Positions 1-64,000 of a DNA stretch of 64,000 bases are shown piece after piece. The number at the start of each line of letters is the position of its first letter. The first letter of the stretch is position 1. A program made the translations under genes and the position numbers. The notes beneath the pieces were generated by a model. It searched no databases, was not told the origin of the DNA, and was given only the letters and a program-made list of their open reading frames with translations. The stretch is taken from NCBI GenBank assembly GCA_951406725.2, contig OX597823.1, positions 116,746,001-116,810,000 on the forward strand, given 5' to 3'. Origin of the DNA: Octopus vulgaris (lineage: Eukaryota).

Positions 1-766
1 ACAAACAACTAGCCACAGTTGTTTAAATATGACTACAGATATTGCGTTATAGTAGATCCAGGCATATAATTCTAATTGGCTCAGTACTCTAGACTGACAA
101 ATACTTTCTACTCCTGCTTTAGCAATCAAGAGTATACTTAATTTTTAAAATATTTCCATTAAAATTATACAAATGTTAAAATTTTTGAAGCTATATCTAT
201 AACAAAGATGCCAAAAGAATTGAGCAGTATATGGTAACCCATCTGTTTAGGAGGGTAGGAATTCTGAATAAAAATTGAATTGGACTATGTGGACATTTCT
301 GACCCATGCCAATATAAAAAGTGGACATAAAACAATTATAATATATATACATATAGTGAAAAGGTTCAATAAAAAATTTTTCGACAGGGTGAATTGTAGT
401 GAAAAATATATAAAGAAGCAAAATACACAGAAATTTTACATTGGACAAAAAATATATTTTTTATGAAATAATATATTCACATTGTCAACCGGTTTCATTT
501 CTGTTAATCATGACTAAAAAGTTAGTGATAATGTTAGAATTTCATGCTATCATAGAAAGTTTTTATTTATTCCATGTTAGTAGGATGAAGGATATTTTGT
601 AAATGAATCAGAAGGCAACAAAAAGAAAAAGGCAACATGAATAGCATCTGACTTAAAATCCTGCCTCAAATAAATCTCTGCCTAAATCCATGCTAGAATA
701 GGAAAATAGATATCAGACAATCAGATCAGATCCCATTCATCCAGACATGAAAGTATGACTTTGAAT

Positions 767-862
<96 letters not shown>
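767..862. repeat. Compound (CA)n/(CT)n microsatellite
   Basis: Directly visible dinucleotide arrays. Confidence 0.95.
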
Positions 863-863
<1 letters not shown>

Positions 864-1049
864 TTTGATCATTATATATCCTATAAGGCATAAACATCGA
901 TTCAATTTATAAATATTTATAACAAACTATCATGAGTAGAGAAGTGTAAGCTTGATGGACAGAGGGTAGTTGGAGTGACAGTAACTGTGGTGGAGTAGCT
1001 TGGCTACCCCACCTACATCTTCTGTAAAGGAGAACTGAAGCAAGCTATG

Positions 1050-2309
1050 AGACCCATAAGGAAAAGATACCCAGGGGAGCTTGCATAAGGAAGAGCACCT
1101 TAAACAGACGGACCAGAAGACAACACTGGACAGTGAAACAATAGCTGAGAAGAATGGACCGTTGAAAGATCAGTGCATCTGCAGTGAGGCCTGAAAGACC
1201 ATAAGAGGCTTGAGAATTGACCAAAGCCAGGATGAGATGTTGGACAGCAGAAATGATAAGAGAGTGCACAGAAGAGTTTGGTGAGATGCAGAAGGAGCCT
1301 GAGCTGGAGTCAAACCACAGTGTCCAGAGCCTGTATGGGTCACCCAAGCCACTGCTTGTGGCTTTATAGCTGATTTACTGGTTGACTGTAGTCACATGAC
1401 CCAACCAAGGATCTAGTGACCCCATCCATTGAAGATATCTGAGTGGTTGCAGTTTGTCAAGGATGTCGATTGAATATTAGAAAGGGCTGCCAAGAGATAT
1501 CTGAACAACAGGTTGAAAACAATTGCCCACATCATAGTAAACTTTAACGCTGGGCATTTTGGGACCAGGTCCATACCATCAGCCTATGCACTTGACAGCA
1601 GAGCAATGAAAATCCAGCATCTCAGGCAAGAGCTTAAATCATTCAGGAAAGAATGCAAGAAACAGTGGAGGTTGAAATGGCTAGTGTGGCAGATCTTCAG
1701 GCAATCCTCAGGAAGGAGCATATGATATTGTTGAGAGCAGAGAGCCATAAAATGTGATAAAGAGAAAGAGCAAAGAAGAGAACTGCATTCTTGGCTAAAC
1801 CCTGCAGATTGACAAAGCAGCTTCTCAGTCAGAAAACTGATTGGTTGATCTGTTCCAAGGACTCTATTAATAAGCAAGTCATGAGTGTTTGCAGTGACAG
1901 TGAGAGAGACCAACCACCGAGCCACACGCAAGTCACAGCATCATCAGGACCAACAATAAGATTCAACTAGAAAGAAAGATCTTTACCTGAGAGAAGTGGA
2001 AGAAGTCGTAAGAAGGGAAAGATCTAACTGATAACCAGACCTGAGTGCCATATAATGTTGACAAGTATTCCATTGGCTTTGGAAGGCCATGAAGATGATT
2101 CAGAGGAGAGGGAAGGTTGCCAAACCATGAGAAAAGAAGACAGCTGAGAATTTTGAATCATCTCCTTGCTTTGCATGGGGAGCAGAAATTCCTTCAGCAT
2201 TGTGTCTAAGGGACTTACCAATTTTCTGCTCAACAATGGTTACATTGACAAGTAGGTTCAGAAGGTAGGAATAACAGATGTCTCCAGATGCCTTGAACAC
2301 ACAGGAGTA
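1050..2309 (+). mobile_element. Decayed HERO-like non-LTR retrotransposon, 5' part
   Basis: Manual translation with stops and frameshifts: Zn-finger-like RGLRI..ARMRC, KIQHLRQELKSFRKE, RERAKKRTAFLAKPCRLTKQLLSQK, and RT-region SIVSKGLTNFLLNNGYIDK*VQKVGITDVSRCLEHTGV; these match recalled HERO ORF motifs. Confidence 0.75.
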
Positions 2310-3947
2310 ATGCAAACCCAGAGCTGAACATACCCCAAAATCGAAGGTCTCCAAATGTATACTTTGTTGTAATTTCTGAAAATGACTATAAATGTCTAAG
2401 CTAACACACACAAAAAAAAATTGACCAAAAGTTCAATTTTAAGAAATTTTATGGCATTTTGAACTTGGGACATACATGCAGATAAACAATAATATGTGAA
2501 CAGTGTCAAAATTTTACCTGCCAAAATTCACCAAAATGAAAAAAATGGCGTGAAAATTCTATTTAAATAAAAGAATAAATAATTTTTTGCTTGTTTTTTT
2601 TTGTGTCATCCAAGGGAAGAAATGTGACTAAGAATAGATTTTATTCAAATTCTTTCTTTTATTTTTTTTTTTGCAACTTCAGAAACAGTGAAGTTATCGT
2701 TGATGTTAGGGAATTTATCCCTAAAATCCAGCAAAATTTATTCAAATTTTATCAAGAATTTTGTAATTTTGGGGAAAAAAGGGGCACCAGACAACATCTA
2801 AAGGCTATTGGATTTTGAAAATTTAAGATATATGCTCAATTAAATATCAGATTCCAAAATATTACCCTTTGCCCTTTTTACAAAAGAACTAATTGATATT
2901 TGATACACCTTTCTATAACTTTTATCCATCAAAATTCATCAAATTTTGGTTGAGTTTTTTATGCTAAATATATCAATCCTTTTGAGAGTTTTTTACTTTT
3001 CAAAGTGACATGTGGGTATGGTAGGACAAGGGACAGTTGTAACAGACTAAAGAAGCAAAATAAATAAGAAGGATTTACTAGACAAAATGTGTTAGAGATT
3101 ATCTGCATTTTGCAAAAAATCTGGAAAAATTTACCTGATGATTATAAGAATGATGCAAAAAACGAATCCAAATGTTTCTAACTCACTTTTAGTCTTCAGA
3201 TTTTGATGTAATATAATTTGCTAAGGAATCTATTTCTTTCAAAGGTCCTTCATCCATGTATCTAAAGGAGCAATATTTTGTGGAATGTTCTTGCACCACG
3301 GTATTCCTGTCTATTTCAACAAATACCTGGTGAATGTGTCTTTTGAATTTTTGCTTTGGCCTGGCTTTCCCCCTAAAGTTGTTATGAGTTTTCTGAACAA
3401 TTTGTCATCGGCCTCCAAACCAGATTCATGAAGCTGAGCAAGTTTATTGCCATCATTAACCTAAGTGAGCTCCCACAGGTGACCTAGCTGTTTGCGCATG
3501 ATAGGTGTGGTGCTGATCTAATTCAGGTCTGTTCAAAGGAATAGATAAAGATCAGTATAGATACTTTGGTAATGTTAAACACTGATATGATCTTTGGTAT
3601 TAAATGGTCTCAAAATACTTGCTAAATGATTGCCAAAAAGTTTAAAATTCTTCTGATCAGCTTCTTTCGTATTTCAAACTTAATTTAATATTTGCAACAC
3701 TGCAACACAATGACTTCCCAATGCACTAGAATGACACTTCCAATCAGCTCTTAAACACTACACCATCATAGCAATATTTTCAACCAAGTTGTAATGAAAA
3801 ATTGATATCATACTCACTTAAAATTATATCCATGATTATATTAGTCTAATAATTAAGATGTAGATTAATTTCTTATGTTCTGTACTCATGAGTGTGTGAA
3901 AGCCAAAATCAGAAATGTCAGCAAAAAGGTTGTTCTTGACCCCTGTG
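2310..3947 (-). mobile_element. Internally deleted Transib/RAG1-like DNA transposon inserted in the HERO LINE
   Basis: Interrupts the HERO RT between CLEHTGV and QLIRE; GAGTA duplicated at 2305-2309 and 3948-3952; minus-strand end reads CACAGGGGTCAAGAACAACC; contains a transposase relic. Confidence 0.7.
3189..3664 (-). pseudogene. RAG1/Transib-like DDE transposase C-terminal relic
   Basis: Single frame from 3664: EADQKNFKLFGNHLASILRPFNTKDHISV*HYQSIYTDLYLFL*TDLN*ISTTPIMRKQLGHLWELT*VNDGNKLAQLHESGLEADDKLFRKLITTLGGKPGQSKNSKDTFTRYLLK; then a shifted frame ..HSTKYC..GPLKEIDSL..*. Resembles RAG1 HKTLAH..SEGNESGNKLFRR. Confidence 0.72.
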
Positions 3948-4800
3948 GAGTAGAAATACAACTCATAAGAGAGACACAACAGAAAAGAGTAAATTTAGCT
4001 GTACTGTGGCTAGACTTGGCCGGAGCCTATGACTTGATACAACATAAGCTGGTTGAAGTTGCACTAGAGAGATATCATGTACTGCAAAAGTAAAAGACCT
4101 CATCACAAACTACTACAGCAAGTTCAGGCTGAGGGTTTCTTCTGGCAAGCTGACCTCTGACTGGCACCGACTTGAAGTGGGAATAAATAATGGGTACACC
4201 ATCTCAATGTCTCTCTTTGTGTCTGCAATGAACATGCTGGTTACATCAGCAAGGAAGGAGCATTGAGATCTCCTCAGCTGACAGGAGTAAAGCCTCTAAA
4301 AAAACGGAAAAGTCACAAATGAGTACTACTTCAAGTTAGGGAAATATAAGATTCTTTCTGTCACAGAAAAACTAATGAGATGTCTCTGGAAGGTCTTAAG
4401 GACATCATGAAGGTAACTAGAGCAAACTTAGAAAGCTGGTTGAGAATCATAAACATGTCTAAATTACCAGGAAGGTTCAAGGTTTGTTTGCCAGAATGAG
4501 ATCCTCCTAAGAATAATCTGGACATTATTAGAGATTTGTGAGGGAGCGGTAACAAACTCAGGCTCCCATTCAATTTTGCCTGGGAAGAATTCGTGATGTC
4601 GTAGGTATGAGATTACACGTGGTACACCTGCACAAAGGAATCCAAAGTGTCTCATCCAAAAATTGTTGTGGGAACACAAAATAAAATGGAAGGCATTGCA
4701 GACAAACAAAGAATTGGAAATACAGAAGCAGGGTATATGGAAAAAGTAGAATAAGAAGCCTGAAGAACAACGTAGTAGTTAAAGAGAACGTGTCTAGATG
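3948..4800 (+). mobile_element. Decayed HERO-like LINE, continuation of the RT domain
   Basis: QLIRETQQKRVNLAVLWLDLAGAYDLIQHKLVEVALERYHV; WHRLEVGINNGYTISMSLFVSAMNMLV; LPGRFK. Confidence 0.8.
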
Positions 4801-4877
4801 GCTCTGGCTGAAAAGAGATGTGTGTATATCTGTGTGAGTGTGTGTGTGTGTGTGTGTTCCTGTGTCTGTGCAGAGAA

Positions 4878-5180
4878 GGTACACAGCTCAGTCGTTAGGA
4901 CATTGGGCTCACACTCATGAGGTTAAGAGTTCAGTTCCCAGACGAGGTTGTGTATTGTGTTCTTGAGCAAGACACTTTATCTCACGTTGCTCCAGTTCAC
5001 TCAGCCGTAGAAATGTGTTGCAGTGTCACAGGTGCCAAGCTGTATCGGCCTTTGCCTTTCCCTTGGGTATCATCAGTGGCATGAAGTAGGGAGGCTGGTA
5101 TGCATGAGTGACTACTGGTCTTCCATAGACAAATTTGCCTGGACTTGCATCTTGGAAGGAAACTTTCTAGGTGCAATCTC
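4878..5180 (+). mobile_element. tRNA-derived SINE, family C (CORE-like TTCTTGAGCAAGACACTT)
   Basis: A/B-box-like head; homologous to 37495-37835 (-), 42375-42520 and 51515-51833. Confidence 0.75.
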
Positions 5181-5486
5181 ATCGTCATTTTCCCCTTTTC
5201 CTATATATACATATACATATATATATATATATCACGTGACCGACCAAGCTATCAGATGTTGCTACACATCGTTGGTCACATCGCTGGTCACATCGCTGTG
5301 TATCAATTCCACTCACAAAACTTTGGTTGGCCTGATGTTATAGTAGAAGACACTTGTCCAAAGTGCCTTGCAGTGGGATTGAACCTGGAACCAAGTGGTT
5401 GGGAAACAAGCTTCTTAACGTACAACTATGCCTGTATGATGAACTTATATAAAATGTTTGTGTATGTGAGTCCTATTGTAAATATA

Positions 5487-5522
<36 letters not shown>

Positions 5523-7273
5523 TATATAGAAGATATAAGACAGATAAATCATATACAGTGTATGCACCAAAGATCACAGAAAACTGACACATGGTTCTTG
5601 GTTGCCTTTGGCAGAGTTTGCTATGTTGCAAGCACTGGAATCCCAGTTCATGGCCACCACCCTTCTCCGTTTCTGATTAAATTATAAACACAAATACTTT
5701 CACCTCCATTGCCCCTAACTCCACATATATGTAACTCTTACCATTAAATCTGGTCTTAACATAAGTATACCAAATTACTGATGTGCTATTTGAGGTAGAT
5801 CAAAGATTACTTGACATGACGTTTACAAACAACATCTGACAATGTCTGGCACCTCAGGCAAAGTATTTGGAAGACTCTTGAAAATCTGTCCAATCCATGT
5901 CATCATCATCATCATCATCATCATCATCAATCGCCAGTAACTATTTACACTTACATCAATCACAATGACAGACACATCACTCCTATGTTCCTAAGTTCTT
6001 CAGTAATCATACCACCACTGTCTTCCATAAGGTTTTCAACGATAATTTTGGAAGGACACCCATAGTTCACCGGCCCATGTGGTTGTTCCTAAATAAAGGA
6101 TTTGGACTATGGTCAACACTGGTATCACAGACAGTCCACAGCAGTGTTTTTTTTTTTGTTTTTTTTATTGGTCTGGAAAAAATGTGCTTTACTGGTGACC
6201 CTTCAAGACCAGAAATATTATGATTAAGGTTCCTCTTCTATAGATGCAAGTCATCAACCACAAGGAAAACATGAAGAGGGAGGGAGAACTTCTAGAGAGA
6301 GGCTCATGTTGTGAGTAAGGTATGATGTGGGCATAATATCCATAGGTGGTATACAAGTGGGTAAATGATAGGTGAGTCAGGGCAACCTGAGTGGAAGAGG
6401 TATGAGACGAACCAACTTCAAAGAGCAAGGGCCACTGCAACAGTAAAAGTAATAGGAAAAATTCAGAGTGGACATAGTTTAAATTTGTGGTGATGATGGA
6501 AGGCTGCTTTATGTTTATGAACATAGTTTATTGATGCATTAATATAGGCGTTCATGTTATATAAGTAAAGAAATATTCAGATAAAACAATGTATATGACT
6601 AATGCAGTAAGATTTTGTTAGAAATTCAACAGTTGAGCTAATCTTTACATGTCAATGCGTATTCTTATTGGCATGGTGTGTCTTCTTTGATTGTTTCATG
6701 TTGAATATGTAGCTGTGAAAACAGCTTGTGTGGAGAGTGAACACCACCAGGGACTGAATCACTCTGAAGTTTTGGCTCTCAATTGAGTTGTATTTGTAAG
6801 CTGTGTTCATTGGAAGTTCTAGTAATGCCACCAAACAGCCCCAAAAACACCAGCTGGGTTTGCACTCTTGATCAAATTGTGATTTTTATATGGCAAAACA
6901 TGGTATTGAATCCAATTGTTGTATATTCTTGCCATCAGTCAGTAGTAAGAGGATCACCATAAAGTTGCTGGTTGTTTACTCTCTGCATCCAGCTAACATT
7001 GAAGGTCACATTTCAATAAGTTAAAATCGTTGTTACAAAAATAATTATGAATTTTTCTTTCATTAAAATAATGGTGTTTGTATAAACAATGCTGTTGTCT
7101 GTGTGAGGGTCTCAAGTCACATCAGTTGTACTCACTGACCTCTGAACTACACAAAAACAACAACCAGAAATAAAATGTTTTTCAATGTAAATACAATTTC
7201 TTTTTCTATCATTAGACATTCTTGTATTTCTTTTCAAACATTTTTTCCTACATTATATATCTTTCTATCTATC

Positions 7274-7327
<54 letters not shown>

Positions 7328-7644
7328 TATGAGCATGTATAAGTGTGCATGTGTTTCTGTATGTCTGTGTGTATGTATACATACACACGCAGGCACACAC
7401 ACTACGAGTGTGTGTGTGGATGTAGTTTCTGTTTTCAGTTTTTGCTGTCCTTTGATTCCTTTTATCTTAATCTTCAATTTCACTTTACGTTTTCTTTCAT
7501 CTTCTTCACTGATCCACCTCTCCCACACTCACACTGTATTTTTCCACCCCACTCCATCAGGTATATCCTCCCCATAATTTCCCTCTCTCTTTCTCTCTAT
7601 CTCCCTCTCTCTATCTACCTATCTATCTATCCATCTACCTATCT

Positions 7645-7720
<76 letters not shown>

Positions 7721-8734
7721 TTCTCTTTTATTTTTATCTGTATGGCTGTTATTTTTGTCATTTGCATCTGAGATGTTAGCTTATCTTATACTCATACCTG
7801 CCAATTTTTATATTGCTTTCAACCCAACCTCCTCCTTTACCACCCTCCCGCTTTCTCTTTTATCTTCCTCCCTACAGCTCTCTCATGACCTTTTAAACTG
7901 GCAGTCTCCAACTGTTGGTCCTTGGACTTGTAGTTATCCAGGATAACTTTTTTACTGGTCTCCATAAACATTATCATCTCTAAGCATCCATCATTTGCAT
8001 ATTATAATTGTTTTCCATTAGGTTCCTTATTTCGGTGTTCCACTACTCTCCATATTTTATTGATATTTAACCTCTACAGAAAAACATATATTTTTCAGCA
8101 TGTAGTTCAATGTAGTTTACACTGTAAACATGTTGTGTAGACATTCAACCATCATTGCTATCTTCAAAATTCTGCTGCTTTTCGCATGGGATTTTTGGTT
8201 CTTTAAAGTCTATAAGTTGACCTTCGTTTTTTGGTTCTAAATTTTGGTCTGGAAAATTCAGCTTGTATCACAGAAAATATGGTAATTAACCAAAGTGTTC
8301 TTTGACGAGCAACCGATTCTTTTATCTTTTTATCTTTACTTGTTTCAGTCATCAGACTGTGGCCAAGCTGGGGTACCTCCTTGAAGAATTTTAGTTGAAC
8401 GAATCAACTCCATTACTTACTTTTATTTTAACCATGATACGCATTCTATCAGTCTTTTTTGCCAAACCACTAAGTTACTGGGACATAAACACACAAATAC
8501 CAGTTATCAAGTGGTGACGAGGGTGAGAGACAAACACAGACTCAAAGACACACATGCACATAGATCTCATTCCCTATTAGTTACCTCTGATGAGCATAGG
8601 CTTACATAATTGGATTGTTACCTAACACTCCATTGAATCTCTGGTGCAAAACCAACTGGTAAGATCAGAAGCAATGGATATATAATACTGTACACTTTGG
8701 ATAATATATAGACCATTTGACATTATATCAGGCT

Positions 8735-9042
8735 TCGAGTGTTGGGCCTCACGGAAGCAATGACTGAGTCTGTTTGGCATTATGCCATGCTTGAGAAGAA
8801 CACCCATCAAGCCAAGTATAACTACAGTCATAGCAGGTACCTGTGTCACACAAATGGCACATAAAGGCACTCATTACATTCTCAGAGTGGTTGGCATTAG
8901 GAAGGGCAACCAGCTGTAGAAACCATGCCAAAACAGACTGGAGTCTGGTGCAACCTTCGAGCTTGCCAGCCTTGGTCAAACCGTCCAACCCATGCCAGCA
9001 TAGACAACAGACGTTAAATGATGATGATGATAATGATGATGA
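8735..9042 (+). mobile_element. RTE-like LINE 3' end with (GAT)n tail
   Basis: Shares GAGTGGTTGGCRTTAGGAAGGGCA...CGTCCAACCCATGC..CGTTAAAYGATGAT with the 10881-11686 element. Confidence 0.8.
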
Positions 9043-10202
9043 AACATATATATATCTATATATATGATCAGCTTCTTTGCATTTCAATGTACCGAATCAA
9101 CTCACAAGGCTTTGGTTGGCCCAAGGCTATAGAGGAAGACACTTGCCCAAGATGCCACACAGTGGGACTGAACCCGGAACCATGTAATTGGGAAGCAAAC
9201 TTCTTACCACACAGCCATACCTGTGTCCATTGAGCACTCTTGATTTAAACTAAATATATACATACACATGCATGCAAAACTTACACACAAAGATACATCT
9301 TATAAGCAGATATGTATACGTGCACTCCTACAGATATGTAAAATCAGATTTTCATAAATTTCCAGACACACGTACTTGTGTACCGAGTGGCAGCTACTAT
9401 GGATATGTTTCGGTCTTATTGTACTTCAACAGTGAAGTACAAACACAAGAAACTAAATGGATCAATAAATATTGGCTTTTACAAATAGGTTTCAACAGCA
9501 ATAATTTGTATAATAAAAAGCAAAAAAAAAATGATCTTAGGAAAATAACTCAAATAAAACAACGGCAAGATTAAGATCAAAGATTGTTAGCAAAGATCAG
9601 TTTTTTCTCAAAGCAAAAGATTCATTTTTTAAATTTCTTAATGTACTGAAATTATCTCCCTTTCCTAAGTGAGTCGTTAACAATTGTTGCCAGTTTCTCT
9701 TACTCTCATTCTTTCTCTCTCTCTCTCTCTCTTGTTTTTTTTTGTAAATCATAAATATTAATATGTATGATTTTTTATCTGTATATGTTGTTCAGTGGTC
9801 TCATACCTACATATAGTGTATAGCTGTGTGATGTGGTACGTATTACATAGTATATAGTATAAAGTGCAGCTGTGCAGCCTTATATGTATTGAATAGCATA
9901 TCATAGTCTAAAATATAATATATGGTATAAAATATATGATACAGCTGACTGGTGTAACGTACACAATCGACTCCTACATGTTGACTATTGCCATGAAGGA
10001 TTTTTAGAGGAAGTTCAAACATGTACTGCTCTGTCTATGCATTTATTCATCAATATGACATGAAAATATGCATATATATATCTATACACGTGTATGTAAA
10101 TATATATACATATATATATGCATATATGTGTGTGTGTGTATGCATATACGTATATATATATATTCATATATGCATATATATATATGTATATGTGTATGTA
10201 TG

Positions 10203-10254
<52 letters not shown>

Positions 10255-10258
<4 letters not shown>

Positions 10259-10632
10259 TCCATTCTGTCTGTCTGTGTGTGTGTCTTCTAGGATCTCGGG
10301 CATCCTCCATCCAATTGCGCTCAAATTTGATATGTAGATACCGACGGTATCAAGGCATGTATAAGTCTTGAAAAAATTACAAAAATCGATTCCAGTTGAG
10401 AATGCGATCGATAAAGCCGTGGGAACATGCATTTGTATGCACAAGAACATCAGTTGTTGTGATCAATACTACATGTACGCAAGAAAAATGCACGTGCAGT
10501 TTGCACAAAAAAAGCCGACTGGCTTGAAATAATGCCACAAAATGGGACGGTCGGACAAGTTGTTTTGAGAAAATTTGGTTTAAATGTTTGACAACTAACC
10601 ACCATCCATTGGACGGTGGGTGCATTTTGCTC
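10255..10632 (+). mobile_element. Possible non-autonomous Helitron-like fragment in a TA array
   Basis: Starts TATATATAAA...CTGTCTGTCTGTGTG like the Helitrons at 31792 and 32234; no clear CTAG end. Confidence 0.4.
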
Positions 10633-10688
<56 letters not shown>

Positions 10689-10737
10689 CACATATATATA
10701 CTTATATATATATACATATATATATATATACATATAC

Positions 10738-10784
<47 letters not shown>

Positions 10785-10849
10785 CATATACATATATATA
10801 TACATATATATACATATACATACATATATATATATATATACATATATAC

Positions 10850-10880
<31 letters not shown>
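10632..10880. repeat. (TA)n/(TACA) compound microsatellite
   Basis: Directly visible. Confidence 0.95.
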
Positions 10881-11686
10881 GCAAAAGGTAGATTGTATGA
10901 TGCATGTGTGCGAACTGCCATGCTTCACGGTAATGAAACATGGGCTGTGACTGCAGAAGACATGCGTAGACTTGAAAGAAATGAAGCTAGCATGATCCGC
11001 TGGATGTGTAGTGTCAGTGTGCACGCAAAACAGAGTGTAAGTATCCTGAGAGAAATGCTGGATATAAGAAGCATCAGATGTGGTGTGCAAGAGCGACGCT
11101 TGCGATGGTATGATCATGTGCTGCGGATGGATGAAGAGAGATGTGTGAAGAAGTGCCACTCCCAAACAGTTGAAGGTATCAGGGGGAGAGGTAGACCCAG
11201 GAAGACATGGGATGAGGTGGTCAAGCATGACCTCAGAGCATTGGGCCTCACTGAGGCAATGGCGAAGGACCGAGATCTCTGGAGATATGCTGTGACTACA
11301 AAGACCCGGGCTGCTTTCTGCAGCAATTCCACATACCCCCTACCCATTCTAAGTACCCCGGATCCCCAAAGTACCCTGGATCCCCAAAGTACCCCGATCC
11401 CCAAAGTACCCCGGACCTCGTTGCCCCCGTGCCGCTGACACGTTAAAATGCTCGAACCGATCGTGACGATGCCGGACCCTCCGGCCCCTGTGCAGGTGGC
11501 ACGTAAAAAGCACCCAATCCACTCACGGAGTGGTTGGCGTTAGGAAGGGCATCCAGCCATAGAAACTCTGCCAGATTCAGACTGGAGCCTGGAGCGGCCC
11601 CTGGCTTCCCAGACCCAGTCAAACCGTCCAACCCGTGCTAGCGCGGAAAGCGGACGTTAAACGATGATGATGATGATGATGATGAT
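10881..11686 (+). mobile_element. 5'-truncated RTE-clade LINE (ORF C-terminus, 3'UTR and (GAT)n tail)
   Basis: ORF 10893-11438: [43 protein letters not shown]; GAT tail. Confidence 0.92.
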
Positions 11687-11714
11687 ACATATACATATAT
11701 ATATATACATATAC

Positions 11715-11769
<55 letters not shown>

Positions 11770-12007
11770 CATATACATGTATATATATACATATACATGT
11801 ATATATATATATATACATATACATGTATATATATACATATATATATATACATGTACATGTATATGTATATATATACATATACATGTATATATATACATAT
11901 ATATATATATACATGTACATGTATATATATATATATATATACATGTACATGTATATATATATATATATATATACATGTACATATATATATGTACATATAT
12001 ATATGTA
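11687..12007. repeat. (TA)n with ACATGT interruptions
   Basis: Directly visible. Confidence 0.95.
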
Positions 12008-13576
12008 CAATAAACGTGTTATTCAAGGCCTCGATGTCAACAAGGGTCACGGCCCTGACGGCATACACCCACGGGTTATCAAAGCGTTGGCTCCGGTCAT
12101 CTGCGAGCCCTTAACACGACTATTCAATATGTCATTGGCGACGGGTGTTATACCTGCAGACTGGAGAACAGCGATAATCTGCCCAATTTTCAAGAAAGGG
12201 AGCCGCGAAGACCCGCTTAACTACCGACCAGTTTCCCTTACATCAATAATCAGCAAGATGTTCGAAACCATCCTTAAGAAAAGTATGATGCTCCACCTCC
12301 TAAACACAGCCCGATCACTGATTCTCAACACGGCTTCGTGCCGAAGAGATCATGCTTGACCAACTTACTAGTAATGGAAGAATTGGTGACGCGCATCCTC
12401 GATGATAGTGATGCTGTTGACATCGTTTTATTGGACTTTGCCAAAGCTTTTGACTCGGTAAACCACCGCCTACTACTTGTCAAGCTTCAAGCATATAGTT
12501 TCCATCCGGATATTGTACGATGGGTTGGTGCCTTCCTCTCAGATTGCTCCTTCCAAGTTCAAGTTAATGGTTCGCGGTCCGACGTCTCCAGTGCGAGCAG
12601 TGGCGTGCCTCAAGGTTCAGTGCTTGGGCCCTTGTTGTTCTTAGTCTTCATAAATGACTTGCCCGACGACCTCACGCAACACACCCTTCTATTTGCTGAC
12701 GATATCAAACTGGTCGCTCCTCGCGGTAGTATAGAGGATCTTCGTCGATGCCTCCACCAAATTTGGAAGTGGTCTAACGATTGGGACCTGTGTCTGAACG
12801 TGTCAAAGTGCTGTCATCTGCCTGTCGGCTCTACTCCTGCAACTCAACTTGATTTCGAGCCGGGTCGTCTGCTGCTGGAGAGGACCAATCAGGTAAAGGA
12901 CCTGGGTATCTTGGTGGATTCCTCCTTTTCGCCTTCAGCCCAGTGCGTCCATGCTGCCAACAAAGCGCGCGGAATTCTGTTTTTGATTCGACAGTCATTC
13001 GGAATGCTCACAGCAGCCATATTCCTGCCACTCTATGTCACGCTGGTGAGACCCATATTGGAGTATGGGATTCAAGCCTCTTCTCCTTATCTCCTCAAAG
13101 ACATACAGCACCTCGAAAGAGTCCAGAGGCTGGCTACCCGCATGGTTCATGGTCTCAAAAATTTGTCCTACGAAGAAAGGCTGAGGACGCTCGACCTTTA
13201 TTCTCTTGAAAAACGCCACCGCCGTGGTGGTCTCATTCTCGCCCACAACTTCATAAGCGGGAAGTGTAACCTCTCGAAAGAGCTGTTCTTCACTCCTGCT
13301 CCGGAGCGTCGGCTGCGGGGTCATTCCGAAAAGCTCTACCTGCGACGATTTCATCTCAATCGAAGGAGAGGAGCTTTCTCCGTCCGGGTTGCGGATCCGT
13401 GGAACAAGCTGCCAGACGAGATGGTGAAGATGCCGACGACCGCTTTGTTCAAAGCCTCCCTGGACCTCAAGTGGCCTGAACTCTTTACATGAACACCACC
13501 CTGTACTTAACTCCATGTCCCCCTACATGGCCTTGCTATTTGCTTTTGAGCCAAATTAACTAATTAACTAACTAAC
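12008..13576 (+). mobile_element. 5'-truncated CR1-group LINE with near-intact reverse transcriptase and one frameshift (~12312)
   Basis: [63 protein letters not shown]; stop at 13492; (AACT)-type tail. Confidence 0.95.
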
Positions 13577-13577
13577 A

Positions 13578-13631
<54 letters not shown>

Positions 13632-13638
<7 letters not shown>

Positions 13639-13952
13639 ATATTTCGGAATGGTCATTTTGCCAGTTTAGCCAAAAAACACACACCCACTATATATTTGGT
13701 GTTATTTTGCTTCATTGTTATTTATTTTTTATATTAATCTTAATCTTATTTCGGCCAGAGTTCTTTCGTCACACTCCTGTGACCGCATCAGATTAATGTA
13801 AAAAATAAATAACAATGAAGTAAAATAACACCAAATATATAGTGCGTGTGTTTTTATTGGCTAAACTGGCAAAATGACCATTCCGAAATATAACAATATC
13901 TGTTTCAACACACGACTTCACATAAAAAATCTTGCACAACAAATATTTAAAC
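13632..13952. mobile_element. Hairpin insertion with ~95-bp inverted arms plus a one-sided extension (Penelope-like)
   Basis: TTGTTATATTTCGGAATGGTCATTTTGCC.. mirrored at ..GGCAAAATGACCATTCCGAAATATAACAA; lies within (TA)n. Confidence 0.6.
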
Positions 13953-14002
<50 letters not shown>

Positions 14003-14679
14003 TATGATTTGACTCTTGTCTGCATGTGTATAGATCATAGTGCACATATGGATGTAGACATGTGTGGGTGCATACATGCATACATAAATACATACATAGA
14101 TATGCGAGTGTGTGTGTGTGTGTGTGTGTACAGTGATGGATTCGAGGGTTTCCTATATTTATGACTTGATTTCTTAATTTCACCAGACTATTAATGTCTA
14201 TAATGGTAATACTTTAAAAAATAAGTAATAATTTTTAAGAAATTGAACTTACAAATTTCTCAGTAGGCAAGTGGTCATATTATTTATATTCTGCAAGAAA
14301 TTACAGTGCTTTTGATTTGTCTGCCATCATTGAAAGAATTTGAAATTCTAAGCAATATTTTCATTTTGTTCACTTTTAAGTATTTCATATTGTTCACTTT
14401 CTTTTTTCTAATCATGATTATTATTTGAATAATCATTTATTTAGTCATATGCAAATATTACTCTTATGCATTTGGCATTAACATCGATCAAGTCTACTGT
14501 TAGCTGTCATATGCGTAGGCTTCTAATCCTCTTTTAGACAAACACTTACAAAGCTTAATTCAGTTCAATTAAAAAGCATGGGTAAGCAACGCATTGTAAG
14601 CCACACTATAGGTTCCGGAAAAGTTTATCTGTATGCGGGTTATGCATCACCCCTCCAATGCCTTTTTTCTTTCCTTAAA

Positions 14680-14850
14680 TGTCTGTTTTCCATACTGTCA
14701 TGGGTTGGACAGTTTGACTGGAGCTGTTAGGGCTGGGGGGACACAGCACATTCCATTGTCTGCTTTGGCATGATTTATACTGCTCGATGCCCTTCTAACA
14801 CCAACCACTTTACAGTGTGGACAATGTGTTTTCACATGGCAGCAGCACAA
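14680..14850 (-). mobile_element. RTE-like 3'UTR fragment
   Basis: CATGGGTTGGAC..GATGCCCTTCTAACACCAACCAC, the reverse complement of the RTE tail. Confidence 0.6.
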
Positions 14851-14854
14851 GTGC

Positions 14855-14936
<82 letters not shown>

Positions 14937-14955
14937 TATATATATATATATACAT

Positions 14956-15013
<58 letters not shown>

Positions 15014-15017
15014 ACAA

Positions 15018-15065
<48 letters not shown>

Positions 15066-15099
15066 TATATAAAAAAAATATATATATATATATACATAC

Positions 15100-15139
<40 letters not shown>

Positions 15140-15199
15140 ATATATATATATATACATACTCATATATATATATATATACATATATATACATACACACAC

Positions 15200-15234
<35 letters not shown>

Positions 15235-15304
15235 TATATATATTGGAATAATTTTTTGTCTCGAGAGACAATGGAGTTGCGCATAAAATAATCTAGTCCA
15301 GCTT

Positions 15305-15335
<31 letters not shown>

Positions 15336-15420
15336 CCATCATTTAACGTCCGCTTTCCAAACTAGCATGGGTTGGACGATTTGACTGAGTACTAGTGAAC
15401 CAGATGGCTGCACCAGGCTT
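15305..15420 (-). mobile_element. RTE 3' terminal fragment with (GAT)n tail
   Basis: (ATC)n then TTTAACGTCCGCTTTCC..GCATGGGTTGGACG. Confidence 0.8.
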
Positions 15421-15559
15421 ATACATGTGTGTGTGTGTGTGTGTATTTTTTAATTTCTTTAATTTGTTTCAGCCATTTGGCTTTGTTCATGCTGGAGCAC
15501 CATCATACCTTTGTACCATTTCCACAGCCCTTTTACTTGGTTTATTTATTATGGATGGT

Positions 15560-15725
15560 GGGATTTCATATCACCATTCTTGTATGTTCTTTTTTCCTGG
15601 TTGTTGCCACATAAAAAAAGCTGCCCTCATTTGTCCTTCATGCCAGGATGTCACTTCATATGGTGTCATGAAGAGAAAAGTGTCCAATTTCTTTTTGAAG
15701 ATGTCCACATTATGTAGGTTTCTTA
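15560..15725 (-). mobile_element. CR1-like LINE 3' end relic
   Basis: NVDIFKKKLDTFLFMTPYEVTSWHEGQMRAA resembles the CR1 C-terminus FKxxLDxFLxxxPDEP. Confidence 0.5.
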
Positions 15726-16123
15726 ATACACACACACACACAAACACAAATGTATACCCAAATTTAACTGATATATATGTATGTGTATTACTGAACAGTT
15801 GGTTCAAAAATAGTTTGCTTATGACACTCTTACATATTCCAATGAAGGTTATGAATCCAAATCATATAATCTTCACTGGATATATTCATTAAATATCTTT
15901 ATATGATCAGAGCTTATCTTTTTGGTTTTTCTCTTATATATATAATTGAAAAGACACTGAAAATAAAATGAAAATATAAACAAAAAAAAATATATAATTA
16001 AATAGTTCCACTTAGTGTCACAAAATATAATGTGGCTTTAGAGTTAATTACTATAGAAGGTAAACCTATTTTTAATGCCATAACACTAGCCAATTGATAG
16101 CTATATCGGTATTGTGCTCAAAA

Positions 16124-16354
16124 GGCGGCGAGCTGGCAGAACCGTTAGCATGCCAGGTGAAATGCATAGCCATATTTCATCTGCTGTTACATTCTGAGTT
16201 CAAATTCTGCTGAGGTCGACTTTGCATTTCATTCTTTCGGAGTCGATAAATAAAGTACTAGTTACACACTGGGGTCGATGTAATCGACTTAATCCGTTTG
16301 TCTGTCTTTGTTTGTCCCCTCTATGTTTAGCCCCTTGTGGGTAATAAAGAAATA
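16124..16354 (+). mobile_element. tRNA-derived SINE family A, full length
   Basis: GGCGGCGAGCTGGCAGAA head, GAGTTCAAAT B-box, AATAAAGAAAT tail; ~20-bp TSD at 16102-16121 and 16355-16374 with 2 mismatches. Confidence 0.9.
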
Positions 16355-16556
16355 TATATCTGTATTTTGCTCAATTGAAAATTTGTGATATTTTTATGTC
16401 ATTAAAAAAACCTCCATGACCAGAATTTTCTGCTTAACATATAAACAAATTCACACAAATTTACAAATATATGTTCTCTCCTAAGATATGCAGACACTTA
16501 TAAAAATACATGGGTAGAGAACTATATAGGCATATACATACTTATCTATGTACCTA

Positions 16557-16965
16557 TTCTTTTATTCTTATGCTTCTTTCAGTCATTTGGCTGTGGTCAT
16601 GCTGGAGCACTGCTTTTAGTCGAGCAAATCAACCCCAGGACTTATTCTTTATAAGCCTTGTACTTATTCTATTGGTCTCTTTTGCCAAACCGCTAAGTTA
16701 CAGGGACGTAAACACACCAGCATTGGTTGTCAAGCGATGTTGGGGGGGGACAAACATAAACACACAAACATATACACACATGCACACCCACACACACATA
16801 TATGACAGGTTTCTTTCAGTTTCCGTCTACCAAATCCACTCACAAGACCTTAGTCAGCCCAATGCTATAGTGGAAGACACTTGCCGAAGGTGCCACACAG
16901 TAGGACTGAACCTAGAACCATGTAGTTGGTAAGCAAGCTACTTAGCACACAGCCACTCCTGCGCC
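16557..16965 (-). mobile_element. tRNA-derived SINE family B (internal CA/TA microsatellite)
   Basis: Homologous to 22311-22752, 52376-52837 and 58375-58775. Confidence 0.9.
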
Positions 16966-17081
16966 AATATACCTACACACATGTCTATATGCATAGTGAT
17001 TTTTACAGAGACATCCATATGCATACATACTTGCGCACACACGCACACACACACACACACACACACAGGTATTCACACAAA

Positions 17082-17311
17082 GGCGGTGAGCTGGCAGAAA
17101 TGTTAGCACGCCGGGCGAAATGCTTAGCGGTATTTCGTCTGCCATTATGTTCTGAGTTCAAATTCCGCCACGGTCGACTTTGCCTTTCATCCTTTCGGAG
17201 TCGATTAAATAAATACCAGTTACTCACTGGGGTCGATATAATCGACTTAATCCGTGTGTCTGACCTTTTTTGTCCCCTCTATGTTTAACCCCTTGTGGGT
17301 AGTAAAGAAAT
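17082..17311 (+). mobile_element. SINE family A, full length
   Basis: Perfect 13-bp TSD AGGTATTCACACA at 17067-17079 and 17312-17324. Confidence 0.92.
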
Positions 17312-17662
17312 AGGTATTCACACATATATAGAGGCATGTATACTAACTACATATATGTACAGATATGTATATATGACGGACTCTCCTGTCAATTTCAATG
17401 TATGATGGTCCGTCAATCTACATTTTCTTTGTTATAATGCTTGTTGAATGTGACATTTGATTCCTGCCAACGATTAGCAAAGAAGTCCACAGACGTTACA
17501 AGTTTGAGGATTATGAGTCAATGCAGCCCCTTTTCTCCTGTGCCTTGCACCCCTAAACCTGTTAATGCTGGTTAAAAGAAAGGCTCATATACCATTTTGA
17601 CATGATGATCTCCATTTTGTTCCCTCCAAGGCTGTTTGCTCAAAGATGTTGTGAGCTATATT

Positions 17663-17878
17663 CTTTTCTACTCTGGGCACAAGGCCTGACATTTTTGAAG
17701 AGAGGGCCAGTCAATTAAATCGACCCAACTACACAACTGGTACTTATTTTATTAACCCCAAATGGATGAAATGCAAAGTCGACCCCGGCAGAATTTGAAC
17801 TCTGAACGTAAAGACAGACGAAATACTGCTAAGCTTTTCACCTGGCATGCTGATGTTTCTGCCAGTTCTGTGCCTTAT
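17663..17878 (-). mobile_element. SINE family A variant (GGCCTTGTGCC tail)
   Basis: Same head and core with an alternative 3' end; further copies near 35440, 36445, 39947, 44822, 47425 and 62557. Confidence 0.8.
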
Positions 17879-18609
17879 TTTGTGAGCTATTTTGACTACT
17901 GAATATATTTCTGTTTAACATAAATAAACTTACTCAAATTTAAAAGTTTATATAATCTCCTAAGATATGCAAACAAATTTAAAAATATAAATATGCAAAA
18001 AACTACTCATACATCAATGTATAGACACACATACACACACAAGTATATATAGCTAGACATTTTGTTTTCATCAATTTTTGTATGAATATAGACTACAGTC
18101 AATATATATATATATATATAGGCAATATGCATCAGAACCATTTAACATTAATGAGGAGAATAATTTAAGTTGAATAGTAAATAATTCTTTTTGATGGATG
18201 ATAAGGAAATTGTTTTATATCTGTACTTTCAAAATCTTTGAACAATATTTTTCAATGTGGTTTGGTATTTATTTATTCAGTTATTTGTTTTCTTTTTTCT
18301 TTTTTTTTTTACTGTTCGTATTAACTTGTAGTTGACTTATAAAATTTAAACATCTTGAAATTTTTGCGGACACATGAAATTATACTTTCATTCTTTTGAT
18401 TCTGTGTGTTGTTGTCTGCTTAAGTGCTTTCATTGTACAAATTCTACATCCCCTTTCATTACCTTTATATGCTAGAACAGGGGCTATAACACTGAACCAG
18501 AGTGAAATCTTTTCCTGTTGATTTTAAATTTCACATATATTTTGTTAGTTATGTTGTATGTATTAATGTATAATTTTTTTTTATAGTAAATGTTTACTTG
18601 CACAAAGCT

Positions 18610-19740
18610 TGGCATTTTTTAAACATAAATCAGTGTGTAATATTTACTGTTGTAGATTACAATACATATCATGCAACTCCTCCATGAGGCAATGATTAAC
18701 TAGTCTACAGTTACATGAACTTGAATCGTTTTGGGAGTGCCTTTTAAAGCCTACTATATCTTTATTTTTCAAGCAGATATTCGGGTTGTTTCTGATTGAT
18801 GTATTTATGACACTAGCATCATTACTATTGTGTTTATTTTTAGTGCCTTTAGTATTAATATTGTGATTGTTTTTATGTCTATTATTACTAGTTGACATAG
18901 GAAGTCCCATTCAAGGTAAAACTTTTGTGGTAGTATTCTTAATGCCTGAATTTGGATGAGTAAAATTATCATTATTCCAACCCCTATCTTGTATATGGTT
19001 TACAGCACTAAGTGTCAAGCTAGAAATAATTTATATACCTCTATTATTAACCCTTTCACTACCGTATTTATTTTGAGATGTTCTGTGTTTCTTTCAATTG
19101 ATTTAAAATGTAACAAAGAATTTAGTAAAATAACTTAGTTATCATTAAGCTGGTGTTAGGAGCATAAATTGTGACTAAGGTTTGGTGGAAGATTTTAATT
19201 CAAAACTTATGAAAACAAGACATTTATACTACAGAACCAGTGGTGGTTTCAGCCAGGTTGGTATCAAAAGGGTTAAACAGAGTGCTCGAAGGAGAGGATG
19301 TCTGACAGCTATTTTCATTCTTATTCTCAGAATCATTAGCTTTAGACTAAATAGTGCTGTATCTGTTTTGGTCCAGGTTTCCATTATTGTGCAGATGGGT
19401 AAGAGGAGAACTGTGTTCTCTCTTGGGTTAAGATTACACTCAGTCTACATGTTCATTTTAGAGAAAGTGGAAGAGTTCATATCATAAACTGCATTAGGTG
19501 TTGTTGAGTAAGAGAATTTCATTGTAAATTTATTTTAAAGATGCTATAGTATCTATGTCAAGTTGGCTAGTTTACCATTAAGACATCAAAAGAAATTGCT
19601 AGGTATGTTAATTATTTTGTACTTAGATGGTTATACCATAGTACATATCTTTTTCCTAATTTTGTTAGTGTAAGTTTTATCCTTAGTTATTTCCTTGTAG
19701 AATGTTTATTTTATTATTATAATACATAGTCTTTGGCTTG
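18610..19740 (-). mobile_element. Decayed Penelope-like element fragments
   Basis: SCNCRLVNHCLM followed by frameshifted SCMICIVIY resembles the CNCR..CP.G.C..IY motif preceding the Penelope GIY-YIG domain; interrupted by a piggyBac MITE. Confidence 0.5.
19051..19272. mobile_element. piggyBac-type MITE
   Basis: TTAA|CCCTTT ... AAAGGG|TTAA. Confidence 0.85.
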
Positions 19741-20223
19741 TTATCATTCTTGCTACTCCTAACAGGAGAATTATTGATAAAAAAATAATTTAGCATCACC
19801 AACCATGGAATTACTCTTCCAATTTTTCCAAGTACAATATCTATTAAAACTCACCTTAATATCAGATTCAGCACTGATAACAGTTGTTCTACTTCACTTT
19901 GACCCTTAAGGTTATTTATTATCTATTAACTGTCCACCATTCATCTGTCCTACGATCAGTTAATCAGGTTATTATCCTCATATTTATTCTCAAACTATAA
20001 TCAGTAAAATCATTAATGGTCATAAGTTTAGTATTAGTATTAGTACTTTTTATGTATCAGAGCTTTTATTTGTTTCTGTAAAAGTATTGAGGAAGAAGAA
20101 AGTTTGATTTATTTATATTTAGTGTTTGAGATGTGTTTATTATGGCAGTCAAGTTTACTTTTTTATTGAGTGGCATATATGTAATTTTTTTCATTAAAGT
20201 CACTCATTTTTAGCACTTCGTTT

Positions 20224-21612
20224 ATGAGTTTTGTCAATTTTCTTTCCAAGACACTGTGTTAAGTCCATGTTGTACATCCATAGAACAGAACTGACTGCAG
20301 AGCCACCTGAAAGAAATTACATTTCAATTTGGTGAAAACTTAGATTTCCAAACCGTTGATAATTTATTTAAAGCTGGCCAAGCTTTGCTGATTCAGATAT
20401 GAACATCTCTGCAGACAGATTCTTCCTTTGTGGCTTTAATTCCGAGTAAATTCATCAACATTTTTCAACGATTTTCCAGATGTGGAGTTAGAGTTGCCGC
20501 TCTGATTGTACATTATATATTCTGTTTTGGCCGAGTTCACGTTGAGACCAACACCTTTAGCAGTACTTTCAAGGCTGTGCAAGAGAGACTCTGCATCACA
20601 AACTTAATCTCCTAGTAGTGCCAAGTCACAAGCACAGTCAGCATCTGTGATAGTTACAGTTGAAAAGAGCCTGCTTTTGACTGATAGAAGAGTGAATCTT
20701 TCGTCATTCATCTCCTCTACAGAGGTGCATAAACATAATCTAGATATAGATATAGATATATGATAAACAGGTAAGGTGCCAAGGTGTCACACTGGAGGAT
20801 ACCAGCCACTATGTCAAAAAAACTCTCTCTTGCCATCTGAATAACAAACTATAGATTGAGGATTTCTATACAACATCCTGATAGTATTGACAGTTTCCTT
20901 TGGGATACCATATGCAAAACGTATTTCTTCCATTTTTTCCTCTGTGTATCAAGTCAAAGACCCTAGAAAAGTCTACAAATAGGACTGCTTTCAGGTTCCT
21001 CACACAGACTCCTTCAATAACTCTTCGGTCTGTAAGAATCTGGGCAAATGTTGATCCATTTCTTTGAAAGCCATTCTGGCTTTTCCTCAAGATTTTTGTT
21101 CTGTCTCTGGCTGGGTACAGGTGAGTAGCATGGCATTGTAAACTTTGGCAGATATGATGGTGAGAGTAATCCTCCTGTAGTTTTTGGTGACACTGAGATG
21201 ACCTTTTTTTGACATGAGAGCATGCACCCTTTATTCCATTTCTCTATATGGTTTTGATGGTACATAGCATTACAGAGTTGAAGAAGAATATCGTTAAATC
21301 TCCCTATTAACAAAACTTATACAAGAATTATTTGTGCTGCTCTGGACATCTCCTGGATATAAAGCTCTATAAAAAAACTTTTCTATGGTAATTTACCACC
21401 AGTATCACATGTCATCAGAAAAAGAAAAACAAGATTCACTAGACACTGTTGGAGAGCAAAAGATGAGTTCGTTGGTGACACTCTTCTTTGGGAACTGAAA
21501 CATGGGTAGACAAATGTTGGCAGACTACATTGATCCTACATAAAACAATAGGGTGAGTGCACCCAAGAAGACATACCAAGAACAATGGCAGAGAGAATGA
21601 GTACAACCAAAT
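20224..21612. mobile_element. RTE-like LINE relic with inverted 5' segment
   Basis: Minus 21310-20224: QNGFQRNGSTFAQIL..FVDFSRVFDLIHRGK..GCTTWT; plus 21312-21612: YTRIICAALDISW..YGNLPPVS..RFTRHCWRAKDE..LLWE; ATG-type tail. Confidence 0.75.
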
Positions 21613-21629
21613 GATAATGATGCTTTAGC

Positions 21630-21800
21630 ATTTCATTATAATATTGTGTTATCATAGAATATCTGCTCATTTGCTGACAAGTTCAAAATTCTAATTGAAA
21701 TTTTCTTAACTAAGTTATCTTTAATAGATTTAGGATTGTTAGAATGCTCATACACTTTGATCATTGTAACTATGGAGACCAGTAAGAAAGACTGTTTGAC
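21630..21800 (-). mobile_element. Penelope-like RT thumb-region fragment
   Basis: HSNNPKSIKDNLVKKISIRILNLSANEQIF resembles Penelope SNHP..I...ISxRISxLS. Confidence 0.6.
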
Positions 21801-22288
21801 TAAGATGCACAGATTCACTTTGTGGCTTCCTCCTTTACTTACAATGATTCACATGGAGTTCCTAATACTGGGTGTATATTCTGCACCTTAATTACACTAC
21901 ACAAAAGGTATGTATAATATGAGTGTAAAGTAAAAAAACAAACAAAAAGAATGGGATATGAGGAATATAGTAACACACACACACACATATTCACAAACAC
22001 ACACAAACATACATTCACAAACATATACACACATGTACACAAGCCCACTGACAAACTGTTTCTAAGGCAGAACAAGACTGCTTTTGGGCCTTCAAGGTAG
22101 AGGAGGGATCATCTCAAGGTCCATTTGAACTTTAAACTATTAAGTCTGTATAATAACAATAAATGCATAAAACTGGATTCTGGAGTTGCAGTTTTTCTTT
22201 TTTTGGCAGAAAATATGGTTTATTATGATTTGTTTAGACAAAGAGGAGATTTTTTATGTATGATTACAAAATTATAATTGAGTATGAT

Positions 22289-22752
22289 AGGTGTAGGAGT
22301 GGCTGTGTATAGGCGTAGGACTGGTTTTGTATAGGTGTAGGAGTAGCTGTGTGGTAAGTAGCTTGCTTACAAACCACATGATTCTGGGTCCAGTTCCACT
22401 GCGTAGCACTTTGGGTAAGTGTCTTCTACTATAGACTTTGGCCAACCAAAGATTGTGAGTGGATTTGGTAGATGGAAACTGAAAGCAGCTCGTCGTATAT
22501 ATGTATATATATATGTGTGTGTGTGTGCACGCGCGTGTATTTGTTTGTGTGTCTGTGTTTGTCCCACCCCCCCAACATCGCTTGACAACCAATGCTGGTG
22601 TGTTTACGTCCCCCATAACTTAGCGGTTCGGTAAACGAGACCGATGGAATAAGTACTAGGCTTACAAAGTATAAGTCCGGGGGTCGATTTGCTTGACTAA
22701 AGGTGGTGCTCCAGCATGGCCACAGTCAAATGACTGAAACGAGTAAAAGAGT
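22289..22752 (+). mobile_element. SINE family B with triplicated 22-bp 5' head
   Basis: ATAGGYGTAGGAGTGGCTGTGT-like unit x3, then GGTAAGTAGCTTGC..., ending ACTGAAACGAGTAAAAGAGTA. Confidence 0.9.
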
Positions 22753-23621
22753 ATGATGTGTAACGTCAGGCTATCTAAATATAATGATGGGTAAATTTTC
22801 ATAAATGCTTTAATCCTTCGTCTCCTAAATGACCAGGTAACAAAATACTTTATACAGAATATCAATAACCTCAATCAACTAATGAGATGTGCTTTCCTGG
22901 TTTTTGATCTACAAAATTTCTTATAAATCAATTTCTTTGGTAATGTTTGATTCAATACTCGCTCTTGCCAAATTAACACAATGTTTCTGAAAAGTGGTTG
23001 GACCTTAAAAAATCTGTTATTATGACTGAGTTTGTGAAAAAGTTGTTTTTTTTTCTACTAATGCCACTGGGCTGGAATTGTCAACGTTGCAGCTGACACA
23101 AATATTTGGAAATATCTGTAAAAGTATTTTGTTAATCAATAAATTTAACAATTCTGAAAAGTTTCAGTTCTGGTTCACCAAAATTTGTTTTAAAAACTGA
23201 CTGTAAATATTGCATCTCTTTTGCACAATCTTCATCATTAAGATCAGTCGTGTATTAATGCTTCCTTTTTTTTTTGTTTTTGTAGCTTTCTTTCAGACAT
23301 TGTGTGATATTTCTAGAAGCAATTAACATTTTCAGTGAACTACTAAACAATATTAAATTGTATGGTAAATCATACAATAAAATTATCAGTCAAAATTTTA
23401 GATACAGATATTTCAGATTTGTAAATTTTGTAAATTTCAACAAAAAATTGAGGGGACAGAATTATTACTAAAACTAGAGACGTTCATTTCCTTATTAAAG
23501 CACAAAATTCATTGAAAATAAATATAAACCTCACAAAAAGCCTTTTCACCTTTTTTTTAACTCAATTCACTAATTTAAGATGATAGCATCAATTTTTATG
23601 TCAAAGTATAAAGAATAATTA

Positions 23622-23704
23622 AGGACGATGGCTGAGAGGTTAAGGCGTTTGACTTATGTTCCAATGGACATCTGTCCGCATGGGTTCGAACCCCACTCGT
23701 GCTA
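23622..23704 (+). tRNA. tRNA-Leu(TAA)-derived copy with anticodon TAT, probably a pseudogene
   Basis: 83 nt; long variable arm GGACATCTGTCC; GGTTCGAACCCC T-loop; acceptor stem AGGACGA/TCGTGCT with 1 mismatch; anticodon-stem mismatch; anticodon at 23655-23657; T7 run downstream. Confidence 0.85.
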
Positions 23705-25334
23705 ATAAATTTTTTTAAAGGCGGTGCTCCAGCATGGCCACAGTCAAATGACTGAAACAAGTAAAAGAGTAAATATTTGTTAAAAGCAATATTCATATTT
23801 GTACGCAGCAGATTTTCAATTTGATTTAGTTGGAAAATAAGTCTACATGAGTATATAATGGCTAACTTTTACCTATTGTCCATAGATCTGATGGCTGATA
23901 AAAGCATTCACACATTTCGAGGTTTCAACCCAGAGGTCTTTTCCTCAACTAACCATTCATATAAGCAACAACAATGACACCTGAGATTATTAATGTGCCT
24001 TGATACAAAAACTACTATTTCTTTTTTCTCACTGCAAATATTCAGTACTTTTGGTATATTTATTCCATCAGTATGAGGAACACTGTTCATGGTTTTGGTT
24101 CTGAGCCTCTTTCCTTAAGTAACTTATCAAAATAGACTCCCATTTTCTGAGCATCAAAGATGCATGTTTCCAATGTCAAATCATTTAAATCAAGATTATC
24201 TGGGCTAGTTTTTAGTCATCCACTTTTAGTAATCATTCAATCCTTTAGTGATTCTAGTGTAATTGGATGAGGATTTCTTTGGAAGTTTGAATATTTACAA
24301 ACTATTGCTGTTGACATTGTCGTTGTTGTTGTTGTCGTCATTATTGTTGGTGGTGGTGGTGGAGCTTAGTATAAAACACCTTCAATGTCTTCTATTATAT
24401 ATCCATTCTTATCTACAAACTTTGTAGAACCATCACATAAATGCCAGTTCTTGATTAATGCAGTATTGATACACAGTACTTCTCTTGTGTAATATCTTAG
24501 TTGAGTCATGAGAACATAGCTTGAACATTCACTATCAACATCATCAGTGTTTATTTTAAAACATTTGGATTGTAGATATTATCAGTTACATGTGTTCTCT
24601 AGCTTTTCATGGACCACAACTGGCTTTGTCATCAAAGTCAATTACAGAAGGATTGCAGCTGCTGTTTCTCCTTAGATGCTAATGAGTTTCAGCAGTAATT
24701 AGTTCATTTACATAATTGTCAGATGAGAGTTCATTATATAAGCATTATTTGTAAAGTGAATCACAAGGAAATAAACCTCCACTTAAATCTAGAAACAGGC
24801 TTTACTTTCTGTGAGAAGTAGAAATATATAAATTAAAATGTAATTTAGTAGTAATTATAAATACTTGAGCCAATCAGATTAGATGCAAGTCTTTCATGAA
24901 ACCATCTTTGATCATTTTGAGGTTTAGCTTTGTTTTTTGTCCTCTTTGGTCATGGATATCTCTGTTGAAACCTGTTTTTTTTTTTTATTTTAAATTCATG
25001 CCATTGTGTCAATTCATGATTGGACAAATGCATAATGATAGCAAACATGGAAGGAATTCAATATGAATGGAGGACTCCACCCAAGGACAGGAGTAGTAAG
25101 ATTATTATGATGATGGTGATTATCATCATCATCATCATCATTATTATTATTAATTATTATTATTATTAAGGTGGCAAGCTGGCAGAATCATTACAACATT
25201 GGGCAAAATGCTTCTCGGCATTTTGTGTGTCCGAACGCTCTGAGTTCAAATTTTGAACTTCTAACTTGTTGACTCTTGAGATCTCTGGGTGAGACTTGGA
25301 ATCAACTTGTGCAAATAAAAAGCAAAAGCCAAAC

Positions 25335-25378
<44 letters not shown>

Positions 25379-25399
25379 TAATAATAATAATGATAATAA

Positions 25400-25790
25400 T
25401 AATAACCAACTAGATATCACTCTCCTATGGAAGGAGTCCAAAGAATGGACATTCATTGACATACGTATACCAGCAGACTGGAATATTGCGATGACAGAGG
25501 ATGAGAGTCAAGAAGTATCAAAACCTTGTATTGGAAGTGAAATGCATCCATAAAGCCTCCAAAGTAAATGTGGTATGAATTGTGATAGTTGCACTTGGGA
25601 CCATCTCAAAGAAAGCAATATTCTGGCATCAAAAAGTTGCAAAGGCCAAACTTCACAGAACGTGCTCAGTTGGCAGCAATATTTGGAACAAATAATGTGT
25701 TGAGAAAAGTATTGCATCTCTAAGCTGTGGGATGGAGCTTAGATGTGACAGAAATTTCTCAGGAGAAGTTAGGATAATATAAATGAGGAT
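25400..25790 (+). mobile_element. R4/Dong-like LINE 3' relic (REL endonuclease) in (TAA)n
   Basis: NQLDITLLWKESKEWTFIDIRIPADWNIAM..KKYQNLVLEVK..IVIVALGTI resembles the RPD..ID.A.P..K..KY..IGALG motif. Confidence 0.8.
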
Positions 25791-25814
25791 GATGATAATG
25801 ATGATGATAATAAT

Positions 25815-26210
25815 CCTTTCTACTAAAGACACAAGGCCTGAAATCTGGAAGGAGGGGACTAGTCGATTACAGCCACCCCATTTGGATGAAAAGCTAAGTT
25901 AACTTCAGCAGAAATTGAACTCAGAACAGAAAGATGGACAAAATGCCACTAAGCATTTTTCCCAGCATGCTAACTTTTCTTATTTCTTTATTGCCCACAA
26001 GAGGCTAAACATAGAGGGAACAAACAAAGACAGACAAAGGGATTAAGTCGATTACATTGACCCCTGTGCATAACTGGTACTTAAGTTATCAACCCAGAAA
26101 GGATGAAAGCAAAGTCGACCTCGGCGTAATTTGAACTCAGAACTTAATGGCAGATGAAATACCACTAAGCATTTCGCCCGGCATGCTAACATTTCTGCCA
26201 GCTCACCACC

Positions 26211-26212
<2 letters not shown>
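25815..26212 (-). mobile_element. SINE family A dimer (full copy plus truncated variant)
   Basis: Two consecutive homologous units, junction ~25980. Confidence 0.8.
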
Positions 26213-26280
<68 letters not shown>

Positions 26281-26682
26281 TAATAGTAACACGCAATGCT
26301 AGTAATTTTGAAGGAATAGAATTTAATTAGTACCATAGGGAGTTAATTAGTGCTAGACTGGTATTTATTTTACTGCTCCTAGAAAGATGAAGGCGAAGTT
26401 GACCCCAGTTAGATTTGAACTCAGACTGTAAAGAGCCAGAAAAGGAGAAAAAAACCTCAACCCATTTTATTCAATAATTTACAATAATAATAATAATAAT
26501 AATGATATGGATTTCTTTTATTTGCCACCAAGGCAAATGGATTTGAGGTACAATATAACAACAGACGAACTGTGGAGATTTACATTAAAAAAATTAATAC
26601 CAAACAATGTAGAAAGTATACATGATATAATAGCAGTAGCAGTAATAATAATAATGATAATAATAATAAAATAATAATAATA

Positions 26683-26913
26683 ACAGGAAGTGCAAAAATC
26701 GTGTTAACTGGAACGACTCATGTACTGAGAAGAGCGTTATTGCTGTGAAAACAACTTTCAATCAGGAATTATTTATTTATTAATTTTTTAAATACATATT
26801 TTACCTGTGAATTTGTGTGTGTAATCTAGGAATGCATACAATGAGCTTCTCTGCCTTAGGTGTACAAAAAACACACAGCGAGAAATGGAAGAAAATTTGA
26901 AGAAATAAGGAAA
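26683..26913 (+). mobile_element. R4/Dong-like LINE extreme 3' end in (TAA)n
   Basis: QEVQK..LTGTTHVLRRALLL* plus 3'UTR, flanked by TAA arrays. Confidence 0.7.
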
Positions 26914-28555
26914 TAATAATAATAATAATATTAATAATAACAATAATAATAATAACGATAGTAATAATAATAGGTTCAAATTTTGCCACAAGGGTAGTAA
27001 TTTTGGAGGAGGGGACTAGTCGATTGCATCAACCCCAGTGTTTCACTGGTACTTAATAGACCCTGAATGTATGAAAGACAAGTTGAACTTGGGGGAACTT
27101 GAATCTAGAATGTAGCGACGGGCGAAATCTGGTTAAGCGTTTCGTCCATGATCCTCACATGTAACATTATATTTGTTAATCTGAACTCTGCGTATCTTTC
27201 AAGTAATCCTTAAAATAAAACCATCCACAAATCTATATTTTTCTGGATGCTATTGGATCTAAGTGTTTCACTGGAATTCCTTTCCTAATTCTGGTCTGGC
27301 AATATGTCAGGTATTGTACACCTCAAATTGATCTTAATACACCATTTCTTGATAGTTTATTTATTTATTTATTTATAGTATTTCTTTTTATTGATGGACA
27401 TTAGGTAAAAAAAAAAAAAAAAGAAGGTGGAAATTTTGAATCATTGTTTTCTAAGTAGAGAGCTGTCATGTTCAGAAAGACTTTTCACCATCCTTTACTA
27501 CCCTTGGCTTCTAGACGTGCCATTGAGTGTTTTCTTACAGCTGTTTGTTGGTTAAGAATTATGTTTGAAGTCAGCTGTTAAGATTGCTAGTGACATATTA
27601 TAAAATGGTCCATTATGTTTCACATTGTTCAACTGAGAATTATTTTCTACTTAACCGATAAAAAGACAAATGTAAAAACAAAACCGAACAGATTCGGCTA
27701 CTTCATTTCTCAAGGCAGTTTCATAGACATTTTAAAATGAATTCCTGTAATAGCATCATCATCATCATCGTCATCATTGTCATTAATTAAACATTTGCTG
27801 ACCAGTGTTGATTATTGTTAGACAGATTTTCCAACCAATATATTTCAATGCATCTTGACAACTCACTATCAGTTCTCTTGGATGTCTTAGCTATCTAATA
27901 GGTTATTTACCTACCTTACACAGAACAGATCTTCTCCCACCAACCTACACTTTCTTACTCTATAAATATTGTCTATTTTGTTTAAAGAGTTATTCCAGCA
28001 CCTTCAGATTTCCTAAATATAGTGGCCACCACCTCAAATACACAAAACAAAATGTCTATCATAGTTTTTTGTTTTCATATTTAATTTCTTTCTATTTTCA
28101 TTTGGATATTTTCTTTGGAAAACAAAGACTTTTCCAAATATAGTTTCTTGAAAGCCATTTAGAATTGGAGATTTTATTTTGTCATTAATTCTCAAGCTGT
28201 CCTAGTGTTTCCCAAGACATAGTGTCTTGGGAAACACTGAAATAAATTTTGGTTTACACAGAACAAAGAACCATCATCCAAAACTGTCTGTCAGTGTACT
28301 ACTCTCTGCTTTCCTGTCAAAGATGGTTGTTTTTTTTTTTTTTGTTGAATTCTTTTCTCTGATCTTTTAGAAAATACTCTGGACACATATTGAGGAATTT
28401 TTATTCAGAACAATGGATAAATCTCTATCTTTCAACATTGTTGAGAAGAACAAACAAGGAATAGTTTACATTCCATTTTCACTGGTTCACTATGACTAAA
28501 TAAATGTTCATTTTATAGCTCAAGGCATTTTAAGGAACTAACCAAGTTTTTTTTT

Positions 28556-28920
28556 ATTACCTCTGCCTTAGCAAAGGCAGATGTATTGTTTTTAGTTATA
28601 TTTGTTTGTTGGTTTGTGGATGAGATATCTCGAGAACCACTGGATGGATTTGGATGAAACTTTCAAGGATGTTTGACCTCATGACTGGCAAAAACTGATT
28701 AGATTTTGAGATTAATCCAGTACTGGACAAGGATTCTGGATTATTTTTTTTGTTTTCTTACTTAATTTTTAAGAGCAGTCAGTCTCACTTTTAGTATTCT
28801 CCTTTGTGAGAGCAGTTGAGTCTATTTCAGAAATTCTCATTTTAAAAATCATTTCTAGCTAATCATTGAGAGGACGTTGCCATTGCCTTGGTGGAGGTTT
28901 GCACTCTTTGAGTGCTCTTG
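28556..28920 (+). mobile_element. Non-autonomous Helentron (HINE/DINE-1-like)
   Basis: ATTACCTCTGCC 5' subTIR versus GGTGGAGGT, (TTTG)n, 3' hairpin GCACTC-TTT-GAGTGC, T-rich flanks. Confidence 0.75.
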
Positions 28921-29082
28921 TTTATCATTGTCATTATTAAAAGTGGTGGATTGGCAAATTTATTACTATTCAAGAAACAGCTTTGTGGAATTTATTCTGG
29001 CTCCTTACATTCTTTACATACTGAGTTCAAGTCCTGCTGAGGTTAACTTTGGCTTACATCTTTTAGGGGTTCATAAAAAAAG

Positions 29083-29895
29083 GGATCTTTTCCTTTTGAA
29101 CGGCACTTTGTAACATAATTTCTAGGTAACTAAAAAGTTTTAAACTTCGTATACTGGTAGAATGTGTTTATAAAACATCATTTTTTCTTGGCTTTATTGA
29201 GAAAATTCTATAGGTTGTAAGATATTTCGTCTTTAATTTCAAGTATTTTGGTAATTTTAACCAATCGCTGACGTCCATTTAGGTAAATAACATTCTGTGT
29301 ATAATGAATATGTCCCTCCTTTAAGAAACAGATTGGGTTTATTTACATTTGTGAAGAAAAAAGATACCCTTCCCCAACCCCTAACCGTAACTCTAACCCT
29401 AAATCTAAAACAGATTGAAATGCAATAGATCGATACTAGGGTTATAATTATGGGTGACAATTTCATACGACACCGCTACAGAAAATGGGATTTTTTTCTT
29501 GCGGTATCAAATGAAAATGTCACCCATAATTATGGCCCTAGTATCGATCTATTGCATTTCAATCTGTTTTAGATTTAGGGTTAGAGTTACGGTTAGGGGT
29601 TGGGGAAGGGTATCTTTTTTTCTTCACAAATGTAAATAAACCCAATCTGTTTCTTAAAGGAGGGACATATTCATTATACACAGAATGTTATTTACCTAAA
29701 TGGACGTCAGCGATTGGTTAAAATTGCCAAAATGCTCGAAATTAAAGACGAAATATCTTACAACCTATAGAGTTTTCTCAATAAAGCCAAGAGAAAATGA
29801 TGTTTTATAAACACATTCTACCAGGATATGAAGTTTAAAAATTTTTAGTTACCTAGAAATTATGTTACAAAGTGCCGTTCAAAAGGAAACGATCC
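29083..29895. mobile_element. 813-bp foldback MITE (GG..CC ends, 8-bp TSD; possibly Merlin-like) inserted in a SINE A copy
   Basis: ~400-bp near-perfect inverted arms; AAAAAAAG at 29075-29082 and 29896-29903. Confidence 0.9.
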
Positions 29896-30024
29896 AAAAA
29901 AAGTACTAGTGAAGTACTGGGGTTGATTTAATTCACTAAACTGCACCTCCTACATTGTCGATCAGTTGCCTAAATCAGAAAAAAATATCATTACAATTAT
30001 CATCATCATTTATTATTATTATTA

Positions 30025-30192
30025 TAAGTTGGGTTTTGTTGGAACTCCTAGGGTCTTGCATGCAATGCAGGTTTACTACCTGCAGCATACAATGCCATGC
30101 TATTTGTTCTTTTTCAATTGTCTAATACTTTCTTGATGATTTTGGCCATGCCAAGGGGACAAATAGTTCTACAGGGCACTCTATTCCCAGTA
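30025..30192 (-). mobile_element. R4/Dong-like LINE 3' end in (TAA)n
   Basis: TICPLGMAKIIKKVLDN* resembles LQKxxLLGTARIIRKVL; TAA arrays on both sides. Confidence 0.65.
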
Positions 30193-30227
30193 TTATTATT
30201 ATTGTTAGGCGTTGTTATTATTATTAC

Positions 30228-30373
30228 TGTTGGCGTTAGGAAGGGCATCCAGCCGTAGAAACATTGCCAGATCAGACTGGGCCTGGTGCAGCCTCCTGGC
30301 CTCCCAGACCCCAGTTGAACCGTCCAACCCATGCCAGCATGGAAAGCGGATGCTAAACGATGATGATGATGAT
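30228..30373 (+). mobile_element. RTE 3' end with (GAT)n tail
   Basis: Homology to 11535-11686. Confidence 0.85.
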
Positions 30374-30492
30374 TGTTGTTATTATTATAAGAAGAGCACG
30401 ATGTGAATGTAATAGATTACTTATTGATTTGATGTACCATACTGTTCTTACTGTCTATTTACTTTTGTGAAGAATTATGTCAATCTTTATAA

Positions 30493-31023
30493 TGAGAGAG
30501 CAGTGCATGCCATCAGAGTGACACTGGGGTACAAATATTCAAAGATCAGTATACCCATCATGACTACCTGTCTGATAAGGGTACACCAGGCACATGCATC
30601 ACAATCATGTGTGCGCAATATGGTGGTCTCATATCGAGATAAAGAACACATGACCTTGCAGATGGGACCCAGTTAGATTTTCTTCTGGTTGAGTAGCCCA
30701 TCCCGCTCAAAAGGTCCCTGAATGAGGGTTGTTTAAGGATGTTGAACATGAATTATTCAAACCCCAAAGAATCCCTCTCAACACATGGCTATGATGCTCC
30801 CCCACTACTTCTCCTCGTGATGAGAGATGCACATATCGTCAGCCACTAAGGGACATGGTCAACTGGTTAAGGTCAAACAACTGACAAGCAAATCTGTGGT
30901 ATTGAGCAGAATATTTGCTATAGCCCATCTTTTATACCAAGACAAAACAATGCACTTGATAACACTTCTAACCAGTTAAGATCAGAAGCCATGAGAGCCA
31001 CTGCCTGGTACTGCATCAGGGCA
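30493..31023 (-). mobile_element. ~550-bp non-coding repeat family D
   Basis: Homologous to 36881-37383, 59231-59785 and 60980-61270; abuts (TTA)n; orientation inferred. Confidence 0.85.
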
Positions 31024-31424
31024 ATTATTATTATTATTATTATTATTACTTTTTGCTAACATTAGTTTCAAATTTAGGCATAAGATCAGCAAGTTAAAGG
31101 AAGGGAACTAAGTCGATCACATCGACCCCAGTGCTCAACTGGTACTTATTTTATCGACCCCAAAAGGATGAAAGATAGAGTCAACCTTAGCATCATTTGA
31201 ATTGGGAACATAAAATCGGAAGAAATGCTGCTCTGCATTTTGTCCAGAGAAATTTTAAGAACAAGGAATGAGTAGAGAGTGGACCTTAGTTTAGGGTAGG
31301 TTAACGGGTCTGACAGTGGGATCTGACAGTGGGATCTTTATATTTATTATTTCCTGTCTTCATTTATTTTCATCTTTCATTTCTGACTTTCTCATTTATT
31401 TCCTTTCTTTTCTGTTTTCTTTCT

Positions 31425-31560
31425 CTGTCTCCCATCTCTTTCTTTACTCTTTCTCTCCCATCTCTTTCTTTACTCTTTCTCTCCCATCTCTTTCTTTACT
31501 CTTTCTCTCCCATCTCTTTCTTTACTCTTTCTCTCTCATCTCTTTCTTTACTATTTCTCT
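31425..31560. repeat. Pyrimidine-rich ~27-bp minisatellite (TTTCTCTCCCATCTCTTTCTTTACTC-like)
   Basis: 4-5 tandem units visible. Confidence 0.85.
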
Positions 31561-31791
31561 CATTCTCTTTTTCCTTCTCATACTCATTCCCAATCACACT
31601 TTCTAACCTACACCCTCTCTTTCCCTCTTCACTCTATTATTCTCTCTTCACACTCTCTCCCGCACACCCTCTCTACCTTTTCAGTTACTTTCTCATACTC
31701 TATTCCCTCACTCTCTCTCCCTCTCTCTCTTCCATTCCTTCTTTATTTTATATCACCCATATTCATCATCTTTATTCTTTCCTCTCCTTCA

Positions 31792-32233
31792 TCTATATAT
31801 ATAAAACTCAACTTGTGTGTCTGTGTATGTATCTGTGTGTGTGTCTGTGTGTTTAACTTCCCGGCACATCTCCTCCTAGCCAACAAATCGTAGAACCACC
31901 AAAAATGGGTCACTTAAAGTTTAGGCAAATGAAAATTGAACTGTGCTATTTCTGTTCCGAAATTCATCTCGCAAGTGCAAAAATCGATAATGTGTTTGTT
32001 TAGGCCTTATCCCATGCATTGAATAGTGAACTTTACTCAGTCAGCTGTTTGACATGAACTGTGTTCACCACGTATGCAAGTATGCGTAAAATGCATGAAA
32101 AATAAAAAATCAAGATATAAAAACGAATCGCCGTAAACATTGTAGAAATTCGGCAAAGAAATGAATTTTCGGGATGTAGCCTGGAGGGTTTTTTCGTATT
32201 AATCGTTTGGACTTTGTGAACACATACCAATTA
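31792..32233 (+). mobile_element. Helitron-like element, 5' part
   Basis: A|TCTATATATATAAAA start followed by a TGTGTGTCTG tract. Confidence 0.6.
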
Positions 32234-32598
32234 TCTATATATATAAAGCTGAAGTTGTCTGTGTATGGCAGGTTTGGTAGCCTTCAACTAACACTATCTC
32301 CTCCAAGACCCTGCAGCACAAGTTGACCAAAATTGAGAGTATGATAGAAGAAGGCTTGCTCTTCCTTCCATAGAAGAAAAAATTCAAATCGGACCATGTT
32401 AACACCAAAAATTATTTACATCAAAAAGGTGATTTTTTTCTATGAAAATCCCTATTTTGTACGATTTTTGACTGTCGCCATTTTCAGTGTATTTCAACCA
32501 GAAAAATGTTCACTTAAAAAGAATAACAAGCTACATAATGCAAAATTTTTACTTTTCAAAAATTCCAATTCTAAAGCAACACCGGGTGATACTGCTAG
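32234..32598 (+). mobile_element. Complete non-autonomous Helitron
   Basis: A|TC start, subterminal GCAACACCGGGTGATACTGC hairpin, CTAG|T end. Confidence 0.8.
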
Positions 32599-32813
32599 TT
32601 AATTATAAACAATATTTAACTCCAACCTTAGCCATGACCTTCCACCCTGATAGTGTGTGATTAAGAAGTTTGCTTCTTAAATATGTGGTTCCAGGCTTCT
32701 ATATAGTCTTGAGTTGACCAATATCTTGGGAATGCAGTTTGTTAGATAGAAATTGTGTAGAAAACAATCACATACACACACACATGCACACATGCCTGCA
32801 TCGACCCGTACAC

Positions 32814-32851
<38 letters not shown>

Positions 32852-32862
32852 TATATATATAT

Positions 32863-33164
32863 GAAATCATATAAGGATAGAAATTGATATTAATCAATTA
32901 AAACCAGTGGCCTAACATATTCAAAAAAATCCCAAGATTAAAACTTTATACATATAAAATTTAGAGGACTGAAACTAGCAGACAGCCTGTATGCTAGATA
33001 TAGATGTCAAAATTATCCTTTTCAACGAAGAATGTGTTCTCAAGAAAAAATTCATCAAAATTTTTTGATGAATTTTTTCTTGAGAACACATTCTTCGTGG
33101 AAAAGGACGATTTTGACATCTATATCTAGCATACAGGCTGTCTGCTTTCAGTGGTCAGTCCTTT

Positions 33165-33170
<6 letters not shown>
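32863..33170. mobile_element. Hairpin insertion with ~105-bp arms plus a one-sided extension (Penelope-like)
   Basis: Palindrome ~32958-33169 centred on CATCAAAA-TT-TTTTGATG; lies within (TA)n. Confidence 0.6.
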
Positions 33171-33207
<37 letters not shown>

Positions 33208-36200
33208 GTACACATACATACATATATCATTATCATAATTTTTGTGTCTGTTTTTCTATGCTTGCATGAGTTGGACAGGTCTTTTCCAAACTGTGCCTCA
33301 CTATTTGTTGCATTCTTTTGTCATCTCTTACATGAGGCTGAACATCCTGACATCATCTTTTACCACTTCTGCTTCAACAGATTCTATCCAACCTCTGCAA
33401 GCATTGAAAAGTAGACAAACACGCACACGCACTCATAGGTTTGAAGCTGCTAACAGTAATCACTCTAGGACTAAACCTTTTCAGCAATAACAACCAGTTG
33501 ATAACATTAAGCAGAGTATATAACTATATCATTTTGAGAACCACTTGTTTCTTTTTTTTTTAACTTTCTACTATAGGCACAAGGCCTGAGAAATTTGGTG
33601 GGATGAGGTATAGGGGATAGTCGATTGCATCGACCCCCAGTACTCAACTGGTACTTATTTTATCAACCTTGAAAGGATAAAAGACAAAGATGACTAATTT
33701 TGATTGCAATAACCAGATGACAATGTTCTCGATGATTATAATAAACAACTTCAACTGTGTGTATGTATGTATGTGTGTGTGTGTATGTGTGTGTGTGCTT
33801 GTGCATGTGTATGTTTGTGTGTGTGTTTGTGCATGTATATGTTTGTGAGTGTGTGTGAGTATGTACGTGTGTCTGTCTGTGTTCAGTAATTTCAAACAAA
33901 AATACTCTATGGCATTTGTTCTGTTTGACCTCCCAATTGGTCTCATGTCACTTTGTGATTGACCCACTGGAAGCCTGTAACTAATAATACTATTATCTAC
34001 AAAAAGTGGTGTAAAACAGGAAAAAAAACATTACATAGAAATTTCTCTTTACAGCCTCCTTGTTTCGCCTTCTCTTTCTCTTCCTCTCTTTGCTAGGATC
34101 CTGTGCTACGCACGAGGAAAACTAGGCAATTGTTTAGAGCCCTAAAATCTGGGATCACCACATAAAGTCTGAACAACTTAAATAAAATGTCGTAATCCAA
34201 TCAAATACACAAAAAATTAATAATGAAGGGAAGTGGTGAGGTTATTTCCGGAACAGAGGAGAAGAGAATAGTTGCAGGACAAGGCAGACGAAAGAGTCAT
34301 GGGGTGTCACATGACCTGTTACAGAATTTAGTGGAGAACATTTCAAATTTTGTCAGATAAATGTAATATTCAGGAACATAGACTATGAAACTGCAGATTC
34401 GTTTTTTACAAGTTAATTATATTTAAGCGGATGTAAAAAGGATGATGCTTAGAGGAAGTTGCAGAGAAAGGGTGAATGCTGTGTAGAGTTGGTCACAGGA
34501 ACTAGATACCTTGGCACCAGAGTTCTTCTCTCTACTGCAATATCTTCATCATGTCGTTCTGGCAAAATCTGATATATTGTTCCATAAAATGACTCTTCAG
34601 TTGATTTATTGTAAATTCTTTGAAATGATGACAATTTACAGAAATATCTCAGACAAATCCATACAAAGATAAACAGAAACAAAACAAACAAAATTAGTGT
34701 AAAAGGACAAGTTTGAATTGCTAAAGAGGGAAAAAAAAACAGATTATAATAACTCTTCCCCTGTAAAAAATAATAATTCTTAGAAAGAGCCAACTTATAT
34801 ATTGTTGGAGACACAATGGAGAATAAGGTCATGTTAATGATATTATGATGGAGAATAATGTCATGTTAATCATATTAAAATGTAAAGCAAAGCCATCTTA
34901 ATGAAAGCTTTACTCAATTGTCTGGTAATGTCTGTAATGGGAAAGAATATGATACTCCAAATTATGAAGTAGTTGTTATGGTGGTGGTAACCAGGATATA
35001 CATAGAATGTCACTTCATGTGTCTCAGACACATCAGTCCAGTGATTCCTTTGTAAGACTCTTCTAAAAGAACTTTTTTTTATTTTCATTTGTCATCCTTG
35101 TGGTAAGCATAGAAAGATTTCAGAGAGGATCAAAGAATTAGTTCTATGAAAATTGACTGGTGCTACAGCCAGTTGGGTCACTTGCTCAGACCAATGTAAC
35201 TCTTCCACACCAGACTTCCTGATTAAGCGATGAAGCATGAACGTTTTGGCTTGAATTTTAGTCACATTGGCCTTACACTAGCTGAAATATCTTATCTGCA
35301 CATACCACGACTACAGATGATAGTAGTAGTAGTTCACTATGTGTACTAGTTGACCCTGGCTGTTGACAGTTTGTTATCTGTTCATCCACTCAGCATCTCG
35401 TGATATTCATCATTGATTCGATATATTCTTCTGCCAAAAGGCAACGAGCTGGCAGAAACGTTAGCATGCCAGGCAACATGCTGAGTGGTATTTTGTCTGC
35501 CGCTACGTTCTGAGTTCAAATTCCTCTGAGGTTGACTTTGCCTTTCATCCTTTCAGGGTCAATAGATTAAGAACCAGTTGCAAACTGGGGTCGATCTAAT
35601 CGACTGGTCCCCTCCCTAACAATTTCGGGCCTTGTACCTAGAGTAGAAAAGTATATTTTTCTGCCAAATAGTTCACATCAATCAGGCTGCATTGCATGCT
35701 TTCCACATACTCTTGCTCAGATGTTATTTAAGCCATGGACACTGGTTTGTGCTACGACTCTGAGTGAGAGTAGACTCTGGAACAATGGTGGCTAAGAGGT
35801 GATTCCACACTCCTCAAAACACTGGAACTCTCAAACCAAGAAATCACTACCAGCTTCAGTAATAAAAGACAATGGGTCTCACTAAAAAAGTATTTCACAG
35901 CAGAATCTGTCAGTTTTTGCAATAACATAGCAATAGAGAATTGTTGCCTTGAGAAAAAAGTTAGTGAACCAATTAGAAGAGACAACCAGAAGCAGAATCA
36001 GTTTTTATATCCTTTCTCTGAGAATGGTCCCTGACCAAGTTCTCTATACAAAAGACTGAGAAAGCAGTTTTTATGCTAGGGTATCTACTCTGAAACACAA
36101 AAGCATTCAGTGAGCACAACTAGTGGAGGCAGAGCATGGAACCAAAACCACACTTTGATCTTTGATGGACTACACTGAACTTTTTTTATTGTCTGATTCC

Positions 36201-36841
36201 AAGCCGATGTGGGGAGTTTTTCAGTGATACATTGTCCGATTATTTGCAAGGTGTGATGGCATGCAGGTCATGGAATTTGGGGCATACTGCTAAGGCTGAC
36301 TTTGCCTTTCAATCCTTGCAGGCTTGATAAAATACTCAAATACAAGGGTCGATGGCATTGACTAACTTCTGCCCTCTCAAAATTTCTGGCCTTGTGACTA
36401 TGAAATGAAGAATTGTTACTGTTGTTGTTATTAACAAGGCAGTAAGGTAGCAGAATCATTAGTATTCTGGATGAAACCCTTACCTGTGTTTCATCTAGCT
36501 TTACATTCCAAGTTCAAATTCTACCAAAGTTAAACTTTACCCTTCATCCTTTCAGAGTTGATAAAATAAGTACCAGGTGAGCACTGGAGATGGTATAATT
36601 GACTAACCCCCTCCCCTCAAATTTCAGGCCTTGTGCCTATAATATAAGAGATTGTTATAAATGTTATTGAAAACAGATTGTTCATGCATCACACAAAATG
36701 CTTGGTGGAATTTCTTTCAGCTCTTAATGTTCAGAGTTCAAATTCTGCTGAAGTCAACTTTGTCTTTTATCTTTTCAAGGTCAACGTAATTGTCTAGCCT
36801 TCACCCCACAAATTTCAGGCTTTGTGTCTATAGTAGAAACA

Positions 36842-36880
<39 letters not shown>

Positions 36881-37383
36881 GAGTAAGAGAGCAAAGCATG
36901 CTATTAAAGTGACAAAGGGGTAAAATATTCAAAGTCCAGTATACCCATCATGATTACTCGTCTGATAAGGGTACACCAGGTACATGCATCACAACCATAT
37001 ATGCGCAACATGGTGATCTCATATCAAGATAAACAGCACATGACCTTGCAGTTAGGACCCAGTTAAAATTTTTTTCTGGTCGAGTAGCCCATCCTGCTCA
37101 AAAGGTCTCTGAATAAGGGTTGTCTAAGGATGTTGAACGAAACACCCATGTTTCCAAAGGTGAATTATCTAAACCCCAAAGAATTCCTTTGAACACATGG
37201 CTATGATGCTCCCCACTAATTATGCTCGTGATCAGAGATGCATATATTGTCAGCCACTAAGGGACATGCTCAACTGGTTACGGTCAAATAACTGACAAGC
37301 AAATCTGTGGTATTGAGCAGAATATTTGCTGTAACCCATCTTTTATACCAAGACAAAACAATATACATGATAATACTTCCAAT
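36881..37383 (-). mobile_element. Repeat family D, truncated copy between (TTA)n arrays
   Basis: Homology to 30493-31023. Confidence 0.85.
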
Positions 37384-37494
37384 ATTATTATTATAATTAT
37401 TATTATTATTATTATTATTATAATTATTATTATTATTATTATTATAATTATTATTATTATTGCCATTGTCATCATCATCATCATTAGTGTTATG

Positions 37495-37835
37495 CTCTGA
37501 GACCCTCTTAGGTCATGACTGACCATGGGATTGCACTTAGAAAGTTACCCTCCCACGCACAAGTCCAGGCAAGGTTGTTTATGGAAGACCAGCAGTCGCC
37601 CATGCATCCCGGCCTCCCCTCTCCAAACCACCAGTGTTATCCAAGGGAAAGGCAAAGGGGCCGATACAGCTTGGCACCAGTGATGTTGCGACTCATTTCT
37701 ACAGCTGAGTGAACTGGAGCAACGTGAAATAAAGTGTCTTGCTCAAGAACAAAACACGCAGCCCAGTCCAGGATTCGAGCTCACAACCTTACGATTGTAA
37801 GCTCGATGCTGTAACCACTGAGCCATGTGCCTTCA
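37495..37835 (-). mobile_element. SINE family C
   Basis: Reverse complement of the 4878-5180 family. Confidence 0.8.
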
Positions 37836-40800
37836 CATTAGTGTTATTATAATTGTTATTACTATGCAGAAAAAGGGCACATTTTGTGAGGAGAGAAACG
37901 TTACTTAAACCAACTCCAGCACTTGACAACTACTTATGTTGTTACACACAGAAATATGAATGACAATGTCACCTCTTGCTGGACGTGAACTCAGAAATTT
38001 AAGGAACATTAATGAAATACCCTAAGATACTAAGCTTGAGCAGGTGCTAGCAATTTTTACTAATAATTTCTGATATTGGCACAGAGCCAGAATTGTCAGA
38101 GGTGGACACAGCTTATGAAATTAACTCTAGTATTTGACTGTTACTTGTATTATTGATTCTAGAAGCATGACATAGTTTGAAAGTAGAATGAATGCAACAG
38201 AATACTTCAAACTGTGAGCATGTATGCGTGTGTGTATGTTTGTGGGTGTGTGTATGTGTGTGTGTGTGTGTGTGTATGTGTATATATGTATATGTATATA
38301 TATATATATACATACATACATACAGAGAGAGAGAGAGAGAGAGAGAGTTATTGAGTTACTGCTATATTCTCCTCAGTGTTTCATTTTTTCTGGTTTTCTG
38401 ACAATTCTTCTTGATTTCTAAATTATTTACAAGCAGAAAACATTTGTTCTTTTTTTCTCTGTTTGTTTGTTTGTTTGTTGTTGTTGTTGTTGTTGTTGGT
38501 TCCTCCACCTCTTTCTTTGTATTTTTAGCAACAAATCATATTGAAAAATTGATCAAGAAACTTTAAAAACCAAAATTGCTTCCTTCATTTATTTTCTGAA
38601 GGTCATTTCTTAAATTTCCTCCACGAAATCATTCATTAAAACACACAGGAACTTTATTCAGCCATTTCCAAAACCAAATTACTAAGAAATACTGAAAGAG
38701 AAGGAAAGAAATTTAAAGAACTTTTAATTTCCTGATGTATCACAAATCTTTCCATTATAAAAAAAATACACACATACAAAAACCCATAATTTTTATATAT
38801 TTTGTAATTTCTTTCTTTTGCTATTCTTGAAATGAAATAATAATGTGAGGTGAAAGATGAGATCTCTACTAACAACGTTTCCATTGTCTGTTTTCACTGA
38901 AGCTTCCAGTGATTTCCATGATTTCTCTTGATGTTACATCATTTTAGAATGCAATTAAGAGAGATAAGTCAGTTAAACAAGAGCCAAATCCTTCCAAAAT
39001 ACTTGACTGTTTTGAAAATTTCCAATAATAATTTGCCAAATCATTATTGAGAGTCACAATGAAATGTTGTTAGTGAGGTTCTCATTTGGCCTTGGGCCTT
39101 CTGAAATTATGCAGTTTAAAGATGGAAGTGGAGGGGAGAGAGAGAGAGAGTGTGTGTGTGTGAGAGAGAGGGAGAGAGGGAGAGAAGGAAAGAAAGAGAG
39201 AGAGAGAGAGAGATTAATGCCACTATTTCTATATTTGGTTTGTTTATCAGTATCATGATATAATGCTTAATTGACTGTCCCATTAATAATAATGGGACGA
39301 ATGCCAAATATGACAGACCAACTTATTGCTAATTTATCTCTTCAACTATCACTTGATGTCAAGTAGAATTGTCTCGTTAAAAGCATTGTCTGTGTTTGTA
39401 AGGGTGTGGTTATTGCTTAGAGGTAGGAGTGAGGTACTTTACCTGTTTTTACCCACCTCTATTCAATGTAGCTACTTTGAAGAACCTGCCCAAACTTCAC
39501 CTATACCGTATATCATTCCTATCTACTTCATATCTATAGAAACTATTTCTCTAATATTTGTTCCATTACTACAATGTGGTAAACATTATGCAGTTGTTCA
39601 ACATGCTGGACATAGTAGCTAAATATCCCTCAAAGTACACTCTGTCATCTTCTAAAAGGCATATCATATTATGTAGATCAAAGTATATCATGTCTGAAAA
39701 AAAGATTGGTTGTTCCAAACTGAACTGCCCTTCATCAAAACTCTGACAAGAACAACACCATAGCAACCTATTGCTCCTCTCACATACATTCAGCACCTCC
39801 TCCCACCTTTACTCTCTCAGCATAATACTTTATGGCTGGTAGATGAAGCTAAACTTCTTCATGTACCAGTCATGTACAAGGACACCCCTCTACCTAAACT
39901 ATATTTGAATTCCTTCTGTTGTAATCAAATATCATTTTGATTATTAAGGCAGCAAGCTGGCAGAACCATTAGCAAGTCAGACAAAAATGCTTAGCAGCAT
40001 TTCTTACAACTCTTTACATTCTGAGTTCAAATCCCACCAAGGCCAACTTTGTTTCTCATCCCTCTGGGATCACTAGAATAAAGAACCAGTCAAATACAAG
40101 GTTGATATAATTGACTTGCCCTCTCTTTACAAAAGTGCTGGCCTTATGCCAAAACCTGAAAGAGTCATCGTCATCATCGCCATTATCATCACCATCATCA
40201 TCATCATCATCACCACCACCATTGTCATCATCATCATTCAACTCTTGTAGTAGGGAGATATCCTTTCACTTGTTTCAAAGCATAATTTAGCCAAACATTA
40301 CCGAATGAAATTTTCCTTGGAATACTTGTAAAGAGAAATGTAATTATTTTTTAAGGGATAGCTACCCTCGATATCCAGGGTGAGACAACAGGAACAAAAA
40401 ACGGGGTCTGGTTCACAAACTTTCAAAATTTTATTTACACACATGACATTTTTATATCCAAAATGGTTGCCTGGTTACCACACTTAATTATGCTGCAAGA
40501 CCAAGCGTTACAATGGCCAAAAAAGGAAAAGCACAGCACCAAAATGCACAGCACCAAAATGCACAGCTGAATATAAAAGAGGAAGAAGAAAATGAGTAGC
40601 ATATTGAAGAGTTAATTGAAAAATGTCCCAGATACTCAAATCATTGAGAAGACAAGGACAGCAGTAACAACAGCAACGAAATGCCATTTGCCTGATTCCA
40701 AATGCTGTAGTCCATTCATAGAGGAACTATGAAAAGACGAACTTTCCTACAATACAAAAGGAACAGATGGAAATTTTGGATGTGCTACAGTTTCAAAGAT

Positions 40801-41009
40801 AAAAGTGTAAATAGGAGAATTTTGTAAACTCAACAGCCACAGGAACTAATCCAAACGAGAGTGAAGAAAATATTCTAGAACCTCTGCTTAAACAGAAGTA
40901 GATTAAATATCCCCTTACATCAAGTTGTATAGCAAGCACTCTGAGACATATCAAGGGAAATTCTCTGATTTCAAACAGCACAAGGTATGGCATTATCTAC
41001 TGTGTGCAA

Positions 41010-41563
41010 CCCCTTAGCATTTAAACCAACCATATCCAGCCCAAATATTCCACCAGTTTTATGTTCAAACTGACCAAATCTGGTCCCTCACATCTATCCT
41101 ACTGTGTCATTCTAAAAAGAAACAATCAGATCATTAAAATCTTGAATCTACAAAACAATGCATCGTTAATTTAAAACAATCTTAGTAAATAAACATTACA
41201 TGTGACAGAGTAATCTGAACACTGTGGAGGTGCAATGGCCCAGTGGTTAGGGAAGCGAACTTGCGGTTTGAGGATCGCGGTTTCGATTCCCAGACCAGGC
41301 GTGGTGTGTATTTATTGAGCGAAAACACCTAAAAGCTCCACGGGGCTCCAGCAGAGGGTGGTGGCGACCCCTGTTGTACTCTTTCGCCCCAACTTTCTCT
41401 CACTCTCTCTTCCTGTTTCTTAAGTAATGCTGCAATGGATTGGCATCCTGTCCAGCTGGGGGGAACATATATGCCTCAGAAACTGGGAAACCAGGCCCAT
41501 GAGCCTGGCTAGGCTTGGAAAGGGCGCATAAATAAAAAAAAAAATCTGAACTCTAAATGGCTA
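41010..41563. mobile_element. Decayed piggyBac-type MITE interrupted by a SINE
   Basis: CCCCTTAGCATTTAAAC start, CTAAATGGCTAA end; partial sibling near 51980-52050. Confidence 0.55.
41224..41542 (+). mobile_element. tRNA-derived SINE with poly(A) tail
   Basis: TGGCCCAGTGG A-box, GTTTCGATTCC B-box, A-tail; TSD AATCTGAAC(A/T)CT at 41212-41223 and 41543-41554. Confidence 0.85.
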
Positions 41564-42546
41564 AAATTGAAGACACAGTGATAACACAAACTGAAATATC
41601 AAACATGGCTCTGAATCCATTTGATCAGCAGAACAAGAGTGAGAGCAACACTCGAGTGTTCAGTTAATATGGCCTCATGATTGTGCAAACACGATGCACT
41701 TGTTGTTTTGAACATTGGTGGTGATCCTTTTGTCATTCATACTCCTCCTCCTCCTCCTCCTCATATCCTCATAAATTTACTACTTATGTTGCTGTTGGCA
41801 CAAGATTGATTTCTATTTAGTTTTACTTTGTCCTCAATAAAATAATTTTGGTTTACAGTTGAGCCGCTTGCTTTGTTCAAAGAATCATTGTCGCTTTTTA
41901 TAATGACAGATTCTTTGAAACATAGTGAAGAACTCTTCAGGCATTTTCTACTTTTGAGTATTTCATTTTCCTTCTGATATATTTCTATAGCATTTCTCCA
42001 TTCAGTTCAGTTCCTCCATTTCCATCTCCTTTTATTGATTTCACTAAAGATTGAGAGATTTTTTTTCTCTTATTTTCAGGTTTTTTTTCTCTTTCTGTAG
42101 GTTTGTTTTCTATATTGTTTAGTTGGGTTTTGATATTCCAACACAAGCAGATCTGAAAGAATCTCCTCCTTCCTTTGTTATTACTGTGGCTGTTGCATAT
42201 ATTATTTGGGTTATCAATGGTGATATTGATATTCGTAGCTGTTTTTAGTGATCTATGGTGGTCAGGTTTTTGCTTTTTATTGTCGTTGCTTAAAGGTACA
42301 ATTTCTCTTTCATTAATCTGTAGAAACAACTACAAATTATAATTATTTAACTATTTCCACTCTATTTGGTGAAGGTACATCACTTAGTGGTTAGGGTGTT
42401 GGATTCATGACTGTAAGATTGTGGTTTCAATCCCTGGACTGGGCGATCTGTTGCATTCTTGAGCAAAACACTTCATTTCACATTACTTCAGCCCACTCAG
42501 CTGTAGAAATTAGTTTAGCTTGGAGACAGATGGGCTCTGCCAGGCT

Positions 42547-42965
42547 TTCTTATTTCTTTATTGCTTACAAGTGGCTAAACATGGAGGGGACAAACAAGGA
42601 CAGACAAAGGGATTAAGTCAATTAGATCGACCCCAGTGCATAATTGGTACTTAATCTATTAACCCCAAAAGGATGAAAGGCAAAGTCGACCTCGGCGTAA
42701 TTTGAACTCAGAACGTAGTGGCAGATGAAATACCTATTTCTTTACTAACCACAAGGGGCTAAACACAGAGGGGACGAACAAGGACAGACAAATGTATTAA
42801 GTCGATTAGATCGACCCCAGTGCATAACTGGTACTTATTTAATCAACCCTGAAAGGATGAAAGGCAAAATCGACCTTGGCGGAATTTGAACTCAGAACAT
42901 AGCGGCAGACGAACTACCGCTAAGCATTTCGCCCAGTGCGCTAACGTTTCTGCCAGCTCTGCCAA
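42547..42965 (-). mobile_element. SINE family A tandem dimer
   Basis: Two units, junction ~42735. Confidence 0.85.
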
Positions 42966-43661
42966 GCTTTCTCACCCAAGATATGCTGCAAGGCTGCAGC
43001 ACGCCAACTACCCCCAAGGTGTTAAGAGACTTGTCCAAGCTCCTTTCGGTTACAGCCATATTTAGAAGTTCCACCCTTACTATCAACTATTTTTAGATCT
43101 TTCTTATATTTCCTCTTATTCATACTTTCCTTTGCAAAGTTCTTGTCCAACTGTTGTTGGTCAGAAATCTTCATTCATACAAGAATTTGTATTTGCTCTA
43201 TCTTCTTGGTTTCCATTCTCAGTGCTCTACCCATCTTTTAATTAGCATTGCTTGTATTTTTTTTTTTTTTTATTCTTTTCAGTCATTTGACTGTGGCCAT
43301 GTGAATTTTTCATTTGTTATTTGCATTTTCATATTGTGCTTTTTTCTTTTAATTATCTCAATTTTAGACTTGATAAATTTTTAATTTTAAAAATATATTT
43401 CCATGAATGTCACATTCAACAGGATACAGAATTTCTTTTAGATCAGGTCTTGGTTTTTTTCCACAGATATTTTGTACATTAATTAGTATTCTCATTTTGG
43501 GCTAAACTAAACTACTTAATTAGTACAGAAAGGCATTTCTCTCATGTCTATTTGTAAATTTTCTGTTTTATTTGCAGCATCTGAAAGAGTAAAATTCCAG
43601 CCATTTATTTCAATTCTGATCATGCATGCATGCATACATACATTCATTTATTTATTTATTT

Positions 43662-44235
43662 GAATTCGAAATCGAACCAAAATTCGACGACTGGCAACCC
43701 ATGCCAACCCCACTTCATTGGACACTAAACTCTGCTTGTGAAGACCTGTTGGGGCAAGTGAAATCGAAATCAAAATTAAACCAAATTTGATGACTGGCAC
43801 CCGTGCCAGTGGAGCGCTAACATCTCCATGCGAGTGGGATCACTGCCAGAGTGGATGTCTGGCTTCCGTGCTGGTGGCACGTAAAAAGCACCAGTTGAGC
43901 ATGATCGTTACCAGCATCACCTTATTGGCATGTGAACAAAACATTTGAGCGAGGTCGTTGCCAGTGCCACTGGACTGACTCCTGTGCAGGTGACACATAA
44001 AAAACACAATTTCGAGCGTGGCCATTGCCAGCACCACCAGACTGGCCCTCGTGCCAGTGACACGTAAAAGTACCCACCACAATCTCGGAGTAGTTGGCGT
44101 TAAGAAGGGCATCCAGCTGTAGAAACTCTGCCAGATCAAGATTGGAGCCTGGCGCAGCCATCTGGTTCGCCAGTCCTCTGTCAAATCGTCCAACCCATGC
44201 TAGCATGGAAAGCGGACGTTAAATGATAATGTTGA
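43662..44235 (+). mobile_element. RTE 3'UTR with internal TGGCAC(G/A)TAAAAAGCAC repeats
   Basis: Terminal homology to 11500-11686. Confidence 0.85.
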
Positions 44236-45214
44236 TTTATTTATTCATTTAGTTCATTAGTTATTTAAATTGCAATCAGTTTCATTGGATATCGTTTATT
44301 TGGTTCTGGCTACATGTAGTTTTGGCTACATGTAGTTCTGGCTACATGTAGTTTTTCACACTCCATTTTGAAGAAATTTTATTACAAAGTATGCATTTCT
44401 TTCAACTTTGGACTGAACAATATGATTTGCATTTATATTATTTGTTGTTATTTTCTATGGAGAACCGAGTCTGTCTGGTGGTGATTTCACTTGTACTCCA
44501 TTAGTGTGTTTAAACATGATGGCTAATTGAGCATTGTTGTGAACATTTACAATACATTAATTATATGAGACAAAAGCAATCAAATTTTACTAATAAATTA
44601 ATATATTACTGACACAGGTTTCCTTTAGCACTTTTGGAATTTCTTTATGATTTTCTTTGTTATTTCATTGATGTTAGTGAATACTTAGTGAAGCAGCAAA
44701 AACTCCTTTGTTCTCTCGGGTGTATTTTTATCATTATTATTATTATTATCATTATTATCATTGTTATTATTATTATTATCATCATCCTCTTCGTCATCGT
44801 CACCACCATCATCATCATCAAGTCACCAAGCTGGCAGAATCATTAGCAATCTAGGCAAAAGGCTTAGAACCATTTCGTCAATCTTTACATTCTGAGATCA
44901 CATTCTGATGAAATTGACTTTGCATTTTATCTTTTCAGGTTTATAAAATAAGTACCAGCTGAATACTTGGGTCGATGTAATCAATCTATCCCCTTCACTG
45001 AAATTACTGGTCTTGTGCCAAAATTTGAAACTGTTGTTGTTGTTGCTGTTGTTATCAGTTAGAATGGTGGAAATAGAAAATCAGATAAGTAGTGATAGAA
45101 AATTGGAGTTATGAATGGATTAACAGAAATGGTAAAGTGGTAGAGATGCTGAGGTGATAGACTACATATCTTATTGACTTTAGTTCCTCCTCCTAAGTTC
45201 TGTGTTCAAATCCT

Positions 45215-45446
45215 TATTTCTTTATTGTCCACAAGGGGCTAAACATAGAGGGGACAAACAAGGACAGACAAAGAGATTCTGCCGATTATATCGACCCCAG
45301 TGCATAACTGGTACTTAATTTATCAACCCTGAAAAGATGAAAAGCAAAGTTGACCTCGGCAGAATTTGAACTCAGAACGTTGCGTCAGACGAAATACCCC
45401 TAAGCATTTCAGCCGGCGTGCTAATGTTTCAGCCAGGCTCACCGCC
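45215..45446 (-). mobile_element. SINE family A nested in an older SINE
   Basis: Flanked by duplicated TCTGTGTTCAAATCC. Confidence 0.85.
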
Positions 45447-45681
45447 TCTGTGTTCAAATCCTGCCATGGCTATCTCTCAGGGATTAATAATGGCATGAAC
45501 TATCATTGATATTTATTTTCATCTACATCTCCCCTCTCCAAAAGTATGTTATTGTGCCAACATAAATACTTAGCACTGTCATGTCACTGAAGACTTGGTC
45601 TTTGGATTCTTTGATGCTATATTCTTGACACTAGCAATAGTTTATTTGCTGATGATGTCTCATCTGTTGTTTATACTTGTA

Positions 45682-46413
45682 GATGTGTAATGTCAGTGTT
45701 CATACCTGACAGAATGTCAGTGCCCTGAGAGAAAAGTTGGACTTAAGAAGCATCAGATGTGGTATGCAAGAGAGACAACTGCACTGGTATTGTCATATGT
45801 TACAAATGGGTGAGGACAGCTGTGTGAAAAAGTGTCACACCTGGGCAGTAGAGGGAGCTTGCAGAAGAAGTAGACCCAGGAATACCTGGGTTCAGGTGGT
45901 GAAACACAACCTTTGAACGTTGGGCCTCACAGAGGTGATGACAAGTGACCGAGACCTTTGGAGATATGCTGTGCTTGAGAAGACCCAACAAGCCAAGTGA
46001 GACCATAACTGTGGCCTATGCCAGTGCAGCATAACCAGCCCATTTAAGAGTATCTTTCAATCATTGGGCAATAAACAGCACTTGCAAAGACCTGCTGAGT
46101 CAAGTGAAGTCATTGTTATGGCCGATGAAAGTACCGCCTGATTGGCACCCGTGCCAGTGGCACATAAAAAGCACCATTCAAATGTGATCATTGCCAGTGC
46201 CGCCTGACTGACCCTCATGCCAGTGGCATGTAAAAAGCACCCATTACACTCTCGGAGTGGTTGGCATTAGGAAGGGCATCCAGCTGTAGAAACTTTGCCA
46301 GATCAAGATTGGAGCCTAGAGCAACCATCTGGCTTGCCAGCCCTCAGTCAAACCGTCCAACCCATGCCAGCATGGAAAGCAGACATTAAATGACAATGAT
46401 GACGATGATAATG
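45682..46413 (+). mobile_element. Decayed RTE LINE 3' portion
   Basis: Homologous to 11000-11300 (LREKLDLRSIRCGMQERQL) plus 3'UTR and GAT tail. Confidence 0.88.
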
Positions 46414-46589
46414 AGTTCTGTATTTTCCAGCATCCAAGTTGAATTTTTCAGACCATAATTTTTAGCTAAAAGGAGGTAAGTTGACTTATGCACCAAGATG
46501 ATTTTAGAGAACAAAAAATTCCATGTGAAATTATAATCTAAATAGAAACATTTTGATGGGTCATGGAATAATAGAATACAGATATCCTC

Positions 46590-46800
46590 ATCATCATTAT
46601 CATTATCGTTTGCTTTTCATGCTGGCATGGGTTGGACAGTTTGAGTGAGGACTAGCAAGCCAGGAGGCTGCACCAGGCTCATATCTGATCAGGCAAATTT
46701 TCTACAGCTGGATGCCTTTCATAATGCCAACCTCTGCAAGAGCGTAGTGGGTGCTTTTTATGTGCCACCAGCACGTGAGCCAGTCAGGTGGCACTGGCAT
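46590..46800 (-). mobile_element. RTE 3' end
   Basis: Reverse complement of the RTE tail. Confidence 0.75.
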
Positions 46801-46996
46801 ATGGCCCAACAATTGAAGGGTAGTTTTGACACTGGCATTGTCCACAAAAAAGCATGTGACTAAACACTAAGTCCTTTTGGATTTGGAAAATAGTGACAAT
46901 GCTTGAATGTTAAAATGACATGTTTTCAGTATTTGCTACATGAACATGTATGAGAAAATACAGTATATTATTTTGTTAAATTTTGTTAGGATGTTC

Positions 46997-47200
46997 TTTT
47001 ACTTGTTTCAGTCATTTGACTGGCCATGCTGGAGCACTGCCTTTAGTCAAACAAACGACCCCACGACTTATTCTTTGTAAGCCTAGTGCTTATTCTATCG
47101 GTCTCTTTTTCCAACCCGCTAAGCTACGGGTATGTAAACACACCAACACTGGTTGTCAAGCGATGGTGGGGGGTACAAACACAGACACACACAAACAAAT

Positions 47201-47258
<58 letters not shown>

Positions 47259-47405
47259 GATTGGCCTCTTTCAGTTTCTGTCTACCAAATCCATTCACAA
47301 GCCTGTGGCTATAGTAGAAAACACTTGTCCAAGGTGTCACGTAGGGGGACTGAACCTGGAACCATGTGGTTGGGATGCAAGCTTCTTACCACAATAGCTA
47401 TGCCT
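46997..47405 (-). mobile_element. SINE family B
   Basis: Homology to the other B copies. Confidence 0.85.
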
Positions 47406-47827
47406 TTGCCTCTATGGAGACAATATTCTTTTCTACTCAAGGCACAAAGCCCAAAATTTTTGGGAAGGGGCCAGTCGATACATAATTTATCAACCCCGAA
47501 AGGATGAAAGGCAAAGTCGACCTTGGCGGAATTTGAACTCAGAACTTAAAGACAGATGAAATACCACTAAGTATTTCACCGTTTTGCCCAGTGTGCTAAC
47601 GTTTCTGCCAGCTTGCTGCCTTTGTATGGAGAACATATTGCCAGTGTGATTTGTCGGTTGGCTCATCTAAACCATACATCATTCAGTTAGAGCCAAGCGT
47701 ATTCACAAAAAGAAACCCAACGTTTATTTGTTAAACAATCTGTGTTCACCATTCAGGAATACATCAATGACACTCCATTGTCTGTTTTTGACTGGTTTTT
47801 TTATTATTTTCTTTATTTGATTTTTTT

Positions 47828-49005
47828 CATCATCATCATCACCAGCACCACCATCACAATCATCATCATCATCATCATCATCACCGATGTTACCACCACA
47901 GCTTCTATATAAATACCACCACCACCACCACCACCATTACGACTATCATCATCATCGTCATCATTACCACCGTTTGTTTTTTATTGTTGTCATCATTATC
48001 ATCATCATCATCACCTATGTTACCACCACAGCTTCCACTACAAATACTACCACCACTACAACTATCACCATCACCACTGTCAACATCATCATCATCATCA
48101 TCATCATTATGATTATTCGTGTTACTTTGCTCTATCTTATCATTAGACAATTTTGTGAATGAGCAACTGCCATCAATTAAAAATACACTACACCCCCACC
48201 CCACCCCGCACCCCCTCTCTCTCTTTCTCTTCCTTCATGAGAATTCCTTTATTTTTCTTCTCTTTTTTTTAGTTGTTGTTGTTTTCCAATCTTCTCCACA
48301 TATTCAGTTTAATTTATCAAACCTCCTTCCAGTGCATTCCTCTATTCCCCACCCCCATCCCCTTCTCTCTTTCTCCCTCTCTCTCTCTCTTTCTCTCTCC
48401 CTCGTTCTCTTCTCTTTCTCTCTCTCTCGTTCTCTTCTCTTTCTCTCTCTCCATCTCTTGTACTTTCTCCCTATCTCGTTCTTTCTCACACTCGTTCTAT
48501 CTCTCTCTCTCGTTCTCTCTCTCTCATTTTCTCTCTCTCTCGTTCTATCTCTCATTCTCTTTCTCCATCTCTTGTTCTTTCTCCCTATCTCATTCTCTCT
48601 CTTCCTCTCTCTCTCTCTCTCTCTCCCTCTCTCATACACATTATACACTCTCTTTCTTTCACTTCTCTTCTCTCCCTTACATTTGTTGCTTTTGTCATTT
48701 TTACAAATCTTCATTCATTTCAGCTCTTTCTTCACTTTTGTTTTTATTGTTTAGTTTGTTTTTCTTTAATTTTTAAAGATTTTCATTATCCTCCTCCTCC
48801 TCCCCCCCTTCCTCTCTCCCTTCTCCTCAGTTTTATTGACATTATAGTTATTGTTTTTGTGTTCTTTTTTCTACTATTATGTGTGTGTGTGTATATAGAG
48901 AGGGAAGAGAGAAATGGAAAGATATATATATATATATGTATACACATGCATATACACACATATATGCACAAACATACTTGTACATACACATGCATATATA
49001 TATAC

Positions 49006-49036
<31 letters not shown>

Positions 49037-49158
49037 CATACACACACATATATATCCATATACATGTGTTTGTGTGTGTCACAGGTTTTAATATGTGTGT
49101 GTATGCATGTATATATATATATATATATATACACACTCATATATATAAAAAATATATA

Positions 49159-49257
<99 letters not shown>

Positions 49258-49594
49258 GTATATATATGTATGTATGTATATGTATGTATATATATGTATG
49301 TATATGTATGTATGTATGTATATATATATGTCTTACTGTTTCCTTGAGTGTGTTGTCAATTCTTCCCTGAATTGCTTTAATCAACAGTTTTATTGATTTG
49401 GTGCTGCCTAATCAGAGAATGTCGTTTGATGCCACAGCAGAAGATCTGTCAATTAATTGTTATACACACTGTCTGTACATTGGAACTTGCAGCATCTCCT
49501 CACTTCTACTCTCAGGAGTTGATAGTCAAAGAGGATTCGGTAAATTCACTGGAAGAAGATGGGGTAAAATGAGGGTGGTGGTGTTAGTGATTGC

Positions 49595-49632
<38 letters not shown>

Positions 49633-49668
49633 ATGCAGTTGTAGTAGCAGCAGCAGTCGTAATAGTTA

Positions 49669-49706
<38 letters not shown>

Positions 49707-50249
49707 ATACTGGGGTGCAAGCAGTTGTAATGGTCGCAATGGCAGTAGAGTTCATGGTGGTGGTAGTAGCAGTGGTGGTTGTGATGACAATATTTACAGT
49801 AGTAGTAGTAGTAGTTGTAGTGGTAGTAGTAGTAGCAGTAGTAGTAGTAGTAACTATGGTGTTTGCTGGTGGTGATGGTAGTTCAAGCCACTGTAACGGT
49901 TCTGGTAGCAGCAGCAGTGGTGCTGCTAGTAGTAGTAGTAGTTATGGAAATTGTGGAGGTGATAGTGATGCTAGCAGTTGTAAGGATTGTGGCAGGGGTG
50001 GTGCTGGTATTGGTGGTAGCAGTGGTTGTGATGGTAATATTTACATCAGTTGTAGTAGAGGTAGGAATGTCAGTGGTGGTGGTGATGGTTGTCATCGTGG
50101 TCGTCATCATCGTCATAATCGTTGTGGTGTTGGTGGTGGTGGTGGTGGTGGGGTACTAATAATAGGGTAGTTATAGTCGCAGCAGAGGTAATAGTAGCAA
50201 GGTTGAGGTTGGTGATGGTAAGAATGGTGATAAGGTGGCAGCAATACTT

Positions 50250-50283
<34 letters not shown>

Positions 50284-50684
50284 GGAGGGAGGTCTGTATC
50301 CTTTGATGTTGCATCTAGTGCCCACTTGTTGAAGTAGGGAAGGAGTGCAGAAGTGCAAAATGCGTGTATGTGGATGCACACACGTGCACGTGTGAGATGT
50401 GTGTGATGCAGAATGTGTGTGTTTGGGTAGATGTGTATGTGTGTGTTTAAATGGATGCACACCTGTGTATGGAGCGACGTATGCGTGTGTTTGAATAGAA
50501 TGTGTAGCTGTGTGTGTGTGTGTGTGTGAGAAATGCCTAATTTTAAACTTAATTTAAAATGTCATTTACAGAAGATGTTAAAACAAAAGAAATGGTGTAG
50601 AAAGGGTGCCAGTGTTAGGAGAAGGAGAAGATATACAGAGTATGAGAGAGAGAGAGGGAAAGGGAGAGAGGTTATATATATATA

Positions 50685-50730
<46 letters not shown>

Positions 50731-50739
50731 TATATATAA

Positions 50740-50778
<39 letters not shown>

Positions 50779-50780
50779 GA
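47828..50780. repeat. Large low-complexity block: (CAT/CAC)n, (CT)n, (TA/TATG)n, (GTA/GTG)n, with short unique islands
   Basis: Directly visible; source of many spurious ORFs. Confidence 0.9.
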
Positions 50781-51129
50781 GATAGGGAGGATGTGTAGTG
50801 AGAGGAAAGAATGGTAGAAGATTGGGAGGTGAATCATAAAGAACAAATAAGAGAAATAATAAAACAAGAAAGATAGAGAGGGATAAAGAGGGAGAACATG
50901 TATTATAAAAGGGGAGAGAAAGAGAGTCTGTGAGTATATTTGAGAGAGAGGAAGCAAGTGAGTGAGTGATGAAGATAGAGAGGGAGGAAGAGAAGAAGAG
51001 GCTGAGATTGACAAATGAAGAATGCGTTGTGCAGAGTGTATAATATGTAGAAAGTGTTTTGTGTGAGATTATTATGGAGAGGCCGTGTGTTACATAGAGT
51101 GTATTATGTAAAGTGTTATGTAGATGTTA

Positions 51130-51403
51130 CGGAGATGTACTTGCATAGCAAGGGATTTGATCTGAGATCGTGTGCTGAAACGAAAACAATTGCAGCATGG
51201 AATGTGTTTATAAGCCATTTAAGAAACACACAAAAACCATTAGATTCACTTCAACATTTAAGTTTAATTTGTCAAAACATTTTCGTAGCTTTAAGACCGC
51301 GACCTGTTCACTTGACAAAAATCCGTGCTGCATCACGGATTTTTGTCAATGATCAGGTCGCGGTCTTAAAGCGACGAAAATGTTTTGACAAATTAAACTT
51401 AAA
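51130..51403. mobile_element. Hairpin insertion (arms 51256-51404) with one-sided extension and 13-bp TSD (Penelope-like)
   Basis: TATGTAGATGTTA at 51117-51129 and 51404-51416; ~72-bp inverted arms around CTGCAT. Confidence 0.7.
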
Positions 51404-51514
51404 TATGTAGATGTTATATGTCAGACTTATTATGTAGAATGTGTCATGTAGTATGCATGTTATGTGGTGCATGTTACGTAGGGTGCGTCATGCTGAGAAT
51501 GTTATCTACAGTGA

Positions 51515-51833
51515 AGATATGTGGCTTACTGGTTAGGGTGTTCGGCTCATGATTGTAAGGTCGTGGGTTCAATTACCTGTGGTGTGTTATGTCCTTGGGC
51601 AAGACACTTTATTTCAAATTGCTCCAGTCCACCCATCTGGAAAAAAATGAGTAGTATTTGTATTTCGAATAACCAACCTTGTCACATTCTGTATCACACT
51701 GAATTTCCCCGAGACCTATGTTAAGGGTACACATGTCTGTGGAGTACTCAGCCACTTGCGAGTTAAATTCACAGACAGGCCATTCTGTTGGTCAGATGAA
51801 CTCGAACCCTTGTCCTAACCAACAGAGTGCTAG
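51515..51833 (+). mobile_element. SINE with family C head and a different tail
   Basis: TGGCTTACTGGTTAGGG..GGTTCAATT..CCTTGGGCAAGACACTT. Confidence 0.7.
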
Positions 51834-52375
51834 TTATATAGAGTATGCTATGCAGGATATGTTGAGTAGTATATATTACTTTGGGTGTGATATATAGAAT
51901 GTATTAAGCAGGATATGTTGTGTAGCATGTGTACTCTAGGATGTGTGACAAAGTGTGTGTGTGTGTGTGTGTGTGTTATTTAACCATTTAGTATTTAAAC
52001 TGACCACACCAGGCCCAAATATCCTATCTGTTTCATGTTCTAACCAGCCAGAGGAAGTGAGCCTATGTCAATGAAAGCCCCTCAGAAACATTATAAAATT
52101 CTATCAGTAGATTTCAACTTTTAATCTGTGGACTTGTCGTCCAACACTGTATGCTCCCATCCATCTCACCTTTGCACCATCTTCATAAACATGGAGTAAA
52201 ACCATGCCAATAACAGCCTCTGCAGAGTTGTTCTACAGGCTAGAAATAACAGCAAACTTTTCTTCATATGACACCTTACCATATTGAATTGTGGAAACAT
52301 GGAATAACGGATTCTTGGTTGGTCACAGTCCAGGGCTTTCATTCAATTGCTGTCCAGTCAACCAAATTCCTATAC

Positions 52376-52608
52376 TCTTACTCTTTACTCTTTTACTTGT
52401 TTCAGTCATTTTACTGTGGCCATACTGGAGCACCACCTTTAGTCAAGCAAATCGACCCCAGGACTTATTCTTTGTAAGCCTAGTACTTATTCTATCGGTC
52501 TCTTTTGCCAAACCGCTAAGTTACGGAGACAAAAACACACCACCATCGGTTGTCAAGTGATGTTGGGGGGGGACAAACACAGACACACAAACATATACAC
52601 ACACACAT

Positions 52609-52658
<50 letters not shown>

Positions 52659-52837
52659 ATGATGATGATACATACATACGACGGGCTTCTTTCAGTTTCC
52701 GTCTACCAAATCCACTCACAAGGCTTTGGTCAGCCCGAGGCTATAGTAGAAGACACTTACCCAAGGTGCCACGCAGTGGGACTGAACCCGGAACCATGTG
52801 GTTGGTAAGCAAGCTACTTACCACACAGCCACTCCTA
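52376..52837 (-). mobile_element. SINE family B, young copy
   Basis: High identity to the other B copies; (GAGTAAAA)n-type tail. Confidence 0.9.
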
Positions 52838-52989
52838 AAATTAACATGGAAGTTATCTTTCCCTGAAAAGAAACCTCTGCTTGATGCCAATATTTGCAAT
52901 TAAATGAACACTTGTTAACTCACAGAAAGACAGAGCAAAAAACAGCTTTTTCTGATGTATTCGAGAGTAAGAGGAGGAATGCATCTTTT

Positions 52990-53362
52990 TCTTGTTTCGG
53001 TCATTAGACTGCAACCATGCTGGGGCACTGCCTTGAAGACTTTTTAGTCATATGAATGGACCCCAGTATTTTATTTTAAGCCTGATACTAATTCTGCCTG
53101 TCTCTTTTGCCAAACCACTAAATTAGGGGGAGGTAAACACCAACAATAGTTGTCGAGTCATAGTGGGGGAAAACAGAGGTTTAAGGGCACACACATTGAT
53201 ATATACGATGGGCTTCTTTCAGTTTTTGCCTACCAAATCCACTCACAAGGTTTTGGTCGGCATGAGGCTATAGTAGAAGACACTTGCCCAAGGTGCCATG
53301 CAGTGGGACTGAACCTGGAACCATGTAGTTGGGAAGCAAGCTTCTTACCACAAGTCATGCCT
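52990..53362 (-). mobile_element. SINE family B, older copy
   Basis: Homology; similar older copy at 8330-8560 and 9065-9225. Confidence 0.8.
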
Positions 53363-55460
53363 ATAGACAAGAATGCTCTAAACACAACTTTCTTGCCAGA
53401 TCAATGTGATGCAATGCAACAAAACTGCACCTTTGAATCACCGGTAGAATCGAAAAAGAAATTAGAAAAGAAGTAACCCCAGGAATATGCTCATTTTACT
53501 CAGAGACTCTGAAAGAACAAAACGTAAAGTTGGCCTTGGCTCTCAGGGTGCAGAGAACAGGAACAAATACCACAAGGCCTTACTATTCTGTCACTTTGCT
53601 ACCTTAAACATTAGATAATGTAGTCCTGGACACAAATTGCCTGAGAAAAAGATAGGATGGTTATGGTTGGAAGGTCTTTCATCATAGGTCTGCTCTTTCA
53701 GAACAGACTTGAGGTTAAAAAAAACCCACAGCATAGAATGGTAAAAATGAAACTCTGCTTCAGTCAAGCTACAAAGTGAAACCTTTCACAATATTGGTAT
53801 TTAATAAACTATAGATACATCTACAATGTACTGGAAAGTTGAGTTCACAAGATCTGGTGTTTTGTTTCAGTATATTAAGTAGATGAGAGACAAATCTCTT
53901 CTTGGAGAGTATATCAGTCCACCCTAAGTAGATCTGGTGAGTCGTAACAGCTATGTTAACTTTATCAAAGATGACATTATACTTATTGTACAATTTGAAC
54001 TCAGGACTTGTTTGATGCCATATTTAATTTACTACGTAGGACCAATAAGGGAATTTGCTAGGAACGACAGCCAAATCATCAAATCACTTTGTATCATCTT
54101 AATAAAAGGAAGGACATATTTCATAATCTAATGCTAGAAACCTATAAAATACAGGATGACCACAACTAGAATGTCTTTGATCATAAGTTTGCACTGTCAG
54201 GAATGACATAACTTGACCTGACCTGACCTGGGGCCAAACAACAACAACCCATGCAGTACACAAGAACCATTGCAATTATGGTAAAGAATGTCTGAAATAT
54301 TAATGAAGCAACAACTGTCCATTGACCTTTATTTTCATGGAATCCTTTGCATGCAGATTCTTGTGTGCATGCATGTGTCTGTGTCTATGTATGTGATGTG
54401 TTATAGAAATCTAAGTGTACTGTAGTTTGTCATGGAATTCACAATATAGTCTGGTCTAAATACATCTTGCTAGAGAGATAGTCAATTTGAAAGAACTTCA
54501 ATTCAGCAACACAAATCTAAGAAACCTTCGTCATTTCTGTAGCGTTTCTGCTGCCTACATAAGTAAGTTATTCTTCCTTCACAGTATTTATTTTAAGCTG
54601 GGTGAATGAGGCCTTTTAAAATTTGATGTCTTCTACAAATGATAGATTACTATACTGATGTTGGGGTAGAACGATTGACCTTCACCTGTCCACCATTCTA
54701 ATGTGTGAAAACATACATACACAAACACATGTACACACTTGCCTAGCAAACTACTTGTAAATGTGACCAAATAATATTTTAACTGAATGAATGAAATATT
54801 GAATGGAGAGAGATATGCATGTAGCTTTCTTAAATTTATAGAAATATTACGGAAAAGGAAGGATGAAGTTGAAAGATGTTTACTGAGTGAAAGCTAAGGT
54901 TTTGTTGGAATCTCTTAAATATCTTTGAATATTTGATGGAAGTCTTTAACAACTTTCTTTAACTTTTAATTTATTAATAAATGGCTTTTAAGAGAAGCAT
55001 TTCCATAAGCTTTCTGATTTGAAGAGAACATTAATATAGAAATTCTAAACAAGGAACTTAAGGTTCATTTTCTCTTTATAAATAAAGCTACCATAATTTT
55101 TATCTCGATGTGTGTGTATGTTCGCATTACACATACACATGTGTGTGTGTCACTCACGCATATATGTTTGTATGTATGTATGTATGTGTGCATTTCAACA
55201 TTTTTTTTTAAAGTTGATTGTGTGTATGTAATGTAATGTGAATGTAGTTGTGTATTTTAAGTAATGTCTTTTAGACAGGAATATAGGTGCACACATACAC
55301 ACACACACACACCAGATACTAAGCTATTGGTTATTAGACATGCACACATACACACAATCATTCAGGTATTCATAAATGTAGCAGAAGATATATCAATAAA
55401 ATATTCTCTGGTCTATTCATACACATGCACACATACACTATAATATACATGCATACACAT

Positions 55461-55477
<17 letters not shown>

Positions 55478-55491
<14 letters not shown>

Positions 55492-55705
55492 ATATATATA
55501 TCAATATATATGTATGTATATATATATATATCAATATATATGTATGTATATATATATATCAATATATATGTATGTATATATATATATCAATATATATGTA
55601 TGTATATATATATATATCAATATATATGTATGTATATATATATATCAATATATATGTATGTATATATATATATCAATATATATGTGTGTATATATATATA
55701 TCAAT
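55478..55705. repeat. Microsatellite-derived 28-30 bp minisatellite TCAATATATATGTATG(TA)n
   Basis: About 7-8 units visible. Confidence 0.9.
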
Positions 55706-56667
55706 GTATATGTCAGTGTATATATATATTAATGTATATATATATATATATCAGTGTGTGTATATATATATATATATACATAGTTGTGTCAACACTTCAG
55801 TAGGGAATAATAGAGCATACAAACTTGAATAGAATATGCATATATTTACTTTTCTTAATGAAACATTGGGCTACATAACATAAAATATAGGAAATTTATA
55901 TATGCATGTTTGTAATCGTGTGTGTGTGTGTGTGTGAGGTACAAGTAGTACAGGTAATGTGATATTGCTTCTCAGAGAATGCATGCACATACACATGCAT
56001 ATATGCGCATACACAGACACATGTACATCAAAGTATAGGTTTTTGAATTGATCATCTTTATGGGGAAAAAAACTTTCATTTTTTAAAATTTCATTTTTAT
56101 ATGTTGTTTTTGCTTTTATGACTTTGCTCCTGCACTGAAAATATTCAATGTCAATTTACATTTAAGACTTGCAATCTTAGTGCCACCATAGTTCCTCTTC
56201 CACAGTGTTTACCAAGGTCTAGCAATACAGGGCTATGGTAGCACCTCCTACACAGTCTCTACCTAGTTTTAACAATAAAGGGCTACAATAGCTCTCTTAT
56301 ATAGTGTGTATTTAACTTTAGGGATCTCTTCCGGAATTAAAAGTTCCTTTTCAGTTTATCAATAACCATCATCATTTTAATATCTTCTTTTCTATGTTTG
56401 CGTTGGTCAAACAGAGTTTATTGCGGCAGATTTCCTACAGCTGGATGCTCTTCCTGTCACCAACCCTCATCTGATTCCAAGCAGGTTCATATTTCCACAT
56501 GGCCACACATATTCTTGCACATTATTAGAAATGAATGGCTCTGCTTGTATTACAGCGGCAATCATTTTACAATAATCATGTGATGTCAAGACAAGAACAC
56601 ACAGCTACACACACATACACACACACACACGCTCAGTTTCCATCTACCAGATCTAGTCACAAGTCTT

Positions 56668-56950
56668 TGGATACCCAAAGTGGGTGGTACTGCCCCTTTG
56701 GAGGCAGTGAAAAGGTGCACGGAAGCATTGAAGAAAAGTGGAGCGATAATAGGGTGGGCAAAAGGGGGCGATGTTTGTAAAAAAAAAACAAAATGGGTTG
56801 ATTAGGTTCAGTTTTATTTGTGAAATACAGTTGCTTTGAATTTGTGGCAGAAAATGGTCTGTGTTTGTAGTAGTGTTTGGGGGGGGATGCGTTAGGAATG
56901 TGGTCTGGGTGCCAGGCAGGGCAGCAGCCTGAAAAAGTTTGAGAATCACT
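56668..56950. mobile_element. hAT-like MITE relic nested in SINE B
   Basis: Ends AAAAGTTTGAGAATCACTG; SINE B sequence on both sides. Confidence 0.55.
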
Positions 56951-57134
56951 GGCCTAGGGCTATATACAAGACATTTGCCCACAGTGCCATCAGTGAGATT
57001 GAACTCAGAACCATGTGGTTGGAAATCAATCTTTTTACCACACAGCCATGTTTGTGCTTATTCCACACCCTGCACCAGGAAGGTATTCAATATGACAAAA
57101 TTTTCAATTAAAATCAATCATAATCCAATATATT

Positions 57135-57537
57135 CTTTCTTAATCTAGCCACAAGGCCCAAAATTTGTGGAGAGGGGGCCAGTCAATTAGATTGACGCCA
57201 ATACGCAACTGGTACTTAATTTATTGACCCCAAAATAATGACAGGCAAAGTCGACCTTTGCGGAATTTGAACTCAGAACGTAAAGACAGATGAAATACCG
57301 CTAAGCATTTCTTTATTGCCCACAAGGGGCTAAACATAGAGGGGACAAACAAGGACAGACAAAGGGATTAAGTCGATTACATCGATCCCAGTGCGTAACT
57401 GGTACTTAAGTTATCGACCCTGAAATGATGAAAGGCAAAGTTGACCTCGGTGGAATTTGAACTCAGAACATAACGGCAGACGTAATACCGCTAAGCGTTT
57501 GGCCCAGTGTGTTAACGTTTCTGCCAGCTCGCCACCC
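57135..57537 (-). mobile_element. SINE family A dimer
   Basis: Two units, junction ~57310. Confidence 0.85.
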
Positions 57538-57799
57538 TCTACCTTATGATATATTGGCACAGATAAGGTCATTGAGTTTAAAAGTCCACTTGACAACCTC
57601 AAGCTTTCCTGATCAATCCCACTGCATGTTGCCTTAGACGGGTGTCTTTTACTATGAACTTATGTTGGCGCATACTTTCTGAGTGGAATTTGGTAGTTAG
57701 AAGAATCTGTGGGAGCTCATCGTGTGTATATAGATAAACACACGCACACGCACACACATACACACACACACACACATGCATGCACATGCATGCATACAT

Positions 57800-58000
57800 C
57801 ATCATCATTGAACATCCATTCTCCATGCTGTCATGGGTTGGATGGTGTGACCAAAGCTGGCAAATTGGCAGGGGCTGCAGTCTGATTTGACTTGGTTTCT
57901 ACAACTGGATGCCTTTCCTAACGCCAACCACTTTACAGTGTGTGTTGAGTGCTTTTAATGTGGCACCACATGGGTGCTTTTAATGTGGCACCAGCACAGA
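57800..58000 (-). mobile_element. RTE-like 3' end
   Basis: (ATC)n..CATGGGTTGGATG..CCTAACGCCAACCAC. Confidence 0.7.
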
Positions 58001-58374
58001 TGTTTTCACATGACGCTGTACAGGCATGTTTGTGTATTGCTGCATGGACACTTTTACATGTTGCAGCACAGGTGCTTCCATGTGTCAGTGCATGTGTGCT
58101 CGCACGGCTGCTTTTATGTGGCACCATTACAATACATGTGACAGACTATTTCCAGTCATCACAATACATGTTGCAGATGAAGCCTCCACATTGGCTCAGA
58201 AATAAGTTAGAGAAAGGACGAGCAATGACCATCCTTTTGCAAGTCTCACTTTCAGAGTGCAAACACTGATGCGACTCTGACGTGAACATCCATTGCAAAA
58301 TGTCTACTTGAAGAATATGTATGAGAAAAGAACTAAAAAGAGCTAAGGGCATACTCTGAATCCTTGAATCCATA

Positions 58375-58519
58375 GGCGTAGGAGTGGCCGTGTGGTAAGT
58401 AGCATGCTTACGAACCACATGGTTCTGGGTTCAGTCCCACTGCGTGGCACCTTGGGCCGACCAAAGCCTTGTGAGTGGATTTGGTAGACGGAAACTGAAA
58501 GAAACCCGTCGTATATATG

Positions 58520-58556
<37 letters not shown>

Positions 58557-58775
58557 GTATATGTATGTGTGTGTATATGTTGTGTATCTGTGTTTGTCCC
58601 CCCAACATCACTTGAGAACCGATGCTGGTGTAACTTAGTAGTTCAGCAAAAGAGACCGATAGAATAAGTACTAGGCTTACAAAGAATAAGTCCTGGGGTC
58701 GATTTGATTCGACTAAAGTTGGTGCTATGGCATGGTCGCAGTCAAATGACTGAAACAAGTAAAAGAGTAAAAAGA
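58375..58775 (+). mobile_element. SINE family B
   Basis: GGCGTAGGAGTGGCCGTGTGG head, GAGTAAAA tail. Confidence 0.9.
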
Positions 58776-59230
58776 CTACCCTACCCATGGAAGCTAAGGA
58801 TTAGGTGGTGGTGATGGTCATCGTTGGGTGGTGTTATGTCAACCTAAGTTTATTGAACACGGTAAAGATACAAGTGATAGAGTGTATTAGCAGTACCAGC
58901 TGATGTAGTTGCATCAGTGTGGACATGTGGTGTAAATAGATGAGATTTGATGAGTGGAGACCTGTCATGTATTGAAATGGGAAGATAATTATGAAAGAGG
59001 AAAGCACAGGAGTAAATGTGATGAGGTCAGAACCGATGGGGCTTGCAAACGATATGAGGGAGGATCAAGAGGAGCAACTGTACATAATTTAATACAGAAC
59101 TGATCAATCCATGACATTATAGTAAGTCAGATATTAAAACAGCAGCAACCAACACTACTACTACTACTAGTAGTAGTAGTAGTAGTAGTAGTAGTAGCAA
59201 TAATAATAAGAACAACAACAACAACAACAA

Positions 59231-59785
59231 TGCCCCGATGCTTACCAGGCGGTGGCTCTCGTGGCTTCTGATCTTAAATGATGGGAAGTGTTATCATGTA
59301 CATTGTTTTGTCTTGGTATAAAAGATGGGCCACAGCAAATATTCTGCTCAATACCACAGATTTGCTTTGTCAGTTGTTTGACCTTAATCAGTTGAGCATG
59401 TCCCTTAGTGGCTGACGATATGTGCATCTCTGATCACAAGCAGAAGTAGTGGGGGAGCATCATAGCCGTGTGTTGAGAAGAATTATTTGGGGTTTGAATA
59501 ATTCACCTCTGGAAACATGGGTGGTTCTTTCAACATCCTTAAACAACCCTTATTTAAGGACCGTTTGAATGGGATTGGCTACTTGACCTGAAGAAAATTC
59601 TAACTGGGCCCCACCTACAAGGTCATGTGCTGTTTATCTTGATATGAGATCACCATTCGTGCACATGTGGTTGTGATGCATGTGCCTGGTGTACCCTTAT
59701 CAGATGGGTAGTCATGATGGTTATACTGGAATTTGTATATTTTACCCCTGTGTCACTTTGATGGCATGCACTGCTCTCTCACTCA
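59231..59785 (+). mobile_element. Repeat family D, full-length copy
   Basis: Reverse complement of 30493-31023; flanked by trinucleotide arrays. Confidence 0.85.
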
Positions 59786-60838
59786 GTAATAATGATGATG
59801 ATGATGATGGTGGTGGTATATCTGTAGGAGTATACAACCAAGTATGAAATAGTCCATCACAATTGCTTTCTTTCTAAACTTGTTTATAGAATATTTTTTC
59901 CTCAACTACCATTCTCTCCATCTCCACTCTCAGAATAGTCGTTTATCATAATAATATTTTATGGTTCATGTTCTACTCCCTCACCTTCTACACATATTTA
60001 TCTCTTGTGACTCTCCTATTGCCATCTTTCTGTCCTTTCTTCTTCTATTTTTACTTATTTTTCTTTATTCCATCTATTTCTTTCTTCTTCTTTTTTTTTG
60101 TTTGTTGGAAAATTTCTCTCACATTCAAAAAAACATTTTTCAAAACCATTTTGGCAATGCTGTCTGCTTTGCTTTCCAAGAACTACAAAAACACTAAGTT
60201 TAACATGAAGATCAATTCGATCAACATTTGACTTCAATTCCATTTCTCTATAATCTGGCTCGACTCTAGGATTAATCTACAGAAAATGCCCATACGTGTT
60301 TATTTATATACTTTTTCATTCGTTTCATTGTTTGTGTATTTCCTCTTCTTATTCTCGAATGCATCACAAAAAGCTATTATTTGCTCTGTCTTTCTGTGAG
60401 TTAACAAGTGTTAATTTAATTGCAAATACTGGCATCAAGCAGAGGTTTCTTTTCAGGGAAACCAGAATTGAAGTCAGTCTTAATATAAATGAGATAAAGT
60501 CGCAGTTGTTGAGATAGCAATGGTTTGGAAAAGAAGCGATGTTCAGTAGCGGTGAAATCTCTTGTTCAGATTATTCACATCCAATGATTTAACATTGTTT
60601 TCTCTGCCAGTTCTTTCTATGTACTGAGGGAAGAAAGAGAGCCGGAGAGAGAGAGAGAGAGAAATGCAGAAAGAGAGAGTAGTAAAAGAGGAGAGAATAA
60701 AATAGTGTTATAAAGAGAAAAGAAATTGGGAGAATGGGAGAGAAAGAGGTAAAAAAAAACGCCAATAGCTACACACTAAAACTGTATGCAGATACACTTC
60801 AGCAATTTCCTGAATTTTTCTGGGATTTTTTAGCAGCA

Positions 60839-60870
<32 letters not shown>

Positions 60871-60905
60871 TAATAATAAAGATGATGATGATGAGGAGGA
60901 TGATG

Positions 60906-60938
<33 letters not shown>

Positions 60939-60979
60939 GTAATAACAACAACAATGATTATAATAATAATAATGATAAA

Positions 60980-61270
60980 TGCCTTGATGCAATATCAAGC
61001 AGTGGCTCTCGTGGCTTCTGATCTGAACTGATTGGAAGTATTTCAATCTACATGTTTTCTCTTGTTATAAATGGTGGACTACAGCAAATACTCTGCTCAA
61101 CACTGCAGATTTGCCTGTTAGCTGCTTGACCTTAACCAGCTGAGCATGTCCCTTAATGGCTGCTGATATGTGCATCACTGACCACAGGCAGGAATAGTGG
61201 GGGGTGGGCAACATAGATGTGTGTTGAGAGGAATTCTTTGGGGTTTGAATAATTCAACCCCGGAAACACA
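60980..61270 (+). mobile_element. Repeat family D, partial older copy
   Basis: Follows (TAA)n; homology to 59231-59520. Confidence 0.75.
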
Positions 61271-62522
61271 GGCAGCACTTTCCTCTCTACCCTCAAGTGA
61301 AACTTGAAAAGGTTAATGAGGGTTTGGCCAAAGAGGAAAGTGTCTGACTTCAGCCCTTTCAACCTGGTCTGCCACACAACCTCTTTCACCTAGACCACCA
61401 GACAAAGAAACACTGCCTGGCCTTCCCGGCACAAGGAAGGCAGTCTTCATGATGGACTCATCTGATAGCTGGACACTTCATACATGCAACAGCAGGTATC
61501 AGTTTCATTGCTTTGTATGTACCTCAGACAAGCCCAGCTGACAGCACTTCCATGCCTGTAGGGTATATCCTGAACCAGCAACGCCCCTCAGTAGCACTGC
61601 CAGGTCAAGGATTTCTGGAAGTTATCCATAGGCCCTGGCCAGAAAGTCCTCCAGAACTGACCAGCTAACTCATTCACATCAACACCCAGAGTGTCCCCAA
61701 GAACCTTGTCGCACTTGCCCAACACTAACCCTCAGTAGAAAGCCTTGGTGGAACTTCCATCAACCACATTGCCTAACTGAAAGAGAACTGTGAGTGCCTG
61801 ACAACACTCTAGGTGCCAGGTGTCCTGCCTCAGTCTGCACTTGACCCATGACCTCAGCTCAGACAAATAGACGAGCTGTAGAAAATCATGTCTGACAAAC
61901 CACAACCACACCTGCTCACCATCAAGGAAGCACTTGAGATGTCACAGCCTCAGTGCATGTCTGTGCATCAGCAACCATAGCATTCCCAGCCTTCCATTCA
62001 GCAGGTGTTGACTGCAAAGGAGTGTGTACCTGGCCAGTGGAACATGTCCCTTCCGCAGAAAGTGGAAGAGTACACTCTCCAGTTTGGTCAGACATAAACT
62101 GAGGCAAGGCATGATGGTAAGACTATAATATATGATGGAGGTAATGTATGCATTTGTCACCTCTGCCCAACTTTTCAAGGATAGCTTTCTCTCGGCCCAT
62201 ATCTGGGTGAGATTGGTCGTTGTCTTTTACAGCTTGGCCGTTCTCTTTTCTGGATGATTGGCTGTTCTTTTCAGTGCATGAACAATTCTCATTCACCATC
62301 TTTTTCTTTAATGAAAAAAAAAGGAGTGTCTTTGCCTAAACAAACACCAAAATAGCCCTTAAGGGCTACAGAGAAGAAGTAACCAGCTCCCCAAGGTTCT
62401 AGTTAGTTTATCTACGTAACGATAACAAATGTACAATGAATAGTAATGTGTAACAATATGAATAACAACAAACTTTCAGAGTGATGTACAACACATGCCA
62501 ATAGACAAACAATAATAATAAT

Positions 62523-62558
<36 letters not shown>

Positions 62559-62819
62559 CCTTTCTACTACAGGCACAAGGCCTGAAATTTTGGGTGAGAT
62601 GGGGCTAGTTGATTGCTTCAAACCCAGTGCTATGAATAGATAGAATTTTCATTGACCTTGAAAGAGTGAAAGACAAAGTCGACCTCTGCATTAAAACTGG
62701 AAGAAATACTGCTAATGATTTTATCCTGTGTGCTGTTCTGCCAGCTTGCTGCCTTAATCTTAAATGGATATGTACTTAGAGTGAGGAGAAATGAAAAAAA
62801 TTATTATTTTGTAGGATGA

Positions 62820-63275
62820 TCGTTGACAGAGTGGCTAACTGGCTTCCATGCCAGTGGCACATAAAAGGCACCATTCGAGTGTGATCGTTATCAGCATCAC
62901 CTTACTGGCACTTGTGTCCATGCTAGTAGGGTGCCAAGAGCACTATCCGAGCATGATCGTTGCCAGAGGGCACCATTCGTGTGTGATCATTACCAGCATT
63001 GCCTTACTGGCACCTGTGCCAGTGGCATGTGTAAAAAGATTCAAGCGAGGTCATTGCCAGTACTGCCTGACTAGCCTCCATGCAGGTGGCATGTAAAAAG
63101 CACCCACTACACTCTCAGAGTGGTTGGCGTTAAGAAGGGCATCCATCTGTAGAAACTCTGCCAAATCAAGATTGGAGCCTGGTGCAGCCATCTCGTTCAC
63201 CAGCCCTCAGTCAAAATCGTCCAACCCATGCTAGCATGGAAAGCAGACGGTAAACGATGATGATGATGAGGATGA
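62820..63275 (+). mobile_element. RTE 3'UTR with GAT tail
   Basis: Homology to 43840-44235. Confidence 0.85.
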
Positions 63276-63474
63276 ATGGTTGCAAGTTTGGAGGATAAAT
63301 ATAAAACTTAAGAGAAAAATTTAGAAGCTAAAACATCCAACCTACATCACCCTGGAACATTGATTATAAACGTCAGTTTTCAATAAATTTCTTTCTAGAA
63401 TGTCATTTTATTTTTGTTGTATGAGTATTTCTTGAAGTTATCTTAATTTTTCATTACTTCTGTGTATTTCACAG

Positions 63475-63677
63475 CAATACGATGTTGAATTCTACATTGA
63501 CATTCATGCCCATTCAACCCTCATGAATGGTTTTATGTATGGCAACACTTTTGAAGATGTAGACCGTCTAGAGAAACAAGCAGTCTTTCCAAAACTACTT
63601 CGTATGAATGCTGAAGATTTCTCCATGTCAAACACAAATTTCAATCGAGATGCGGTGAAAGCTGGTACTGGCAGAAG
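63475..63677 (+). CDS. AGBL4: Internal exon of cytosolic carboxypeptidase 6 (tubulin deglutamylase, M14 family)
   Basis: Pyrimidine-rich ..TTTCACAG acceptor, AG|GTAAGT donor, 203 nt (phase 0 to 2): QYDVEFYIDIHAHSTLMNGFMYGNTFEDVDRLEKQAVFPKLLRMNAEDFSMSNTNFNRDAVKAGTGR, closely matching recalled vertebrate CCP6 EFYIDIHAHSTMMNGFMYGN..FNRDAVKAGTGRR. Confidence 0.93.
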
Positions 63678-64000
63678 GTAAGTGGAATATTTAGAATACA
63701 GTTTTTTTTTCAATAGTTTTTATTTATTTATATATTTTGTTTGTTTTTCTTCATTTTGTCAATAACCTATATTTTTCTGATGCCAAAACCCAATAACAAA
63801 GATTCACTACATAGTTTAATATAAAATTCTGTTCAATAGACAACCTATTGTTACATCAAAGGTTGAAATCCTGGTTTGGGGGCTGATAATCGAATATATT
63901 TAATTATTTGATCATATCAGCATCATCATCAGCATCATTGTCATGGCAATCACAATAATAATAATAATAATAATAATAACAGCAACAACAACAACAACAA

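Follow-up and report, generated by a model that had tools for sequence, protein, structure and literature searches.

Near the start of the window (the whole 64,000-nucleotide stretch of Octopus vulgaris DNA analysed here) lies a decayed non-LTR reverse transcriptase gene, which, to judge from its motif, may be of the HERO type, interrupted by a transposon insert between two copies of GAGTA (Table 1). Joining the left flank, one GAGTA and the right flank restored a sequence that aligned without a gap at the junction to both of the two reverse transcriptase paralogs (L191 and L192), the rebuilt junction CLEHTGV-EI-QLIRE facing CLEHTGVLT*LI and CLEHTGAMTQLI. The chance of two random 5-mers matching, computed on the 64-kb window for a fixed pair, is 0.2%. 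A sequence-only reading of this DNA had placed an insert of ~1.64 kb, flanked by GAGTA, exactly between CLEHTGV and QLIRE; the insertion, its size and the repeats stand, but two codons (EI) separate the target-site duplication (TSD) from QLIRE. Pfam gave no matches on either reverse transcriptase flank, and an Rfam search of window positions 1–8000 gave none.

The minus strand of the insert encodes the C-terminal remnant of a Transib transposase, which translates as TPIMRKQLGHLWEL..HESGLEADDKLFRK. In-frame stops (12 within a 239-codon read-through) and a frameshift near 3290 break the reading frame, which closes with a stop ending at 3189. A profile built from 38 full-length relatives found a single match in the window (74 bits, i-E 5e-24), and the window peptide scored 84 bits on the profile of 38 relatives against 2.7 bits for the best of 200 shuffles; used alone as a query, the peptide found no match in Pfam or the PDB. 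Profile and PDB alignments bear out the stop-riddled, in-frame RAG1/Transib-like translation proposed from the letters alone, and uphold the assignment to that superfamily. The remnant had been traced from 3664 to ~3310, but it continues past ~3310 through the frameshift to 3189 and takes in a remnant of the CCGHC tail. The Glu put forward as catalytic does align with the RAG1 catalytic Glu and is invariant in 57 relatives, and the suspected mutation of the first His to CGC is supported by an intact His codon in the likely orthologue of a related organism (E). The element is also internally deleted, as supposed: the middle ~490 residues are gone, both catalytic Asp among them. The short start segment is probably joined, ~45 codons on, to residue ~530 through a family-wide deletion. 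We read the 5′ ~870 bp as non-coding apart from this probable start, because a frameshift-tolerant alignment of the N-terminal and middle parts of three relatives was no better than shuffles.

Table 1 Features of the interrupted reverse transcriptase gene and its insert (window positions).
Feature	Position	Strand	Details
Host gene, decayed non-LTR reverse transcriptase, upstream half	2040–2304	+	ends ...CLEHTG; paralog alignment
Left TSD copy, GAGTA	2305–2309	+	read directly; empty-site alignment
Transposon insert	2310–3947		1,638 bp; between two GAGTA copies
3′ terminal repeat	2310–2347	+	degenerate, terminal CAC lost; family consensus starts CACAGTGGACCCAGGGCTG
3′ non-coding arm, common to family	2348–3188	-	~0.85 kb; longest stop-free stretch of consensus 83 codons
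Transib transposase C-terminal remnant	3667–3189	-	~170 codons (= P0234 residues 535–703); profile and P0234 alignment
CX2CX3GHX4C (CTT1/CCGHC) tail remnant	3270–3301	-	PWCKN, then HSTKYC in a different frame
Glu aligned with RAG1 catalytic Glu (E of GNES)	3413–3415	-	codon GAG; = E619 of P0234
H-x4-H zinc-ligand motif	3479–3496	-	first His to Arg (CGC, 3496–3494); second His intact
Probable transposase gene start	3807–3833	-	MDIILSEYD vs P0234 MEFLLTEYD; weak match, inferred
Joint of a further ~630-bp deletion, 5′ non-coding arm	3897–3898	.	unseen in the genome's other copies
5′ terminus	3898–3947	-	reads CACAGGGGTCAAGAACAACC...; family consensus starts CACAGTGGGCAAAAAAGGCC
Right TSD copy, GAGTA	3948–3952	+	read directly; empty-site alignment
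Host reverse transcriptase, downstream half	3953–4258	+	EIQLIRE...LWLDLAGAY...; paralog alignment

The element belongs to a family of at least 27 copies in the genome (26 aligned loci and one more 3′ end), with a median divergence from the consensus of 14.2% over the 26 loci and 14.8% in the window copy. The same large coding deletion is spanned by 9 of the 26 loci in one alignment block; two other copies retain other pieces of the transposase (residues 251–343 and 404–507), and the first-Asp region is degenerate in the C21 copy. The full-length copy that the sequence-only reading had proposed to look for, or any open copy, was not found in the genome, the two protein searches able to reveal one having used a stricter first look, which makes them lower bounds. 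The unique part of the C18 copy, used as a query, was swamped by microsatellites and gave no further copy. At least three other Transib-like lineages are present in the same genome.

Both consensus ends, compared genome-wide from end positions placed by eye, start with CACAGTG, the exact recombination signal sequence (RSS) heptamer, in agreement with the RSS-heptamer-like end noticed earlier. CAC begins eight of the 12 5′ ends and three of the nine 3′ ends; the 3′ end of the window copy, which reads ATGCAAACCC..., has no CAC and is shorter than the family consensus by 2 nt. A repeat finder run over 2200–4100 listed 75 pairs, and the 25 longest contained no terminal inverted repeat (TIR); the ends have only ~10 bp in common, and the left one of the window copy is decayed. 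Subgroup I TIRs are asymmetric and bipartite. Here the consensus ends diverge after 10 bp, and a candidate second box, TGGACWTTT, stands at position 27 versus 18, an arrangement reached by 112 of 2,000 shuffles and thus not significant. Neither consensus end has a nonamer at 12 or 23 bp, and an A-run occupies positions 29–34 of the 3′ end, with none there in the 5′ end. A 5-bp TSD is present in two of the three two-ended copies (GAGTA and CTGTA), the repeat at L034 being independent, but the third copy (L032) has no TSD, and the TSD length rests on few cases because the 3′ terminus is degenerate in both TSD-bearing copies. Both ends were sought in 12 further 10-kb flanks, which held no new two-ended, TSD-bearing copy. 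End-pattern searches gave three matches per end, and three of the six (L050, L052 and L053), being without further family similarity, were dropped as chance.

A profile of six genome copies gave 19 PDB matches at E ≤ 10, 17 of which covered the same stretch and were RAG1, RAG1L or HzTransib, with a best E of only 0.005 and redundant RAG1 rows; it also retrieved 258 proteins at E ≤ 0.001 among 1.84 billion. The closest sequence found, P0234, is an unnamed, intact 704-residue protein from an ENA/JGI/Logan cluster of four, read in one uninterrupted frame that retains the DDE residues and the zinc ligands. Its identity is 46% to the window copy over 3667–3284 and 3308–3204 (E 8e-33) and 63% to the C-terminal part of the consensus, and it has in common with the family an unusual NSDEEVNQQ and an EVD.LV.Y.KS tail. 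In a FastTree tree of 160 C-terminal columns and 40 sequences, which has low deep supports (0.0–0.9) and contains no RAG1, RAG1L or published reference set, the window copy and consensus have P0234 as their sister (support 1.0), and the family groups with two ctenophore proteins (Bolinopsis P0052 and Mnemiopsis P0238, the named relatives), apart from four Hz-like sequences that form a separate clade (0.995). Given these limits of the tree, membership of Subgroup I rests on diagnostic features and by-eye comparison with the sequences of PMC9435367. A CX2CX3GHX4C tail occurs in 50 of 75 relatives of at least 640 residues and is intact in P0234, and the α11–12 region has 38–43 residues in all ten relatives compared versus 32 in all four Hz-like sequences; the window copy keeps its distal part only. 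No relative was found in prokaryote genome contigs or viral contigs. By these sequence features the element is likely a Subgroup I Transib with a CCGHC tail rather than a RAG1L/ProtoRAG, and its closest described kin are the Transibs of that subgroup in ctenophores (PMC9435367).

The insert could instead be the relic of a true RAGL transposon (RAG1L–RAG2L, ProtoRAG-type) from which RAG2L and most of RAG1L have disappeared. Such transposons exist in molluscs and have a CCGHC tail, CAC ends and a 5-bp TSD (PMC7204232, in part), and a short C-terminal profile placed fish RAG1 marginally above HzTransib (20.1 versus 17.3 bits). Full-length relatives, however, score HzTransib (200 bits) above RAG1L (134) and RAG1 (95–110), an order that P0234 alone repeats, and their profile matches HzTransib (PDB 6pqn) with an E of 7e-58. 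Moreover, P0234 has 704 residues and, in a Pfam search, showed neither a RING nor any other family of the RAG1 N terminus, and the 3′ arm, with no stop-free stretch above 83 codons, has neither room nor an open reading frame for a second gene. The earlier remark that no RAG2-like sequence was seen also held up: PF03089 (RAG2) had no matches in the genome, a weak test since the control was equally silent. We regard a RAGL origin as quite improbable.

In favour of a classical Subgroup II (HzTransib/Drosophila-type) Transib, HzTransib is the best PDB match of the relatives, and the family has CAC(A/G)GTGG ends and a 5-bp TSD in common with an Hz-like locus (L161). That match is undiagnostic, because HzTransib is the sole Transib in the PDB. 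Against this assignment, Subgroup II is without α11–12 and CTT1 (PMC9435367), both of which are present in the close relatives and as remnants in the window copy, and the four Hz-like sequences branch separately. The assignment is largely refuted, and we give it very little credence.

Chapaev/CMC elements are CAC-initiated and have shorter TSDs. If the insert were one of these, GAGTA would be a 3-bp TSD followed by two chance bases: since the left end has no CAC and stops 2 nt short of the consensus, a boundary between GAG and TAATG.. is possible, and this single copy also fits a 3-bp duplication with a degenerate terminus, the empty site accommodating 3 bp and 5 bp alike. However, every protein match is of the RAG1/Transib type (PF12940, PF26100), the 5-bp repeat at L034 is independent, and the annotation of a Pleurobrachia element of Subgroup I gives a 5-bp TSD (PMC9435367, part of the supplement). 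We regard a Chapaev origin as extremely unlikely. Retention of the insertion in related organisms might suggest a domesticated or otherwise functional remnant, but the 12 stops in 239 codons, the frameshift, the loss of both Asp and one zinc His, a divergence from the consensus (14.8%) like that of other copies, and a likely orthologue in organism E with ~7% of sites changed and 25 gaps refute domestication at the protein level; a domesticated or otherwise functional remnant is a negligible prospect. No RNA record carrying the element was listed, which speaks neither for nor against expression.

We are therefore confident that the window element is a dead, internally deleted Transib copy. It likely belongs to the RAG-proximal Subgroup I and was likely excised and inserted into a retrotransposon's reverse transcriptase gene by the transposase of a full-length parent; as it has neither catalytic Asp, it likely moved in trans. 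By analogy with RAG and HzTransib biochemistry (PMC1131882, PMC10462144, both in part), a DDE transposase of ~700 residues would have bound the CACAGTG ends, with its CCGHC tail clamping the DNA just inside them, and would have cut by nick-and-hairpin. The ends would then have been joined to the target strands with an offset of 5 nt, GAGTA thereby being duplicated on repair. A full-length parent may once have existed in the lineage and given rise to several deletion derivatives, one of which (~2.2 kb) would have been amplified in trans; afterwards all copies would have decayed, apparently neutrally. The insertion is kept in related organisms, several of which it predates.

Our literature search found no report of a Transib in cephalopods, although Repbase/Dfam and genome-paper supplements, which lay outside it, may already list such a family. 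The supplement text of PMC9435367, figure pages excluded, has no mention of Octopus, Sepia, Euprymna, Architeuthis, cephalopod or Mollusca, its loci being from ctenophores and a salp, and a term search of PMC8967140 gave no occurrence of Transib. Molluscan RAG-like elements were reported by Panchin and Moroz in 2008, as described in part of PMC8355894, and a survey based on open reading frames (ORFs) in 39 genomes, most of them molluscan and two from cephalopods, gave one Transib element in all (PMC10294476, in part). As for the possibility of an undescribed cephalopod family, raised by the sequence-only reading, we judge this to be a new, dead family, likely of an already described subgroup. 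It has been proposed that Subgroup I Transibs stand between Transib and the RAG transposon as intermediates (PMC9435367). A decayed family alongside the other Transib-like lineages in one genome widens the range, and shows that surveys built on ORFs overlook such fossils. The window copy itself is inert and leaves the model of RAG origin unchanged; the fossils nevertheless supply matched end sequences for the intact transposase P0234, which can be tested for CCGHC-dependent cutting without RAG2. A bolder proposal, which we hold only tentatively and consider rather doubtful, is that Subgroup I Transibs devoid of RAG2 entered octopods repeatedly, probably through horizontal transfer. They would have combined a RAG1-type core, a ProtoRAG-type CCGHC clamp, the exact RSS heptamer at each end and a second TIR box shifted between the ends by 9 bp, roughly one turn of the helix. 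P0234, which would sit within a large, almost wholly unnamed clade of ~700-residue transposases, and the fossil ends would then offer a living model, open to testing, of the single-gene precursor proposed for the RAG transposon.

A comparison with known systems places vertebrate RAG1 as a distant cousin only: its HKTLAH and SEGNESGNKLFRR align residue for residue with the family profile, and the RSS heptamer CACAGTG equals the consensus ends, but the family has no 12/23 nonamer and the window copy retains no function. ProtoRAG/RAGL (BbeRAG1L, PDB 6b40; mollusc RAGL, PMC7204232, in part) is alike in its CCGHC tail, α11–12, heptamer-like ends and 5-bp TSD; unlike it, the family shows no RAG2L and no long RING-bearing N terminus, and the similarity is lower than to HzTransib. 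HzTransib (PDB 6pqn) and the dipteran Transibs (PMC1131882, in part) are of the same superfamily, with CAC ends and a 5-bp TSD, and non-autonomous deletion derivatives are normal in this group, as here. HzTransib is without the CCGHC tail and α11–12, unlike the relatives of the family, and the heptamer, 23 bp and A-rich nonamer layout is unmatched by the family ends; that layout was defined on dipteran families (PMC1131882) and is not given as universal in PMC9435367. Closest are the Subgroup I Transibs of Tao et al. 2022 (PMC9435367; ctenophore MleTransib and PbaTransib and a Salpa fragment), which have the same CCGHC (CTT1) tail, longer α11–12 and single gene. The octopus family is distinct from the ctenophore loci, and dead, but according to part of the supplement it has in common with them the motif ..SPT(V/L)H..L.HSWELI..N...LG...ESGLE.NNK, CACAGTGG ends and a 5-bp TSD.

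The 1,638-bp insert, as read from the sequence, lies between two GAGTA copies within a decayed non-LTR reverse transcriptase (RT), which we take to be HERO; a Pfam search did not confirm that label. When rejoined with one GAGTA, the flanks show a gap-free junction when aligned with the two RT paralogs returned by a genome search (2/2 copies), indicating a true insertion, in agreement with the sequence-only reading, which described GAGTA on both sides of an insert that splits the RT. On the minus strand, the insert's right end is CACAGGGG..; its left end is ATGCAAACCC.. and lacks CAC. Elsewhere in the window, 4871–5189 and 5296–5435 are common interspersed repeats, presumably SINE-like, found in many fetched loci at 73–84% identity, and 5265–5298 is a tandem repeat (12-bp unit, 2.8 copies).

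Direct repeats bordering the insert
Feature	Position	Basis
GAGTA repeat, left copy	2305–2309	read directly
GAGTA repeat, right copy	3948–3952	read directly

The read-through peptide of the window copy alone matched nothing in Pfam or PDB. With a six-copy profile, 17 of the 19 PDB hits were RAG1, RAG1L or HzTransib rows, although weak (best E 0.005). The profile aligns HKLLGH with RAG1 HKTLAH and ESGLEVCNK with SEGNESGNK, thus placing the Glu at 3415–3413 at the RAG1 catalytic Glu position, as had been proposed. A protein search with this profile returned 258 proteins at E ≤ 0.001, from which a large, mostly unnamed set of 650–760-residue proteins was reached; these hit PF26100/PF12940, and some come from Bolinopsis and Mnemiopsis. 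The closest relative, the intact 704-residue protein P0234, shares 46% identity over 3667–3284 (E 8e-33), and matches again at 3308–3204, past a frameshift, and weakly, over a short stretch of its first residues, at 3833. The remnant scores 84 bits (best of 200 shuffles, 2.7) and retains PWCKN..HSTKYC, the remains of a CCGHC tail. In a FastTree phylogeny of 40 sequences and 160 columns, including no RAG1 or RAG1L, the window copy and the consensus have P0234 as their sister (support 1.0). The feature is real, and the sequence-only reading recognized the RAG1/Transib-like relic correctly. Public assemblies hold a large clade of intact ~700-residue CCGHC-tail Transib proteins, nearly all unnamed (P0002–P0068 and P0229–P0240), some on megabase contigs (for example, P0007 and P0235).

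Residues ~45–530, including both catalytic Asp residues, are absent from the window copy, and 9 of 26 loci span the identical deletion in one block, bearing out the suspected internal deletion. Because these Asp residues are missing, the window copy and its sisters were likely mobilized in trans. Other copies retain different transposase pieces, residues 251–343 (contig C21) and 404–507 (contig C18), which implies that a full-length parent was formerly present in the lineage; genome searches, whose yields are lower bounds, returned no family copy with an open frame. L038:7322–8857 and L045:~670–1850 are independent deletion derivatives of the family that keep these two stretches of P0234.

At least 35 matches to the element, mostly at 65–80% identity, were found in the 2.8-Gb genome. 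Twenty-six loci with fetched flanks were aligned to a script-made consensus of ~2.2 kb, from which they differ by 5–19% (median 14.2%; window copy 14.8%), and a 27th supplied one more 3′ end, so that the family has at least 27 copies. The consensus 5′ end (CACAGTGGGCAAAAAAGGCC) and 3′ end (CACAGTGGACCCAGGGCTGG) both open with the RSS heptamer, and CAC begins 8/12 5′ ends and 3/9 3′ ends of individual copies, with end positions set by eye. The CAC ends of the earlier reading hold for the family consensus but not for the left end of the window copy. The right 50 bp of the window copy correspond to the family 5′ end, joined to the remainder by a private ~630-bp deletion. Among the three two-ended copies, the window copy (GAGTA/GAGTA) and L034 (CTGTA/CTGTA) carry matching repeats and L032 does not, supporting a 5-bp TSD in a small sample in which both TSD-positive copies have a degenerate 3′ terminus. 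Just beyond the match to element position ~1590–1610, L005 and L020 contain other elements beginning TTAACCCTTTAG, apparently inserted into family copies. The metagenome contig L158 has a 3′ terminus (2502–2539) identical to the family 3′ consensus at 33 of 38 positions, a conserved end although the transposase it carries shares just ~27% identity with P0234.

The same insertion is present in contigs from related organisms, drawn from 5 different runs among 24 listed: organism B (run X6) shows it with both of its junctions, and organism D (run X10) with the right junction. The organism E contig (run X14) covers 2710–3915 and, across 1,219 letters, shows 87 differences and 25 gaps; it bridges no junction, and its probable orthology is drawn from high identity and 18 bases beyond the private deletion joint. 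There, the first His codon, flagged earlier as mutated in the window copy, is intact and one of the stops is absent, indicating that those lesions postdate the insertion.

Beyond the observed anatomy, homology, copy number and decay of the element, a mechanism can be proposed from RAG, ProtoRAG and HzTransib, as described in PMC1131882 and PMC10462144. The transposase would bind the heptamer ends, assisted by the CCGHC clamp, and excise the element by a nick-hairpin reaction, and 5-nt staggered strand transfer would generate the GAGTA repeat.

The same genome harbours at least three further Transib-like lineages, with loci such as L097/L104/L105; L100/L102; and L116, L120, L121 and L124. At the DNA level, the seven loci compared do not resemble the window family, suggestive of several invasions. 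A separate, less deleted Transib-like relic, L212:3812–4884 (G000:C24:~17.84 Mb), covers profile positions 341–707, keeps the second Asp (VDGK) along with a CxxC..GH tail, and forms a long branch in the tree.

Against known structures, the full-length relatives score highest with HzTransib (200 bits), followed by RAG1L (134) and RAG1 (95–110), and P0234 alone gives the same order. Pfam found no RAG1 N-terminal family on these relatives; no RAG2 was seen in the 3′ arm of the element or in a RAG2 family search, the latter weak because its control was also silent. Subgroup I Transibs are defined by the α11–12 region, the CTT1 tail and asymmetric TIRs (Tao et al., PMC9435367). The α11–12 region spans 38–43 residues in the relatives versus 32 in Hz-like sequences, in keeping with Subgroup I, and 50 of 75 relatives carry the CTT1 motif; for TIR asymmetry, a candidate second box, TGGACWTTT, lies at 27 (5′) versus 18 (3′), a lead whose level 112 of 2,000 shuffles also reached. 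The superfamily and Subgroup I are already known, and the window family is a new dead family within this known kind; we found no report of a cephalopod Transib in literature searches that covered papers rather than the Repbase/Dfam libraries and most supplements. In a by-eye comparison, the ctenophore Transibs of PMC9435367 match the window family in their C-terminal motif, in having CACAGTGG ends and in a TSD of 5 bp.
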